Assembly (NCBI GenBank): GCA_904063045.1
Contig: CAJFCJ010000011.1
Span: 124,001-188,000, forward strand
Length of the DNA stretch: 64,000 nt
Reading direction: 5' to 3'
DNA from: Dimorphilus gyrociliatus
Lineage: Eukaryota; Animalia; Annelida
Part shown: positions 1 to 64,000 of the stretch, piece after piece
How positions within the stretch are numbered: position 1 is the stretch's first letter
Layout: the number at the start of each line of letters is the position of its first letter
The notes under the pieces: generated by a model
What the model was told of the DNA's origin: nothing
The model's input: only the letters and a program-made list of their open reading frames with translations
The model's database searches: none
Program-made: the position numbers and the translations under genes

Positions 1-223
1 ATGGTTAAGTGAATAGAAAATTAGTATATTACGACTTTTTAAAAGGTCTAGGCTTGATATAACGATAGGTCTTTGCTTGAGGTGCGGCAGGTCTAGGCAA
101 TCGTTGACAATACAATAAAGCACTGTTCAAATGTTAAGATCGCTCTCTTTTTTTTCAATTTATATCGTAATCACCGGTGAATAATGAATTAATTCATGTG
201 TTATTTTTTAATTTACTTATAGC

Positions 224-1611
224 ATGATGAACAATCGTGGTCCTCTGAAAATACGGGTAAAGCGAAAGCTAAACTCGGAAGATTGGTATCGAGAAAAGCA
301 ATCCGATCTACATAACGAGTTTCTACTGGTACGAAAAGAAGAAAGAGATAGCATCGCGGATAATTCAATAGATAAGATAATGGTTGATAATAACGACAGT
401 GATATTACAGTTGTTTATGAAAAGAAAGCCGAACCACATAAAGTAGAAGTGCTTGTACAACCTACCTCTAAAGCAGAAAAGCCAGTGAGGAAGAAGAAAT
501 CGATTAGACGAAATAAAGATATCTGTAGTGCTAGAATAAAAAAAGAACAGCTCCAGGAGCTGTTAGAAAATCTCCAAAAGCCTGGGCCTTTAGTCGGTGG
601 TTATGTGCTAAATAGTAGTGTTATGCGGTGTACTAATATAGCTCGAGATTTTACCGAGGCCGATGCTGTTAAAGAAGTAAATAGACATTGCTCAGATATT
701 TTACACCGCCGTAGTAAATTGGTCGAAATACTGTTAGAAGGCGATCGGTCTAGATCCTTCTTCAATAAGGATTTCCGTTAGTATATATTTATAAAAGAAT
801 TTTATATTTGTCCATTTCTGGTCAATGTGCTATAAGTTTCATTATCTTTTTAGCCTTCTTCAAAAGTCTAAAAATACCGAAATTTTGGTCAAAACATCCT
901 GTAGAATTAGAAAACAACTCAAGAAAAAGCGTTTATTGGTCAGAAGTGTTAGCGAAATCAGATGAATATAAAATCATTTCAAATCTATTTCTAAGCACGG
1001 TTGATTCTTGCGAAGTCTCCACAATTTATAGGATACAAAATCCTTTTTTATGGGCATCCTATTGTTCGATGAAAGAACAAATGTTAGCCGAAAATTTACC
1101 ACTGTAAGTATGATTGAAATAGTCTATCGATCGATGGTTTTCCCATTATGAGATATTTTTTTTACTATTTTTTATTCCTCTTGTGAATATTCTCTTTCGT
1201 TATTAAAACAGTAATGAAAATCTTCTTTTCCACGGAACAACACACGAAGCCGCCGAAAGTATAGCTCGGGAAGGTTTTAATCGAAGTTATTGTGGTAAAA
1301 ATGCCACAATGTTTGGTAGAGGCGTGTACTTTGCCATAGATTCCTGTTACTCAACAAATCCTTTATATTCTCCTCCCAAAGAAGACGGTACAAGCGTCAT
1401 GTTTCTCGGAAGAGTTCTAATAGGCCTATCAATTCAGGGAGATAGCGGAATGAAATACCCTCCACGTATAGCAGATAAAACATCGAAAGAATTCAATCCA
1501 ACACAATATAACAGTACAGTGAACGATATGACTTTTCCTGGAATATATGTCGTGTATAAAGACTGCCAAGCGTATCCACAATACTTGATTGCGTTTAAAC
1601 GATCTAAATAG
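224..1611 (+). CDS. PARP-family mono-ADP-ribosyltransferase (PARP12/14/15-like catalytic domain)
   Basis: Phase-consistent exons 224-776, 854-1103 and 1212-1611. Joined protein contains NENLLFHGT..GFNRSYCGKNATMFGRGVYFA..MFLGRVLIG..STVN..PGIYVVYKDCQAYPQYLIAF, giving an H-Y-I triad. An upstream exon is possible (acceptor-like ttatag at 217-222). Confidence 0.88.
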
Positions 1612-2158
1612 GCGATATATTTCATTTTTTTTTCATTACTATATAAATATACAAATTAAAACATTACTGTGTATTTTTTTCTTTCCCGTATTATTTATTA
1701 TATTCTCAGTTTTTTCTTTCTATTTTCTTCTATATTTTTTTTTTGTTCTCTTTTTTTTTATTTTTAATATCAAAGAAAAAAAAAACAAAGATTTTCTCGT
1801 CTTTCTACAAGAATATTTCTTTTCTTCCTTTAATAAAATGCATTAAGAAAAAAAAAAAGGAATACAATATCGATGATTAAGTGGCCATGTGCCCCAGGCA
1901 TATTTTAATTATGCATAACTTATATAGACAGTTAAAATACAGAGTATATACCAAATAATTCATTTAGATATATGAGAAATATTGTAATAGAACTAAAATT
2001 ACAGGACGAAGAGTGTTTTTAAATGAATTTTTAGAATGACAAGGTGTAAAAAACCGTTACGTATCTTCTTTTTTCCTTTTGTTTTCTCTGTCTTTCCTTC
2101 CACCTTTTAAGATTGATCTTTATGTAATGTTTTTTTTTTCTTCTAGATAAAAATAGAA

Positions 2159-2183
2159 AGAGAGAGAGAGAGAGAGAGAGAGA
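2159..2183. repeat. (GA)n microsatellite
   Basis: Direct read. One of many (GA)n and (TA)n tracts; others lie near 5080, 5601, 19870, 36050, 54490 and 62430. Confidence 0.9.
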
Positions 2184-2966
2184 AAGATTAAATAAGAAGA
2201 GTCGTAAGAATAGGAGGAAGAAGTCAAAAAAAAAATACTTAGGCCTACATTAATATTACATAAAAAAAAGAAGAAATTGACCTTATTCTCGACCAAGATT
2301 GGGTTGTTAGATAAGCTTATATACGTAGTATAAATTTACCAGAAAGTAATAAAAATTCCCAATATGTAAAGTATTTGAACGTAGCGATAAAAGAAATTGT
2401 ATAGAAATATATCAATTAGGCATAAAAAAGAAGCAATAACGTTCTATTTCTTTTATCCATATACACATATATATATATATATATCTATATATATATTACT
2501 ATATAGTGTTAGTATGTAAAGGTTTTATTTCTATTTGATATTATCTTCTTCTATTGTTGCCTTATTCCAAGCTCAATGAATACGATAGATTTACTTTTTC
2601 TTATAGTTATAGGAAATTAGAAGTAAAGCTGAAATTAGACACAAGCTGAGCTATTGGGTTATTCAAGGTCTTGGCAAACTACGTAATTTTCTAACCTGAT
2701 AAGATAAACCAAGCGAACTTTCGAAAGCTCAAATAGGCTTATGGAATATGTATAATTACAGTTTTTTCAATACAAATATATATATATAATATATATATTA
2801 ATATATTTGTACTTGTATTTATAGATATATTTATTAATACATATATTGCATTTACAAAATAAGTATCTATGAGTGAAGAACTGGGGATTTATTGATCAAA
2901 TTCATAGTCTATTTATTAAAGCTGCGCAATATATTCACTTTCGCTTTTCATTGTATATTCGAAAAT

Positions 2967-3266
2967 ATGACGTTGCCAGCGATAGGATTGTCAGGCGTCG
3001 TTCGAAAGATTGATCCTATGGAAAAATTGTCTCTTTGCGAAATTAAAGAAAGAAACTCTCAATTCTATAAACAGAAATTTTTATGGGAAAAGACTTGGAC
3101 AACTACAAATAAAGAATATGGTATTTGGAGCGATCAACCTTTCATTAGACCAATAACGAATAAATCAAGAAGGGAAACGCTTTGGAGACCTAACTGGTCT
3201 ACAACTTACTCCGAAATAGGGACACAAGAGAGAAATCATTCTAGAATTCGCCTACCATATTTGTAA
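2967..3266 (+). CDS. Small hypothetical protein (99 aa) with two LW-x(3)-W-x-TT-x(2-3)-E motifs
   Basis: ATG at 2967 opens MTLPAIG...RLPYL*; coding-like composition. No family recognised. Confidence 0.45.
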   Translation: MTLPAIGLSGVVRKIDPMEKLSLCEIKERNSQFYKQKFLWEKTWTTTNKEYGIWSDQPFIRPITNKSRRETLWRPNWSTTYSEIGTQERNHSRIRLPYL

Positions 3267-3474
3267 AGCATTTGCTGTAGTTCTTGCCTCTTTTTTCTTT
3301 TCTTACCTATTCTTTCTTTTTATTTTTTTGAGTAACGATTGCTGTAGGCCTTTTGGAATAATTCTTTGCAGAATAAAAAGTATAAAGTGAATAGTAAAAT
3401 GTTGATTTACGTCTTTCGTTTGCGCTGGCTTTTCTTTTCATTAGTTGAAATCAATTCAGTTTGGTGAACCGGCT

Positions 3475-3708
3475 ATGTCATACGAACGCTTTAGAAAATT
3501 TGAAACTCGTTGGGAACTTCCTCCAATAGAGAAATGCAGGTATCTGGTACAACAGCCTACTTTCCAGCTAACGAGAAGTTATCCGCCACCTCCTAAAACC
3601 GGAACAGTGGCTAAAGTCTACATGACAAATTCGTGCTCACGATTATGGAAGAATATGCGTACTATTAGAAATGGGGGTAGAACGCCATACGACTACTACC
3701 TTCGTTAA
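3475..3708 (+). CDS. Small hypothetical protein (77 aa), possibly an exon of a gene shared with 2967-3266
   Basis: ORF MSYERFRKFETRWELPP...YDYYLR* follows an acceptor-like ttcattag (3444). I found no phase-compatible donor in the upstream ORF. Confidence 0.35.
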   Translation: MSYERFRKFETRWELPPIEKCRYLVQQPTFQLTRSYPPPPKTGTVAKVYMTNSCSRLWKNMRTIRNGGRTPYDYYLR

Positions 3709-3807
3709 TAAATGGTATTTCGCAGCAAGAGGTATAAGGATATATCGTCTATAAGACTTTGAAATATGTATATATATATCAGATAACTTTATAAATAAAT
3801 CATTATT

Positions 3808-3817
3808 AAAAAAAAAA
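3808..3817 (-). terminator. Pol III oligo-dT terminator of tRNA-Phe
   Basis: A-run on + strand (T-run on -) about 11 nt downstream of the tRNA 3' end. Confidence 0.75.
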
Positions 3818-3828
3818 CGACATTCTAA

Positions 3829-3901
3829 TGCCGGAACCCGGGATTGAACCAGGGACCTTTAGATCTTCAGTCTAACGCTCTCCCAACTGAGCTATTCCGG
3901 C
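3829..3901 (-). tRNA. tRNA-Phe (anticodon GAA), intronless
   Basis: Reverse complement GCCGGAATAGCTCAGTTGGGAGAGCGTTAGACTGAAGATCTAAAGGTCCCTGGTTCAATCCCGGGTTCCGGCA: 73 nt, 7-bp acceptor stem, A and B boxes, CTGAAGA anticodon loop. Confidence 0.98.
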
Positions 3902-5582
3902 ATCGTCTATTTTTAGTTTTCTTTTCAAACAATATAAATGAGAATTAACCTGTAATGTAAACCTACCGTTTAGATAGGTAATGATTTTTTCCCAAGTTCT
4001 AAATACATTCATATATATATATATGTTGTATTAAACTAATAAGCTGTAATATTATCTGTTAAAATGGAGGACATTCTAACATTATGGTTCACGAGGAAAC
4101 TTAAGCCAATTTTTAAAGGATACTCTGTAACTTATTACTTTCTTTTAGCAAAGAAAAGGACTACACGTTTTTCTTGTTACAGTTTTGGTATTTTTCCTCT
4201 TGAATAGGCCTAAATTATACTAAAAGTGATAATTTATTTTTACGAAAATAAGACTAGAAAACTAGAACATTCTTTTTTCTACGACCCAGTTTTTATCTTA
4301 TTCTTCTTATTATTATTATTCTTTTTGATATCATTAAATGAATTTTTTAATTAATCAACTTATTATCTAAAGAAGCGAAAAAGAATCAAGGAATATATAT
4401 ATATATATAGATATTCGCAGAGCAACGTATTTTATTGAATTTACTCAAAAGCAAGAGTAGAACGCTTCCGGAACATTCTTTTGTAAATAGGCCTTAATAA
4501 ATTCAAAGAATAGTAAATGACATTTATCTGACTTTCTACTAAGCTGGGAGAATAGCATAAGAACAATGAGTGCTATTTTTCGTATTTTAACTATTATGTT
4601 TATTATATTCGTACAACCTAGGTCAAGGACTATTGGTTCATAATAAGGATACTTAACTCTTCTAACCTTTGATAATTCATCTTCAAACAGACCTAACTTA
4701 TTTACTATTATCAAATTAGAGCGCCACCTACTGAGAAAATAATTTTTTTGATTAATCATTACAAGTAAATAATTCTTTGAATTTTTTACCTTTAGAGAAA
4801 GTGACGCAAAGTAAAAAAAAACACTCCAAGCTAAGAATATTAAATATGATGTTTTTTTTTTAAAAAAACAAAAGAGAAGATAAATAATCTACATTAAATA
4901 CTATGGAAAGCGATTGTTACGTTGTATATTTAATGGAGTACATTTAATTAGATTTTAGAGTAACTATAAAAGGGTTAATAAAAACAATAGAAAATTGCTT
5001 TGGAAAATAGTTCATTTAAAGCATTTAAAGAATAAAAATCGATATATTAAATATGGAAATTTAATACTGTTTATATATATATATATATATATATATAATT
5101 ATTGGAATCATTGTTGCTAGTTTTATAGTGTTTTGTTCATATTAAGTGAATTTCTCCATTTTGGAAGCCACAAACAAAAGAAGTGACGCCATATGTATGA
5201 CTATAATTGCGTGTACCTATTCTTGGATGTGGCTGATGTACATTTATAGTAGCAAATCAATCCAAGGCTATTTTTCATTTCAATCCCTGAAGGCCTTCCT
5301 CTTCTACTAACTTATCTATATGTGTATAAAAAAAAAGAGAAAAATATTTAGAACACAAACACTGACCTCTCTTATGATTCATGCAATACCTCAATTCTTT
5401 AAAAAAAACCATTTTTCCCTATTACTGTTTGGTTTTTGTCTTTTTCTTACCCTTTTAGTAAATGTTCAGTTTTCAAGGGTTTTTTTAATAAGTCTTTGAG
5501 TGGGTATAAATTTAATAGCATGTATTAATACTTGTATATCACATAGATATAAAAGATAAAGGTTGCAGAGAACAAAAGAAAA

Positions 5583-5619
<37 letters not shown>

Positions 5620-7376
5620 GAGAGGGAGGAGAGGGAGAGATGTCGGAAAGGAGAATAGAGTAGCAGCATGAGTGTATTACTGAGAAGGGTATATTCCATT
5701 GTTGAAAAATTAGTTTCGTTATAAAAAAGAAGGGAATATAGAAAAGACATACAAAAATAATTACGAATACTTTACTTAGCATTTCTCTCTCCCACTGTTA
5801 TCTATCTATCTATCTATCTTTCTCTCTCTCTCTCCCAATGTTTTTTTATTTCGTCTTATATCATGTTGAAAATATTTTCTAGATATATTTTATCTTTTTC
5901 AATAATTAATTTTGTGCTTCAGAAAGAAAAATAACAAAGGAAAGAAAGAAAAAAAAAACAACACCTGTAATTCTCTACTATATTGCAGTGTGTTCTCTTT
6001 TTTTTTTGTTACCAAATACGTTTAATGCAGAAATATTTTTCTATTTTGTAACGAAAATGACTGTTTCTATAAGCTCTCTCATGTGTAAAATATAAAGATT
6101 TACATTGGTTTTTCTGCTTCCCTCTCTCCTATCCTACTCTCTTTAACAAATATCCCTTTTAATATATAAATAAATAATATACCATATACTGTATATATAC
6201 CATTTATACATTATAATCCGTTCAACGTAAATCCCATGTGTAGTATGTGTTTATAATATCTAACATATATCTATGTGTATATATATTATATATTGTACAT
6301 ATTTATTATTGTAATTTGCCTTATTAGACCTATTTAAATTATAGATATTTGAAATTCCATGAAAGTTTCAATCGAGTCGTTAGAAATAATCTATTAAGTA
6401 GCATTTTAATATATTTATACAACATAGAACGAAATTGATTTTTTTTTCAAAATTACGTTTCACATAAAATTAGTTTTGATTACGATAATATTTTAGCTTT
6501 TTACATAATTAGATTAAGTCTATTTTTGACTAATTTAATAATTTTTCAAGAATTTTTGAGTTCAAGTATTATATTTAATATAAAAAGTAACTGTCATCAT
6601 TACGTATGATTATTTTGCTCTTTTATAAATATCATTGACGAACGACTAGTTCATTTTCTTGTTATTTATCAATAGAATTAGTACTTCAATACTTTTCTGG
6701 TTGGGCTATTTTAAGAGACGACTTGTAACAGTACATAATGTCGTATTGAAATGACGTAATACCTTGTGTAATCTTAGCCTTGTTGTCTTGCAAGTATCGC
6801 AATATGATTAATGTTAATATGCCTCGACAGTTAGCGCTTGTTGGATAAAACAAATTAACTTGCAATATATATACAGTATATATAGAAATTGCATTGTTTG
6901 TCATACAAACCAGGTAATTTTACTTACTAATATGAAACAAGATGTCTCATAAAAACCTGACATTTTTTTTTATACAACGTCATACCAGACAGCAACCATA
7001 TAAAAAAAATGATTGACAATGACTAATTATTGATTCGTCATCCGTAAATAGTCGATGAATAATCAAGTAAAAATATTCTTCGACCCTAAAATTTACTCCC
7101 TCTTTAATTACCTTTGTGTAATAGTTACGCTTCCTTTTAAGTTATTAGATTGTTAACCTAGATTTGCTGCATATTTGTGGGTATACGTAAAATATTAGAC
7201 ACACTGAGCCAATATCGACAGTATCTAAGCAGGTTAATACCGTTCGATGGCTATTCTATTAGTGTTCGTGATACGAAATCTTCTGGGAAAACTAGGCATG
7301 ATATTTTTATGGTTAAAGTCGTTGATTCTCTTCCTTAATGTCATCCAACGTAAGTGTCATTCGAAAGTAAACTAAT

Positions 7377-7390
7377 ACGCCATCTATCGT
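7377..7390. promoter_or_regulatory. CTCF-like motif ACGCCATCTATCG
   Basis: Resembles the reverse complement of the CTCF core variant CCACTAGATGGCGC; lies downstream of SNX6. Confidence 0.4.
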
Positions 7391-7676
7391 CTTATAGCAA
7401 TAATTAAAAGCAGCTCTTGACATATTTTTTAAAGCAATTTTATTATTATTATTATATTTATTATTAATATTTTTTTATACAAAATGAGGGTCTGGATAAA
7501 CCCTTAACAATGTTCGAACGTTCCAAATTTTGTTTCCGATCAGATCATCACAGTCTTGTAAAACGAGCAAGCAAATTAGGCTAGAATTTCGTCCAACTTT
7601 CATTTTAACACGAAACGAGTAATTTAGCAAGTATAAGTATAGTGGACAAAACAATATTTTCATCTATATGAATTTA

Positions 7677-10600
7677 TTACAAGCTTCCTTTTAACTGTTC
7701 GATTGTTGATTGCAACAGAGCAGTCTGAGCCTATAGCAAAGGACGAAAATACAAAGTATTAGTAGGTATTGCTATTTATTATAATTAGATTAAATAAAAG
7801 TTTTCTAAAAATACCTTGGCGTGCTTTATCTCCATTTCAGCTAAGTCTGTAAGATTCTTTTTAAAGTGTTTTATGCGTCTCTTCTTAAAGTCATCGAGTT
7901 CTGAAAGATAAATGAGATATGTTCGTGATTTAGAAACAGGAATATCATACGCTCCAAGGCTCGTATTATTTTGCAGTATGAATTTACATCATTGAGTCTT
8001 TAGTGGGAAAAAAAGCTAAAATATATAACTTACCCTCTCTTGCTGTTTCGGATAATTTTTCAAATCTTTCGCATGCTTCTTGCTGTTGCTTCTCGGTGAT
8101 GTAAACATCTTTATTCTTACTTCTTGCTTTGTCCAGTGCTTTATTCGCATTTTCGTACGTAGCCAGAGCTTTAGAACGTCTATAAAGTAAATGTTTAGCC
8201 GCTGCCGAATCACCCAAATAATAACGGAATGTATCGGATAATTTCAAGTCTTCATCGGACGCTACCCGGCTTTCCAGTTCCTGTCGATAAAACGAATAAT
8301 ATATTTTTATTAACCTACTAGTACAACAATAATTAATTACAAGTTTAATCTTACCCTAATTTTTTCAAAACATTCGGCTAAACAATGTAGTAATCTAGTA
8401 AAATAAAATAAAAGAAAAAAAATATAGTCATAGTTTTAAATTGAATAAATAAAAAGTTTATAAAAAGGATTAAGTGTTCAACATGAAGATTACAAATTTA
8501 AACGAATAACTAAGGGAAAATAGGATTTAATAGTAAAAGTAGGGTGATGGGAAGACAATATCCAAGAAACGTTCATGTTCTTAACAGTGAAACAGACTTA
8601 AAAAGGGATCTATTTAAACAAAAAAAAATTAAAGCTACAATCCAACCTTCCTAAATTGGTTCTTTCTATCCGGCCTCTGTAGTTATTTTAATAGAATATT
8701 ATCGCAAATATTAGTATTGATAGATATAAAAAGAAAAGAAAGTAAATTTTTTAAATAAACAACATTTGTGTAAATTCTTTTCTAATAATACTGTTATATA
8801 AGGAATTATAAAGAATATAATTTATAAATCATATACTTACGCTTCAATGTCGGTATTCTCTGCATTAGATAGTTCGGATAAATTGGACGATGCTTTAAGA
8901 TAGCTATCTGATACGTCTGGAAATTATTTTAAAAAATAAAAATATGTTAATTTATATGGTAATATCGAATAAACTATTCATGCTTACTCTTATGGCACTT
9001 TGTCGTTTGATCAGCAGACAGTGTGGCGCCTTTTATTCTAAGGTAGTAGGTGACTAAGAACTTTCGTTGTTTTTCAAAGAACTCATCAACATCCTAATAA
9101 TAGATCAGTGTTAGAAAAAGAGAATAAAAGAAAAGTAAAATATACGAGAATTATATAATTCATATCAAGGTATCACATCACTTGCTCAAAATAGTAGGTC
9201 TATATGCTATTTACAACGCCCCTTAAATTTAGAAGCATATATCGTTACACTTAAAATAGGATACTGAAAATTAATTAATGCCAAGCTTACTTATAAATCC
9301 TATTTTATTAGAAATTAACTTACTTTTTGATTTGAGAGGAGTACTTCGTCAACAGATTGAACTGCGGTTTTAAAATAGCCTCCTAGTTTCTCTTTCTTAT
9401 TTTTTCCTCTAACGTTTAGCTATTAGAAAGAAACAAAAAAGTATAAATTTATAGTAGTTAGTTAGAGTTATTATTTAGATTATTTAAACAAAAAGAATAG
9501 AATTATCTTGTTATTTCTCTCTTTTTTTTATATTGTCATCAATGATTTAAAGCCAATAACAGAGTACAGGCTCCACCCACAAAAGGTCAGAAAACGTTCA
9601 ATATTTTTATATTAACATATTTCTCTATTAACTAGTTCAATATATATATATATACATATATTTTCTAAAAGACTTACATCCGATTCGTACTCCAAGAAAA
9701 CTCTAAATTTAACATCTTTTCTTAAGAATGGGTGGGCAGCTATTCTTTGTAAGAATACTTCATGCATTGCTACAGTCTTTTTAAAGGTGGCTAAATATTC
9801 CCTAAAAACAACAAACAAAAAAAAACAAATTCATTATTGGACTCTTTTGTTTATTTGTATTATTTTAAGGACAAACTTACGCTTCTAATTCTTTTTTCAT
9901 CTTTTGGAATTCGTCTTTTGTAAGTGTTCCTTCACCTTCTCCTAATTTTTGCAATTTTTCCCTTGAAGCATCAAAGTCCGGCTTTGGAGGAGGCGGAGGT
10001 ATCTATAAATTAAATAATTGCTTCATAATACCTAAATCATTTAAAAAATTCTTTCTAATTGTTCTAGAATTATACCAAAATCTTATGTAATAATATAGTA
10101 TATTATCTTACAATTATTCCTGCGTATTCCTCAGCGCTTTCAAACATATCGTGCAGCCAAATAAATTCTTCATGTTGCCTAACAACTGAAACTTCTGGCT
10201 TTTGAAACTCTTGTAAACTAGTCTACAATTATTATGAAAAAAGTATTATTCATTATCATTTATCTACAAATCATTTAAAGAAACTTACTTTTGTGTGTAC
10301 AGTAAATTTCACTTTATCTCTTTCGCTTAGAGCATCAGATATGTCCACAGCAATGGGGGTGGCCTCGGCGTTCAGGTCGACAGTCTCCGATTTTCCTTTC
10401 TATTAGTATTTGAAATTAGAATTATAAAATGTTAAACTTTGACATTGCTCTAAACACACTGTAAACAAGTTGTCACCAAGAAAATAAGGCAACTTTTGAC
10501 TGCCGATTTTCCTATATGAAACTACTTCCTCATTTGCCATGTTGACTCATTAATTGCAAATGAAGGACATCCAAAGAGGCGTAGCTTACGTTAACGCCGT

Positions 10601-10850
10601 GAAGATAATATTACAATAGACAAGTTAACAAATTATATATCACGTGACACTGACTCAAAAATGACAAGGTACTCTTTAAAATTATGATTTGAAAATTTAA
10701 ACAAAAAATTACACATTACCGTTGCTGTAGCACCGCTAATCACATCATGATCTCCAATATCATCCTGGAAATAGATTTATTTTTTTAATTTTTAAATTCA
10801 AAGTGAAATAAAACAGTTATTCAAGAAATTTTATTTACACCCACCATCAT
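7677..10850 (-). CDS. SNX6: Sorting nexin 6/5-like (PX-BAR)
   Basis: Multi-exon model from MM|DDIGDHD..|[29 protein letters not shown], through [27 protein letters not shown] and [26 protein letters not shown], to [29 protein letters not shown]|[17 protein letters not shown]. Matches the SNX5/6 family along its length. Confidence 0.93.
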
Positions 10851-11165
10851 GGCTGCAATTTGGTCATGTGACCAAGAATGTTGGCAAGTCTTCTTGCCAT
10901 CTTTCGGTAAATGTATGAATATGAATAAGGTATATTTCTTTTACAGAATTTTTCTTATAAAATAAAAAGAAAGTGTTATTGTTTTGTTTGGATGAACTAA
11001 TGAAATTGTTTTTATGCCATTAGAGTAAAACTGTAAACTTTAGCTTGAAATAAAAATGTTCTTATTTTATTTATAAATATATTATAAATATTCATATATC
11101 GCATTGACGACTGAGCTTGAGAAAGTACGCATGCGCATTTGGGTGAAACCTCGTGGAAATAAAAA
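10851..11165. promoter_or_regulatory. Bidirectional promoter between SNX6 and ACBD3
   Basis: Start codons are head-to-head, 315 nt apart. NRF1-like TACGCATGCGCA near 11126-11137; YY1-like AAAATGGCGG overlaps the ACBD3 ATG. Confidence 0.65.
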
Positions 11166-14100
11166 ATGGCGGCTGTCGACAAACTAGCCGAATCGGGGCA
11201 AGAACCCTTGAAGATTAATGGGAATATGGAAGAAAATGGAGTGAATGGAGAAGATAAATTTAAAATCGAATGGGGTTTTGATTTGGAGGATGCCTATAAA
11301 CTAGCTTTAATGTTTTATCGAGGTAGGATCCTACTATAGGCCTAATTTGGGCGTTTTACACTTTTATAGTTTGACGCTTGCGAAAATCAGATGTATTTTA
11401 ATGGAAACAGCTATACAATGTATTATATTAAGCAAATAACCATAAAGTTTGTCTGTAATGATGAATTACTATCGCTGTAAATATAAAGTGAAAATACCTG
11501 TAAAAACACAAGAATTGGTTGCCTAGAAACAACTAAAATATCTTTGTAGTTTTCGTCTATAGCTAAGATTTTAATATACATTAATGTTGTGTTCTTATAA
11601 CTCTGCTTTATTAATTATTTTTTTTAGAAAAGGAAGGAAAAGCAATGCAACTTTCTTATAAGGATAAAATACGATTAGTAGCCTTAATTAAACAAGTAGC
11701 TTATGGAAAATACAGAGCGGATGTCTCTCCTGCAGTTGGTTTTCTTGATGTCGTCGGTAATGATAGGAGGTAATATTCATTTTCAATTTTTGGTTTTTAA
11801 AAAAGCCGGGTTCGAATAATGGCGCCATCTACCCCCTATAGTCTGATACATCGTCCAAAACTATTTTCAAAGAATTCAACTATAAATAATAGATGATAGA
11901 ATGGTAGACCGTTTGACAAACAATTTTCAGACCAATCGCCGATGCCAGTTTTGATATTATATTTATCACGCAAACCTACTAGGACGTTAATGCTCCTATA
12001 AGTTTTGTATAATTGCTATTATTATGGTCTATACAAAACCTAAATAATGAAAAATTATTGTCCATCTCTCATTCTTTATTAGACGAAGCTATCTTGTTTG
12101 TAATTAAAAGGATGATGGAAGAATATACTTGTTTTATTTTAGAGTTTTTTTAAGCACACACGCTGTCCTTTATATTGATTGGATTTTCTCTAAATGGGAC
12201 TTAATTCTTCCACTGTGACGTCACAACTGATGAAATTTCAACAAACTAGAAAATCCTTCGATTAAATTTCTTATTTAGTTTAGGTTCTTTATTTGTCCGA
12301 CATTTTGTCTTTTATATATATTTTACTGTTTAAGTAAAAAGAGAAACAAACACGAAGAAAGATGAAGTTATAAATACTTTATAGTAAAAAAAATCCTATT
12401 AGGGAAGTAGAAGAGAGAAATTGATTAAAAGCAAAGTTAAGAAAATATCAAGATAAAATTAAGAGAATGAAACTAACACGGAAGGGAAATCAATTAATTA
12501 TATTAATCTATAGATTATCTCTATTAACGCAGATTTACTTAGAGAGCAGAGAAGTCAAGAGTAAAATGTTAAATGAGAAACATGTGGGTTTACGTATTTT
12601 TCTTCCTCTTTTAAGGAAGTTGGCGTGCTAATTAAGTGTGATTGTGCCTCAAATATATACTCTAGTATCCCTATTAAACAGTACAAACTCGGATAACTGA
12701 TGTTTTCCAAGAATTTTATTTTTATTTTGTGATATTTATTTTTCTGTTTTCTCTCTTCTTCTTCTTCTTCATCCTCTTCTTGCTTATAGTCGCCTATTGC
12801 AATAAATACGTTGTACGTAATACGGGAAGCCGTAATATTTTTAGCCATTAATTAGAAATGGGATTCGATTAGTCGGCTACTGCAACGACTGCAAAATTTC
12901 GTTATGCCGCTTGACGGAATTAATAAAGTCTGGGAAGGTCATTTCAGCTTTAGTGTAGGTAGGTCGGGCAGAACGCTCTAACTTAATATTCATATTTAAT
13001 AGAATATTTCTATTGATCTTTCACGCAAGTATTAATACTTTCGTATAATATCCTCGCGATAAGAAATAAAATTCTATCGATTAATAATGGCGTAAATAAA
13101 AGGAGTTTTATAAGGTTTATTAACTTAAATTATATAAAGAGTTAATATATATATTAGATATAAAAATACGGTTATGGATGCGCAATCCGTCTAGTTTATA
13201 ATATTAATATAGATATAGATAAGGAAAGGAGAGTGTAAAACGGGTTGGGAAGAATATATATTGGAAGGGAGATAAAGATAAGGTTTTTATTCTATAAATT
13301 TCAATATGAATTAATAAAGAAAATTTTTCGTTTAGACATTCGAACCCGGTTGAATGGTGGTGAGTTTGCACGGGATTATTCGTTGTAATTAATTATTATT
13401 CATTTTTGTATAATTCTTAATATTTTTAATATATAAAGTATATATATATATATATATACTGTGTATATATATTTATATATATATAAATATATATAGACGT
13501 TTTTAAATTCAATTTCTAGAAATTATTATTGAAAAGAAAAGAAACCGTACAAATTCTTGTCATGTTTATTGATAATTATTTCGTTATCAACCGACCCTTT
13601 TTTTATTGCCTTTCGGTATTCAACCCGCACTCTATGTCAATTTGAAAGTAAATTACTACTTTATTTCTTTTCTTCTTTCTCCCTTCCACTCTATCAGGCA
13701 AGCTTGGCAAAGTTTGGGAGACATGAAGAAGGAAGACGCAATGAGAGAATTTATAGATCTGCTCAATAGGGTTTGTCAACTATTTAAGCCGTTCATGCAA
13801 GCTCAACTGGCCGAAAAGGAGGATAAAGAGAAACAACTGTAAGTCATAAATGTATCAGTAACAATTCTTTGTTTCTACGTTTTTCCGAATTCTCTTTTTT
13901 ATAAGATAATCGCTGATCAGGGAGCTTTGTAGTTTTATAGTTATGTAGAATTTTAAATCTAAAGCGATATACAACGACAAAAAAACAATTTACAAGGGTG
14001 CTTTTAACGTATTCGCATATTTATTGTTTATTTCTAACTTATTATAGCAGGTTAACGTTTCTAAACTATAAAGAGCTATAGAGATTTTCTTTTTGTTATA

Positions 14101-17100
14101 TTATTCGTTTTTTCAAAAGTAAAAGAGAAGAAAAAAAGAAACTTGTCTCCCTTTCTTTTTTCTCTGTGTTTCTTATGTATAAATCCTGCGATGTCATTTT
14201 CTTGGCGTTCTAAGCTTCCTTTTTCTAAGCGGACGATTTTAACGCGGTTCAACGGCTTTTTATTCCATCGGGCTTTGTAAGGATAAAGGGGTTGAGCGAG
14301 AGGGAGGGAAAGAGGATAGAGAAAAAAAAAATATATATAGAAAGAACGAAAGAAATTAGAAATATAAAAGTGATAACACAATTCGAGAGTGAAGATGATT
14401 CCGATCAATATTATTATCTCTTTTATTCGACCATAGACGGAATGGTGCACAGAATATATAGATTACGCAGGTAAAAAAAAACAAGAGGAAAAAAAGCGGT
14501 AAAGATGATTAATATGAAAGAAAAAGACACAAGAAGATTCTTTTTTCTTGTTGTTGTTGTTGATTTATGATAGGCGTGACAGAATAAATATGAGTATAAC
14601 AATAACAATTAGGACAGTAACATACACACATATATATGTATATATAAATGTCTATATACGTATTTACATAAGAAATACAAGCGAACAATGCATATAAAGA
14701 TAAATCGGATACTGATCGTAGAAAAGAGGGTAAAGCAGTTTTCTTTTTTTTTTTTAGTTTGTCAATACCTAGATAATTTTTTATTGTTATAATATCGTAT
14801 TAGAAAGTTTTTGGGATCGATATAAGATTTTATATTATAATGCGAGATAATTTCTGAAGAAAAGAAAATTAGGATAGGGCGGGGGTAGTATTTTTCTTCT
14901 CTTTTCCTTTTTTTTTATTCTCACTTTTACCCCCCCTCCCCTCTCATTCTCCCCTACCCGTTATTCTAGAAATTATCAAAGAGTAGGGAAAGAAATCAAA
15001 AAAGAAAACATAGGCCGAAAACGAGAACGTTTTCCTCCTATTTTCTTTTTGTCCGTTGATGAATATTTATTTATATTTGGGTTTTGGGAATGAGGAACAT
15101 AAAAGAGAGGTTGTACGAGAGAGATGAGAGAGAAAAAGTGTCAAAGAAAATAAAGTTGGATTGTTACTTCACCAGTGGACGCCGTTCGAATCGTATATCT
15201 AGAGAGTTTTATCTATGGGGTCACTTTAGTCTATATATCGATCGCTAGTCTGGGGTGGCGTATTTGCAGTCGAGATGGGAATACGATTGCAGTATGTAGA
15301 ATTTGTAAAACTTTCCCCCCCCCTTTTCGTTCTTTTAGCCTTGAGCTTTCTTTTTCCCTTTGTATTTTATCAATTTACGAATTTTTTTTAAATATTTTAT
15401 TTTCATATTTTTTGATTATAATTGATTGGATTATTGAAAATTTTCTTTTCACGTATTTTCTATTTCTTTTTGCTTCTAGAAGAGAGGAAGAAGTTGCTAG
15501 GAAAGAAGTTGAAGAGGCGGCTGAAAGGGAGAGAAAACTGTTGGAAGAAGAAGCAAGAAGACAACAAGAATTAGAAAGAGTCAAACTGAGCCAGCAAGAA
15601 CAACATATCCGAGCCGTTCTCAATCAACAAACTTATCCGCAGTTTAGTCAATATGCCGCTCAACAGCACCCAAATGATAGTCAACAACAAGCGGCTTTAC
15701 TAACTCAGTTGCAAGAGCAACACTATCAGCAGTATATGCAGCAAGTGTATAGGCAACAGCTTCATCAACAACAACAGTACAAACAGCTGAATCCATCAAC
15801 AACGTCTTTGGAGGATGTGAATGTTAAGGATAAAACTGAATCGGATAATGAAGAAGACGAAGAAGAAGGTAAGAGAATTATAGCGGAAGAGGACGAGAAA
15901 GTTGATCCGCAGCTAGTGGATAAATTGCCGCCTATCGTTCCCGCTGCGCTTTGGACGAAGAAGGAAGGAAAACGGTTTAAGGAAGAAAGACGTAGGGCAA
16001 CGCACACTTTTAAAGTGCCTTCGCTTTCTTCTGCGACGGTGCGTTTGTTAGTTTTGCGGTCGGCGGCACTCATTATTTACCTCTTTTCGGTTTTTTTAGC
16101 CTGATTTCTTTTTATTTTTTTATTAGTAATTTGAATGCACAGTAATTTAGACGCATAATGAAGCGTATTCTCGTTTCGTCGATCATCGTTCCATTTCATA
16201 TAAGGAATAGACGAGATTAGGGACCTCGAGAAAACGTTAAGAATTATCCCCTACTTTTTAAACCCTCGAATAAATAGATGGAATATATATAGATATATAG
16301 ATATACTGTATATATATATATAAGATAAAAAGTAGTATGGGAAAGAGAAGATAAAAAAACATTGATCGAATAGGAAATATTCCAAAAGCTTTCCGTTGTT
16401 CGTCTTTCTTACTAACAAAAAAGGAGAGGGAACGATGTATTGGCTCTATAACAAGAATACTACAAGACTAGTTTTTTTTTTCTTAGTTTTGAGGTATTTT
16501 TATTTTATTTTCCTTTATTTTAGATTTAGAAAAAAATCTCCTACTTCTCTTCTCTTCTTCCAGCTGTTTCTTTTACTATTTTTCTTTTCTTTTCTTGTTT
16601 TTTTGGATGAAAAGAAGAGAAAAGAAAAGAAAAGAGAAGGGAAGAAGAGAAGGTGAACTTTGGATAGTTTTAACCTAGAATTATGCTATACGAGAATAAA
16701 TTTATGTTACCTCCTTCTCTTACACACCTCCCATAATTTTTACGTTAGACAATAACTTGGTTTATGAGAGAGCCGTATGAAGAAGTCTTATACGTGAGAC
16801 GGAGAAGGAGTACTTGATACTTTTTTTGTTTGTCAAAAAAATGAAAGCCTAGGGCTATGACAAATTGTGCATAATTCTGGGAGAATAATTTTCTAGTATC
16901 TAGGGTTCTTTACGCCTTTACAATTTTATGAGTAAATTTAATTGCGTTTTCACGTTCATACCGTAAAGGAGTAAAGCCATTTTTCATTTAGTTTTATATA
17001 TATATGTGACATAACATAATCATAAATAACGTTTGTCGTCGTTATCGTCGTTCTTCCTTCTCCGCTCCGATTTTTTACAAGGTTCACAAAAAAAAAGAAA

Positions 17101-18379
17101 AAAAAACAATTACTATTCCAGATACTTTTTATTTTTCTTTTTAGTTTTTGCATGCACGTATTCCTTTATTGTCTTGTCGTAGGAGAGAAAACATCGGTTA
17201 TCAGTGCCCCGTCCATGTGGACTAGGAAAGAACTGAAGGAATTTAAAGAGAGTTTAAAAGCTGATAAGGATACTATCTTAAAAGTCGGATCGGGGGAGAC
17301 AGTAACGGTATGTGTTGTGATAGTTATATTTAAGACAAAAAAAAAAACAAATAAGATAGCAAACTAAAAAAGAATATGATAACAAAGGAAAGTAACAAAC
17401 TTTCCATTGTTAAGACAAACGAATAATTAAAGTGTTGAGCACCTACTTTAATCTGTTTGGCGTTGTGGTATTGTGCATGGCTTTTGTCGCCGACCTCAGT
17501 ACCATCTACTAAACTTTTCTATTAACTATATACAAAACGAGCAGGAGATTGCCTACTGGAATTTGGCGCCTCCCTTTGATGAGAGTCATACCCTCTAGCC
17601 CTCAACTCTTATTCATCCTTTACTGTCTATTAGTATTTTACGACATAGGAAAATTTATATTAATTTATATAGTAAGAGACAAGAAAGATAATTACCTGAG
17701 CAAAGTTATTAATTTACCTTAAATAGTCTTCCTTTCACTTTTTGACAATGAATATTAACTGTAATGAGTTTCTATTCTTGTATACGTTTATAATATATAT
17801 ATATATATATATATGTATACGTGATGAAAAAGGAAGAATATCCTTGACCTAGAGTTTGAAAAAAAGAATAAGAGATGAGAGAGAGAGAGAGGGAGAGGCG
17901 GGAGATGTTTAAAGTCCAGACTGGGGAACAATTTACTGCTCGGGAAATAAAGTAAATAATGTTATCCGCCTATCTTACTAACTTTCCCTAAACAGATCCG
18001 CGTCCCGACTAGTGAACATGGCAACTGTCTTTTTTGGGAATTTGCAACAGATTACTTCGATATAGCTTTTGGTGTCTCTTTCGAATGGACTATAAATCCT
18101 GAGGAAAATATACGTGTTGAGATCAACGAATCTAGCGACGAAGAGGAGGAGATCGAGGAAGGTGCAAAACCACCAGGTGATGTTGAAGGTGGAAAAAAGA
18201 AACCGGATGGACCTCCTCAAGATGAAATTATACCGGTTTATAGGCGAGATTGTCATGAAGAGGTTTATTGTGGTTCCCACATGTATCCTGGAAAAGGAGT
18301 TTATTTATTGAAATTCGATAACTCCTATTCTTTGTGGAGGAGTAAAACAGTTTACTACAGGGTTTACTATACAAATTAG
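11166..18379 (+). CDS. ACBD3: Golgi resident protein GCP60 / acyl-CoA binding domain protein 3 (ACB, charged and Q-rich regions, GOLD)
   Basis: Phase-consistent exons 11166-11322, 11628-11769, 13698-13838, 15480-15868, 17183-17307 and 17996-18379. Motifs: [104 protein letters not shown]. Confidence 0.95.
11819..11835. promoter_or_regulatory. Palindromic ATGGCGCCAT followed by CTACCCC (CTCF-like plus YY1-like)
   Basis: Read directly in ACBD3 intron 2. Confidence 0.45.
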
Positions 18380-18676
18380 TCATAATATAATGTTGTCGGG
18401 GCTTAATATTTGTATCCTTGAGTCGGACTAATGTTGTGCAAAATAATTAATGAATGGCATTTCTTATTCAAAACGAAAAGGCATAAAACAATACAATTCA
18501 GACTCAAACTTTTTCAAAAATATAACATTTTTTTATGTTGTGATGAAGAGAAACGTGATATTACGAGATAATGATATTAATAATAATAAAACTAATGAAA
18601 AAGTATTGTATTTAACGCCCACAAGATTACTCTAATTATTTTATTCCTTTATCAATTCCTTTTTTAATCAAAATTA

Positions 18677-18690
18677 ACGCCATCTAGGGA
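18677..18690. promoter_or_regulatory. CTCF-like motif ACGCCATCTAGGGA
   Basis: Between the convergent ACBD3 and KLHL18 coding ends. Confidence 0.5.
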
Positions 18691-19868
18691 GTTAAAAACT
18701 TTTTAAAATTATAAACAATCGTTTATTTCTTTTTCATGCTTTTAGATTTTCCTTTACTCTATGGATCCAATCCTTTTATTCTAGTATTCTAGGAAACTAG
18801 GCCTAGATGTATCGTGGCGAACTACGTAAGGCAATTTTTACTTTTTGATAAAATTCTCGTATATTTTCTATGTTCTTTTGTAAAGGTTTTTTTTCTTTGG
18901 AGAGAGAGGGAGAGAGAGCGACATATATATATACAGCATATATACAGAATGCGGAGGAAAGGGGGCGAATAGGGAGCAAAATAAAAAACGCTAGACAAAA
19001 AGAAGAAGCGTCTCTTTCGAATTGAATTTCTCACGAGTTACAAGTTGTCATCAATTGTTTCTTTTTTCCCCTTCTAAGAGCTCATTATTTCTTTTTATGA
19101 AAATTATAAAAAAAGGGTAGAAAGGAACAAAAAAAAAACTCGTTATGGTAAGAAGGATACAACGTCGAAGTGGAGAGAAGAATGGAAAAAAATTGGATTC
19201 CTATTACGAGGATAAAACCATAGTAGAGTATTTTCTAAATGAATAATTGTTACTATTTTCCTGCTAACTTTGAATGAATAAGATTCACTATCTAAAAATC
19301 TAATCATCTTTCCTTAATTGGTGTTTCCTTACAAGAATACAAGTGAATCTTTGCAGTGGCAAGCTAATTTTTCCTAATAATCGAATGAAGAGACCCAATA
19401 TGTTTTTGATTGGCTTTTTTTTACTATAACGGGGGGTAAAGTCGACCAAAATAACCCAAGATAAAGTATTAATCCCATATATACAGTGTATATATATATA
19501 TATTGTATGTTAGTTACACATCAATTCAGATATTCTTCTCGTTCGAGACAATTAGCCGTAAAATTTATGTTAACTATATTTTGCTTCAAAAGCTTAGGCC
19601 TAACTGTTTATATAAACGTGCTATATATTCTCTCTTTGCAAATGTCTATCAATACAAACATTTACCAAGTATAAAAGTTACTTAAATTATTTAAATACTA
19701 AATATAATGATAATAATAATAAACCTTCTGTGTTATTGTTATCTTTATAGTTTATTTCTTGTTTGTCAGTTAAAAACGGATATAATTAAAATAGTCTACT
19801 GTATACTTTTCTGCATAGAGAAATCAATAGTTGGTAGCTAATTCAAAGGACTTTAGTAGTTTGTATGC

Positions 19869-19910
<42 letters not shown>

Positions 19911-20248
19911 TTTTTTTCTCTTTTGTTTAAGTAAACATAGAAATCTAACTTATTTTTGTTTGACATCTATAAGGCAAAAAATTCATCACACAGTTGGTTG
20001 TAAATGCTTTTGTTTTCTTTGTATATATATATATATATATATATACATTAAAAATATATAACAGTTTAAGTTTTGTATAATTCGTTGAGAACATTCTTTT
20101 CAACTTTGTTTTGAGTGAAAGGATAGAATAAAAGGAGTATAAGAGATATAGTTGAATGAGTTTCAATAAGGAGATTTGTTTTCGTAGGTCTGCAGTAATG
20201 GTATAAATTGGCGAAATAAATAAGACGGACGGAAGATCAATTCAAACG

Positions 20249-23200
20249 TTAAAAACATTCGCAAGGAACGACGCCGATTCCAACGCCACCTTGATGGTAT
20301 TTCATAGGTGCTACCGTGTTCCACTCTTCAGTTTCTGAAACGAGAAGGAATGCAATAAAAGCTTACTTACATAATTCAGCATAACTGAATATATCAAACT
20401 CTCTGGTTTGAGAGAAAGAAAATCTTCCCTCTTAGATTTAGAACATAAAATTTCCCATCATTTAATTATTCTATAAGACTTCTTTTATTACTTAATAAGT
20501 AAATATAAATTGATTTTTTTTTTAACACTACAATTGATGATCATTTATCCTCTTTTATGTCCTGCTTTTTAAGTTCATCATAACAGAGTAGAAGTCATTA
20601 TTGAGATAAAAAAAAAAAGAATGTCCTAGATATATAGATTAACTCAACAGACATTATGAGTTTGTTCTTTTTATCGAACGTTTTAAAGCATTAACTAAAT
20701 ACACACAAAAAAGAAAAGGATTGTTGCAGTTCAAAAGTTCAAGTATTCTTTGAGATTTGTAAAGCGTCTTTTTAGACTTGACGTTGCTGTACTAAGCTCT
20801 TCTTTTAGGTGATATTCATAGGAAAGAAGATATGAGACTAGTTGATGAGCATTGACTTATAACATATACCCCTCTCGCTATCTGCCTATTCTCAAGATAT
20901 ATTCATATTTTGGATATTTTTAATAAGGTAAATGTCTAATTATTACTACATAGACGAGCTACGCAAGCCCTCTATGCGTAGTTCCCATGCTATTTGATGT
21001 TATTAGGCTAATTTGACAGTTTATTCTAAATTAGGAGCGACATTTGTTGATTGCGTTTGAAGACGCCTCAGTAAATTAGTGCTTGCTTTATCTTACTGAT
21101 TTATCTACAATTTTAAAGGAATTTCATTGTACTAATTAACAATATAGCTAATTAAACAACTTAATTTGGGAATATTTACTATAATTTACAATAAAAATGA
21201 CGTCATAAACGGGTCCTAACCTGGATCATACATTTCGACAGACGACAAATTATCAGCGCCGTCATAACCTCCTACAGCATACAATCTTCCGCCGTTCGCT
21301 ACCAAAGCCACTCTCGACCTTTTAACCTGTAGTAAAATAGGGTAGGTCACGTGAGTCTTTTTTCCAAACTTTTTTGCCCAGACAGGACGACGGCATGCCC
21401 TGCCGCATTCTACGGACTGAGCGCCTACTCGACGCATCAGATTTTCGCGCATTTGTTCATAATATTTCTTTTCCTCAAAAAAACGAGGAAAAAATTATTT
21501 TTGAATAGAATAAATGCACGATCTGGTGTGGCGAGTGACGCTTGTTTACTACCTGCATATTTGTAATTTGAGTCCATTGACGTGTGACTGCGCAGAAACA
21601 TTCGACGCTCTATCGAATTAAAATTAACAGAGTGTAAAATTTGTAAAACAAGTGCAAATATTTACGATGGAAAGATAAAAAAAAAAAAAAGTTTGTAACT
21701 AATTTATTTAATTAACCTTTAGGAAACCATTTCCGTCGTAACCGCCAGCAGCATACAACTTGCCTAATAGCACTGTAACACCTAATCTGCAACGTTTTGT
21801 TGACATTTTAGGAGCTTCTTCCCATTTGGATTGGGTTGGTGAGTAGCACTCGACACTGTCGAATATTGACAAACCGTCGTGACCACCGAGGACGACTATG
21901 CGATTATCAAATGTTGCTATTCCGGAAGCGCTTCTATGCTTTCTCATACTACATATTTCTCTCCATTTCTTTTCTTTCGGATCATAGCATTCGACAGAAT
22001 TAAGGGAAGATATCCCATCGTAACCTCCACAAACATACAGTTTATTTTCAAGCACGGACACGCCGAGAGCGCTTCTTCTACATTTCATAGGCGGCGCTGA
22101 ACTCCATTTTTTGGTCCTTATGTTATATGTTTCAACGGTGGCTAAACGATTCTGGCCGTCATAGCCCCCGATAGCGTATAATGTATCATCTAAAACTGCA
22201 ACGCCTACCCTACTCCTTACAGTTTGCATTGGCTGAGCTATTTCCCATTTTTTATTCGTAGGATCATAAAATTCAGTTGCCGCCTCTGAATCACCCGACA
22301 AGGTTATTCCACCCACTACGAATATCCTTCCAAAAGCCTAAACGAACAAAAGGTATAATTAATACCTCAAAAAGTATTTATATATATTTGGGTTGTGTAC
22401 TAACTGCAGGACAGGCTCTCGGCCTAGTCCGAAAAGACTTAAGGAAAGGTCTGCGATCTGGCATTAGGTGATAATCCTTTGCTTCATCAACTAAATCTCT
22501 ACAGTTGATATCCTGCTTTATAAGATTTTCATTCATAACTTTATCAATTAAATATTTTGGAGGTAAAAGGGGCAATCTGACTAATTTTAACAATGGATAA
22601 AGATAATCCTTCCTCTCTTCGCTCTCTTTAATCCATCTTATTAAAGCCTCAAAGACATTATCCTCTCCTCCATTCAAAGTTTTAACATTCAACTGATCGT
22701 TGTCCAATAATTCACTAATTTCGTCGGAAGACAATTTAAGAAATTCTTCCGTTTTTGAAATTTCCATAAAATTCTTGTGTATAAACTGAAATTGTTGTAA
22801 ATATAGAATAATTTGATTAAAATCTCTTAATTATATATAATTCATCTAATTAGCATATCATTTTATTTCAACTATTTTTGTTACCTTTATGGATTCATCG
22901 ACGAGACTCTTACAAAAATATCTTTCGGCAAATCGTTTAACACCAAGAGCGTTTTGAACGCTCAATCTTTTTTGCATAAATGCTGCGCAAGCTTCTTTAA
23001 CACATGTTATTTGTAAAAAATTAGCACCAATTAATAAATTTTCGGCATTTGATGTATCTATTCGAACTTTTCCTGTATATGCAAAATTTAAAAGACTTTC
23101 AAGAGCTTCGACATTAAGTCCCTTCATGACAATATCATCTTGCCCTGCCTCAACCATATCATTTGTAAACATCATTTCAAAATAAGGTATACTCCCGCTT

Positions 23201-23413
23201 AAAATTATTCTATGAGCTTTGAATTGTTTATTTTCAATCTGCGCGAAATTAATAAACTATACGAAAATAGAAGAATTTCAGCATTTTGTCTACCTTAAGT
23301 GTGACATCGCATAATTTACCCATTCGTCGTATCTCTTCAAATTTTGGAAAGCACGAACTGGGTAGATCTCGCTTTTCATACATTTCTACATCACCAATTA
23401 TATCTGTTGTCAT
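20249..23413 (-). CDS. KLHL18: Kelch-like protein 18 (BTB-BACK-Kelch)
   Basis: [40 protein letters not shown], six kelch repeats (GGYDG/GGHDG). Late exons 21609-21553, 21331-21218 and 20334-20249, ending ..[18 protein letters not shown]. Confidence 0.93.
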
Positions 23414-24596
23414 TCTTAGTGTTTTTTCTTATTAATGTGGTAGGCCTTGATTGCGGGTGGGGATGCGTGGAGTGACGTAAGTTTGCACAATAGTATAATA
23501 TGTCTACCTTATACTTAAAACAAATATGTATTTATATATATAAAACACCCTACTTCTTATTTGGCAAGAATAAAAGCAATTTGTAAATAGAGAATAAGGA
23601 AAAATTAGATAAAAAAAACTGTTATTGTTAGATTTATTGTCAAAGATAATTTCTATTACTCCTCTTTCTTCTATCTTTTTTCCGTTTAGGTTTGCTCAAC
23701 TATCTCTGTGTGAGTGTAATAAAATTACAAATTTCCGCAATTTTATATCAAGTTATCTTTGGAGCAATTTGATTAAATTGGAGGAAAATACTCTTATTTA
23801 TCATAATTTCTCATTTTTTTCTCCCCTTTAAATCACTAGCCTAAAAGTAGGAGAATATGAGAAATAAATTGAAAAAAAAGTCATCACATTTCGAAATATT
23901 TTTATATTTAAAATATTTGAATGGACATATAAACTTAATATCGTTTGAAAAGAACTGCAAAATTTCATATTAACCATCTAAAATTGAATTAAATGATCAA
24001 GATCAATAAAACTAAACAAAATAATCGAAGAAGGAAGAAGAAACATCCGTGGAACAATAGAAAGAAAAAATTGAAAGTTACCGATCATTTTGCCGAATAC
24101 GAAAAGCTTATGGTATATTACGATGCAGTCGAATTAATTGAAGGTGTAGCAGAACAGCAACAAAGAAACGAAATAACAATGCCAAAGATAGGATGGATTA
24201 TTTAAACCATTAAAGATTAAAATTAATTGCAATTTCATCATTTATTATTAGACGAGTATTCCTGTACAATTAATTCAATGACATTGTTCAATTAAATAAA
24301 CTGAAAAATTAGATAAAAATTTCAATGATATAAATAAATATTAAATAGATAAACAATTATTATTAATAAACGAAAATATTAGAAAAAACGAAACTAAACA
24401 AATAGTATAGTGGGAGAGGGGGAGGAGAGGAGACAGGGATGGATAAAGAATTATTTAATTATTATAAAAATATAAATATTCATTAGTAGGATACATTCGT
24501 ATCTGGAATGTAAGATTCGTATGTGTTATTCTAATGTTATCTTTTTTGAATCATATATATATATATATATATATAAATCACAATATGTTTTAAGTC

Positions 24597-27500
24597 TTAA
24601 TTAAATAAAATGTCTTCGGGATCCTGGTGATGACACTGAGCAATGTGTCGCAAAACGTCTTTCTTTGTAATAATACCCAATAATCTCCTAACAATAATGA
24701 AAAAAAAAACAAAACAACAGGTTAGATACATTATTTATACGTTCTTGTAATTTCCTTACCCGTTGTGTGTCACAAGTGTTTGTCTCAATCCTAATTTTCT
24801 AAACATCTCAAGAACAATTTCCATAGGTGTTTGATCGGCAATTGTTATTGGAGCCTAAGGATAAAATAAACAACGAAACTTCGTGAATTATGTTCATAAT
24901 CCCAGTCTAAATATATAATGTATTATACCATATCTAAAATCTTATTCAGTTTAAGAGGTGTCGGGCCTCCGGCTACAGTTGTGACCGGTACGTGACTAGT
25001 AAAGTAAACGATGGATTGACTAACTATTCCATCCTGATTATTTCGGGCATTTGCTGAAAATAAGGAATAAATTTAGTAAAGGATATTGTTAACACTTATA
25101 ATTCAATAATAATATAATAAAGTCTATTGATACATTTGGAACAAAAAAAAAGGGAAAATGGAACGAATGATATGTGAATCTTTGTCGCTTTTATTTTTAA
25201 ATAGAATATGTAAATATATACTTATAGCAATAGTTAGATCCTTTCTAAAAACAAATCCAACCAAATATTGAGATTCCTGCGAAACAACAACGGGAAAACC
25301 GTTATGATCCGTTTCCCTAAGTAAAGATTCTGTAAAGAAAAACAGAACATTCTTTATATCAAAAAATAATAAACAAAGAATCTACTAGATGGCTCTTTTA
25401 TTTAGAGTTTACTTACCCAATTCTTCTACCGACATGGAATCTTGCGTAACTGTTGCCAAAGGTGGGTCATTTCGCCTGTTACAAATGAAATGTACTTCAT
25501 ATATAAAAATGTATATATTTATTAATTCATTCATTTACATATGTTTTAAATAACTAATTAATTAGTTAAAAAAAAAACAAACTTAATTAAAATTATTTAA
25601 AATAGAAAAAGTTAACTAAGAAAATAAGACTGTTTATTCTCCTTCTCTTGGCCTCTTTCTCTAGACTTTTACAAGAAAAACTATTCTTTACAAGATTAAT
25701 TAAATTTACTATTTCAAAAAATTTCTGTAAATGCGCCATTTTAGCGAATAAATGACTTTAAAAAAAAAACCCCATTAGAATAGGGGTAAAAACACTTTCT
25801 TCTCTCCGGCCTTATTCTTTTTTCATATTAAATAAAATGTTAAAAGCCGAAAAAAGAAGAAAAAAAAAAGGTTTTCAATTTATTTTCTCTCTGCTAGAAT
25901 GCCAATTTTAAAGAAGAATGGAATATATTCTCACGGAATAAGTAATAAGGAGAGATATTTGGGAAAGAGGAAGTGAAAATAGGTATAAATTTATAGTTTT
26001 ATGGGAAAGAAATAACTAATAGCTTATATTATCTGATTTTTTTTTTACTCTTTTTTAATATTATTATTAATCCTACGATAACTTATATAGTATATTCGGT
26101 TTTTTTCGTGTCTAAATGGCCCAAGGCGATAAGACATATAAATAGCGGTGACAAAATATAAAGGAAGAAAACTAAGTGCTAATGAAAACATAGTTTAAAA
26201 TGTCATTTCTTGACTGAGTTAGGCGTATTCATTTCAAAAATAAAACACTTTTTGATAGAAAGATAAAAACAATATGCTACTAAAAGACAACAAGTTATCG
26301 CAGCATAAATTATATAATACTACTTACGTCCCGTATCTTGAATAATTTTAATTGGAATATTTTCATATTAATTATTATACATTTAAAAATGATAATTATT
26401 TATTACCTAGGTCTCATTACATCAGCTGCCAAAGTTGTATGAGTAAACTCTTCTTTACTATCCAAAAACGGATATCCATTTAATCGTATGTGACCTTCGT
26501 AGATGCCTTCATGACCAAATGCATCACCAACCCACTTGCTAGCCATTGCGGCGGCCATCAGTGGTACGATATATTGAAGGCCCCCAGTTAATTCAAACAT
26601 TATAACAACGAGAGATACCGTCATTCGGGTAACTCCACCAAGTGATGCTGCAGCTCCGACCATAGCGTATAGACCAGGGGTAACGCAGGTATGGCCAGCA
26701 GAGCACATTTCTTTAAATATCGAATATTCCTTATAATTAAATGCCAATTGTTCCATGCCAATGCCAATCATTCTGCCAGTAATGGCACCAATTGCCATGG
26801 AGGGTATAAACAAACCGGCTGGAACTTTGATACCGAAAGTAAAAATTGTAATAGCGCATTTAAAAATTAAGGCTAAGGCTAGTTGCCACATTGCCCTTTT
26901 AACTCCACTTCCTAAGGGTGCTGAACTTATTCCAGCCATCATATCTGTTACATTTCTATCATAATTGCATAAATCATCTTCGTCTTCGGGTCCGCATTGC
27001 CTTACCAATTCTTTGATAAGTTCTGAAGTGTTCATACGAGTGTAAGGGTTTGGAAAAGCCAAAACTGCCGTTAAGAGGGTAACCAGCAGGACCTCACTAA
27101 TAGGATATTTACCCAGGGTTGATTGCTTTCTATATCTACACCACATTATGTTCAATTTGTTAAAAAAGGCGCCCCAAAGACCTCCTAATATTCCCAATAT
27201 AATAAATGGTATTAATTCAATTAAATACCATGGATTATTATAATCAATATAGAACATAACGAGATGATCATTGCCAAAGGGATTAAATGATCTTAAAACA
27301 AATGCAGCGGCCAAGGCGCAAAAGAAGGAACGCCAAAGGGTCTTGAGAGGAAAATAATAACTAACTTCCTCTAAATAAAGTGAAAGAAGTTTATAGGTAA
27401 AGAAATCTGAAAGACAGTGTGAAAAATCTTACCCAAAGAAAATAAAACGCCTCCGATAGGGGCTCCAAAGGCAACGCTTACACCAGCAGCCGAAGCGGCT

Positions 27501-30326
27501 GAAAGAATCTCTCTTTTCTTTGCTTCGTTCCTACCGTACTTCGGAAAGAGATATGAAAAAATATTACCGCAGCAAGATGCTACATGGACCAAGGGACCTT
27601 CTTTACCAAGACTTAGGCCAGCACTAACCGCCAGCATCATACCAACAGATTTGATAATTAATGTCCATTTGCCCAAATAACCCCGTATAATGAAGCCTGA
27701 TAAGATAGTTTTAATCTCAGGTATACCAGAGCCGCAAGCGTATGGTGCGAACACTCTAACGAGCATTACAGCAAGTGTTGAGAAGAGCATTGCCCAAAAT
27801 ATATAAATGATGTATTTGAGTATATAATCTCCCGCACCTTTTCCAGAGGAACCAAATAACTCTGGCCAAGTTTGCCATTTTGTACACCCTTTTTCGTTGA
27901 AAGTCGAATTAACGTCGGCCACCCAACAACATTGTTCTCTGTTCAACCAAAACGCTTCGGAACAAATACCCTCCTTCAAGTCTGACATCCAAGAAGCTCC
28001 GATGTCGATAACGGCGGCAAAAACACCTGCCGCACATCCAACAAGTAAAACACACACCCATCCAGACCAAGCATCATGTGCTGACTTTATAGATTCTAGC
28101 CAACTGTCCTGTCTTTTCTTTAATATTTGACGATGCCTATATCGATCTCGGGCAATGTCTCGAAGCCAATCAATAGTATGAAAGTCTTCATATTGCCCTA
28201 TTCCAGGAGGAAGGTCATCGAATGTGTCCACAAGGTTAGCAGAGCCTATTTGTAATAAAATATATAGATATTATTAATGTAAATATTCAACAGATAAAGG
28301 ATTGAATTGGAAAAATAGATTTATCCAATTTTTAATGATTTACCGGATCCGTATAATGACTGATTAGTTCTTCCTAAAAGAGGATCAATAGATGTTTTAC
28401 GGAGCATTTTCCCTATACGAAAACTGTTAAAAAACCGATAAAATATCAATTTTTAATCGATTTTGCTTCCTTTCAGCTGCTCCACGAGTGAAGCTGACAA
28501 ATATTATTTATATTTACATCATCAACATATAATGATGTACAAATTCTAAGTGATCTTTTCTAACTTTCTACACAAAATTATTAGACAGATATATAGAACG
28601 ACTAACTGAACGAATATTGATCCTTGAAGAAGCGACTGAATTTCGCAAAGGAATGCATTGTAAAGATGTACGGTCGACGCAATCTGTACGACATAGCCGA
28701 AAAAGTAGGTGTTGGTAGTCGAATTGATGATGAAGAATCAAGTAAAAAGAAATAAAATATATCATTTCATCATTCAGATTACACCCTTTATTTATTTTTA
28801 CATATCAGCGTTAGTCCTTTGGTCGAAGCGTTGTCAGTACGAAAGAAAAAAGCTAAAAAAAAAAAAGCCATTGCGGGTTACGAACGAGGGCGAATTTCCC
28901 TGCATTATGCAGCGACATATTGATTGCACTGCACCAAGAGGGACTAACTTACATGGCGCGATCAGCTTATCCGGGGACGAAAGACACAAAAGTATTTGGT
29001 AAAAATGTTCTGTACAAACTCTTTTATTGCATGATTTCTTTCCCTTACCTGAGTCATTACTTAACTTCGTTTTACTACGGCTTCTATTGTGACAGTACAG
29101 CGAATCCTCTTGAAGTATACAAACATCATCGTCCGAGACATTCGTCATTAGGATATTTAGTAAATAGAGCAAGAACAAAATTTTCTTATAGTCAAACAAG
29201 AGCAGTTACAAATTCCTCCTCCTTGTTATTTCAACAATAAGAAAAGATAAACAATTACACCTTAAAAAATAAATCAAAAACAGCTTTTTAAAAATAGCTA
29301 AAGAGAGAGTTTCAGATAGATATATACAGATATATATATATATATATACAGCAGACAGAAGAACTAAAGCACAAAAAAGTTGCAAGCTGATTTGCTCTAG
29401 TTTAACGCCAACGCCTACCGAGATGATCGTTTTTCGCACATTGGTGATAACGAATCAAGTATTAATCAATTATTACAAGTAAGATACCTTACAAATCAAA
29501 ATATAATATATATCTATATATATATATATATATATTTCTTGGTACAGCAATAGCAACTCTGATAGTGAGCATTGTTTTAACTTGAGACTAAGAAAACTAT
29601 ACCAATCCTACTCTCTAGTTGATATTTCACTAGATTTGAATATACTTGTATTAGTGTTTATATTTAATAAAGAGATTACGGACATTAAAAATAAAAACCA
29701 CATCTTTTTGTATGTTTTTTTTTACTATAAGTACCAAATATATACTGCTAATCTTTATTATACGAATCGAGTAGATTATTTATAAAATGGTAAGTAGAAT
29801 ATAAATGAACGAAAGAAACAAGTAATAATAATCTATAATAATTTGTTTTTACCTTGACTTTTCCTATCATTAAAAGTCGAAGCAAATCTAGATGTTTCAG
29901 CCAAAGATAAATCTAGCATTTCGTCGTCTGTATCTGATAGTAGATTTCCTGTACCATTGGATCTACTAACGTTACTGCAAAAGGATGGTTATTTTCATTA
30001 TGTATAGTAAGTAATAAGATAATATACAGTATATTAAAGAAAAAGGTAGAAATAATGTTATGACAAAATTTAGGTCTTGCTTGACACTACCAGACTATTT
30101 AGTGACAATAGCAATCATCAGCTCGTAAGTGATGAAGAATTTGTTAACGTCTTCACCAATAAGACATAATATGCAATTGATGACTAATTGTAAAGTTTAT
30201 GATCCATGGAAATTTTCAAGGTTTTTATTTAGAGCATTAGAAATGTGACACTGAAAAATAGAAATACCTATAAGACGGATTAGAAGTTGCCATTATTGGT
30301 TTTCCAATCAAATGGTCTGATTCCAT
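24597..30326 (-). CDS. CLCN3: CLC-3/4/5-type endosomal 2Cl-/H+ exchanger
   Basis: Exons 30326-30268 (MESDHL..), 29974-29853, 28373-28344, 28245-27433, 27370-26407, plus five CBS-domain exons ending ..QDPEDILFN*. Motifs [27 protein letters not shown] (proton glutamate) and GLFIP. The CLCN3/4/5 paralog assignment is not resolvable; an invertebrate would have a co-ortholog. Confidence 0.95.
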
Positions 30327-30861
30327 TCATTTATAAATTCTACTTTTGTTAAAACTGCTTTGTTTTAACGAATTCGAATTAAATTCTGTAGAAAATAAAC
30401 AATCAGTACTAAAGAGAGAGAAACAAAGAGATATATGTTTCAGAACGAGGAAAAATTATGTATTAATTTTTAAATAATCCTTACTTCTAATTTAACATTT
30501 CAACTTAAATATAACATTTATAAGTTGTTGTAGAAAATAAAAAAATATGATTTTTTCATGTACATTGGGTTATGTCCGCAGAAATTAATTACAAAGAGCC
30601 TATTGGACAACACTTTAGTTTTTACCAGTTTCTACTATAATTTTACGCGCTTTAAGAAATGAACATAAAATTTGCAAAAATTTTCCGGACTATTTGTCAA
30701 GATAAATAAGTATGACAATAATTAGAAAGTGAACATAGATGATGTCAACTACCGAGTTAATTAGTTGGACGAGTTGAACATTTGTAAATAAGATGCAATC
30801 CTTATTATAATGGTTTTTTTCAGGGCGATATTGTAAAATTTTTGTATAATTAGCCCTAAGT

Positions 30862-32602
30862 ATGGCCAATAGAACTGCAACAGGAGATTGCAAAAACAAT
30901 GATAATATTCCCTTATTATATGTAATAACGTGTAATACTATTTTTGCTATTGCCGTCGGCTCAGTTTTGACGTTGTTCATCATGAGAAGAATATCTAGAA
31001 AAATTCAACTAAGACACGAAAGAGAAAGAATATGCTCTCTTATGCATCGTCTTTATTGGCTGCACGAAGAAGATATTTCTACTTCTTTATTTGTTTTGAA
31101 TAAGATGAGAGAAAGCTACTTATTTGACAGAGTTTCGGAATTATTGGTTTTTTCGCACAAATATAGAACTCATGGAATGGAAATTGTTGCCGTAGAATCT
31201 GATCTATCTTGTCTACCTCCTAAACGAAATTTTAATAAGTTATTATTAACCGTACGAAAAGTTGAACGACTTTTTGAGGCATTGACGATGGAATTACCGT
31301 GCGGAAATAATGGGGTAGATGGCTCAATATCATCAGCCGTAGGAGGTACAATTCTAATGTTAGCATTAGCGACAAGTACCCTTTGGTGCGATTCGAGAGC
31401 TAAAATGATAAGGTCTGTATAACCTCTTTACTGCTTACATCAATATTCCATAAATTAGTTAATAACAGTAGTAAATCCACTATAAAAAGATAATCAGTAA
31501 TTCATTTATTAATGTAGGGTAAAAAAGAAAAGATATTGATTTCGTTTTATTACATATTTACAGGAGATTAATACATTATTTATGTGGTAGAGGTGCTGCA
31601 ATTAGATATGAAAGAGAAACAATAGGAGACAAAAATTTAGCGGCTTGTGTTGAAACGCTTCAGTACGTTGATTATCTTACTTTAGTTGACGATCATTTTG
31701 TTTTGGGTGACGCCCATATAAGTCCAATATTAAAGGGTGACTTAAGGAATAAGATACGGTATGTTGATACCGTTTTGGCAAGCTGGACTGAACGACGGAA
31801 AGGAATGGCTAATAAGGAAATGCTGGAAGCCTACTATTCTGCTAGAGATGTTTGTATAGTCACTTAGTAGCGGAGGTAGTCTAATATCATATATTTCCAC
31901 TTAACAGATATGTATTAGGGAGAATATTATAACGTCTAAGGCGAATTTTCCCGATATTGTTGAAAAGGTGTCCGATAATTCAAAAACACCTGAATGTATT
32001 AAAGGGTTACGTCATCTCTTAAGAAAAATGACAACACCGCCTAATATTACAAAATTGGAAAATGACGAAAAATTTTTTCAGCTAATAATGCATACTCATG
32101 ACGCTTTGTATACTTGGCATGATAATCGTTCCATGTTAGATATAATCGAAAGAGTTCGCTCCAATATATACGCTTGTCTGAAGGGCTTAAGGTATTTTAA
32201 TATTGAATATATCAATGAAATATGAATATATAATTGAAATATTCCATTTATATTTTCTTCTTTAGCATCGACGCCCTTCTAATCGATAAGGAGCTTAGTA
32301 AAGCAAAATTGGAGCAATTAGAGAGGGAACTATACAAGCATCTTAATTATTTAACTTTAAAACAAGTTCAAAGGGAACGCCGACACTATCCGGCCGATTC
32401 GACAACTCTTCCAACTGCTGAAAGCGAATCTTCCATTTATACGATAGCTCCGTCTGGTCCTCTTAATTCAACAAAGCCTTGTAATAAATACGTTGATGAA
32501 TCGAGTATTATCAGCAGTGGTTCATTATATGCAACAGCCCAGAGTATAACCTCTAGCGACCTACGTGTTCAATCCAGCTGTGACGATGAGACTGCCGTAT
32601 AG
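30862..32602 (+). CDS. Hypothetical protein with an N-terminal transmembrane helix and helical cytosolic region
   Basis: Phase-consistent exons about 30862-31411, 31564-31849, 31908-32191 and 32267-32602. Hydrophobic stretch LLYVITCNTIFAIAVGSVLTLFIM followed by RRISRK. No family recognised. Confidence 0.65.
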
Positions 32603-33414
32603 TCGTTATCTTCTTTGATCCCCTTAGTTAAACTTTGACCCATGTCTCAAAAGTCTTAAACTCATTTCCCCGTAGAAAATTTCCCCATAGTTTATTCCTT
32701 TTCAAGAATATTTGCTTCTTATCAGTATTAAGGAATAATAGGTTATTTGTGCTTAGTAATAAAACGCCCTTTTTACTTTTTCGGTTTTTGTTCAGTAGGT
32801 GGCACACTAGTCTGATAATTGAAGATAGCAAGGGTATTAGAAGCAACTACCCCATCTGTTGAACAAACTAAAATTCCTTTTTCGAAAATAAATAAAAGAG
32901 CATATATATTGTACTCTTTTAGACAATGTCAATGTTACAAAATGATGAAAAAAGGAAAAGATACACTAATAATTTAGTAAAAGCTCAATCTGCATTGATA
33001 ATTTTACTTCCCTCTAGCGCATCTTTTCATCTTTCAGCTGAAAGGGTTATCAATACGCCAATATTTCATTTTATGAATATTTCTCGGGATCTCTCTAGAT
33101 TACGTCAAACGAACATATCAATGGAAAATTATTTTCTTAAAGTTTCTCATCCTTCAAGAGGTTTTACTTTAAAACAAAAACTATATATAGAATATATTAA
33201 TTATTAAAAACATAGAAAAGTTTCTTTATAAATAGATTACTGATCAAAAAACTTAACACGATAATCTCTTTTTATGAGAAAATATAAAGAAGAAGGAAAA
33301 GAACAAATATCCTACCAAGTATAACATTTTCCCTAATGTAAAAAGCGCACGAAAGAAAAGGAGAAACAAGTTAAATATATATAAAAAATAATAATTTACT
33401 ACTATTCATCATTC

Positions 33415-35326
33415 TCAGTAGTCTCGCTTTGAAAATAGGCGATAAATACCATCTATGGTAACTGTACCACTGCCGCGAGTCTCAATCCGGAAGGGACCAC
33501 CAGCTAGTTTGATGAGTAAAGCCTTTTGTAGTAAGATATCGCCTATAGGCGTTGGTATATATCCATTTCCTATTAATTTTTTGACAACAAGGTGAAGTGG
33601 CGATTTTACAAAATATCTTATACAAGTCACGCATAATGATGACAAATTTTCCATTCTATTCGTTTTTCCCAAAAGAATGTCTAGATGCTGAAATATTTGA
33701 AATGATATTTTTGAATGGAAGAAAGTAAATGATGAAGAATTATTTTTACCTTGTATTGTTTACAATATAAATAGGGTTTAATAAAAGATGGCTGAATAGA
33801 AGTTTGAATGAGTTTAATGAGCCTGCTATTATTTGAATACAATTTAATGAATCTATCTAAAGTGAACGGGTTAAATTGGAATCCGTAGCCAAAGGCAATT
33901 GCCAAGCATTTACAGGTAAATGAAACGATAGACTCATCTATTGGACTTTGGAAGATAAACGTCTCATCAGAATTAGCAAACAGTTCTAGGCAAAAGTTCA
34001 TATCGGCTTGATTAAAAACATCCAAATCGGTGACAACTCCGTAAGTTAAAGCAATGGCTAAGCATTTTGCCGAATCGTCTAAGACATTTGGACAATTTTG
34101 GTAGATATTCCATCTTTTTAACTTTTTGCAGCTTTGTTCAATTAAAACCTTTGTAAACTGTTCATTCAAGCCAACTTCAACTGCAATCTTCAAGGCAACA
34201 ACAGGTATGATTTGAGGATAATCTAATTCCACAAATTGAATATTTAAAAAAGGAAAAGAGAATTTTTTCGACATAATACTAATGCAAAAAGAGGCAAACT
34301 CGTCAGATAATTCATTTAAAAATCCATCCCTTGAGCATATTTTTACTATATCCAAGTAATTTATACAAGATTCTACTTGCTCCCTTGAATGCTGATTTAT
34401 TAGGTAAGCTAACAAGTCTATATCTAACATACTTATCGCATTATCTACAGCCCAAGCTAAATTATAAGTAAGATTTAAAGCATTTTCTAGTATATGTAAT
34501 CTATTCCATGGAAATTTTGATGACATTATTGGAGACATATTCCTATCAAGGGGTTTATCATATTCCCAAACATTAAACATTTCAATCAGAAAATCGTGTA
34601 TTGGATGAGGGAATTTATGAACTCTTGATAGTAATTGAACTGCATTTGTCGGTTCGGGATAGAAGAACTCTATTAGTTTAGACTCTTTCAATTTCTGTAC
34701 AATTTGTATTTCTCCTTTCTTGAAGCATTTTTGAACAAAATTTCTTATTAAATGAACAAGTTGATTATCCTTACTTAGTTCGTGTATTCTCTTCACTAAT
34801 AGTTTTATAGCTTTCTCCTTTTCCGTCCAATTACTTTCTAGTAAACAAGCAAGAAGAACTTCCAAGTCGGAAGGTTTTAATTTAGAAAGGAAAGACTTGG
34901 AAATAAACTCTTCGAATTGATAATATTTCCATGTAAATACAGTTTTAAATAAATCTTTTATAGGGAAAAATTTATTTTCTAATAACTTTTTAAATGAAGA
35001 TGAACCTCTCTCATTGAACAGACAATAGTCTTCATCTTCCTCGGAGGATGAATCATACTGTAGGTTCGTTCGAAGTCTTTTTTCTTCTATTTCAAGAATT
35101 TCAAATTCCTCTCTTATCCTTCCATTCTCAATAAATTCGTGAGTGTAGAGACCTTAGTTAGATTTAATATATTTAAATATTACTGTCTTTGACTTTCATA
35201 CTAACCTTCCATATAACATGCAAAATCTCCTGTATTATCATCTATGTAATCGTGGTTTTCATGATATTTGAAGTCCCAATAATCTTCATTTTCAGAATCT
35301 GATAAGTATTTTTCACGAAATATCAT
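33415..35326 (-). CDS. Degenerate ankyrin/helical-repeat protein with a C-terminal SOCS-box-like motif
   Basis: A long ORF (33681-34865) splices in phase 0 to 33415-33687, giving ENLSSLCVTCIRYFV...YIPTPIGDILL (BC-box-like and LPxP-like). Internal repeat KCLAIA(L/F)xYG. Acidic upstream exons; the 5' end is uncertain (candidate ATG at 35326). Confidence 0.6.
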
Positions 35327-36042
35327 TTCGAACAGTTTTTATTGATATTTCAGCAATAAGAGAATTGTGTCAGAAACATTTATGCTTACTTTAGGCCCAA
35401 TGGAAACTTTTTTTGTAAAAATTGTCTTTTTATAAGTTGAGTACTTTTACTTTTCTCTTGGTCTATTATCGATCAATAGTCAAAAAAAAATAAAATATCC
35501 AAACGTTTTTTTTTCAAATTTCGCCATATGACCGATATAATGTTCAAATTTAGTTCACATTTTTTGTTGATTTACTTGTCTTTTACAGAATTCAGACTAG
35601 ACAGTGAATGCTATTAAAGTATAGAAGTCAATGCCCCAAGGCCAATCACCGCTTACGTTACAATCTATTGTTTTTTTCTTTTTTTTGAAGTTGCAAACGT
35701 TACAAGTTTTTATTGTCAAAAGTTTTAACTTTAACAAGTTTTCTAAATGAAAATAGAAAGTTTTAAACTATTCTATTTCTACACAGCTTTAAAATTTAAC
35801 ATTTTCCTTTGACGGCGAGATAAAGGGGAAAGAAGTGTTACCTTTCAATGTCAAGGTCGAGTTCAAATTAAAAGTTAGTACTTAACGGGTGACATATTGG
35901 GAAAATTAGTGTTACAGAGAAGGCCAGTCGTGGAACTTAGTACTTAAATTAAGCGGTAAACCTCTTGCAAGCTTTTGCTCCCGGTTGCTTTCTTTTGCGG
36001 CGAAGTTATTTTACCAACAGAAAATAGTAGGTACATATATAT

Positions 36043-36076
<34 letters not shown>

Positions 36077-36350
36077 ATTGAAAGAAGTTTAGTTAATGTA
36101 GCGTTGAGTCTTTTCCCTTGAGTAACAACTTTTATATAAAACAGCCATTTTAGTTTTGACTGCGAGACATAGTCTATTTCATTATTATTTTTTCTTTAAT
36201 AAAACTTTTCTAACCAATTTTTAACGAAAAAATTCATTAAGATAAATTAAATATAAAATATGCTCCCTTTTTTGATAATATGACGTTACATTGTTAAATT
36301 ATATAAAAAAAATTAAAGATTTTTTACAATTTTGTAAGATTGAGAGAAAA

Positions 36351-37105
36351 ATGGTGCGAAGAGGTAAGCCGAAAAGGAAAGTCCAATATGTTTTCACCAA
36401 TCGTATACCGGAATTAAGTAGGGTAGGATGTAAACATAATGTAGGCGACCATTTCGAAAAACCACGCGGTGATGAAAGTATAGAAGAAATCGCTGATATG
36501 TGGATAAGAAACGTAGTTAGGTACCATGTTTACGTTATAGAAATTATCGGGATCTTGCCTAAGTGTAAATTAATTTCAGCAATAAAGAGGCTTTAAATAA
36601 ACTACCTCCCAACAGCTTCCTAAGAGAAGACGACCTGATTCAATCTAACTACAATCAGCTCTCTCCAAGAAGTTTAACTTGGAGACGTTTTCGTGTATAC
36701 GCCTTAAAATCGTTTAGACGGAAAACTAATAAACAAACAATGGAGAATTCTTTAGTTTCTAGGGAGACTGGGGAACAAAATCATTTCACTGAAGAGAGAA
36801 TTACATCATGTATCCATGAATTGAGACTCAGTTCAATAACAAAGGAAGCCTGTAGTCAATCTTGTATTTTGTGTGTTGAACGATTTTGTTGGGCAATGTT
36901 GGCTGATGTTTTAAAAGGATTAATTTCTCTTGTTCCAAAGGTATTAAGTCCTAAAACAGAGTTAAATGATCAGAAGACTATAGAAGAATTATTGGCTGAA
37001 ATGGGAGTAGTTCACGATATTGAAATATCTACTTCAGACCTAAAGGACGTTGTTGAAGAAGTTTTAGACAAAGAAGAACAAGATAAAAATTGTTCTCTAC
37101 TCTGA
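36351..37105 (+). CDS. Hypothetical protein (about 230 aa), two exons
   Basis: ATG 36351; 59-nt phase-2 intron 36521-36579 joins the two ORFs into one open frame ending ..DKNCSLL*. Confidence 0.6.
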
Positions 37106-37854
37106 GTTATCCGAATTTGAATGACTAAATTCTTCTATATATTAGACAAAAAATGTAAAAATATTCCTTAAGTTTTGTTTTCATTATGTTAAGTGTTAAA
37201 GGCTGTTCAAGCGCAAACAATTCATTTTTTTAAATACTTAAATATTAGCGGGGCTATGTAGATTGATCGATAAAACACTGTTCTGTACATTTCCTCCTTA
37301 GGTCAATAAAACTTTTTAATTGAAAAATTGCCAAATTTGGTTCATTTGAGTGATAACATAAGTTTATCTTATTGATTAACGACAGATCTAACTAGTCTCA
37401 AACCAATGATAATCGACCTTTTTATCAAGTTTCTTTGATAAGGTAAAGCATTAAAAGTGAACAGTTCATCTGCCGAAAGGAGTATAGAAAGACCTTTATA
37501 GATTAGGGATATTTAAATGAAAAAATATGGATATATCCAAATTGCTTCAAGGTTGGTAAATTATAGAAAATATCTATAACTCTAATTATGCCTATATAAG
37601 ACATCTTGTAAGTGTATCAATATACTTTGTACATTTTATTAAAAGGTTGTACCTTTTTAAGGAGTTTGTGATAACTAATGTTATGTAATAATAGGCCTTA
37701 AGTAGACTATTATCTTTTCAATCAATAACGAATTTAGCATTGTAAAATTTAACATTTAAACATTTATTGTACGATAAATTCACGCATTTAACGAAGAATA
37801 TTTTAATATTAAAATCATCATTTTTTGCAGTTTAAAATCATTTTTCTTTTAAAA

Positions 37855-40644
37855 TTACTGATCTAGCAGTTTCCTAAAGTTGTTTATCTCATGAATACTT
37901 TTTGATAATCTATATAAAACATCAAAGAAGCAAAAATTTATCATTTTATATTTGTACAAAGTATTAATAATAGTAATACAAACCTTCCGAAGGCATTTAG
38001 GAGAGATACGATCTCGGTTCTTCTCATTTGGAAACGATTTTTTTTGCTTGCATCCAATGTAGAATTTGGTCCGGGATCGTCTCCCGAAAAGAGAATTTTA
38101 AGAGCGGTTCCCATTCCTTGTACTTGTAATTTTCCCCATAATCTGCATTTATCACAGCCGACACAGTCCATAATTTTTGATATATTTCGAAAATGAAGCT
38201 TAAACTCGTCCTATATTTTAAAATAATAATATTTACATTAGACATTGATGTTATCATATAGTTTTAATAAAATAATCTCACTTTTAATTTTGCTGCTTTT
38301 CTGGAATCGCCTTTAAATAATTTTGTTTCATCAAAATGATCCTCAAAACTATTCACAATGTCTAAGAAATCAGAAATGGCTTGGCGAACTTCTTTATCTT
38401 CTTTATCATTGCCAGTATAATAAAGTTCCTGGAAGGGCAAACATTTCTCAAATCTATTAAAAGATTTTTTGAAAAATTACCTTTTTTAAATAAGGCGCTG
38501 CTTTAGCTAAAGCACGTAGCTCTACCAAATAAGTGAAGTATAAATTCTTTAGTCTCTGTGGTCCTTCACCATTTGTAGTTTCAGGATTGAATCTTCTTTT
38601 AAATTCAGCAAGATTTGGCCCCCAAGTTATAGTATTGGCGAAATGATCTAGAGCACAAAAAGAGATGACCTCCTTCAAATATTATTTTTACAGTTACCTT
38701 TAAATTGCCACATGGCTGTTAAATGAGTATTTATGCTGGTATGTAGTCCAGAAATCATTCTATAAAATACTCTTTTCTCTAAGCACATATCTGAAAAAGA
38801 TATAATTAACATCATTATTATTAAATTTCTAATAATAGTTATATCATTTTATTAATTTAATTAAAAATTTTTGACAAAAAGAAGAGAATAATAAAAAGAT
38901 AAAAAGACTTGACACAAAAGGAAAGAATTAAGTTCCAAGCTTAACAACATTTTCCAAGACGTTCACATATCTTTTTAAACGCTGCAAGCACAAAGTGAAT
39001 GAGTGCTAAGGTGTCAAGAAAAAGGCATGTTACATCTACAAACTCTAGAAGAGTATCAGAATGACCGTTTAGATTAAGTACTTACATTAAAACACTAACG
39101 TTTTCTTTTTTATGTCCAGCATAAGTTGTTATTTATAGTGTACATATATAATTAAGAACCTATACTGCACATAATTTTGTTCAAAACAACATTCGAAAAT
39201 TTACCTTTCAAAATTGATTCTGTTTAATAAATTAATTATAAATACAAAAAAAGCGGGATTTCTACTATTTTGTTGTTGCTTAGGAAGAAACAATCTTAGT
39301 GCATGAAAAATTTTATTCAACAACACATAATCTTTCTATCAAACTTTTAAAACTATCTAGCACCAATTGAACTAAAAGAATTATATACCTGATCGTTTAT
39401 CGGATAAATTAGCCCCTATTATAAATAACTCAAAATCAACATTTACTAAAAGAAAATTTCTATAATGTCACTAAGGTTAGATAAAAAGTGTTTGATTTTT
39501 TCCTTTAAATATCTATAATATTAAATAAACTACCTATATTTTTCTTTTGAATAAATGATGTATAATCAGCTGCTTCAGTCCTTTTTTGAAAAGAAAATTT
39601 TTTTAATTTATGTTGAAATAATAACATATTTATATTTATTATGTCCTACTTGAAACAGTTTTCCTCGTAGACAGAACTCCAAACTCTATGAGCTGAAAAA
39701 CCTCCATAGCCAGTATAACGTTCAGGATTTAATAATAAATTAACGTATTGGCAACTATCAGAATTATCATCTAGAATGTATATGTTTAATTTATTTGTTG
39801 ACTCATTAAGTAATTATTTTCTTATTTACCGTCTAATTCACAAAAATTATCTTGAGCTTCATCATGTTTTTGCCAACTTTCGAAAGCCTCTTTATTTTCA
39901 GTGCTAATTGTGTGATCCAATTTTCCTAAAGACCCTTTATTGTCGTCGCAATTTGAAGTTTTTTGACTTTCTCTAGCATACTATGTAGCATATGTTATAA
40001 AAAATTTGTAAAGAGGTCTTGTTTAAATAAATATTAAACCTTATGGAATGAGTCGGCTTTTTTGATACCATCTGGTAATTGATCCTGTATCAGTCAAAAT
40101 GTTTCAAGCTATTATGAAAATGATGAAAATGTTTAAAATGTAACCTCTCGACATTCAGAAACGTGGCAGTCTTTTAAAACACATCCGGAATCATCTCCCC
40201 AAAAAGGACATCCTTTATTTAGATTAACCTGATGGGTTTAAATGTTTATGTTGCGTCTTTCAATATTGAAAAGAAATTACTTTAAAAAATTTGAAATAGT
40301 CTTTATCCAACAAACTCTGAAGACGAGGATAAATCTTGAGATTATTAAAACTGTCAACGCTGTCAACCGTACAAGAACAATCATCCACTTCACCCTTCAA
40401 CTAAGAAAACATAAATATTTTAAAATGTTGTAAACATCATAGATCTTATTATTAAAAAAAGAACTTAAAAAAAAACGTTCGAAGACGAAATTATAGATCC
40501 CAATGAAAAAGCGCGATAAACTTTACGAACCTTGCAAAAGCAGCCCTGTCCTACATCATTTGCTAAGATTAGAGATGATGAAATAAATATAAAAAATAGA
40601 TAAAAATTATTTTTTTGTATAAAAGCAAATATTCTTGAAATCAT
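37855..40644 (-). CDS. ERO1: ER oxidoreductin 1 (ERO1-like)
   Basis: Signal-like N-terminus, GCFCK|[60 protein letters not shown] and [16 protein letters not shown] (CxxCxxC); ends ..FRKLLDQ*. Confidence 0.95.
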
Positions 40645-41704
40645 AAGAATAACAGAGAGCTGACAACTACAGTCAACGAAACAATAAAAACAGCAAATAA
40701 TACGCCAAAAAATAGTTCGTTATTAATAGGAAAATCTATGCATTTTATTATCGAAAATAAGTTAAAATATTGAATAATTATAACTTAAATACAGCAAAAA
40801 GAGTTAATAATTTTATGAAATTTAATAATAAATAAAAAAAAATTAATGCGCAATAATTTATTATTTTTTAAGGAAACGTGGCGGGCTCTCATTTAACAAT
40901 CTTTCAACTCATTAAATTCCTTTCACCTGAGCAACTATGTTAATTATTTTACAGATCATACTTAAAATACATATTTTTATTTTGAAAGTTTCCATTTAAA
41001 AGTAAAATAAATTACTTATTATCTTGTGTAGATAATAAAAAAGTTGTAAACAATTCACCTTTATATGAATTGATAATATAACATATAACTTAAAATTTTA
41101 CATGACAGTGGTATTTAAAGCTATTAAATTAATTATTTTTCTTTAAAGTTTCATGTATTCAGCTATAAATAAAACAAAAAAAAACACTTAAACAAAATAA
41201 GACAGAGACGAAAGAATTCTCGTTAAATAGATCATCATCTTATATTTAATTTCAGAGATGACTTCACTTAAAAGTATAAGATTAAAATTAAATTTTTAAT
41301 TATTACTATTGAAAAAATAGATAATTTAATACTTCTATTCAACTTCTTCAAAGAACATTTATGTAAACATTCTTTTTTTTTGTTCTTTTGTTCTCATGCA
41401 TTGCAGAGAATAATAATATCTTAATAATTCTTTTAAAATGAATACATTCGTATATTACATTTTGATTAGTTTGTCAAAGAATTGAAAGAAATATCTTCCC
41501 CTTAACAATATAAAAACTCATGATAGTTGAAGAGAAGAGCTGTAAAGAAGATTTAAAGACCCTTTCCCTCGTTTTTCACGATAACTTATAAGATAATGTT
41601 TAATTCGTAAAGTAGCTCACTATAATCTGTTTTATGAGAATTATTGTATTTGATGCAGACTCATTTTGGGCAAAAAAGGAGAAAAAACGAAGCTAATCCT
41701 AACA

Positions 41705-41718
41705 ACGCCATCTACCGG
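41705..41718. promoter_or_regulatory. CTCF-like motif ACGCCATCTACCGG
   Basis: Best match to the CTCF core in the window; between the divergent ERO1 and KCNE-like A genes. Confidence 0.55.
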
Positions 41719-42491
41719 TTGCTAATAAGCTTGTACTAATACTGACAATAAGTCTAATAGGTTTAAGAGTATACTGATTGAAGAGATGGTGAACATATAT
41801 AAATGAAAACAACAAGTGAGTGTCATTTCTTCTTTTCTATTTAACAAAATAGGAGACGGATAGCGTAATATTCGGAAAGAACCTATCAATCAACCTTAAT
41901 AATCGATTTGTAAGTGGATAATAAATCCAAGATAAGCCTATCCAAAGGCTGAAAACCAATTTCCCCGATTATCCATAGAGTTCTTATTATTTATTATATT
42001 AAACTATGACAAAATGATGTACACTGAAGGGCGTAATTGAATGTACGAATACTATAATAAAATGCTTATTTTCAAAAGTAATTAATGAATAAACTGTGTA
42101 TAGATTTTTTTTTCATGTGATAATTTCGTACGAGTGACGATAGGATGTTTTATACAATATAAAACTTTTACAGGAGAACGCCTCCTGGTAGTCTATTATT
42201 ATATAATCTCACAGATGTTATTGTGCGTTCGCATTGCATTAAAGTCGTTGTATACATGATATTTTTCTAAATTTAGTCCTTTTTTTTTAATAGCTTTTAT
42301 CAGCAATGGCCAGAAGAGGAAATAGATTAAATAATGTGCTAATTCAAGTAAGTACTGCAAGATACTAAGATGTATTTATTACGATTATATTTCATACTAT
42401 ATCAATTATTTCGAGTCTATAAAAAGAATTCTTATCCTACTTCTAACAATGTATAAAGGGATTGAAGACATTTGGAGAGAATGGATTTGAA

Positions 42492-43094
42492 ATGAGAATT
42501 CGAAATATTGGTAACGAAACGTTTATCGCCTCAATAAAAGAAAGTTTTAATACAACTGAAAATCAGGTCTACAAACGCAATGATGATGCTTCGGGAGCAT
42601 TGTATTATGTGTGTGCCGTTATTGTAATCTATGGTTTTGGAATAATCTTAATGATAGCTTCGGTAATAAATAAAGGAAAGCACGATAAATCTATTTACAA
42701 GTACATAGCTGATCTTGACAATTTAAAGAGATTGGAGAAGAGAAAGGAAAAGTTCAAAACAAGGTTAATAATGCAAAAGATACAAAAGAAAAAGATTCCT
42801 TTTAAGACTATACACACAGCACCTCAGAGAATGGCATTGGTTAAAGACGATGAATCCTATCCCTGGGGAGATGTTCCTTCCGGTCAGCAAACGAAAGAGG
42901 GAATAGATGAACAATTTGCCTTCTATCAACCACTTGTATCTCTTAAGAATACTGAAATAGAGCAAGAGTCGGATGAGCTGTGCATTATTCAAGTGGACGA
43001 AAATTGCGAGGAAGAGGAAGAAGAAGAATATGTTGAGCAAACTGCTTCGTCTCCCGACACACCGAAGAGAGAAGAAAACTTTGACTTTGTTTAG
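42492..43094 (+). CDS. Single-pass membrane protein, KCNE/MinK-like; paralog A, intronless
   Basis: No signal peptide; N-glycosylation sequons NET and NTT; TM ALYYVCAVIVIYGFGIILMIASV; basic juxtamembrane segment; acidic tail. Confidence 0.75.
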   Translation: MRIRNIGNETFIASIKESFNTTENQVYKRNDDASGALYYVCAVIVIYGFGIILMIASVINKGKHDKSIYKYIADLDNLKRLEKRKEKFKTRLIMQKIQKKKIPFKTIHTAPQRMALVKDDESYPWGDVPSGQQTKEGIDEQFAFYQPLVSLKNTEIEQESDELCIIQVDENCEEEEEEEYVEQTASSPDTPKREENFDFV

Positions 43095-43343
43095 CAAAAT
43101 TTTCCATTTTTTTCCCTTTTTCTGTTTTCCCTATGCTTTTCTAATATTAGTAAAATCCATTATATAGGAGCTTTTAGACGCCGTTAGCTTTTACGACGAT
43201 TTGGAAATAGCGTCGCTTTTAACGTATGTTTAAATATTTATTCGATTTTATTGTACTACAAGTTATAAAGTTTGACAAGGGGAGTTACGGTAAAAACGCC
43301 ACCTGGGCAAGATTATAAACATTTTTGAAAGATACCATCACTT

Positions 43344-43957
43344 CTAAACGTCTGTTTCCGTATCAGAGGTTTCACCGTTTAGCTCTATGACGACTTTAGT
43401 AGAATAGGGTTGGCTATGATGGGATTTACTTTTCATTTCTTGTCTTCCCTTCTTCCTTGACGATTTTCTACAAGACTCAGGGGTTAATCTGTCCAGGTCT
43501 TTGAACTTGACGATATTGTACTGCTTATTCGTGGGTGATTTTAGAAGGCTCATTTCCTCCGGAACAGGTTTATTAAGAGCGACACGAGCATCCTTTACCA
43601 CTCGTCCATCAGTTCCTCGATAGGCGGCTAATTTGTTCGTAGCGTTCAACTATAATAAAAGCAGTGTGTGATAAAAAGGATGGAACTTAAATTTATACGG
43701 TGTCTTACTAATTGCATTTGCCTCTCTTTCTTTCTAACGAAAGCCATTTCCTTTAAATATGCACTTAATTTTCTGTCCATCTTATTTTTGCGTATGTGCG
43801 AGGCAATCATCATGATAATGGAGCAGGCGTAGATCATTATAACGATAACTACGTAATAAACGGCTCCAACACTATCCTCCCGATAATCTTTATGCTTGTT
43901 AACGATCTTGGCGATAAAAGACGAATTGCCAGCTGGCTCTACGCTAAACTCTATCAT
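43344..43957 (-). CDS. Single-pass membrane protein, KCNE/MinK-like; paralog B
   Basis: ATG 43957; 59-nt phase-0 intron 43708-43650; sequon NSS; TM AVYYVVIVIMIYACSIIMMIASH; clearly homologous to 42492-43094. Confidence 0.75.
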
Positions 43958-45803
43958 TGGAAACCTTAACCTTCTATGAACATGACTGTGAGGATGCAAC
44001 AACAAAAAAATTGTTTTATTTTTGTCGTAATTGAAACAATATCCCTTCTCTTAATGATACAAGTCATAATACTGCAAAAACTCTCAATTAAAGTATGCAT
44101 TTCCTTCTATTGAAAGAAATTTAAAAGCTTACCTAACCTTAAATGATATATTTTCTTCCCTTGCTTTATCTAGCAACATTATTTTCTCTTGTCAACTTAG
44201 ACACTGCAAAACGAATTCGCTATGTTTATATCATAAAACCTTTACTATATTATCACTATTCCTTTTCTTCATACAATTTAATGCTATCTATTAATATTAG
44301 TACAAACTGACTGTTTATACCTTCATCATACAAAGATCTTGTGACAAACAAGTATATAGAAAGAAAACAAACTAATAGAGAGTAATAGATACGAACAATA
44401 ATTCGTTTAATGTATCACTCGCATCATACGTTATGGTGAAATGTTTGACACATTACGTTTCTACTATTTGTTTGGACTTTTTTTTTTATTAAAACTAGCT
44501 GAGATTGGGTGACAATTGACGATGAATTGAGAATAATTTATTACTAATTATAACAAAAAGCTATATTATTTATACGAAAACAGATTTCGTTAAAAAAGAA
44601 TAGTTAGCTTACTATTTTAAAAGTGATTCTAAAATAATAATATTGTCTTTTTTATATAAAACTACTTTAATATGAGAATAAAAAGGATGATAAATTAACA
44701 AAATTCGTAGATATACGTATATATGTATATTTACTTAACTAACGGAAAAATATAGTTCTTGCCTGAGGAAGTGTGATTAAGAGAGAGAACTTTTCTCATT
44801 TCTTATCCGCCATCTTGTAATATTAACAACTCCTCTACTCGTAATACATATTTATCATATTTATATTTACAGTATATATATATATATTCTTGTTCTTAAC
44901 TTGTGCTATATATAATCTTCGTTTTGTATAATTATTTATAATTTATGTTGTTGAAGATAAGAGTTTGTTTGTTAAACAAGCTTAGCTTATCCTTAGTTTT
45001 TATGATAAGGATACTGTGTCCTTTTTAAAGAGAAACGTTAATAAATAAACCAATCTCCCTAAGCTTGAAAGCTATAAAATCCTATAAAAAATTAAGTATT
45101 TTCGCTAAAGGAATAATTAACCTGGCCACATGCATCTTCGGTCTTCTGGTACTCCTTGATCAAATACGTGCAAGTGAAGTAGGGAATGTGACTATCATTT
45201 ATCGTCTAAGGAGCTAGGTGACGCAGTCTTTAAAAGGCTGTCAAAAGCGAATGCTTATAATTCTAAAAAAAACATTCGACTGGAAAAGTGCCTTTAAATG
45301 AGTCGCTCAAAAGCTAAATAAGAAAAGAATCATACAGATTTCCATATCTTCCTCTTTATTCTCCCAAGTCTCAATGAGCTTTGAGATAAAGAGACAAAAC
45401 AATATATTTATCTTTATTTTTAGGTACACTATTTATTTGCTGATATAAGCACATAAATGTAAACATAAACATCATATATGCATTCCCATTACCTCTCTAG
45501 CTCTTTCCTTCTTTAAATAGTTTATAGACTCTAACGTTCATGCAAAAATAGTAACCTTATTTTCTTTTGTTACCACTTTAATTATACATGGGAACTGATG
45601 AATTATTTCACTTTTATTTGTATATTTTGCCTTGGTATTATTTATCTTATGGAAATTAATATAATTTTCATTTAGAGAGTATTTTGTAAACCGATATTGT
45701 TCTTTGTCTTATCTTCATTATATTTTCTGTAATGTCTGTTAATTTTTATTAACAGTTTGTTTACACTCTCCCTGGTAATAACTTGTGGATATTTGTTCTT
45801 TCA

Positions 45804-46450
45804 ATGGCGTCTGCCAGACGATTAATTTCAATCGATTATGAGGTTTTCGGACGTGTGCAAGGTTACAATCATCTTCAATAGTTAACTATTAAATTAGGCT
45901 TAAAAAATGATGCATTTTCCAAAAAGAAATGTTTCCATTCATAGTTATTAAACGATTTTTCATTCTATTTGGAAGGGATCATTTAATTCGTTTTTATAAA
46001 TTTAGGTGTATTCTTTAGAAAATATACTCAGAAAACAGCTGTTAAGTTAGGTTTAGTCGGTTGGGTAAAAAATACGGATCAAAATACCGTTGTGGGTACA
46101 ATCCAAGGAGAAGAGAGTAAAATATCAGAAATGTAAGTGTTTCTTTTAACTATACACAAAACACATCTATAAAAAAAATACACCAGAGTTTTACATAGAA
46201 TAGAATCATAACATTCCTAAATTGTTAATTGATAAAAATTGAAGTTTAAAGAAGAATTTTTAGCTTTCAATTCTTCTATTCGATAATTTCGTTGTTGATA
46301 ATTAACAGGCGAAATTGGTTACAAACTGTTGGTAGCCCGAAATCAAGAATTGATAAATGCCACTTCAGTAATGAAAAGGAAATTGAAAATCCGAATTTTA
46401 CTTCGTTCAATATTCGAAAACCGTTAGATGTAAAGAAAAAAAGAAGATAA
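45804..46450 (+). CDS. ACYP: Acylphosphatase
   Basis: Three exons missed by the ORF track: MASARRLISIDYEVFGRVQG|VFFRKYT..GLVGWVKNT..TVVG.IQG..|..WLQTVGSPKSRIDK. Both acylphosphatase signatures are present. Confidence 0.93.
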
Positions 46451-46807
46451 AAGAATATTGATAAAATTTCAAGATTTATTTTTCTTTTTTTTTAAGTTTT
46501 GTGGTTTTTTTTTTGATATTTAAACAAATGAAGATACATACATACGTTTACAGAACAAAATATTCCAAAAATGACATAATGATAGACAAAGAAAAAGATG
46601 TATTCGAATAGAACATGGAACTTATTCTGTTCTTTGTTCTTTTTTTCTCCAACTTCAATCTATAAAATTAGAATATGCTGCGTCTTTAGAATAAGTTTGG
46701 ATAATTATAATAAGAATAATCTGATTTTGGTTTATCTCTCATTTAATGTATATTATTCAATATTTTATAAGTTTAGTATGAGCCTGTGTCAATATTCTTA
46801 GTTGTTC

Positions 46808-49316
46808 TTAATCGACTTGAGGGTTATTATGAAATAAGTATTCGGCCTAAGAGATAAAGAATTATAAGATTAAGGTTGTTGAGGATAACGTTAAACTTAC
46901 CAGGAAATCAATTGGATCGTCAGGCCTAACTTTACAAGCGTCAATTAGCCCCTGCGTTAAAGTTGGCATGACGTGTTTCATTAAATAGTTTCGTAAGGGT
47001 ATCGATTGACTTTCAAGCATATCGTGTTCTTGCCTTTTAACCTCATTAAGACGTTCGGTCTATTAGTTTAAAAAAATTCGAAATAAAATCGTTAACAATT
47101 AAACACTCGAAACGTGAGAGTTACCCATTCATCCTGCCTGCGTTTCCTTTCTGCCGCTTCTTCTTTATCCTGCCTTTCCTTTTCCAGCCTCTCCTCTTCC
47201 TCTCGCCTTAAACGGCTTTCCTCTTGTTTTCGTCTTGTTTCCTCTTGTTCTTCCTCTGTGGGCCCGTAATTTCTAGGTTCTCCAACCTTTCTTGTAATCC
47301 TACCCATTATGAGCCGATTATCGATTGTCTTGTCCAAAGATATATCAATAGTCTCTGCATGAATTTCATTTTCCTCGAAGAAATTTAGAAGAGTGTTGTC
47401 GTCGTTATTTAGGTCGTGGAAAGCTTTCAGACGTCTCAAAAGACCTTTCTCGTCTGTATGTCCAGGGGTAACAACACTTTCAGGTAGATTCATCACACGA
47501 CTTCTTAAGTAGTCGTCATCGGCTTGTAAAGAAATTACAAACTCAGGAGTGATTGTTTTATCATAATGCAGATTACTGGTTTCTTCTTCTCCGTCATTAT
47601 CCTCATTTGAAAATAATTCCTTTGCCTGGTCAAGGTTTTTAGGAAAACCATCCAAAACAAAACCTTGATTCTGACATTTCATTGATTTTAACGTATCTCT
47701 AACGAGCCTAATTAAGTTTTCATCGCTGATACGGCCATCATTACTCTTTTCATCCTCTTCAATAGCGACCAACAACTGCTCGTCTTCAGCCGCTTTTCCG
47801 TCATCATCATCATCTTCCTCAGATTCTTGCTGAGCTCTAGATATAGATTTCCGCAATCTCTCTTTAGACTCTCTGATTATCTCGGACACTCTTAAATGAT
47901 GAAGTTTATAACTGCTAGCCAATTCCTTAGCAATTGTCGACTTGCCTGCACAGGGTGGTCCATGTAGAAGGATTCTTATAGGTTGTAGCTTTCTAGATTC
48001 CCTATACTCTTTAACAACTGCTTCAATATTTTCGACTAGACCATGCTCACTTGTCCAACGTATTTGCATATTCTCTCTAATAAAACCCCCGTCCATGCGA
48101 AGATTTACCAACAGCTGATCAAAATCAGCTTGGCAAACTTCTTTCATAAGAAGAGCATCCTCTTTAACTATATATTTTACTTTTCCATTACAAAGGCCCT
48201 TCGATATTGCCTTAACAATCTCCTCTAATAGATTTTTCGAATCATCAACCGCAACCAGGTACCGAACTTTAGGCTTAGCGTCTAAAATATTCTGAACCAC
48301 ACTAAATAGAAAAAAAGCGAAAACAAAATTTACCTTCTTTTTAAAAACTTGACGTTTAATAGGCTTATATACTCACGCCGCTAAATCTTTAATATGTATA
48401 GTCGGTATGCAATTTTGACCAGTTCCAAAAATTTGTAAACTTTCAGTATTATGCCAAGCCGACTATTTAGGCAAAGGTTAACAATTTGTTAAATTAATAG
48501 GTCAATGGAAGTAAGAAGGGAAAAGATTTTACCTTAAATAAATAATGGAATATGCATTCTTCAGCTCCGTAGGTTAGGCCAGAGGCTATGACATACGTAA
48601 CCAATTTCGTTTTATTTGTTTTACCCATTTTAATAACTGTTTTCTCCGCATTCATATGATCCTTCCAATTGGGATGCGCTCTTCTACGTCTGTAATCGTC
48701 TTCGGTAAATGGAATTTCCGTATCCTCCTATAGAAAAGTTAATAGTTTCGAAAGTTCTTCGAATGACAATTATGGACTTACGGGATCTAAAGGTTTACTA
48801 TTTGCCCAAGTCATAACGGATGATATAAGTATAAACATTTTCGGCTTTTCAATTCTTTCTAAGTCTGCGTGTAGTTCGGAAACTACCCAGACAGCTTCAT
48901 CAATGGCACTAGGCTCTTCGGTAATATCGTAGACAATCATATCGCACTCAATTAAATGTTCTAACAGGTCTTCTTTTGTTTTATAATCGAGAATATCTTT
49001 AATAAATGCTGGCTTATCTCTAATTCTATCCTTTTCTCTGTCTTTAAAGGTACTAATTATTTGATAACAGCCTTCTCGATGCCTTCTGCTGAAATCTCCA
49101 CTGGCAACAGAAGCTTCTTCGTCTTCTTCTTCATTTTCATCAACAGTTGCTCCGACTAGACATTGGGATAAATACTGAAAGAAAAGAATGAAAATAGTAT
49201 TAAAGCGCTTCCTTTATATTCATTTCAACCTTGGACACATTCCGTCCCTGGAAAGTATCGCAATAGTTAATGAAAACCCTTTTGGAATCCCTTCGTTCAT
49301 TAACGTTATCCGCCAT
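46808..49316 (-). CDS. AK7: Adenylate kinase 7 (epimerase-like N-terminus, AK domain, coiled coil, DPY30 domain)
   Basis: [56 protein letters not shown] and [31 protein letters not shown]|AEYLF. Confidence 0.92.
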
Positions 49317-49670
49317 TGTTGTATCAACTAGTATCCAAGCAACAAACTTAAAGGACAAACTACCGGTTTTTGTTAACGAATCTTTCACCGTACACATGTT
49401 TATCAGGCGTCTCTTATAAATATTAGACGCCCAATCGAGAAATTTTCTTTACAGAAAACGAATATAATCAACAACTATTAGCAAAAGTTCACATACAGAT
49501 ACTAGTATAATAATAATAACTCAACTTTTTCAACAAACTTCAATAGAAAGTGATACTTAAAAAGAAAACGTTCAGAAGTTATTCGGCGTCTAATTCGATA
49601 AAGATTAAAAGATTATACGATGAAAATTACTGGATAATTGAGCATGTTTGTTTCTCTCCTTATCTTTGGT

Positions 49671-52600
49671 TTATCTTGTGAAATTCTTAAAAAAATTGCA
49701 TTCTCGCTCCATCTCTTGCAGTTTACATGCAAATACTGCAACTTTGCTCTTAAGTTTCGTATTTTCTTTTACTGTCTCTTTCATTTTTAATTTATATATA
49801 TCTAGATCAGTTGTTAATTGTTTTGTTGATTGAAGAAAGATACTCCTCTCTTTATCGTATAATCTTAACTTGCTACGAAGATCTTCTAGCATTTCACAAT
49901 CCTTTTTTGACGAAATGTTTTCTTGGGCATTTATCTTATATTTAAGATTTGATGCTTCGTTATAGTATTCCATCAGCTGAACTTCTAATGACTGAACATG
50001 AGCCTCTTGCGTATATGCACTTGATCTTAGCAAATGAATTTTCCTTTTCAATGATTTTACATTATTCTTCTCCTCTTCTAAAGATTTCTCCAACTGTTTT
50101 ATTTGTTCTTCACTGCTACTTTTACAAACTTTATCTTGATAATCAAGTTCTTTCTGATGTTTTAGCGTTTCTATATGCTTACAAGCCAAAAGTCTAGCAC
50201 GTATTTCTTGATGTAACCTATGCTTCAAAGATTCTATAGTTCTTTCGAAATGATAGTTTGATGTTGAAACAGCTTCCTTTGATTCTTCTAGTGCCAATTT
50301 TGACGCCTGACAAGTTTGTAAATCGGCTTTAGTTTTAAAAAGTTGTTCTTTAAGGTCTTCAATTTCATCTTTAGAAAGTTTCATTGTCTCCTCCAAACTT
50401 TTACGTAGCTTAATTAAATTCCTTTCGTCTTCTCTTTTATTTACTTCAAGTTGTTCTTTCAATTGTTTAACGTTTATAGAGAGTTTAGTATTCATTTCTA
50501 TGTTTTCATTCAATTTTATATTAGTTTCATTAGCTTGTTCTTTAAATAAGTTTATCTCATTTCTACAATCTTTTAATTCATTCTCAGATTGCAGCAATTG
50601 AAATTCAAGCTCTCTTCTTCCTTTAACTTCCAATTTTAATTGTTCTAACGAATGTTTATGCGATTGTAATTGAGAATTTTTAAAGTGTAATTGTTCACGT
50701 AGTTGTTCCATTTCATTTCTGACTTTATTCAACTTTTCACTTACAGCCTTCTTTTCCTTTTGGCTATATGTTAAATCATTTATGAAATCATTACGAATAC
50801 TTTCAAGAGTATGTTCAAATTTTAGTTGTTCAGCACCCAAGAGTTCTTCGCTGTTTCCTAATTTCTTCTCTGAGTTCTTTAACTTCTCCTCAAGTTTTTC
50901 TTTGTCAGCTTTTAATGCTTCTACGTTAAAAAATGCTTCTTTCAACTGCTGTTCTAATTTTGACATCTGCACTTCGTACAGTTTTATTTTATCAAATAGC
51001 TGTCCTTGCTGTTTCTCGTCTAATTTGTATTGTTCTCTCAAAGATAAATGATGGTCCTTTTCGTTGTTAAGCATCTGATGATATTTACTCAGATCTTTGT
51101 TTAGATTTTCTTGTATCGATTGTAGAAACGACACTTGATTATTTAGTTGATTTATAAGAGTTTTATGTTCGCCAATTTCCAACTGACTCCTTTCCAATTC
51201 GTTTCGTAGTTTATACACAATTGCTTCTAGACTAGATCTTCCTTCATTGGCTTTTTTAAGATTTTCAGAAAGCATTTCTTTCTCTTTTTCGGCCGCTTGC
51301 CATTGGCTATTGGATTGTCTTAATTCGGCTAGTAGCGAAGAATTTTTGTCCTGGCTATCATTATACAGTTTCTCAAATTCCAAGCATGATTTACGAGCAT
51401 CTCCAAGGCGTCGTGAATTTTCTTTAATATCAACTTGCATCCTCTGAATCATATCTGCTAAACGTTCATTATTTCGTTCTAAGGCTGATTTATCAGTTTC
51501 GCATTCATTGAGAATTGATTTAATATTTTCCAAATCGCACTTTAAATCGAAATTCTCCTTGTTCTTCGATTCAAATCCGTTTAAAATTTGTTCAATGTCT
51601 TCCTTACTCATCAAATCTTCTTCCTTCATTGTATGGAGCTTTGTGCTAATATCCTTTAAATTTAATTTAACAGTTTCCATCTTACTGGAAAATCTGGATG
51701 CTTCAATGGTTTTTTCATTAACTTTTTCCTCAATGATAAGTACTTTTGTTTGTAATATTCTATTATCATTTTTAAGAATTTCAACAGCTTCTTCATATTC
51801 CGTGTGAATCTTTGTAATTTTATTATTTAATTCTGTATCCTTATTTATTAATTTCGATTGATATTCCTTTAACATAGCTGATTCCTTATTTAATTCATTA
51901 GCTAAACGACGATTCTCATTTTTAACTTTAATCATTTGTTCTTCAGTTTCCGATAAGGTTTCATTTAATTTTTTAACTATTGCCATCAATTTAACCTTTT
52001 CAAAGTAGCACTTTTGTAATTCCCTGTCTAATTCAGTGGTTTTTATGGTACTTTTAACTAAATCTTGACGAGTACCTTCAAGTTCATTATATAAAGTTTC
52101 ATTTTCAACTTGTAATTGTTTATTTTTGATTTCAGCTTCTAATAATGCTTCAAAACTATTGTTCTTATTTTCTTGTAAACTGTTAATAAGGTGTTTGTCA
52201 AGATCTTGTTTCTTATCGTAAAGTAATCTTTTAAAATGGTCTGCTTTACTTTTTTCGCATTGGTATTTATTGGTAATTAATTTTAAATCGCCCATCAATT
52301 TATCAATTTGCTGTTCATAACCTTTTAAGTTATTTGTTTGGCTTAAATCGGGAATAAACTTGTACGACTCTAATGAGTTTTTTGATGGATTATCCAATAA
52401 ATCTTGTTTCGTTTCCCTCTGAAATGTTGCTGCTTCTGCAGACAATACAGCCATACTACGTTTAATATTATCGTTAAATTTAATTAATTCATCACGTGAA
52501 TATGTTAAATTAGATTTTAAAATGTCAAATTTTAATAAATTTCCATATTTATTATTTAATTTATCTCTAAAATTAGAATCTTTCAATAAATTAACAATTT

Positions 52601-53041
52601 CTTTGGGATTCTTATCAATAACTTTTCGAGTATTGACATCTTCATCAATTAAATCTTTTATATATTGATTTTCGAGTAGTGATGTTTGTAAGTTTGCATC
52701 ATTTTCAACAATATCTAATAGATTTTGATCTTTTAGAATAAAAATTAATAAATGATCCTTTGGTATTATCTTCTTTAGTTCGTCAATATCGAATTTAGTT
52801 TGAAAATCCTTTTTCCTACAATCTATGGGATTATCTTTATCAGTCATTTGATCATTATCAAATTCTTTATTTGGATCATTTTCATTGATTTCAGAATGTA
52901 CTTGCTATAAAAAAAATGGTATGAAGGAGAAAGCAAAAGAATTTTACTGTATATTATATATATATATAGTATATACTCTTCTTGAAGGCCTACCAAGCTT
53001 TCTTTTGCAGGTATATATTTGTCTTCAGGTTTAGAGGTCAT
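49671..53041 (-). CDS. Large coiled-coil protein (about 1095 aa), unassigned
   Basis: Short first exon MTSKPEDKYIPAKESL (53041-52991) splices in phase 0 to one exon of about 3.2 kb; heptad-rich K/E/L/Q composition throughout. Confidence 0.8.
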
Positions 53042-53879
53042 TATCCATATAAAGATTGTATAAGGGTTAATCTAACTTGACAAAGCTGTACATAAAGAGA
53101 GAAGGAATGTTTACTAATTTATTAACTTTATTAATTCCAAATTTCTAAATATTCATTCTTATTATTGCCTTCTTTTCTTTTATGAGAGAAAGGTATAAAT
53201 AGATAGGCACGTCGATAGATTAAAAAGAGATAATAGTAAGAATTAAAATATTCAAATTTAAATATTGAAAAAGGAACGTCAAAGTTTGCTTTTCCATATT
53301 TATAGAGCAATCTTCATAAACTAATAGTTTCTTCTTGAAAACCACTCGACTATATTAGAAGGAACTATCACGTAGAGATTGTCAATATTTCTTTCAGATT
53401 GAGTGAATATTGTAATCTAATTATATAAATAGTTAACAATCATTTAAATGAGATATTTCTGTTAATTAAAAAGAAAGTTTTAAAAGAATTTTTTGTAGAC
53501 AAATTCGATATTTCTTAGAAATATTCTCGAATATACGCAAAGGGTTGTGAAAGAACCACATGTTTTTTTTCGCTCGGTTCTTTGATATCGTTGGGAGATA
53601 GAGATGGAAGAGGTTCAATTCTTTTATAATATAAATTCTAAAAATAAATACGTACTTAATAAAAGTTGAAAAATATCGCGATAGTTTATTGCTTTATCTA
53701 TTTACTTTTTAATACATGTACGTTCATTGATTTTGAAAAGAATTCTGATTTTTGACATGTATCTAAGTCAACTATCTCATATAATTTACTCTTTTTAACA
53801 CTTTGTTAAAATTTTAGTATTTGGATTTAACGTTATTAAATATTGTTTACATTTATGCCAAAATCCTCGAAAATTTCAG

Positions 53880-54487
53880 CTTCTTTTCATAACGAATAGT
53901 AGCGAATCTCCATGGACAATTTCAGCTATAGACATTAGTACGGGAAGTCCTCTAGCAACTTATAGGAATGGAATATGTAGTGAGAATGCTTTCAATTTAG
54001 TAAATAATGAATATTTGGTGGGATCAAATAAGAATTTTATGTATATATGGAGACTACATCAAGAGGTAAAGTCCTTTTGTAAAAGCCTTTATTTTTTGTT
54101 TTAACAATGAAAATTAAAACTTTTTAGGGACCTGCCCAAAAGATATTCTTTAGGAATTCAATAAATTGCTTCGATATAACTCTAGATGGTAAATTTCTAA
54201 TTGCATGTTTAGGTGAAAAAATATCAGTTTTTGAGGTATAGAACAAAATACCAACTCAACAAAAATGAAATCTCATATCAATATTTAATCCTATGTATTT
54301 ATAGTTGTCTACTGGAAGCCAAATATGTAATTTATCTGCTCACTATTTGCCTATTAAAAAAATCAAATTAGCTCAAGACGATTCTTTTTTCGTTACCGTT
54401 GGTTCGGATTCTTTCGCTGTTCTTTGGACATTGAAAAAGTAATACATAAATAAATATATATACATATATAGTCTATATATCTTACAC

Positions 54488-54526
<39 letters not shown>

Positions 54527-55517
54527 ATTCAAATGTAATTAAAGCTAATAACTTAATCTTCTCAATTCTTCAATATATTTTTCAGTACCGCAAATGAAAC
54601 TCATCAAGAATACGAACTATGTCGATTGAATGGGCATAGTGGGGCAATAAATGATGTTTTTCTTTCACATGGAGGATTAAACTGTACAATTTACACTGCA
54701 TCATCCGATCACTCTTGTATTGTAAGATTTTAACAGTCTAATATAACATTGAAACATATTTCAATAAGTCATCTTTTTTACCTAGCTATGGAATACAAAA
54801 GGATCAGTATTAAAAAAAGTTGTTTGCCAAAATGCGTTACAATGTGTTACTGTTGACTGCCAAACTGGTGTTATTTATCTAGGCGATGCTAAAGGCAATA
54901 TCATATTGAATAAGGTACTCTTTAGAAATATATATTTGTGAGGTTGTTTTATAGTTTTTTCTTTTGCAGAATGATTCAACTGTATCAATAAAAGCCGCAA
55001 GGTGCGTTTCATTACTTTAAACTCGTATAAGTTTATACAGTATAATTTTTTATATTTATTTTTTTAAAGTTCTGAAATAAGATGCTTATCTTTAAATATC
55101 GATACATCTGTACTTGCTAGCGCAAGCACAGATAAAACTGTTAAACTCTGGAACAGTTCTCGAAAAGAAACCATTGATTGTATAAAAGTAATTACATTAA
55201 CAGGTATTAAATACTTTTATTGTTCAATTTATACTAAAATTGTAACTATGACTCTAATAGTAGAATATGAAATAAGTAACAATTTTACTTTCAGGATTTG
55301 CTACTAATTTACAATTTTTTATGGCTCCTTCCGGTTTGGGATTGAAGAAATCAAATTTAACATTGGAACCAATACCTATAGCTAAATCTATGCAGAGTTC
55401 TAAAGAAAATATGAACGTATTAACTAAAATAATAAATCAATCTGTAAGTTTAACATTCAGGAAGGCCTTTTAGAAAATCATTTTCACTAATCATGTTTTA
55501 TATCTGTTGATTAGAGC
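53880..55517 (+). CDS. WDR18: WD repeat protein 18 (IPI3-like), divergent
   Basis: About 9 short exons missed by the ORF track: PWTISAIDISTGSPLATYRNG..NNEYLVG; ..LSTGSQICNLSAHYLPIKKI..DDSFFVTVGSDS..LW; GHSGAINDV..GGL..IYTASSDHSC. First and last exon boundaries are unresolved. Confidence 0.75.
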
Positions 55518-55741
55518 TAAAAAAGAAAGCGAAGATATGTTAAAAGAATATTTGGCTATATTTTTTTATAAACATTTATTGCAAATCTATTCAAAAAGTT
55601 GTAAAGATCTTCATTAAAAGATTATATGTAGATATTCTAAGGAAAGTATAGAAGTAAATTGTGAAAACTCATATAATAAATTACAAAAAATTTGTTGAAA
55701 CATTAAAAATGATATTATGTATCAATTAAGGCCACGATAGA

Positions 55742-56065
55742 TTAACAATTGTCAATAGTTCTAAAGCAGTAGTCTGTTTTTTTGAAGCAGATGCTGGTAA
55801 TCTGCATCGTAAAGAGTCTTTGTCTCAAATTCCAGATGGTTTCCATTGATTTACTGCTCTTGTCTCCTGTTGAGCACTGTTCAATTTTTTTTTCACATGA
55901 TCTTTTTCCCCCTACTATTTCCCATACTTCATCTATATCTTGAATATTTATCAAAGTGCTCCATATTTCTATTGAAAGGGCAAACACTAGTAAAACAACT
56001 ACGTCTCGAAATGTCTTAGAACGAACAGGAGTGCTTATGTTGCAGTGTCTTCTAGTTACTATCAA
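55742..56065 (-). CDS. Possible hypothetical ORF or exon (107 codons)
   Basis: Open for 321 nt in very AT-rich DNA, with one hydrophobic stretch; no ATG start and no recognised domain. Confidence 0.25.
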   Translation of the reverse strand: MIVTRRHCNISTPVRSKTFRDVVVLLVFALSIEIWSTLINIQDIDEVWEIVGGKRSCEKKIEQCSTGDKSSKSMETIWNLRQRLFTMQITSICFKKTDYCFRTIDNC

Positions 56066-58120
56066 CCTAATGCTAATTTTTTTCAGTAATTTGATTGCAG
56101 TTTTATAAGCCTAGTTCAAGGTTGGCGTTAGCCTATTAATCATGCTTTGAATATCAAAGAGTCTTACATTATAGTAAGAAAAATTTATTATTTCAAAAAC
56201 CTTGAACAAACTTGACAAACAGAAAACGTATCCATAAATATGAGATATAGAGTAAGTTTTTCACAAACAAAAATTTATATATATATATATATCGATTAAA
56301 GTTTAGCCTGTATTTGCAGTAGGATCGTTAAGTTTAGAATTTGATTGTAGATAGATAGTTAAATAATCTTTATCAACTATCTGAGCAACAATCAAAATTT
56401 AACTAAACGACTAAAATGTAATTTAATTAATCGTTGAATAAAGCATTAAATTTGAATGTGATAGCTTTTCAAATTTGTTTGAAAGGAAGTGTCTGAAAAA
56501 GATAAGAAATGAAATATTTATATGTACGAATATCATTGTTATCTACTGATAGATTATATATATAATGTATATTTAATGCTATTTAAAGATAACGTCTGTA
56601 ATTATTGAAAGATATAGTAACTAAATGTTAAAATATGGCAATAATTTAAAAAGAAAAATTACCTTATAAAATTCAATTTGTAGTAATATTTCTTATTTCT
56701 TAGGCTCTAATGTCTATTTGCATAGAGTTGACTTAAAGTATGTTAAACATTCTTTTCCTGACGGTGTTCGAATTTAAAATAGCTAGGTGTGCATACATCT
56801 GTAGACGTCAGCTTGTGTACACGTGACGTGCTCCGTGGCGTCGTTCGATTCTTTTTCTCTCTATTTCCTATCCCCTAGTTATCTCTGGTTATAGAATCCT
56901 TTATATTACATCTACACTATATATATATATATATATTGTATATTTGTAATTTAATACATAGATGTATTTTCATTACTTCGTATCATTTTCAAAAGTTTTA
57001 TATACTAACTTATGTTTCCTTTACATTGTTTCTCTTTTTAACGATGCATAATAATACAGTCCATTCGTCGTTCCTTACTCTCTTCTTCTTCTTCTGTTAG
57101 CTTTTCCGTTATTCTAACATAGTGCGTCTAAGGTAGGAAAATAAAAAAAAACAACAAGAACAACGCAAGGAAAGTATTAGATAAACCTTTTATCAACATT
57201 CCTATTTTTTTCAATATAGTCCACCTTAAAAAATATTGAAGTAAAAGTTCACGCGAAAAGCTAAATCAAATAAAAAAAAACTCTTATAAGTTCAAAATGG
57301 CGTAGAATCAATATTATTTTTTTTTTTGGTTAAAAATTTCTACTAAAACAAGTTTAATGTTAAATTATCCTTAGAGATTATTATTCTTAATTATTGTCTA
57401 ATTTGTCTAATTATCAAATTCCATGACTTACTTATTAAACTATTATAGGTGGCGATTGATTAGGTAATTCTCTTTAATTGGAATAAGGGTAAGGAGACAT
57501 ACATTTTTCGCATTAATGTTTATCCCATAAACGATTTATTAAATTATATTTAAGCCTATAGAAAATGTTACGTAATACTTTAAGTATTTTGTATTAGAGC
57601 TTAGATATCGATTTTTTTTTGTAGTTTTACTTTAAGCTAAACTGATGATGACTATGGTTATTATGCTATTTAATCATATAATTGAATAGTGAATTTTGTA
57701 CTGTCTTGTCAGAGCTTAGCAAAGTTTATAGTTTGAATTTATATACTTTTTTTAAAAAACACTTTCTTTTAACGTTGTTCATGCTATGCTATGTTTAATA
57801 ATCAAATGCTAGAAACATGTAGTATTTAAAATTGGCGCCATTTTGTTAAATTTCCAAGCGCGGTGTCCGAAATATAGAATGTTATTTCGCTACACATACT
57901 ACAACAACAATTACTTCGTAAACAATAGCATTTTACAAAATTTGCTAGATTTTAATTGACTATTCTACTTAATAAATTTTGTTATTTTTGTAAAGATTAT
58001 TTGTAACTTTTAAAAGTTTTAGTAAGATTTCTGAGCTCGAGATAAAATGTTGTAATATTCGAATACAATGCGTCAGTGAACCGCAATTTTTCTTCGATTT
58101 ATCATTAACTAGGGATAATT

Positions 58121-61100
58121 ATGGCCAAGGATTCAAAGTAAGTATTCAAGGAAATAATTTTTGTTTGATTTATATAAGTTTCATTGCTAAAAACTTACTA
58201 TGAACATAGATCTTCGAGGAAACGTTCACGGTCTCGTTCTCACTCTCATAGTCCTAAGCGTTCAAGACGCTCAAGAAGTCGCTCAAGAAATAGGAGACGT
58301 AAAGATGATGCTTCATCACCTGATCGAAGACGTAGGAGATCAAAATCACGAGAGAGACGAGGCAGACGAAGATCACGTAGTCCGAGACGCCGGAGACGAT
58401 CCCATAGTCGATCCCGAAGTCGTGAAAACCGAGAAAGTCGCGAAAATCGTGAAAATCGTGATAGACGTTCAAGAAGCAGAAGTATAAATCGTAGAAGAAC
58501 CGGTAAGGACTATAGTCCCGAAAAAACATCTCCACCTCCTGTAAAATCTTCAAATTGGGACATCGGGGGTCCCGAAGAACGTAAGAAGAAGGAAAGTCTA
58601 GCAAAAGGTAGTGAAGGAGCCACTGTTATTAAAGAAGCCATTACTGAGGGTCAAGTTGACAAAGATGAAGAGCAAAAGCGTTTAGAAGAAGAAATGAAAA
58701 AAAGGCGGGAAAGAATAGAGAGATGGAGAGCTGAACGTAAAAAGAAGCCAGATGTTCCTGAAGTACTACAAACTGCAAAAAAATGGACCCTAGAAGATGA
58801 CGATGATGATGACGAGGAGGGTAATGGAGAGAAGAAAGAAGAGGAAAAGAAGGAAAATGGTGAAGAAACTCTGGAGGTAAAAAAAGACGAGCCACCTCAG
58901 AAAGAGGCGGAAGAGGAAGAAGAAGAAGAAGAAGACCCATTGGAACTTTATATGCAATCAGTTCAGAATGAAGTGAAAATGATTGAAAAGCAAGATCTAA
59001 AAAATTCTAAAGTAACGGTTATCAAAGCAGTAGCACGACCCAAGAAGAAACGAGGGGAGTTGATGGAGAGTAACGCTGACATGATGGAATACTCCTCGGA
59101 AGAAGATGAGGAGGATTTAAATGATGCAATGGCCGGTTTAAGGAATAAAAAGAAGGAACTGGTAATGGTTGATCATAGTAAAATCTATTATAGGCCCTTC
59201 CGTAAAGACTTTTATGTTGAGGTACCTGAACTGCAGAGAATGACCAGTGAAGAAGTTGAGCAATATAGGCAACAACTGGAAGGTATAAAAATCAGAGGTA
59301 AGCATTGTCCTAAACCAATTAAAAATTGGGCTCAAGCTGGCGTATCAAAGAGAGTCATGGAAAGCTTGAAAAAGAATAGCTTTGATAAACCAACTCCAAT
59401 TCAATCACAAGCTATTCCGGCTGTTATGAGCGGTAGAGATCTAATAGGAATTGCTAAAACTGGTAGTGGTAAAACACTAGCTTTTATTATTCCAATGTTT
59501 CGTCATATTCTTGATCAAGAGCCTCTTGATGACGAGGACGGGCCAATTGCAATAGTACTCACTCCTACTCGAGAATTAGCTATGCAGATTGTCAAAGAAT
59601 GCAAGAAATTTACAAAAAATCTTAACTTGAGAGCTGTTGCAGTTTATGGTGGAACTGGTATTTCCGAACAAATTGCAGAATTGAAAAAAAAGTGCGAAAT
59701 AGTAGTTTGTACACCTGGTAGAATGATTGATATGTTAGCTGCCAATGGTGGTAGGGTAACAAACTTAAGGAGAATTACTTATGTTGTTCTAGACGAAGCC
59801 GACAGAATGTTTGATATGGGTTTTGAACCTCAAGTTATGCGTATAATAGACAATGTCAGACCCGATAGGCAAACTGTTATGTTCTCAGCCACATTTCCCC
59901 GCCAAATGGAAGCTCTGGCCAGGAGAATATTAAATAAACCATTGGAAATCCAGGTGGGAGGAAGAAGTGTAGTTTGTGCAGAAGTCACACAGCATGTGTT
60001 GGTTCTGGAAGAAGACACAAAATTTCTCAAGCTGTTGGAATTGTTAGGAATTTATCAAGAGGAAGGTTCAGTTCTTGTTTTTGTTGATAAACAAGAAAAT
60101 GCTGATGACTTGATGAAAGTATTATTGAAACATTCCTATCCCTGCATGTCCTTACATGGAGGTATAGATCAATATGATCGAGACTCTATCATTGTTGACT
60201 TCAAGAATGGATCTATCAGACTATTAGTTGCTACCTCTGTAGCGGCTAGGGGATTGGACGTGAAGCAATTAAATTTGGTAGTGAACTACGACGCACCGAA
60301 CCATTATGAAGATTACGTTCACAGATGTGGCAGGACCGGTAGGGCGGGAAATAAAGGTTTCGCATATACTTTTATAACTAGGGATCAAGCGAGACACGCA
60401 GGAGATATAATTAAGGCTTTAGAACTCTCAAGTAGCAAAGTTCCAGATGATCTGAGGGAATTATGGGACGACTATAAAAGAGAACAGGAAGCCCAAGGGC
60501 GAACCGTAAAATCTAAGTCCGGTTTTGGCGGGAAAGGATTTAAATTTGACGAGTCTGAAGCGCAAGCTGTTGAAGAGAAGAAAAAATTGCAAAAGAAAGC
60601 CTTGGGCTTGCAAGACTCAGATGATGAAGACGTTAGTGAAGATATTGAGCAGCAGATTGAAGACATGTTTCAATCGAAAAGACGAGTTACTGATGTCAGC
60701 ACACCCGCTGTTACTACTGCTCCTGCAGCAACTCCCACTCCTCAAACTACAACTCAAAAGACTGCTAATATAGACAAGTTGCAATTAGCGAAAGAATTGG
60801 CTAATAAAATCAATGCGCAAAAGAAACCAGCAGAAGCCGGAGACCTCTCCCAGCAAAAAGCAACGGCTGCTTTCCTGAAAGATGGTGTTATTCAACCTAT
60901 CTTATCATCAAAGACATATGCGGAGAGAATAGCTGCTAATTTGAATGCTAAACTAGGCTATTCACCTTCCGAGGGTGCGGCAATAAGAGCAATGGCCGAC
61001 GATGAGAAGGATGGAGCATTCAAAAAGTATGAAGAAGAACTGGAAATAAATGACTTTCCCCAATCGGCCAGATGGAAAGTTACATCTAAGGAAGCTCTCG

Positions 61101-61333
61101 CTCAAATTATGGAATATAGCGATGCCGGCATAACGGTTAGAGGAACTTATGTTCCAACAGGGAAAAATCCTCCAGAAGATGAAAGAAAGCTATACTTAGC
61201 AATAGAAGCCACAACAGAGTTGGCGATTCAAAAAGCTAGAAAAGAGGTTACTCGTTTAATAAAGGAAGAACTTCTAAGGTTATCTACATCATCTGGTCAG
61301 ACTATAAATAAAGGAAGATACAAAGTTCTTTAG
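58121..61333 (+). CDS. DDX46: DEAD-box RNA helicase DDX46 / Prp5
   Basis: Exon 1 58121-58137 (MAKDSK), 72-nt phase-2 intron 58138-58209, then one exon. RS domain, PTPIQSQAIP, AKTGSGKT, PTRELA, DEAD, SAT, HRCGRTGR, and C-terminal ELEINDFPQ.ARW.VT. Confidence 0.97.
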
Positions 61334-61716
61334 GTTGTTGTCTTTATATATGAATATATATAAATACTGGTATATAAGAATGTATATACAGTATATATAT
61401 ATGTATATATAGAAGTTTTATATATGTATGTATCAATATTTAAATATATACATGTATATGTATGTTTCAATAAAGAAAATATTTCAATTTTTACCATATA
61501 AACAAGAAGTGTATTACCAACATTAAAACATCTGACGGAAAAGAATTTATCTAATTATACCGAAATGATAAGCCAAAAGCAGGTGTTTTTACTCGATTTT
61601 GTTGGATCCTTCTTTAAACAATAGTCTGATTAATGCTTGTCTTTTAAATTAAAAGAGTAGCAAAATGTTATCGTTTTAATGGATTGAGCAATATATTATC
61701 AATTATTCGTATTGAA

Positions 61717-61730
61717 AAGAGAGAGAGAGA

Positions 61731-61759
<29 letters not shown>
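61717..61759. repeat. Compound (GA)n(GT)n microsatellite
   Basis: Direct read; lies between the convergent DDX46 and basigin-like genes. Confidence 0.9.
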
Positions 61760-61764
<5 letters not shown>

Positions 61765-62421
61765 GACAAAATGATAGGAAATAGAAAGAAAGAAAAAGAT
61801 AAATTTAGTAGTGTTAGTAGAATAAGAAAATAATAGGAAGATACTGCATAAAAAGTTAATTAAAGACAAATATGAAATAAGTGAGTTAATTTATTTGCAT
61901 ATATTATTGGCACATTCAGCAAAAAAAATAACTTCTAACAAGAAAAACTATTATCACTATTTATCATGGTTTGTTATCTTTTTATTATTATTTAAGTAAA
62001 TTTTTAATCATTTAAGCATTATTGTCATTATTATTATTAAAATGGTAATGTAAGAGTGGTAATATTTATCGTTATTATTACATTATTACTGTCAAACGTC
62101 TTTACAACGCTATGCAAAGTTTTAAATGTTAACACTTTTCTAGTTTTTTTTTTCTTTTCCTTATTTTTTACGATTAATACAGAAATACATTAACTTCTTC
62201 TTATCTATAAGTTTCAAATAAATACTTTCAGACGTGTCTAAAACGCTAATTGTCGGAAGAGAGAGAAAAGAGTCAGCTGTGAAGACTTTCCATCATTCTC
62301 CAAAAACTTTTCAAAGGTTCCATACTATGAGGAAAGATAGACAGAGAGACAGAGAAATATAGTTATTAACTATATATAAATTAACTTATAAAGAGAAAGT
62401 TTAAGTGTAGCGATACATATG

Positions 62422-62461
<40 letters not shown>

Positions 62462-62545
62462 TAGAGAGAAAGAGAGATAGAGAAAAGAGAAAATGTAGAA
62501 TTTAGAGTTCCATTGTCTTCTCATCACGTGCAGATAAAAGAAAAT

Positions 62546-64000
62546 TTACAATTTTCTCTGCCTTAATTGGCTATTGTCGTTCGAATTCGTTAATCTACGC
62601 TCATCTTCATTTTCACTAACACCCTCTGGACTATTCTTCTTCTTAGACCTTTCATATAAAAATATTATGGAGCATAACAAAAACACTTCGGCGCATATTC
62701 CTAGGAAGGGCCACAGAGCTGCCAATCTATCTTTAACTCTTACTGTTATGGTTGCGTTGTGAAGGCCGTGAGTGTTTGACGCTACGCATAGATACCCTCC
62801 TTTGTCATCAAAATCTACGTTCTTTATAGTAAGGGTTGCGTTTTCTGAAACATTATAGGATGATAGCATGATCCTATCGTCCGATTTGTCAATTTTAATG
62901 CCCTTAGGGGTAACCCAGTAAATTTCACTAGGGGGAGGATAGCCGTAAATTTCGCACTGCAGAGTTAAAACATCACCTTGTACAAGATTTATAGACCGGT
63001 CATTTTCGAATTGAACATACGGATGCGCTGAAAAGGCCAAAGATATTAATGAATTGAATTCGTAGTGTTTGAAAAACAACGGAGGAAGATAATAAAAAAA
63101 ATGCTTACATTCGATTTTGATCGTATCTTGGAAAATGCCTGAATCAATCTTGATTAGGCAACTAAAATTTCCGGAATCTCTTCGAATGTTTGGTTTTTTT
63201 ATTGTTAAAGATGAGATATTATTGTAAATCTTGATATCATAGAAATGCTTCCTATCATATTCGTCTATTTCTTCTCCATTTCTACGCCATTCTAAATCGC
63301 TGGCCTTAGCCGCCGAAACATCTCCAATAGAGCAATTAAAAACGAGGCTTTTTTCTTTCTCCATCAATGGAATTTGATAGTTACTTTGTATATCCACTGT
63401 TTCGGAAAAAATCAATGAGAATTTCATTTAAAAGAAAAGCTCATGAAAAGAGGTTTTATTCTTTTTAAAAAAAAAAAGAAGGGGGGGGGGAATTCGATTC
63501 TGTAGAATAGTAATGATAGGACAACATCGAGAAAGACATTTGAGGAATTTCCTTTTTTTTCATCCTTCTTTTCTCAATAGATCGTTTTTCCTATGCCATT
63601 TTAGTTCTTTTCTTCCTTTCTACTCCTTATATTTTATTCCTTCCGCCCTTCGTCGCAATCGTCGCAACCGGATGTAGATTTTCCCCTCCCACGTTGAAAA
63701 ATAACGGAAAAAAAGCACAACGGAAAGATATGATAACACAAGAGGAATATGATGGAATATCCAGCTGATAAGGGAAATAGCGATAAACGACAAAAAAAAG
63801 ACTTACTTGTATAAACATAGATGAGTTTCGAAATTCTAATATTCTTGAACTCCTTTGACTGGCATTCGAGGTAGTATGTTCTGTCAACGTTCACATGCGT
63901 CAGTTCTCCTATCACACTATTACTGATTTTCTTTTGAGTAACTTCAAAACCAGTTTTTGGAGTGACATGAACAACTTCATCGTCTACAAGCCATTCAAGG
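62546..64000 (-). CDS. BSG: Basigin/neuroplastin-like Ig-superfamily membrane protein (5' end outside the window)
   Basis: Exons >64000-63807, 63396-63109 and 63027-62546. Ig domains; [27 protein letters not shown] with the family's intramembrane Glu; tail ending ..LRQRKL*. Confidence 0.88.

Follow-up and report, generated by a model that had tools for sequence, protein, structure and literature searches.

The window examined here, a stretch of 64,000 nucleotides of Dimorphilus gyrociliatus DNA, contains the ACBD3/GCP60 gene of this tiny marine annelid (DgyrCDS8316). The public NCBI protein of this gene (P0002) maps with 100% identity to window exons at 11166-13836 and possesses an ACBP domain at its N-terminus (PF00887, 60.5 bits), while the C-terminus is formed by a GOLD_2 domain (window positions 17996-18376; PF13897, 196 bits, E = 3.9e-58). 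As a Golgi scaffold, ACBD3 recruits PI4KB, and its GOLD domain is what picornaviruses exploit to hijack it. Upstream of the GOLD domain an x-W-T motif is encoded twice at this locus, as MWT in the canonical exon (exon B) and as LWT in a segment following exon 4 (copy A); the W and T of this motif are invariant in 24/24 aligned sequences. When queried singly, neither the copy A exon nor exon B gave a Pfam match; the GOLD_2 model begins just 8 residues before the exon border.

The features of the locus are collected in Table 1. Exon 4 ends in phase 1 at 15868/15869 (G/gtaaga, the slash marking the exon border), and use of this proximal donor removes copy A and places exon B next. The frame continuing from 15868 remains open across 57 residues, up to ACG/gtgcgt at 16038/16039. 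Exon B (17183-17307) encodes 41 residues and ends at ACG/gtatgt, and the last exon starts at cag/ATC (17996). Both in the window and in a genomic contig of a diverged relative (L001), which served as the comparator for substitution counts, copy A follows exon 4 without interruption, as a 170-nt in-frame extension of that exon, and lacks a separate acceptor. A 15-nt GT..AG string at the start of the linker part of this extension is possibly the remnant of a lost intron. Translation of the mixed joints shows that 16038 joined to 17183 leads into stop codons and that 15868 joined to 17996 gives PRPD followed by a stop.

Table 1. Features of the ACBD3 locus between exon 4 and the stop codon (window positions)
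Feature	Position	Strand	Evidence
Exon 4 of ACBD3 (coding; acidic linker, rich in Q)	15480..15868	+	joints 13836>15480 and 15868>17183 (X3, X4 contigs); P0002 100% identity
Proximal donor gtaaga, phase 1	15869..15874	+	sequence; junction to 17183, depth 41 in X3 and 692 in X4
Exon-4 extension, in-frame linker part (16 residues)	15869..15918	+	contiguous with exon 4 in X1 and X3 contigs
Copy A core (40 residues)	15919..16038	+	L001 conservation, A-profile score, tree
gtaggg, donor of public model DgyrCDS8316	15992..15997	+	inferred from P0002 sequence
Distal donor gtgcgt, phase 0, spliced to 17996	16039..16044	+	X3 loose end; A-type exon ends elsewhere
Better-conserved intron stretch after distal donor	16039..16100	+	82% identity in L001
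Exon B, canonical B-type, 125 nt, phase-1 acceptor, phase-0 donor	17183..17307	+	joints 15868>17183 and 17307>17996
Last exon, remaining GOLD domain and stop codon	17996..18379	+	Pfam GOLD_2; contigs; acceptor common to A and B routes

The initial annotation of this sequence had proposed that the gene carries a hidden, diverged duplicate of the exon B segment whose use is exclusive, by frame, with that of exon B. The donors, open frame, exon B and GOLD join that it described were all borne out, as was the exclusivity of frame, and the duplicate is real. BLASTP aligns copy A with exon B (10/22 identities, E = 3e-5), and in a global alignment of 40 positions, with a single gap of one residue, the two are 37.5% identical, at a score of 54 against 13.9 +/- 5.3 for shuffled sequences (0/2000 shuffles reach 54).

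RNA data were available as assembled contigs, not raw reads, from four runs (X1-X4); X2 is identical to the window, and X3 derives from a close relative 3-5% diverged from it. In X3, depth is 69.9 over exon 4, 30.5 over a read-through contig (15840-16038) and 41.3 at the joint to exon B; as 30.5 and 41.3 together come to about 69.9, the exon-4 depth splits between the read-through and the exon-B joint. The read-through has no cover beyond 16075. At 16038 it carries a 27-letter loose end, identical to the loose end at 17307, of which 23/27 letters match the window from 17996. It corresponds to the beginning of the GOLD exon in the relative, and the 16038>17996 junction that it marks was seen in a single short contig from one run of the relative. 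All three joints that the initial annotation had expected (16038>17996, 15868>17183 and 17307>17996) are thus present in the relative's contigs; both routes were seen and no mixed joint was listed among these contigs of one relative. In X4, copy A is present only at the level of unspliced background. The X1 contig stops 4 nt past the distal donor and is therefore uninformative on splicing, and in X2 the splice junctions lie outside the coverage of the contigs. A spliced A-isoform protein of Dimorphilus was also sought by word-index protein searches; these gave just two proteins, the public model (P0002) and the ORF of the read-through (P0001), a blank which means little because assembly graphs break at a splice branch.

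The read-through could also be non-functional intron retention or a decaying open relic, with the junction contig as noise. X4 and X1 contigs do run into the intron past 16038, and the last intron is partly retained in X3 and X4. Against this, the GT and AG of the junction are precisely those predicted, the X3 depths add up as described above, and copy A bears the marks of selection on a protein, so that this explanation appears highly improbable. Compared with L001, copy A has 9 substitutions, of which eight are at third codon positions (8/9, binomial p about 0.001), the linker part contributing 5/6 at third positions. Its core is 97.5% identical, with all three changes at third positions and no amino-acid change in 40 residues, while 26% of intron bases differ; identity to L001 is 87.9% in exon 4 and 72-74% in introns. 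Purifying selection in the proposed frame, which the initial annotation had suggested checking, is accordingly what the comparison returned, and it extends to both copies: across phyla, mean identity is 63.6% among A-type and 80.8% among B-type exons (described below).

A second alternative is that the public annotation is right. In this model exon 4 extends only to 15991 (C/gtaggg), where it is spliced to exon B, and what remains of copy A is intronic; the protein would then have a partial copy A of 15 residues in its linker and, after it, copy B in full. The NCBI protein P0002 has exactly this structure, in frame. However, the joint 15991>17183 was found 0 times in the four runs, whereas 15868>17183 is abundant, and the donor is weak, with C at position -1 before gtaggg. 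The part of copy A which this model assigns to the intron (15992-16038) has 0 substitutions relative to L001 where intron divergence is about 23-26% (chance about 5e-6), and the one change that it shows in X3/X4 (position 15999) leaves the amino acid of the A frame unaltered. Orthologous A exons also end at an ACG/gt equivalent to 16038, not 15991. The public model is thus very unlikely to be correct, and its donor at 15991/15992 is probably an annotation artefact.

Just behind the distal donor the intron is better conserved than elsewhere: identity to L001 is 82% over 16039-16100, compared with 73.8% over 16039-16322 as a whole. This stretch is not coding, since all its L001 substitutions alter the read-through peptide, and it is a possible splicing element. 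For the same reason, a 21-residue read-through tail considered as a selected tail anchor was rejected, every substitution in the relative changing the peptide.

Exons of both types were identified in other phyla. RefSeq isoforms differing only in an A- or B-type exon are annotated, as isoforms X1/X2 of 'Golgi resident protein GCP60-like', in six molluscs (Littorina, Ostrea, Mytilus, Biomphalaria, Pomacea and Aplysia) and one nemertean (Lineus longissimus), and the models of Lymnaea and Paragonimus use the A type. A literature search for a publication describing these GCP60-like A/B isoforms found none. The exons follow the patterns PAS.WT....SLATAT (A-type) and AASMWT....GSGETVT (B-type), and the two types differ consistently at two places: in the C-terminal hairpin and strand, which read SLATAT in A-type and GSGETVT in B-type exons, and at the fourth residue ahead of the W, which is P in A-types and A in B-types. 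In exon types, position in the protein and A-then-B order these isoforms resemble Dimorphilus, as they do in their phase-1 acceptor and phase-0 donor ending in ACN/gt. Pomacea, Lineus and Paralvinella, the last an annelid, share the gene order (upstream exon, A, B, GOLD) and the phases, and their A-type exon ends at ACG/gtgagt, at the codon equivalent to Dimorphilus 16038. In these three genomes A and B are separate cassettes, both flanked by an acceptor and a donor, which is not so in Dimorphilus: in the molluscs and the nemertean, 4.5-11 kb lie between the linker exon and the free-standing A exon downstream of it, whereas the A exon of Dimorphilus is contiguous with exon 4 and much more diverged in sequence.

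Copy A of Dimorphilus nevertheless shows the A-type signature, P-A-(S/T/A)-x-W-T ... S-L-x-x-x-T, upstream of B and with a phase-0 ACN/gt end. Its own letters are VPAALWT ... PSLSSAT, ending at ACG/gtgcgt, and its hairpin, VPSLSSAT, may be set beside VPSLGTAT of Pomacea. It scores 41.6 bits with an A-type profile and 21.7 bits with a B-type profile (+20), while exon B loses 32 on the A profile, and in a tree it groups with the A-types, the A/B split having support of 100/98. It might instead be a recent, Dimorphilus-specific duplicate of exon B whose A-type likeness arose by convergence or long-branch attraction. Its branch is long (length 4.6), identity is little higher to A-types (41.6%) than to B-types (37.3%), and an AU test on 42 columns did not reject a clade of copy A and exon B (p = 0.154). 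The free tree is, however, better by 11.3 log-likelihood units, and the profile scores, the diagnostic P at -4, the S-L hairpin, and a position upstream of B and donor codon matching those of another annelid (Paralvinella) all argue for the A-type affiliation. A recent duplication is considered very unlikely; judged from these sequence comparisons, copy A is to be regarded as an old spiralian alternative exon and not a private relic. The essentials of the interpretation given in the initial annotation are supported. It had proposed that splicing switches between MWT and LWT versions of the segment: the switch finds support, but M versus L is not a conserved difference, as several A-types have MWT.

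The human protein indicates what this segment may do. Exon B matches residues 4-42 of the constructs of human ACBD3 GOLD used for crystallisation (E about 1e-9), and by alignment with PDB entries 5LZ1, 5LZ3 and 6HLN the counterpart of exon B is human residues 366-404 (approximately), a stretch that takes in MWT374-376, helix 1 and strand 1, then the hairpin with R399 and V402-T404, with the exon border between T404 and V405. In human ACBD3, MWT374-376 is required for binding of golgin-45 and giantin and for Golgi localisation (PMC7615549), in line with what the initial annotation had stated for mammals, and roles of the segment in the human protein are described in PMC7615549 and PMC6695192. 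By this alignment, the swapped segment would include the MWT motif for golgin binding, the hairpin of the membrane site (R399) and one half of the edge strand on which partners dock. The residue R399 itself is kept in neither version, being replaced by Ser in both A and B of spiralians, and among the PDB and literature sequences compared, mammalian ACBD3 has the B-like version alone. An AlphaFold2 model of the A-type GOLD domain of Pomacea has a pLDDT of 81-90 over the A segment, comprising a helix (17-28), a strand (34-37), the loop PSL and a second strand (41-48), and superposes on the ACBD3 GOLD crystal structures with a TM score of 0.8. The constant A/B differences map to the hairpin aligned with human R399 and to the start of the strand (human V402-P408, partner docking); in the hairpin B reads G-S-G-E and A reads x-S-L-A/S, so that a leucine is gained and an acidic residue lost. 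In the A version this exchange would lie beside a membrane-inserting L-W-R patch, with the edge strand altered as well. The A and B proteins may consequently differ in membrane or partner binding, the two isoforms serving different membranes or different partners.

From all of this it is likely that copy A is one half of an old, tandemly duplicated pair of mutually exclusive exons which has lost its upstream intron, so that donor choice selects the isoform. With its ~41 residues, each exon of the pair would supply the beginning of the extended ACBD3 GOLD fold, from the golgin-binding x-W-T motif through helix 1, strand 1 and the hairpin between strands 1 and 2 to the midpoint of the edge strand. 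Loss of the intron before exon A would have turned it into the 170-nt extension of exon 4, and through this fusion the choice of isoform would have become a choice of 5' splice site. The donor at 15868 would lead to exon B (17183) and from there to 17996, while that at 16038 would lead directly to 17996, skipping exon B; mixed routes would run into stop codons and, presumably, nonsense-mediated decay. Classical exclusive pairs, such as exons 7a/7b of human ATE1 (PMC7797038) and those of a human catalogue (PMC5740500), are likewise homologous neighbours of the same phase class, of which one is used per transcript and both together break the frame. Dimorphilus would differ from them in that two donors of a single exon compete, with obligatory skipping of exon B. 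Pairing of the RNA to loop out exon B was also considered (inverted repeat 16062-16088/17944-17970) and rejected, the duplex energies being no better than for shuffled sequences: with the 62 nt after donor A paired against the downstream intron, 64/100 shuffles reach the observed best, and the window adjoining the acceptor ranked 13th of 368.

Taken together, a spiralian gene might make two physiologically distinct ACBD3 adaptors through a swap at the start of the GOLD domain, with the switch rewired in Dimorphilus by intron loss and the isoform kept; this is a plausible reading, though we stop just short of favouring it. The A version would date back to an ancestor shared by annelids, molluscs and nemerteans and have been kept from then on, and the natural A/B pair offers ready variants for probing the segment of golgin motif, hairpin and docking strand. 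The Dimorphilus locus suggests that intron loss during genome compaction can turn cassette exclusivity into a donor switch, with both isoforms kept.

An ACBD3/GCP60 gene occupies about 11166-18379 on the forward strand of this AT-rich animal DNA, and the public D. gyrociliatus protein DgyrCDS8316 (NCBI, 486 aa, with the Pfam domains ACBP and GOLD_2) maps to its exons at 100% identity. The frame of exon 4 stays open past its own (proximal) donor as far as a distal phase-0 donor, as claimed in the initial annotation, whose coordinates all proved correct on re-reading of the sequence. The segment so added, copy A or exon A, was proposed to be exclusive by frame with the canonical next exon, exon B. 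This holds: just two of the four possible donor-acceptor combinations are productive, 15868>17183>17996 and 16038>17996, while splicing 16038>17183 leads to a stop after 17 codons and 15868>17996 gives PRPD followed by a stop. The likeness between the two segments is also above chance. BLASTP of their cores found 10 identities in the first 22 residues (E=3e-5), and a global alignment showed 37.5% identity over 40 positions with one 1-residue gap, its score of 54 being reached by none of 2000 shuffles (13.9 +/- 5.3).

Features in the window and the corresponding ACBD3 exons of three other spiralians
Sequence	Feature	Position	Strand	Details
Window	Exon 4	15480-15868	+	ends G/gtaaga, phase 1
Window	Copy A (read-through)	15868 to 16038	+	open in exon-4 frame, 57 residues; donor ACG/gtgcgt at 16038/16039
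Window	Exon B (canonical next exon)	17183-17307	+	41 residues; donor ACG/gtatgt
Window	Last (GOLD) exon	from 17996	+	starts cag/ATC; stop codon 18377-18379
Window	Long ORFs, apparent KLHL-type gene	21216-22316	-	Kelch-repeat-like (GGYDG, LYAIGGYDG); convergent with ACBD3
Pomacea	Exon A	about 38959-39089		
Pomacea	Exon B	40153-40274		
Pomacea	GOLD exon	from 42877		
Lineus	Exon A	31158-31331		
Lineus	Exon B	32847-32962		
Lineus	GOLD exon	from 37402		
Paralvinella	Exon A	about 38471-38607		
Paralvinella	Exon B	39974-40093		
Paralvinella	GOLD exon	from about 40963		

The read-through ORF, used as query against a word index, identified a 190-aa ORF (P0001) in the Logan contigs of a diverged relative. 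Alignment of that relative's 9.2 kb genomic contig (L001) to the window showed identities of about 72-74% in introns, 87.9% in exon 4, 94.7% in the whole of copy A and 97.5% in its 120-nt core. Eight of the nine substitutions in copy A are third-position changes in the proposed frame (chance about 0.001), and none alters an amino acid of the 40-residue core, in agreement with the initial annotation's reading of copy A as part of an isoform. The stretch 15869-15918 likewise behaves as coding (third position in 5/6 substitutions). No substitution was found in 15992-16038, for which the intron rate predicts about ten, and the read-through peptide past 16038 varies freely (21 residues in the window versus VRLFVLRSAARIIYLLSVYTLGFFY in L001); coding selection therefore stops exactly at 16038. 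Copy A differs at five sites in the closer relatives represented by sequencing runs X3 and X4, with four synonymous third-position changes and one I>V.

Were the distal donor left unused, the frame would continue (16039-16104) through 21 mostly hydrophobic residues to a stop, giving an ACBD3 that lacks GOLD and ends in a tail-anchor-like peptide; this tail is probably meaningless, as the relative does not preserve its sequence. The DNA of 16039-16100 is 82% identical in L001 versus about 74% for the rest of the intron, only 2-3 of its first 45 nt being mismatched, and this conserved non-coding stretch may be a candidate splicing control element. An inverted repeat (16062-16088/17944-17970; 27 nt, 74% complementary), whose arms lie about 24 nt past donor A and 26 nt ahead of the acceptor of the GOLD exon, was rejected as a looping element, its energy being no better than that of shuffled sequence.

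Splicing was assessed on assembled contigs, X3 and X4 being 3-5% diverged from the window in exons. The canonical joints 13836>15480, 15868>17183 and 17307>17996 were found in both. The predicted 16038>17996 junction is present in one junction contig of X3: this contig spans 15840-16038 at a depth of 30.5, with zero intron cover past 16075, and the 27-letter loose end after 16038 is the same as that after 17307. It matches window positions 17996-18022 at 23/27, consistent with the relative's own GOLD exon. Evidence for this junction, a single contig in a relative, is real but thin. Depths in X3 add up (exon 4, 69.9; read-through, 30.5; joint to exon B, 41.3), so that the A route takes roughly a third of transcripts in that sample. 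In X4, copy A is covered at about 110, the level of unspliced background, with exons at 690; usage thus differs between samples. Run X2, identical to the window, has no cover of the junctions, and X1 is uninformative on splicing. The X3 and X4 contigs also cover the last intron (17308-17995), at about 16-25% of the depth of the exons, which suggests partial retention, or unspliced RNA or DNA in the libraries. X1, X2, X6 and X7 are marine and coral metatranscriptomes containing identical or near-identical pieces of the gene, which places Dimorphilus or a very close relative in those environmental samples.

The public model DgyrCDS8316 describes a different product, in which a third donor (C/gtaggg, 15991; donor 15992-15997) is joined to exon B, giving a partial A motif and then B, with two W-T motifs in tandem in one protein (residues about 300-325). 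However, the joint 15991>17183 was not seen in the run contigs and lacks read support, the donor is weak, and 15992-16038 is fully conserved in L001, whose introns differ by a quarter. These points argue that the predictor reached this junction as a compromise, accommodating the read-through coverage while staying in frame. A and B are also fused by intron read-through in the Batillaria (P0003) and Paralvinella (P0129) models.

Using the public protein over this region as query, many spiralian GCP60 proteins were collected and scanned, and a second exon type was recognised among them. The Lymnaea model has only ..LPKIVPASLWTRKDLKEFKDGLRSSKENVVRIGSLATAT ahead of VRVPTH, the Batillaria model has the A type followed by the usual ..AAASMWTRKD..GSGETVT, and the fluke Paragonimus has ..GSLATAT. 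RefSeq isoforms differing by exactly this exon and otherwise identical occur in Littorina, Ostrea, Mytilus californianus, Biomphalaria, Pomacea, Aplysia and the nemertean Lineus (cluster members, alignment A1); the mollusc and nemertean isoforms are automatic RefSeq predictions only. Haliotis and the annelid Paralvinella came from a further search, the Paralvinella read-through model giving A then B. These phyla are the ones in which the A type was seen by way of the word index and 90% clusters, both of which hide isoforms. The genomic order of linker exon, A, B and GOLD exon is shared by Pomacea, Lineus and Paralvinella, in all three of which exon A is preceded by a polypyrimidine tract and AG of its own, starts in phase 1 and ends ACG/gtgagt. 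Because the lengths of A and B are both 2 mod 3, a transcript keeps the frame only if it carries exactly one of them.

In a maximum-likelihood tree built from 37 exon peptides, A separated from B (support 100/98), with copy A on a long branch on the A side. Profiles built without the Dimorphilus sequences scored copy A at 41.6 bits (A) versus 21.7 (B), and exon B at 43.3 (A) versus 75.5 (B). Copy A has the diagnostic P four residues before W and the S-L hairpin (VPSLSSAT; VPSLGTAT in Pomacea, SSLSSST in Lineus). By an AU test, a tree that joins copy A with exon B of the same worm is not formally rejected (p=0.154, delta lnL 11.3); from these comparisons, orthology of copy A to the A-type exons is the best-supported reading, not a proven one. 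Exon A has no acceptor in the window or L001, following directly and in frame after the exon-4 donor, and RNA contigs read straight through; elsewhere an intron of 0.6-11 kb precedes it. Two donors of a single exon therefore compete to decide between A and B, and use of the distal donor goes together with skipping of exon B. The Dimorphilus lineage is known to have lost introns as its genome became compact (PMC7854359), and loss there of the intron ahead of A would be the simplest history; 15884-16038 (155 nt) would have the right length class for exon A. Classical exclusive exon pairs arising by tandem duplication are a well-known kind, to which ACBD3 adds a new gene with an unusual architecture in Dimorphilus; the literature search found no paper on ACBD3 alternative exons.

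Exon B aligns to residues 4-42 of the human GOLD crystal constructs (human residues about 366-404), the exon border being T404/V405 in human numbering. Golgin-45/giantin binding and Golgi localisation both require MWT374-376 (PMC7615549), which supports the role in Golgi targeting and partner binding ascribed to this segment in the initial annotation. R399 forms part of a membrane-binding site with L514, W515 and R516, and strand V402-P408, whose first three residues are covered by exon B, is the docking site of viral 3A strands (PMC6695192). The proposed switch between two versions of the segment stands as A and B isoforms, but not as MWT versus LWT: both types invariably have W and T, and M is retained in several A-type exons. 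Constant A/B differences are P versus A at -4 and KENV versus KDSV, and the main one is x-S-L-(A/S)-(T/S)-(A/S)-T in A versus G-S-G-E-T-V-T in B. For structure, the database isoform of the mollusc Pomacea stood in for the Dimorphilus A isoform. In the AlphaFold model of its A-type GOLD domain, the A segment reaches pLDDT 81-90 and forms helix 17-28, strand 34-37, loop P-S-L and strand 41-48; the model superposes on ACBD3 GOLD crystal structures with a TM of about 0.8. Exon A is therefore a drop-in replacement. It puts L at the hairpin tip beside the conserved L-W-R patch and drops the glutamate. The A and B isoforms may differ in membrane association and/or in partner docking on the edge strand.
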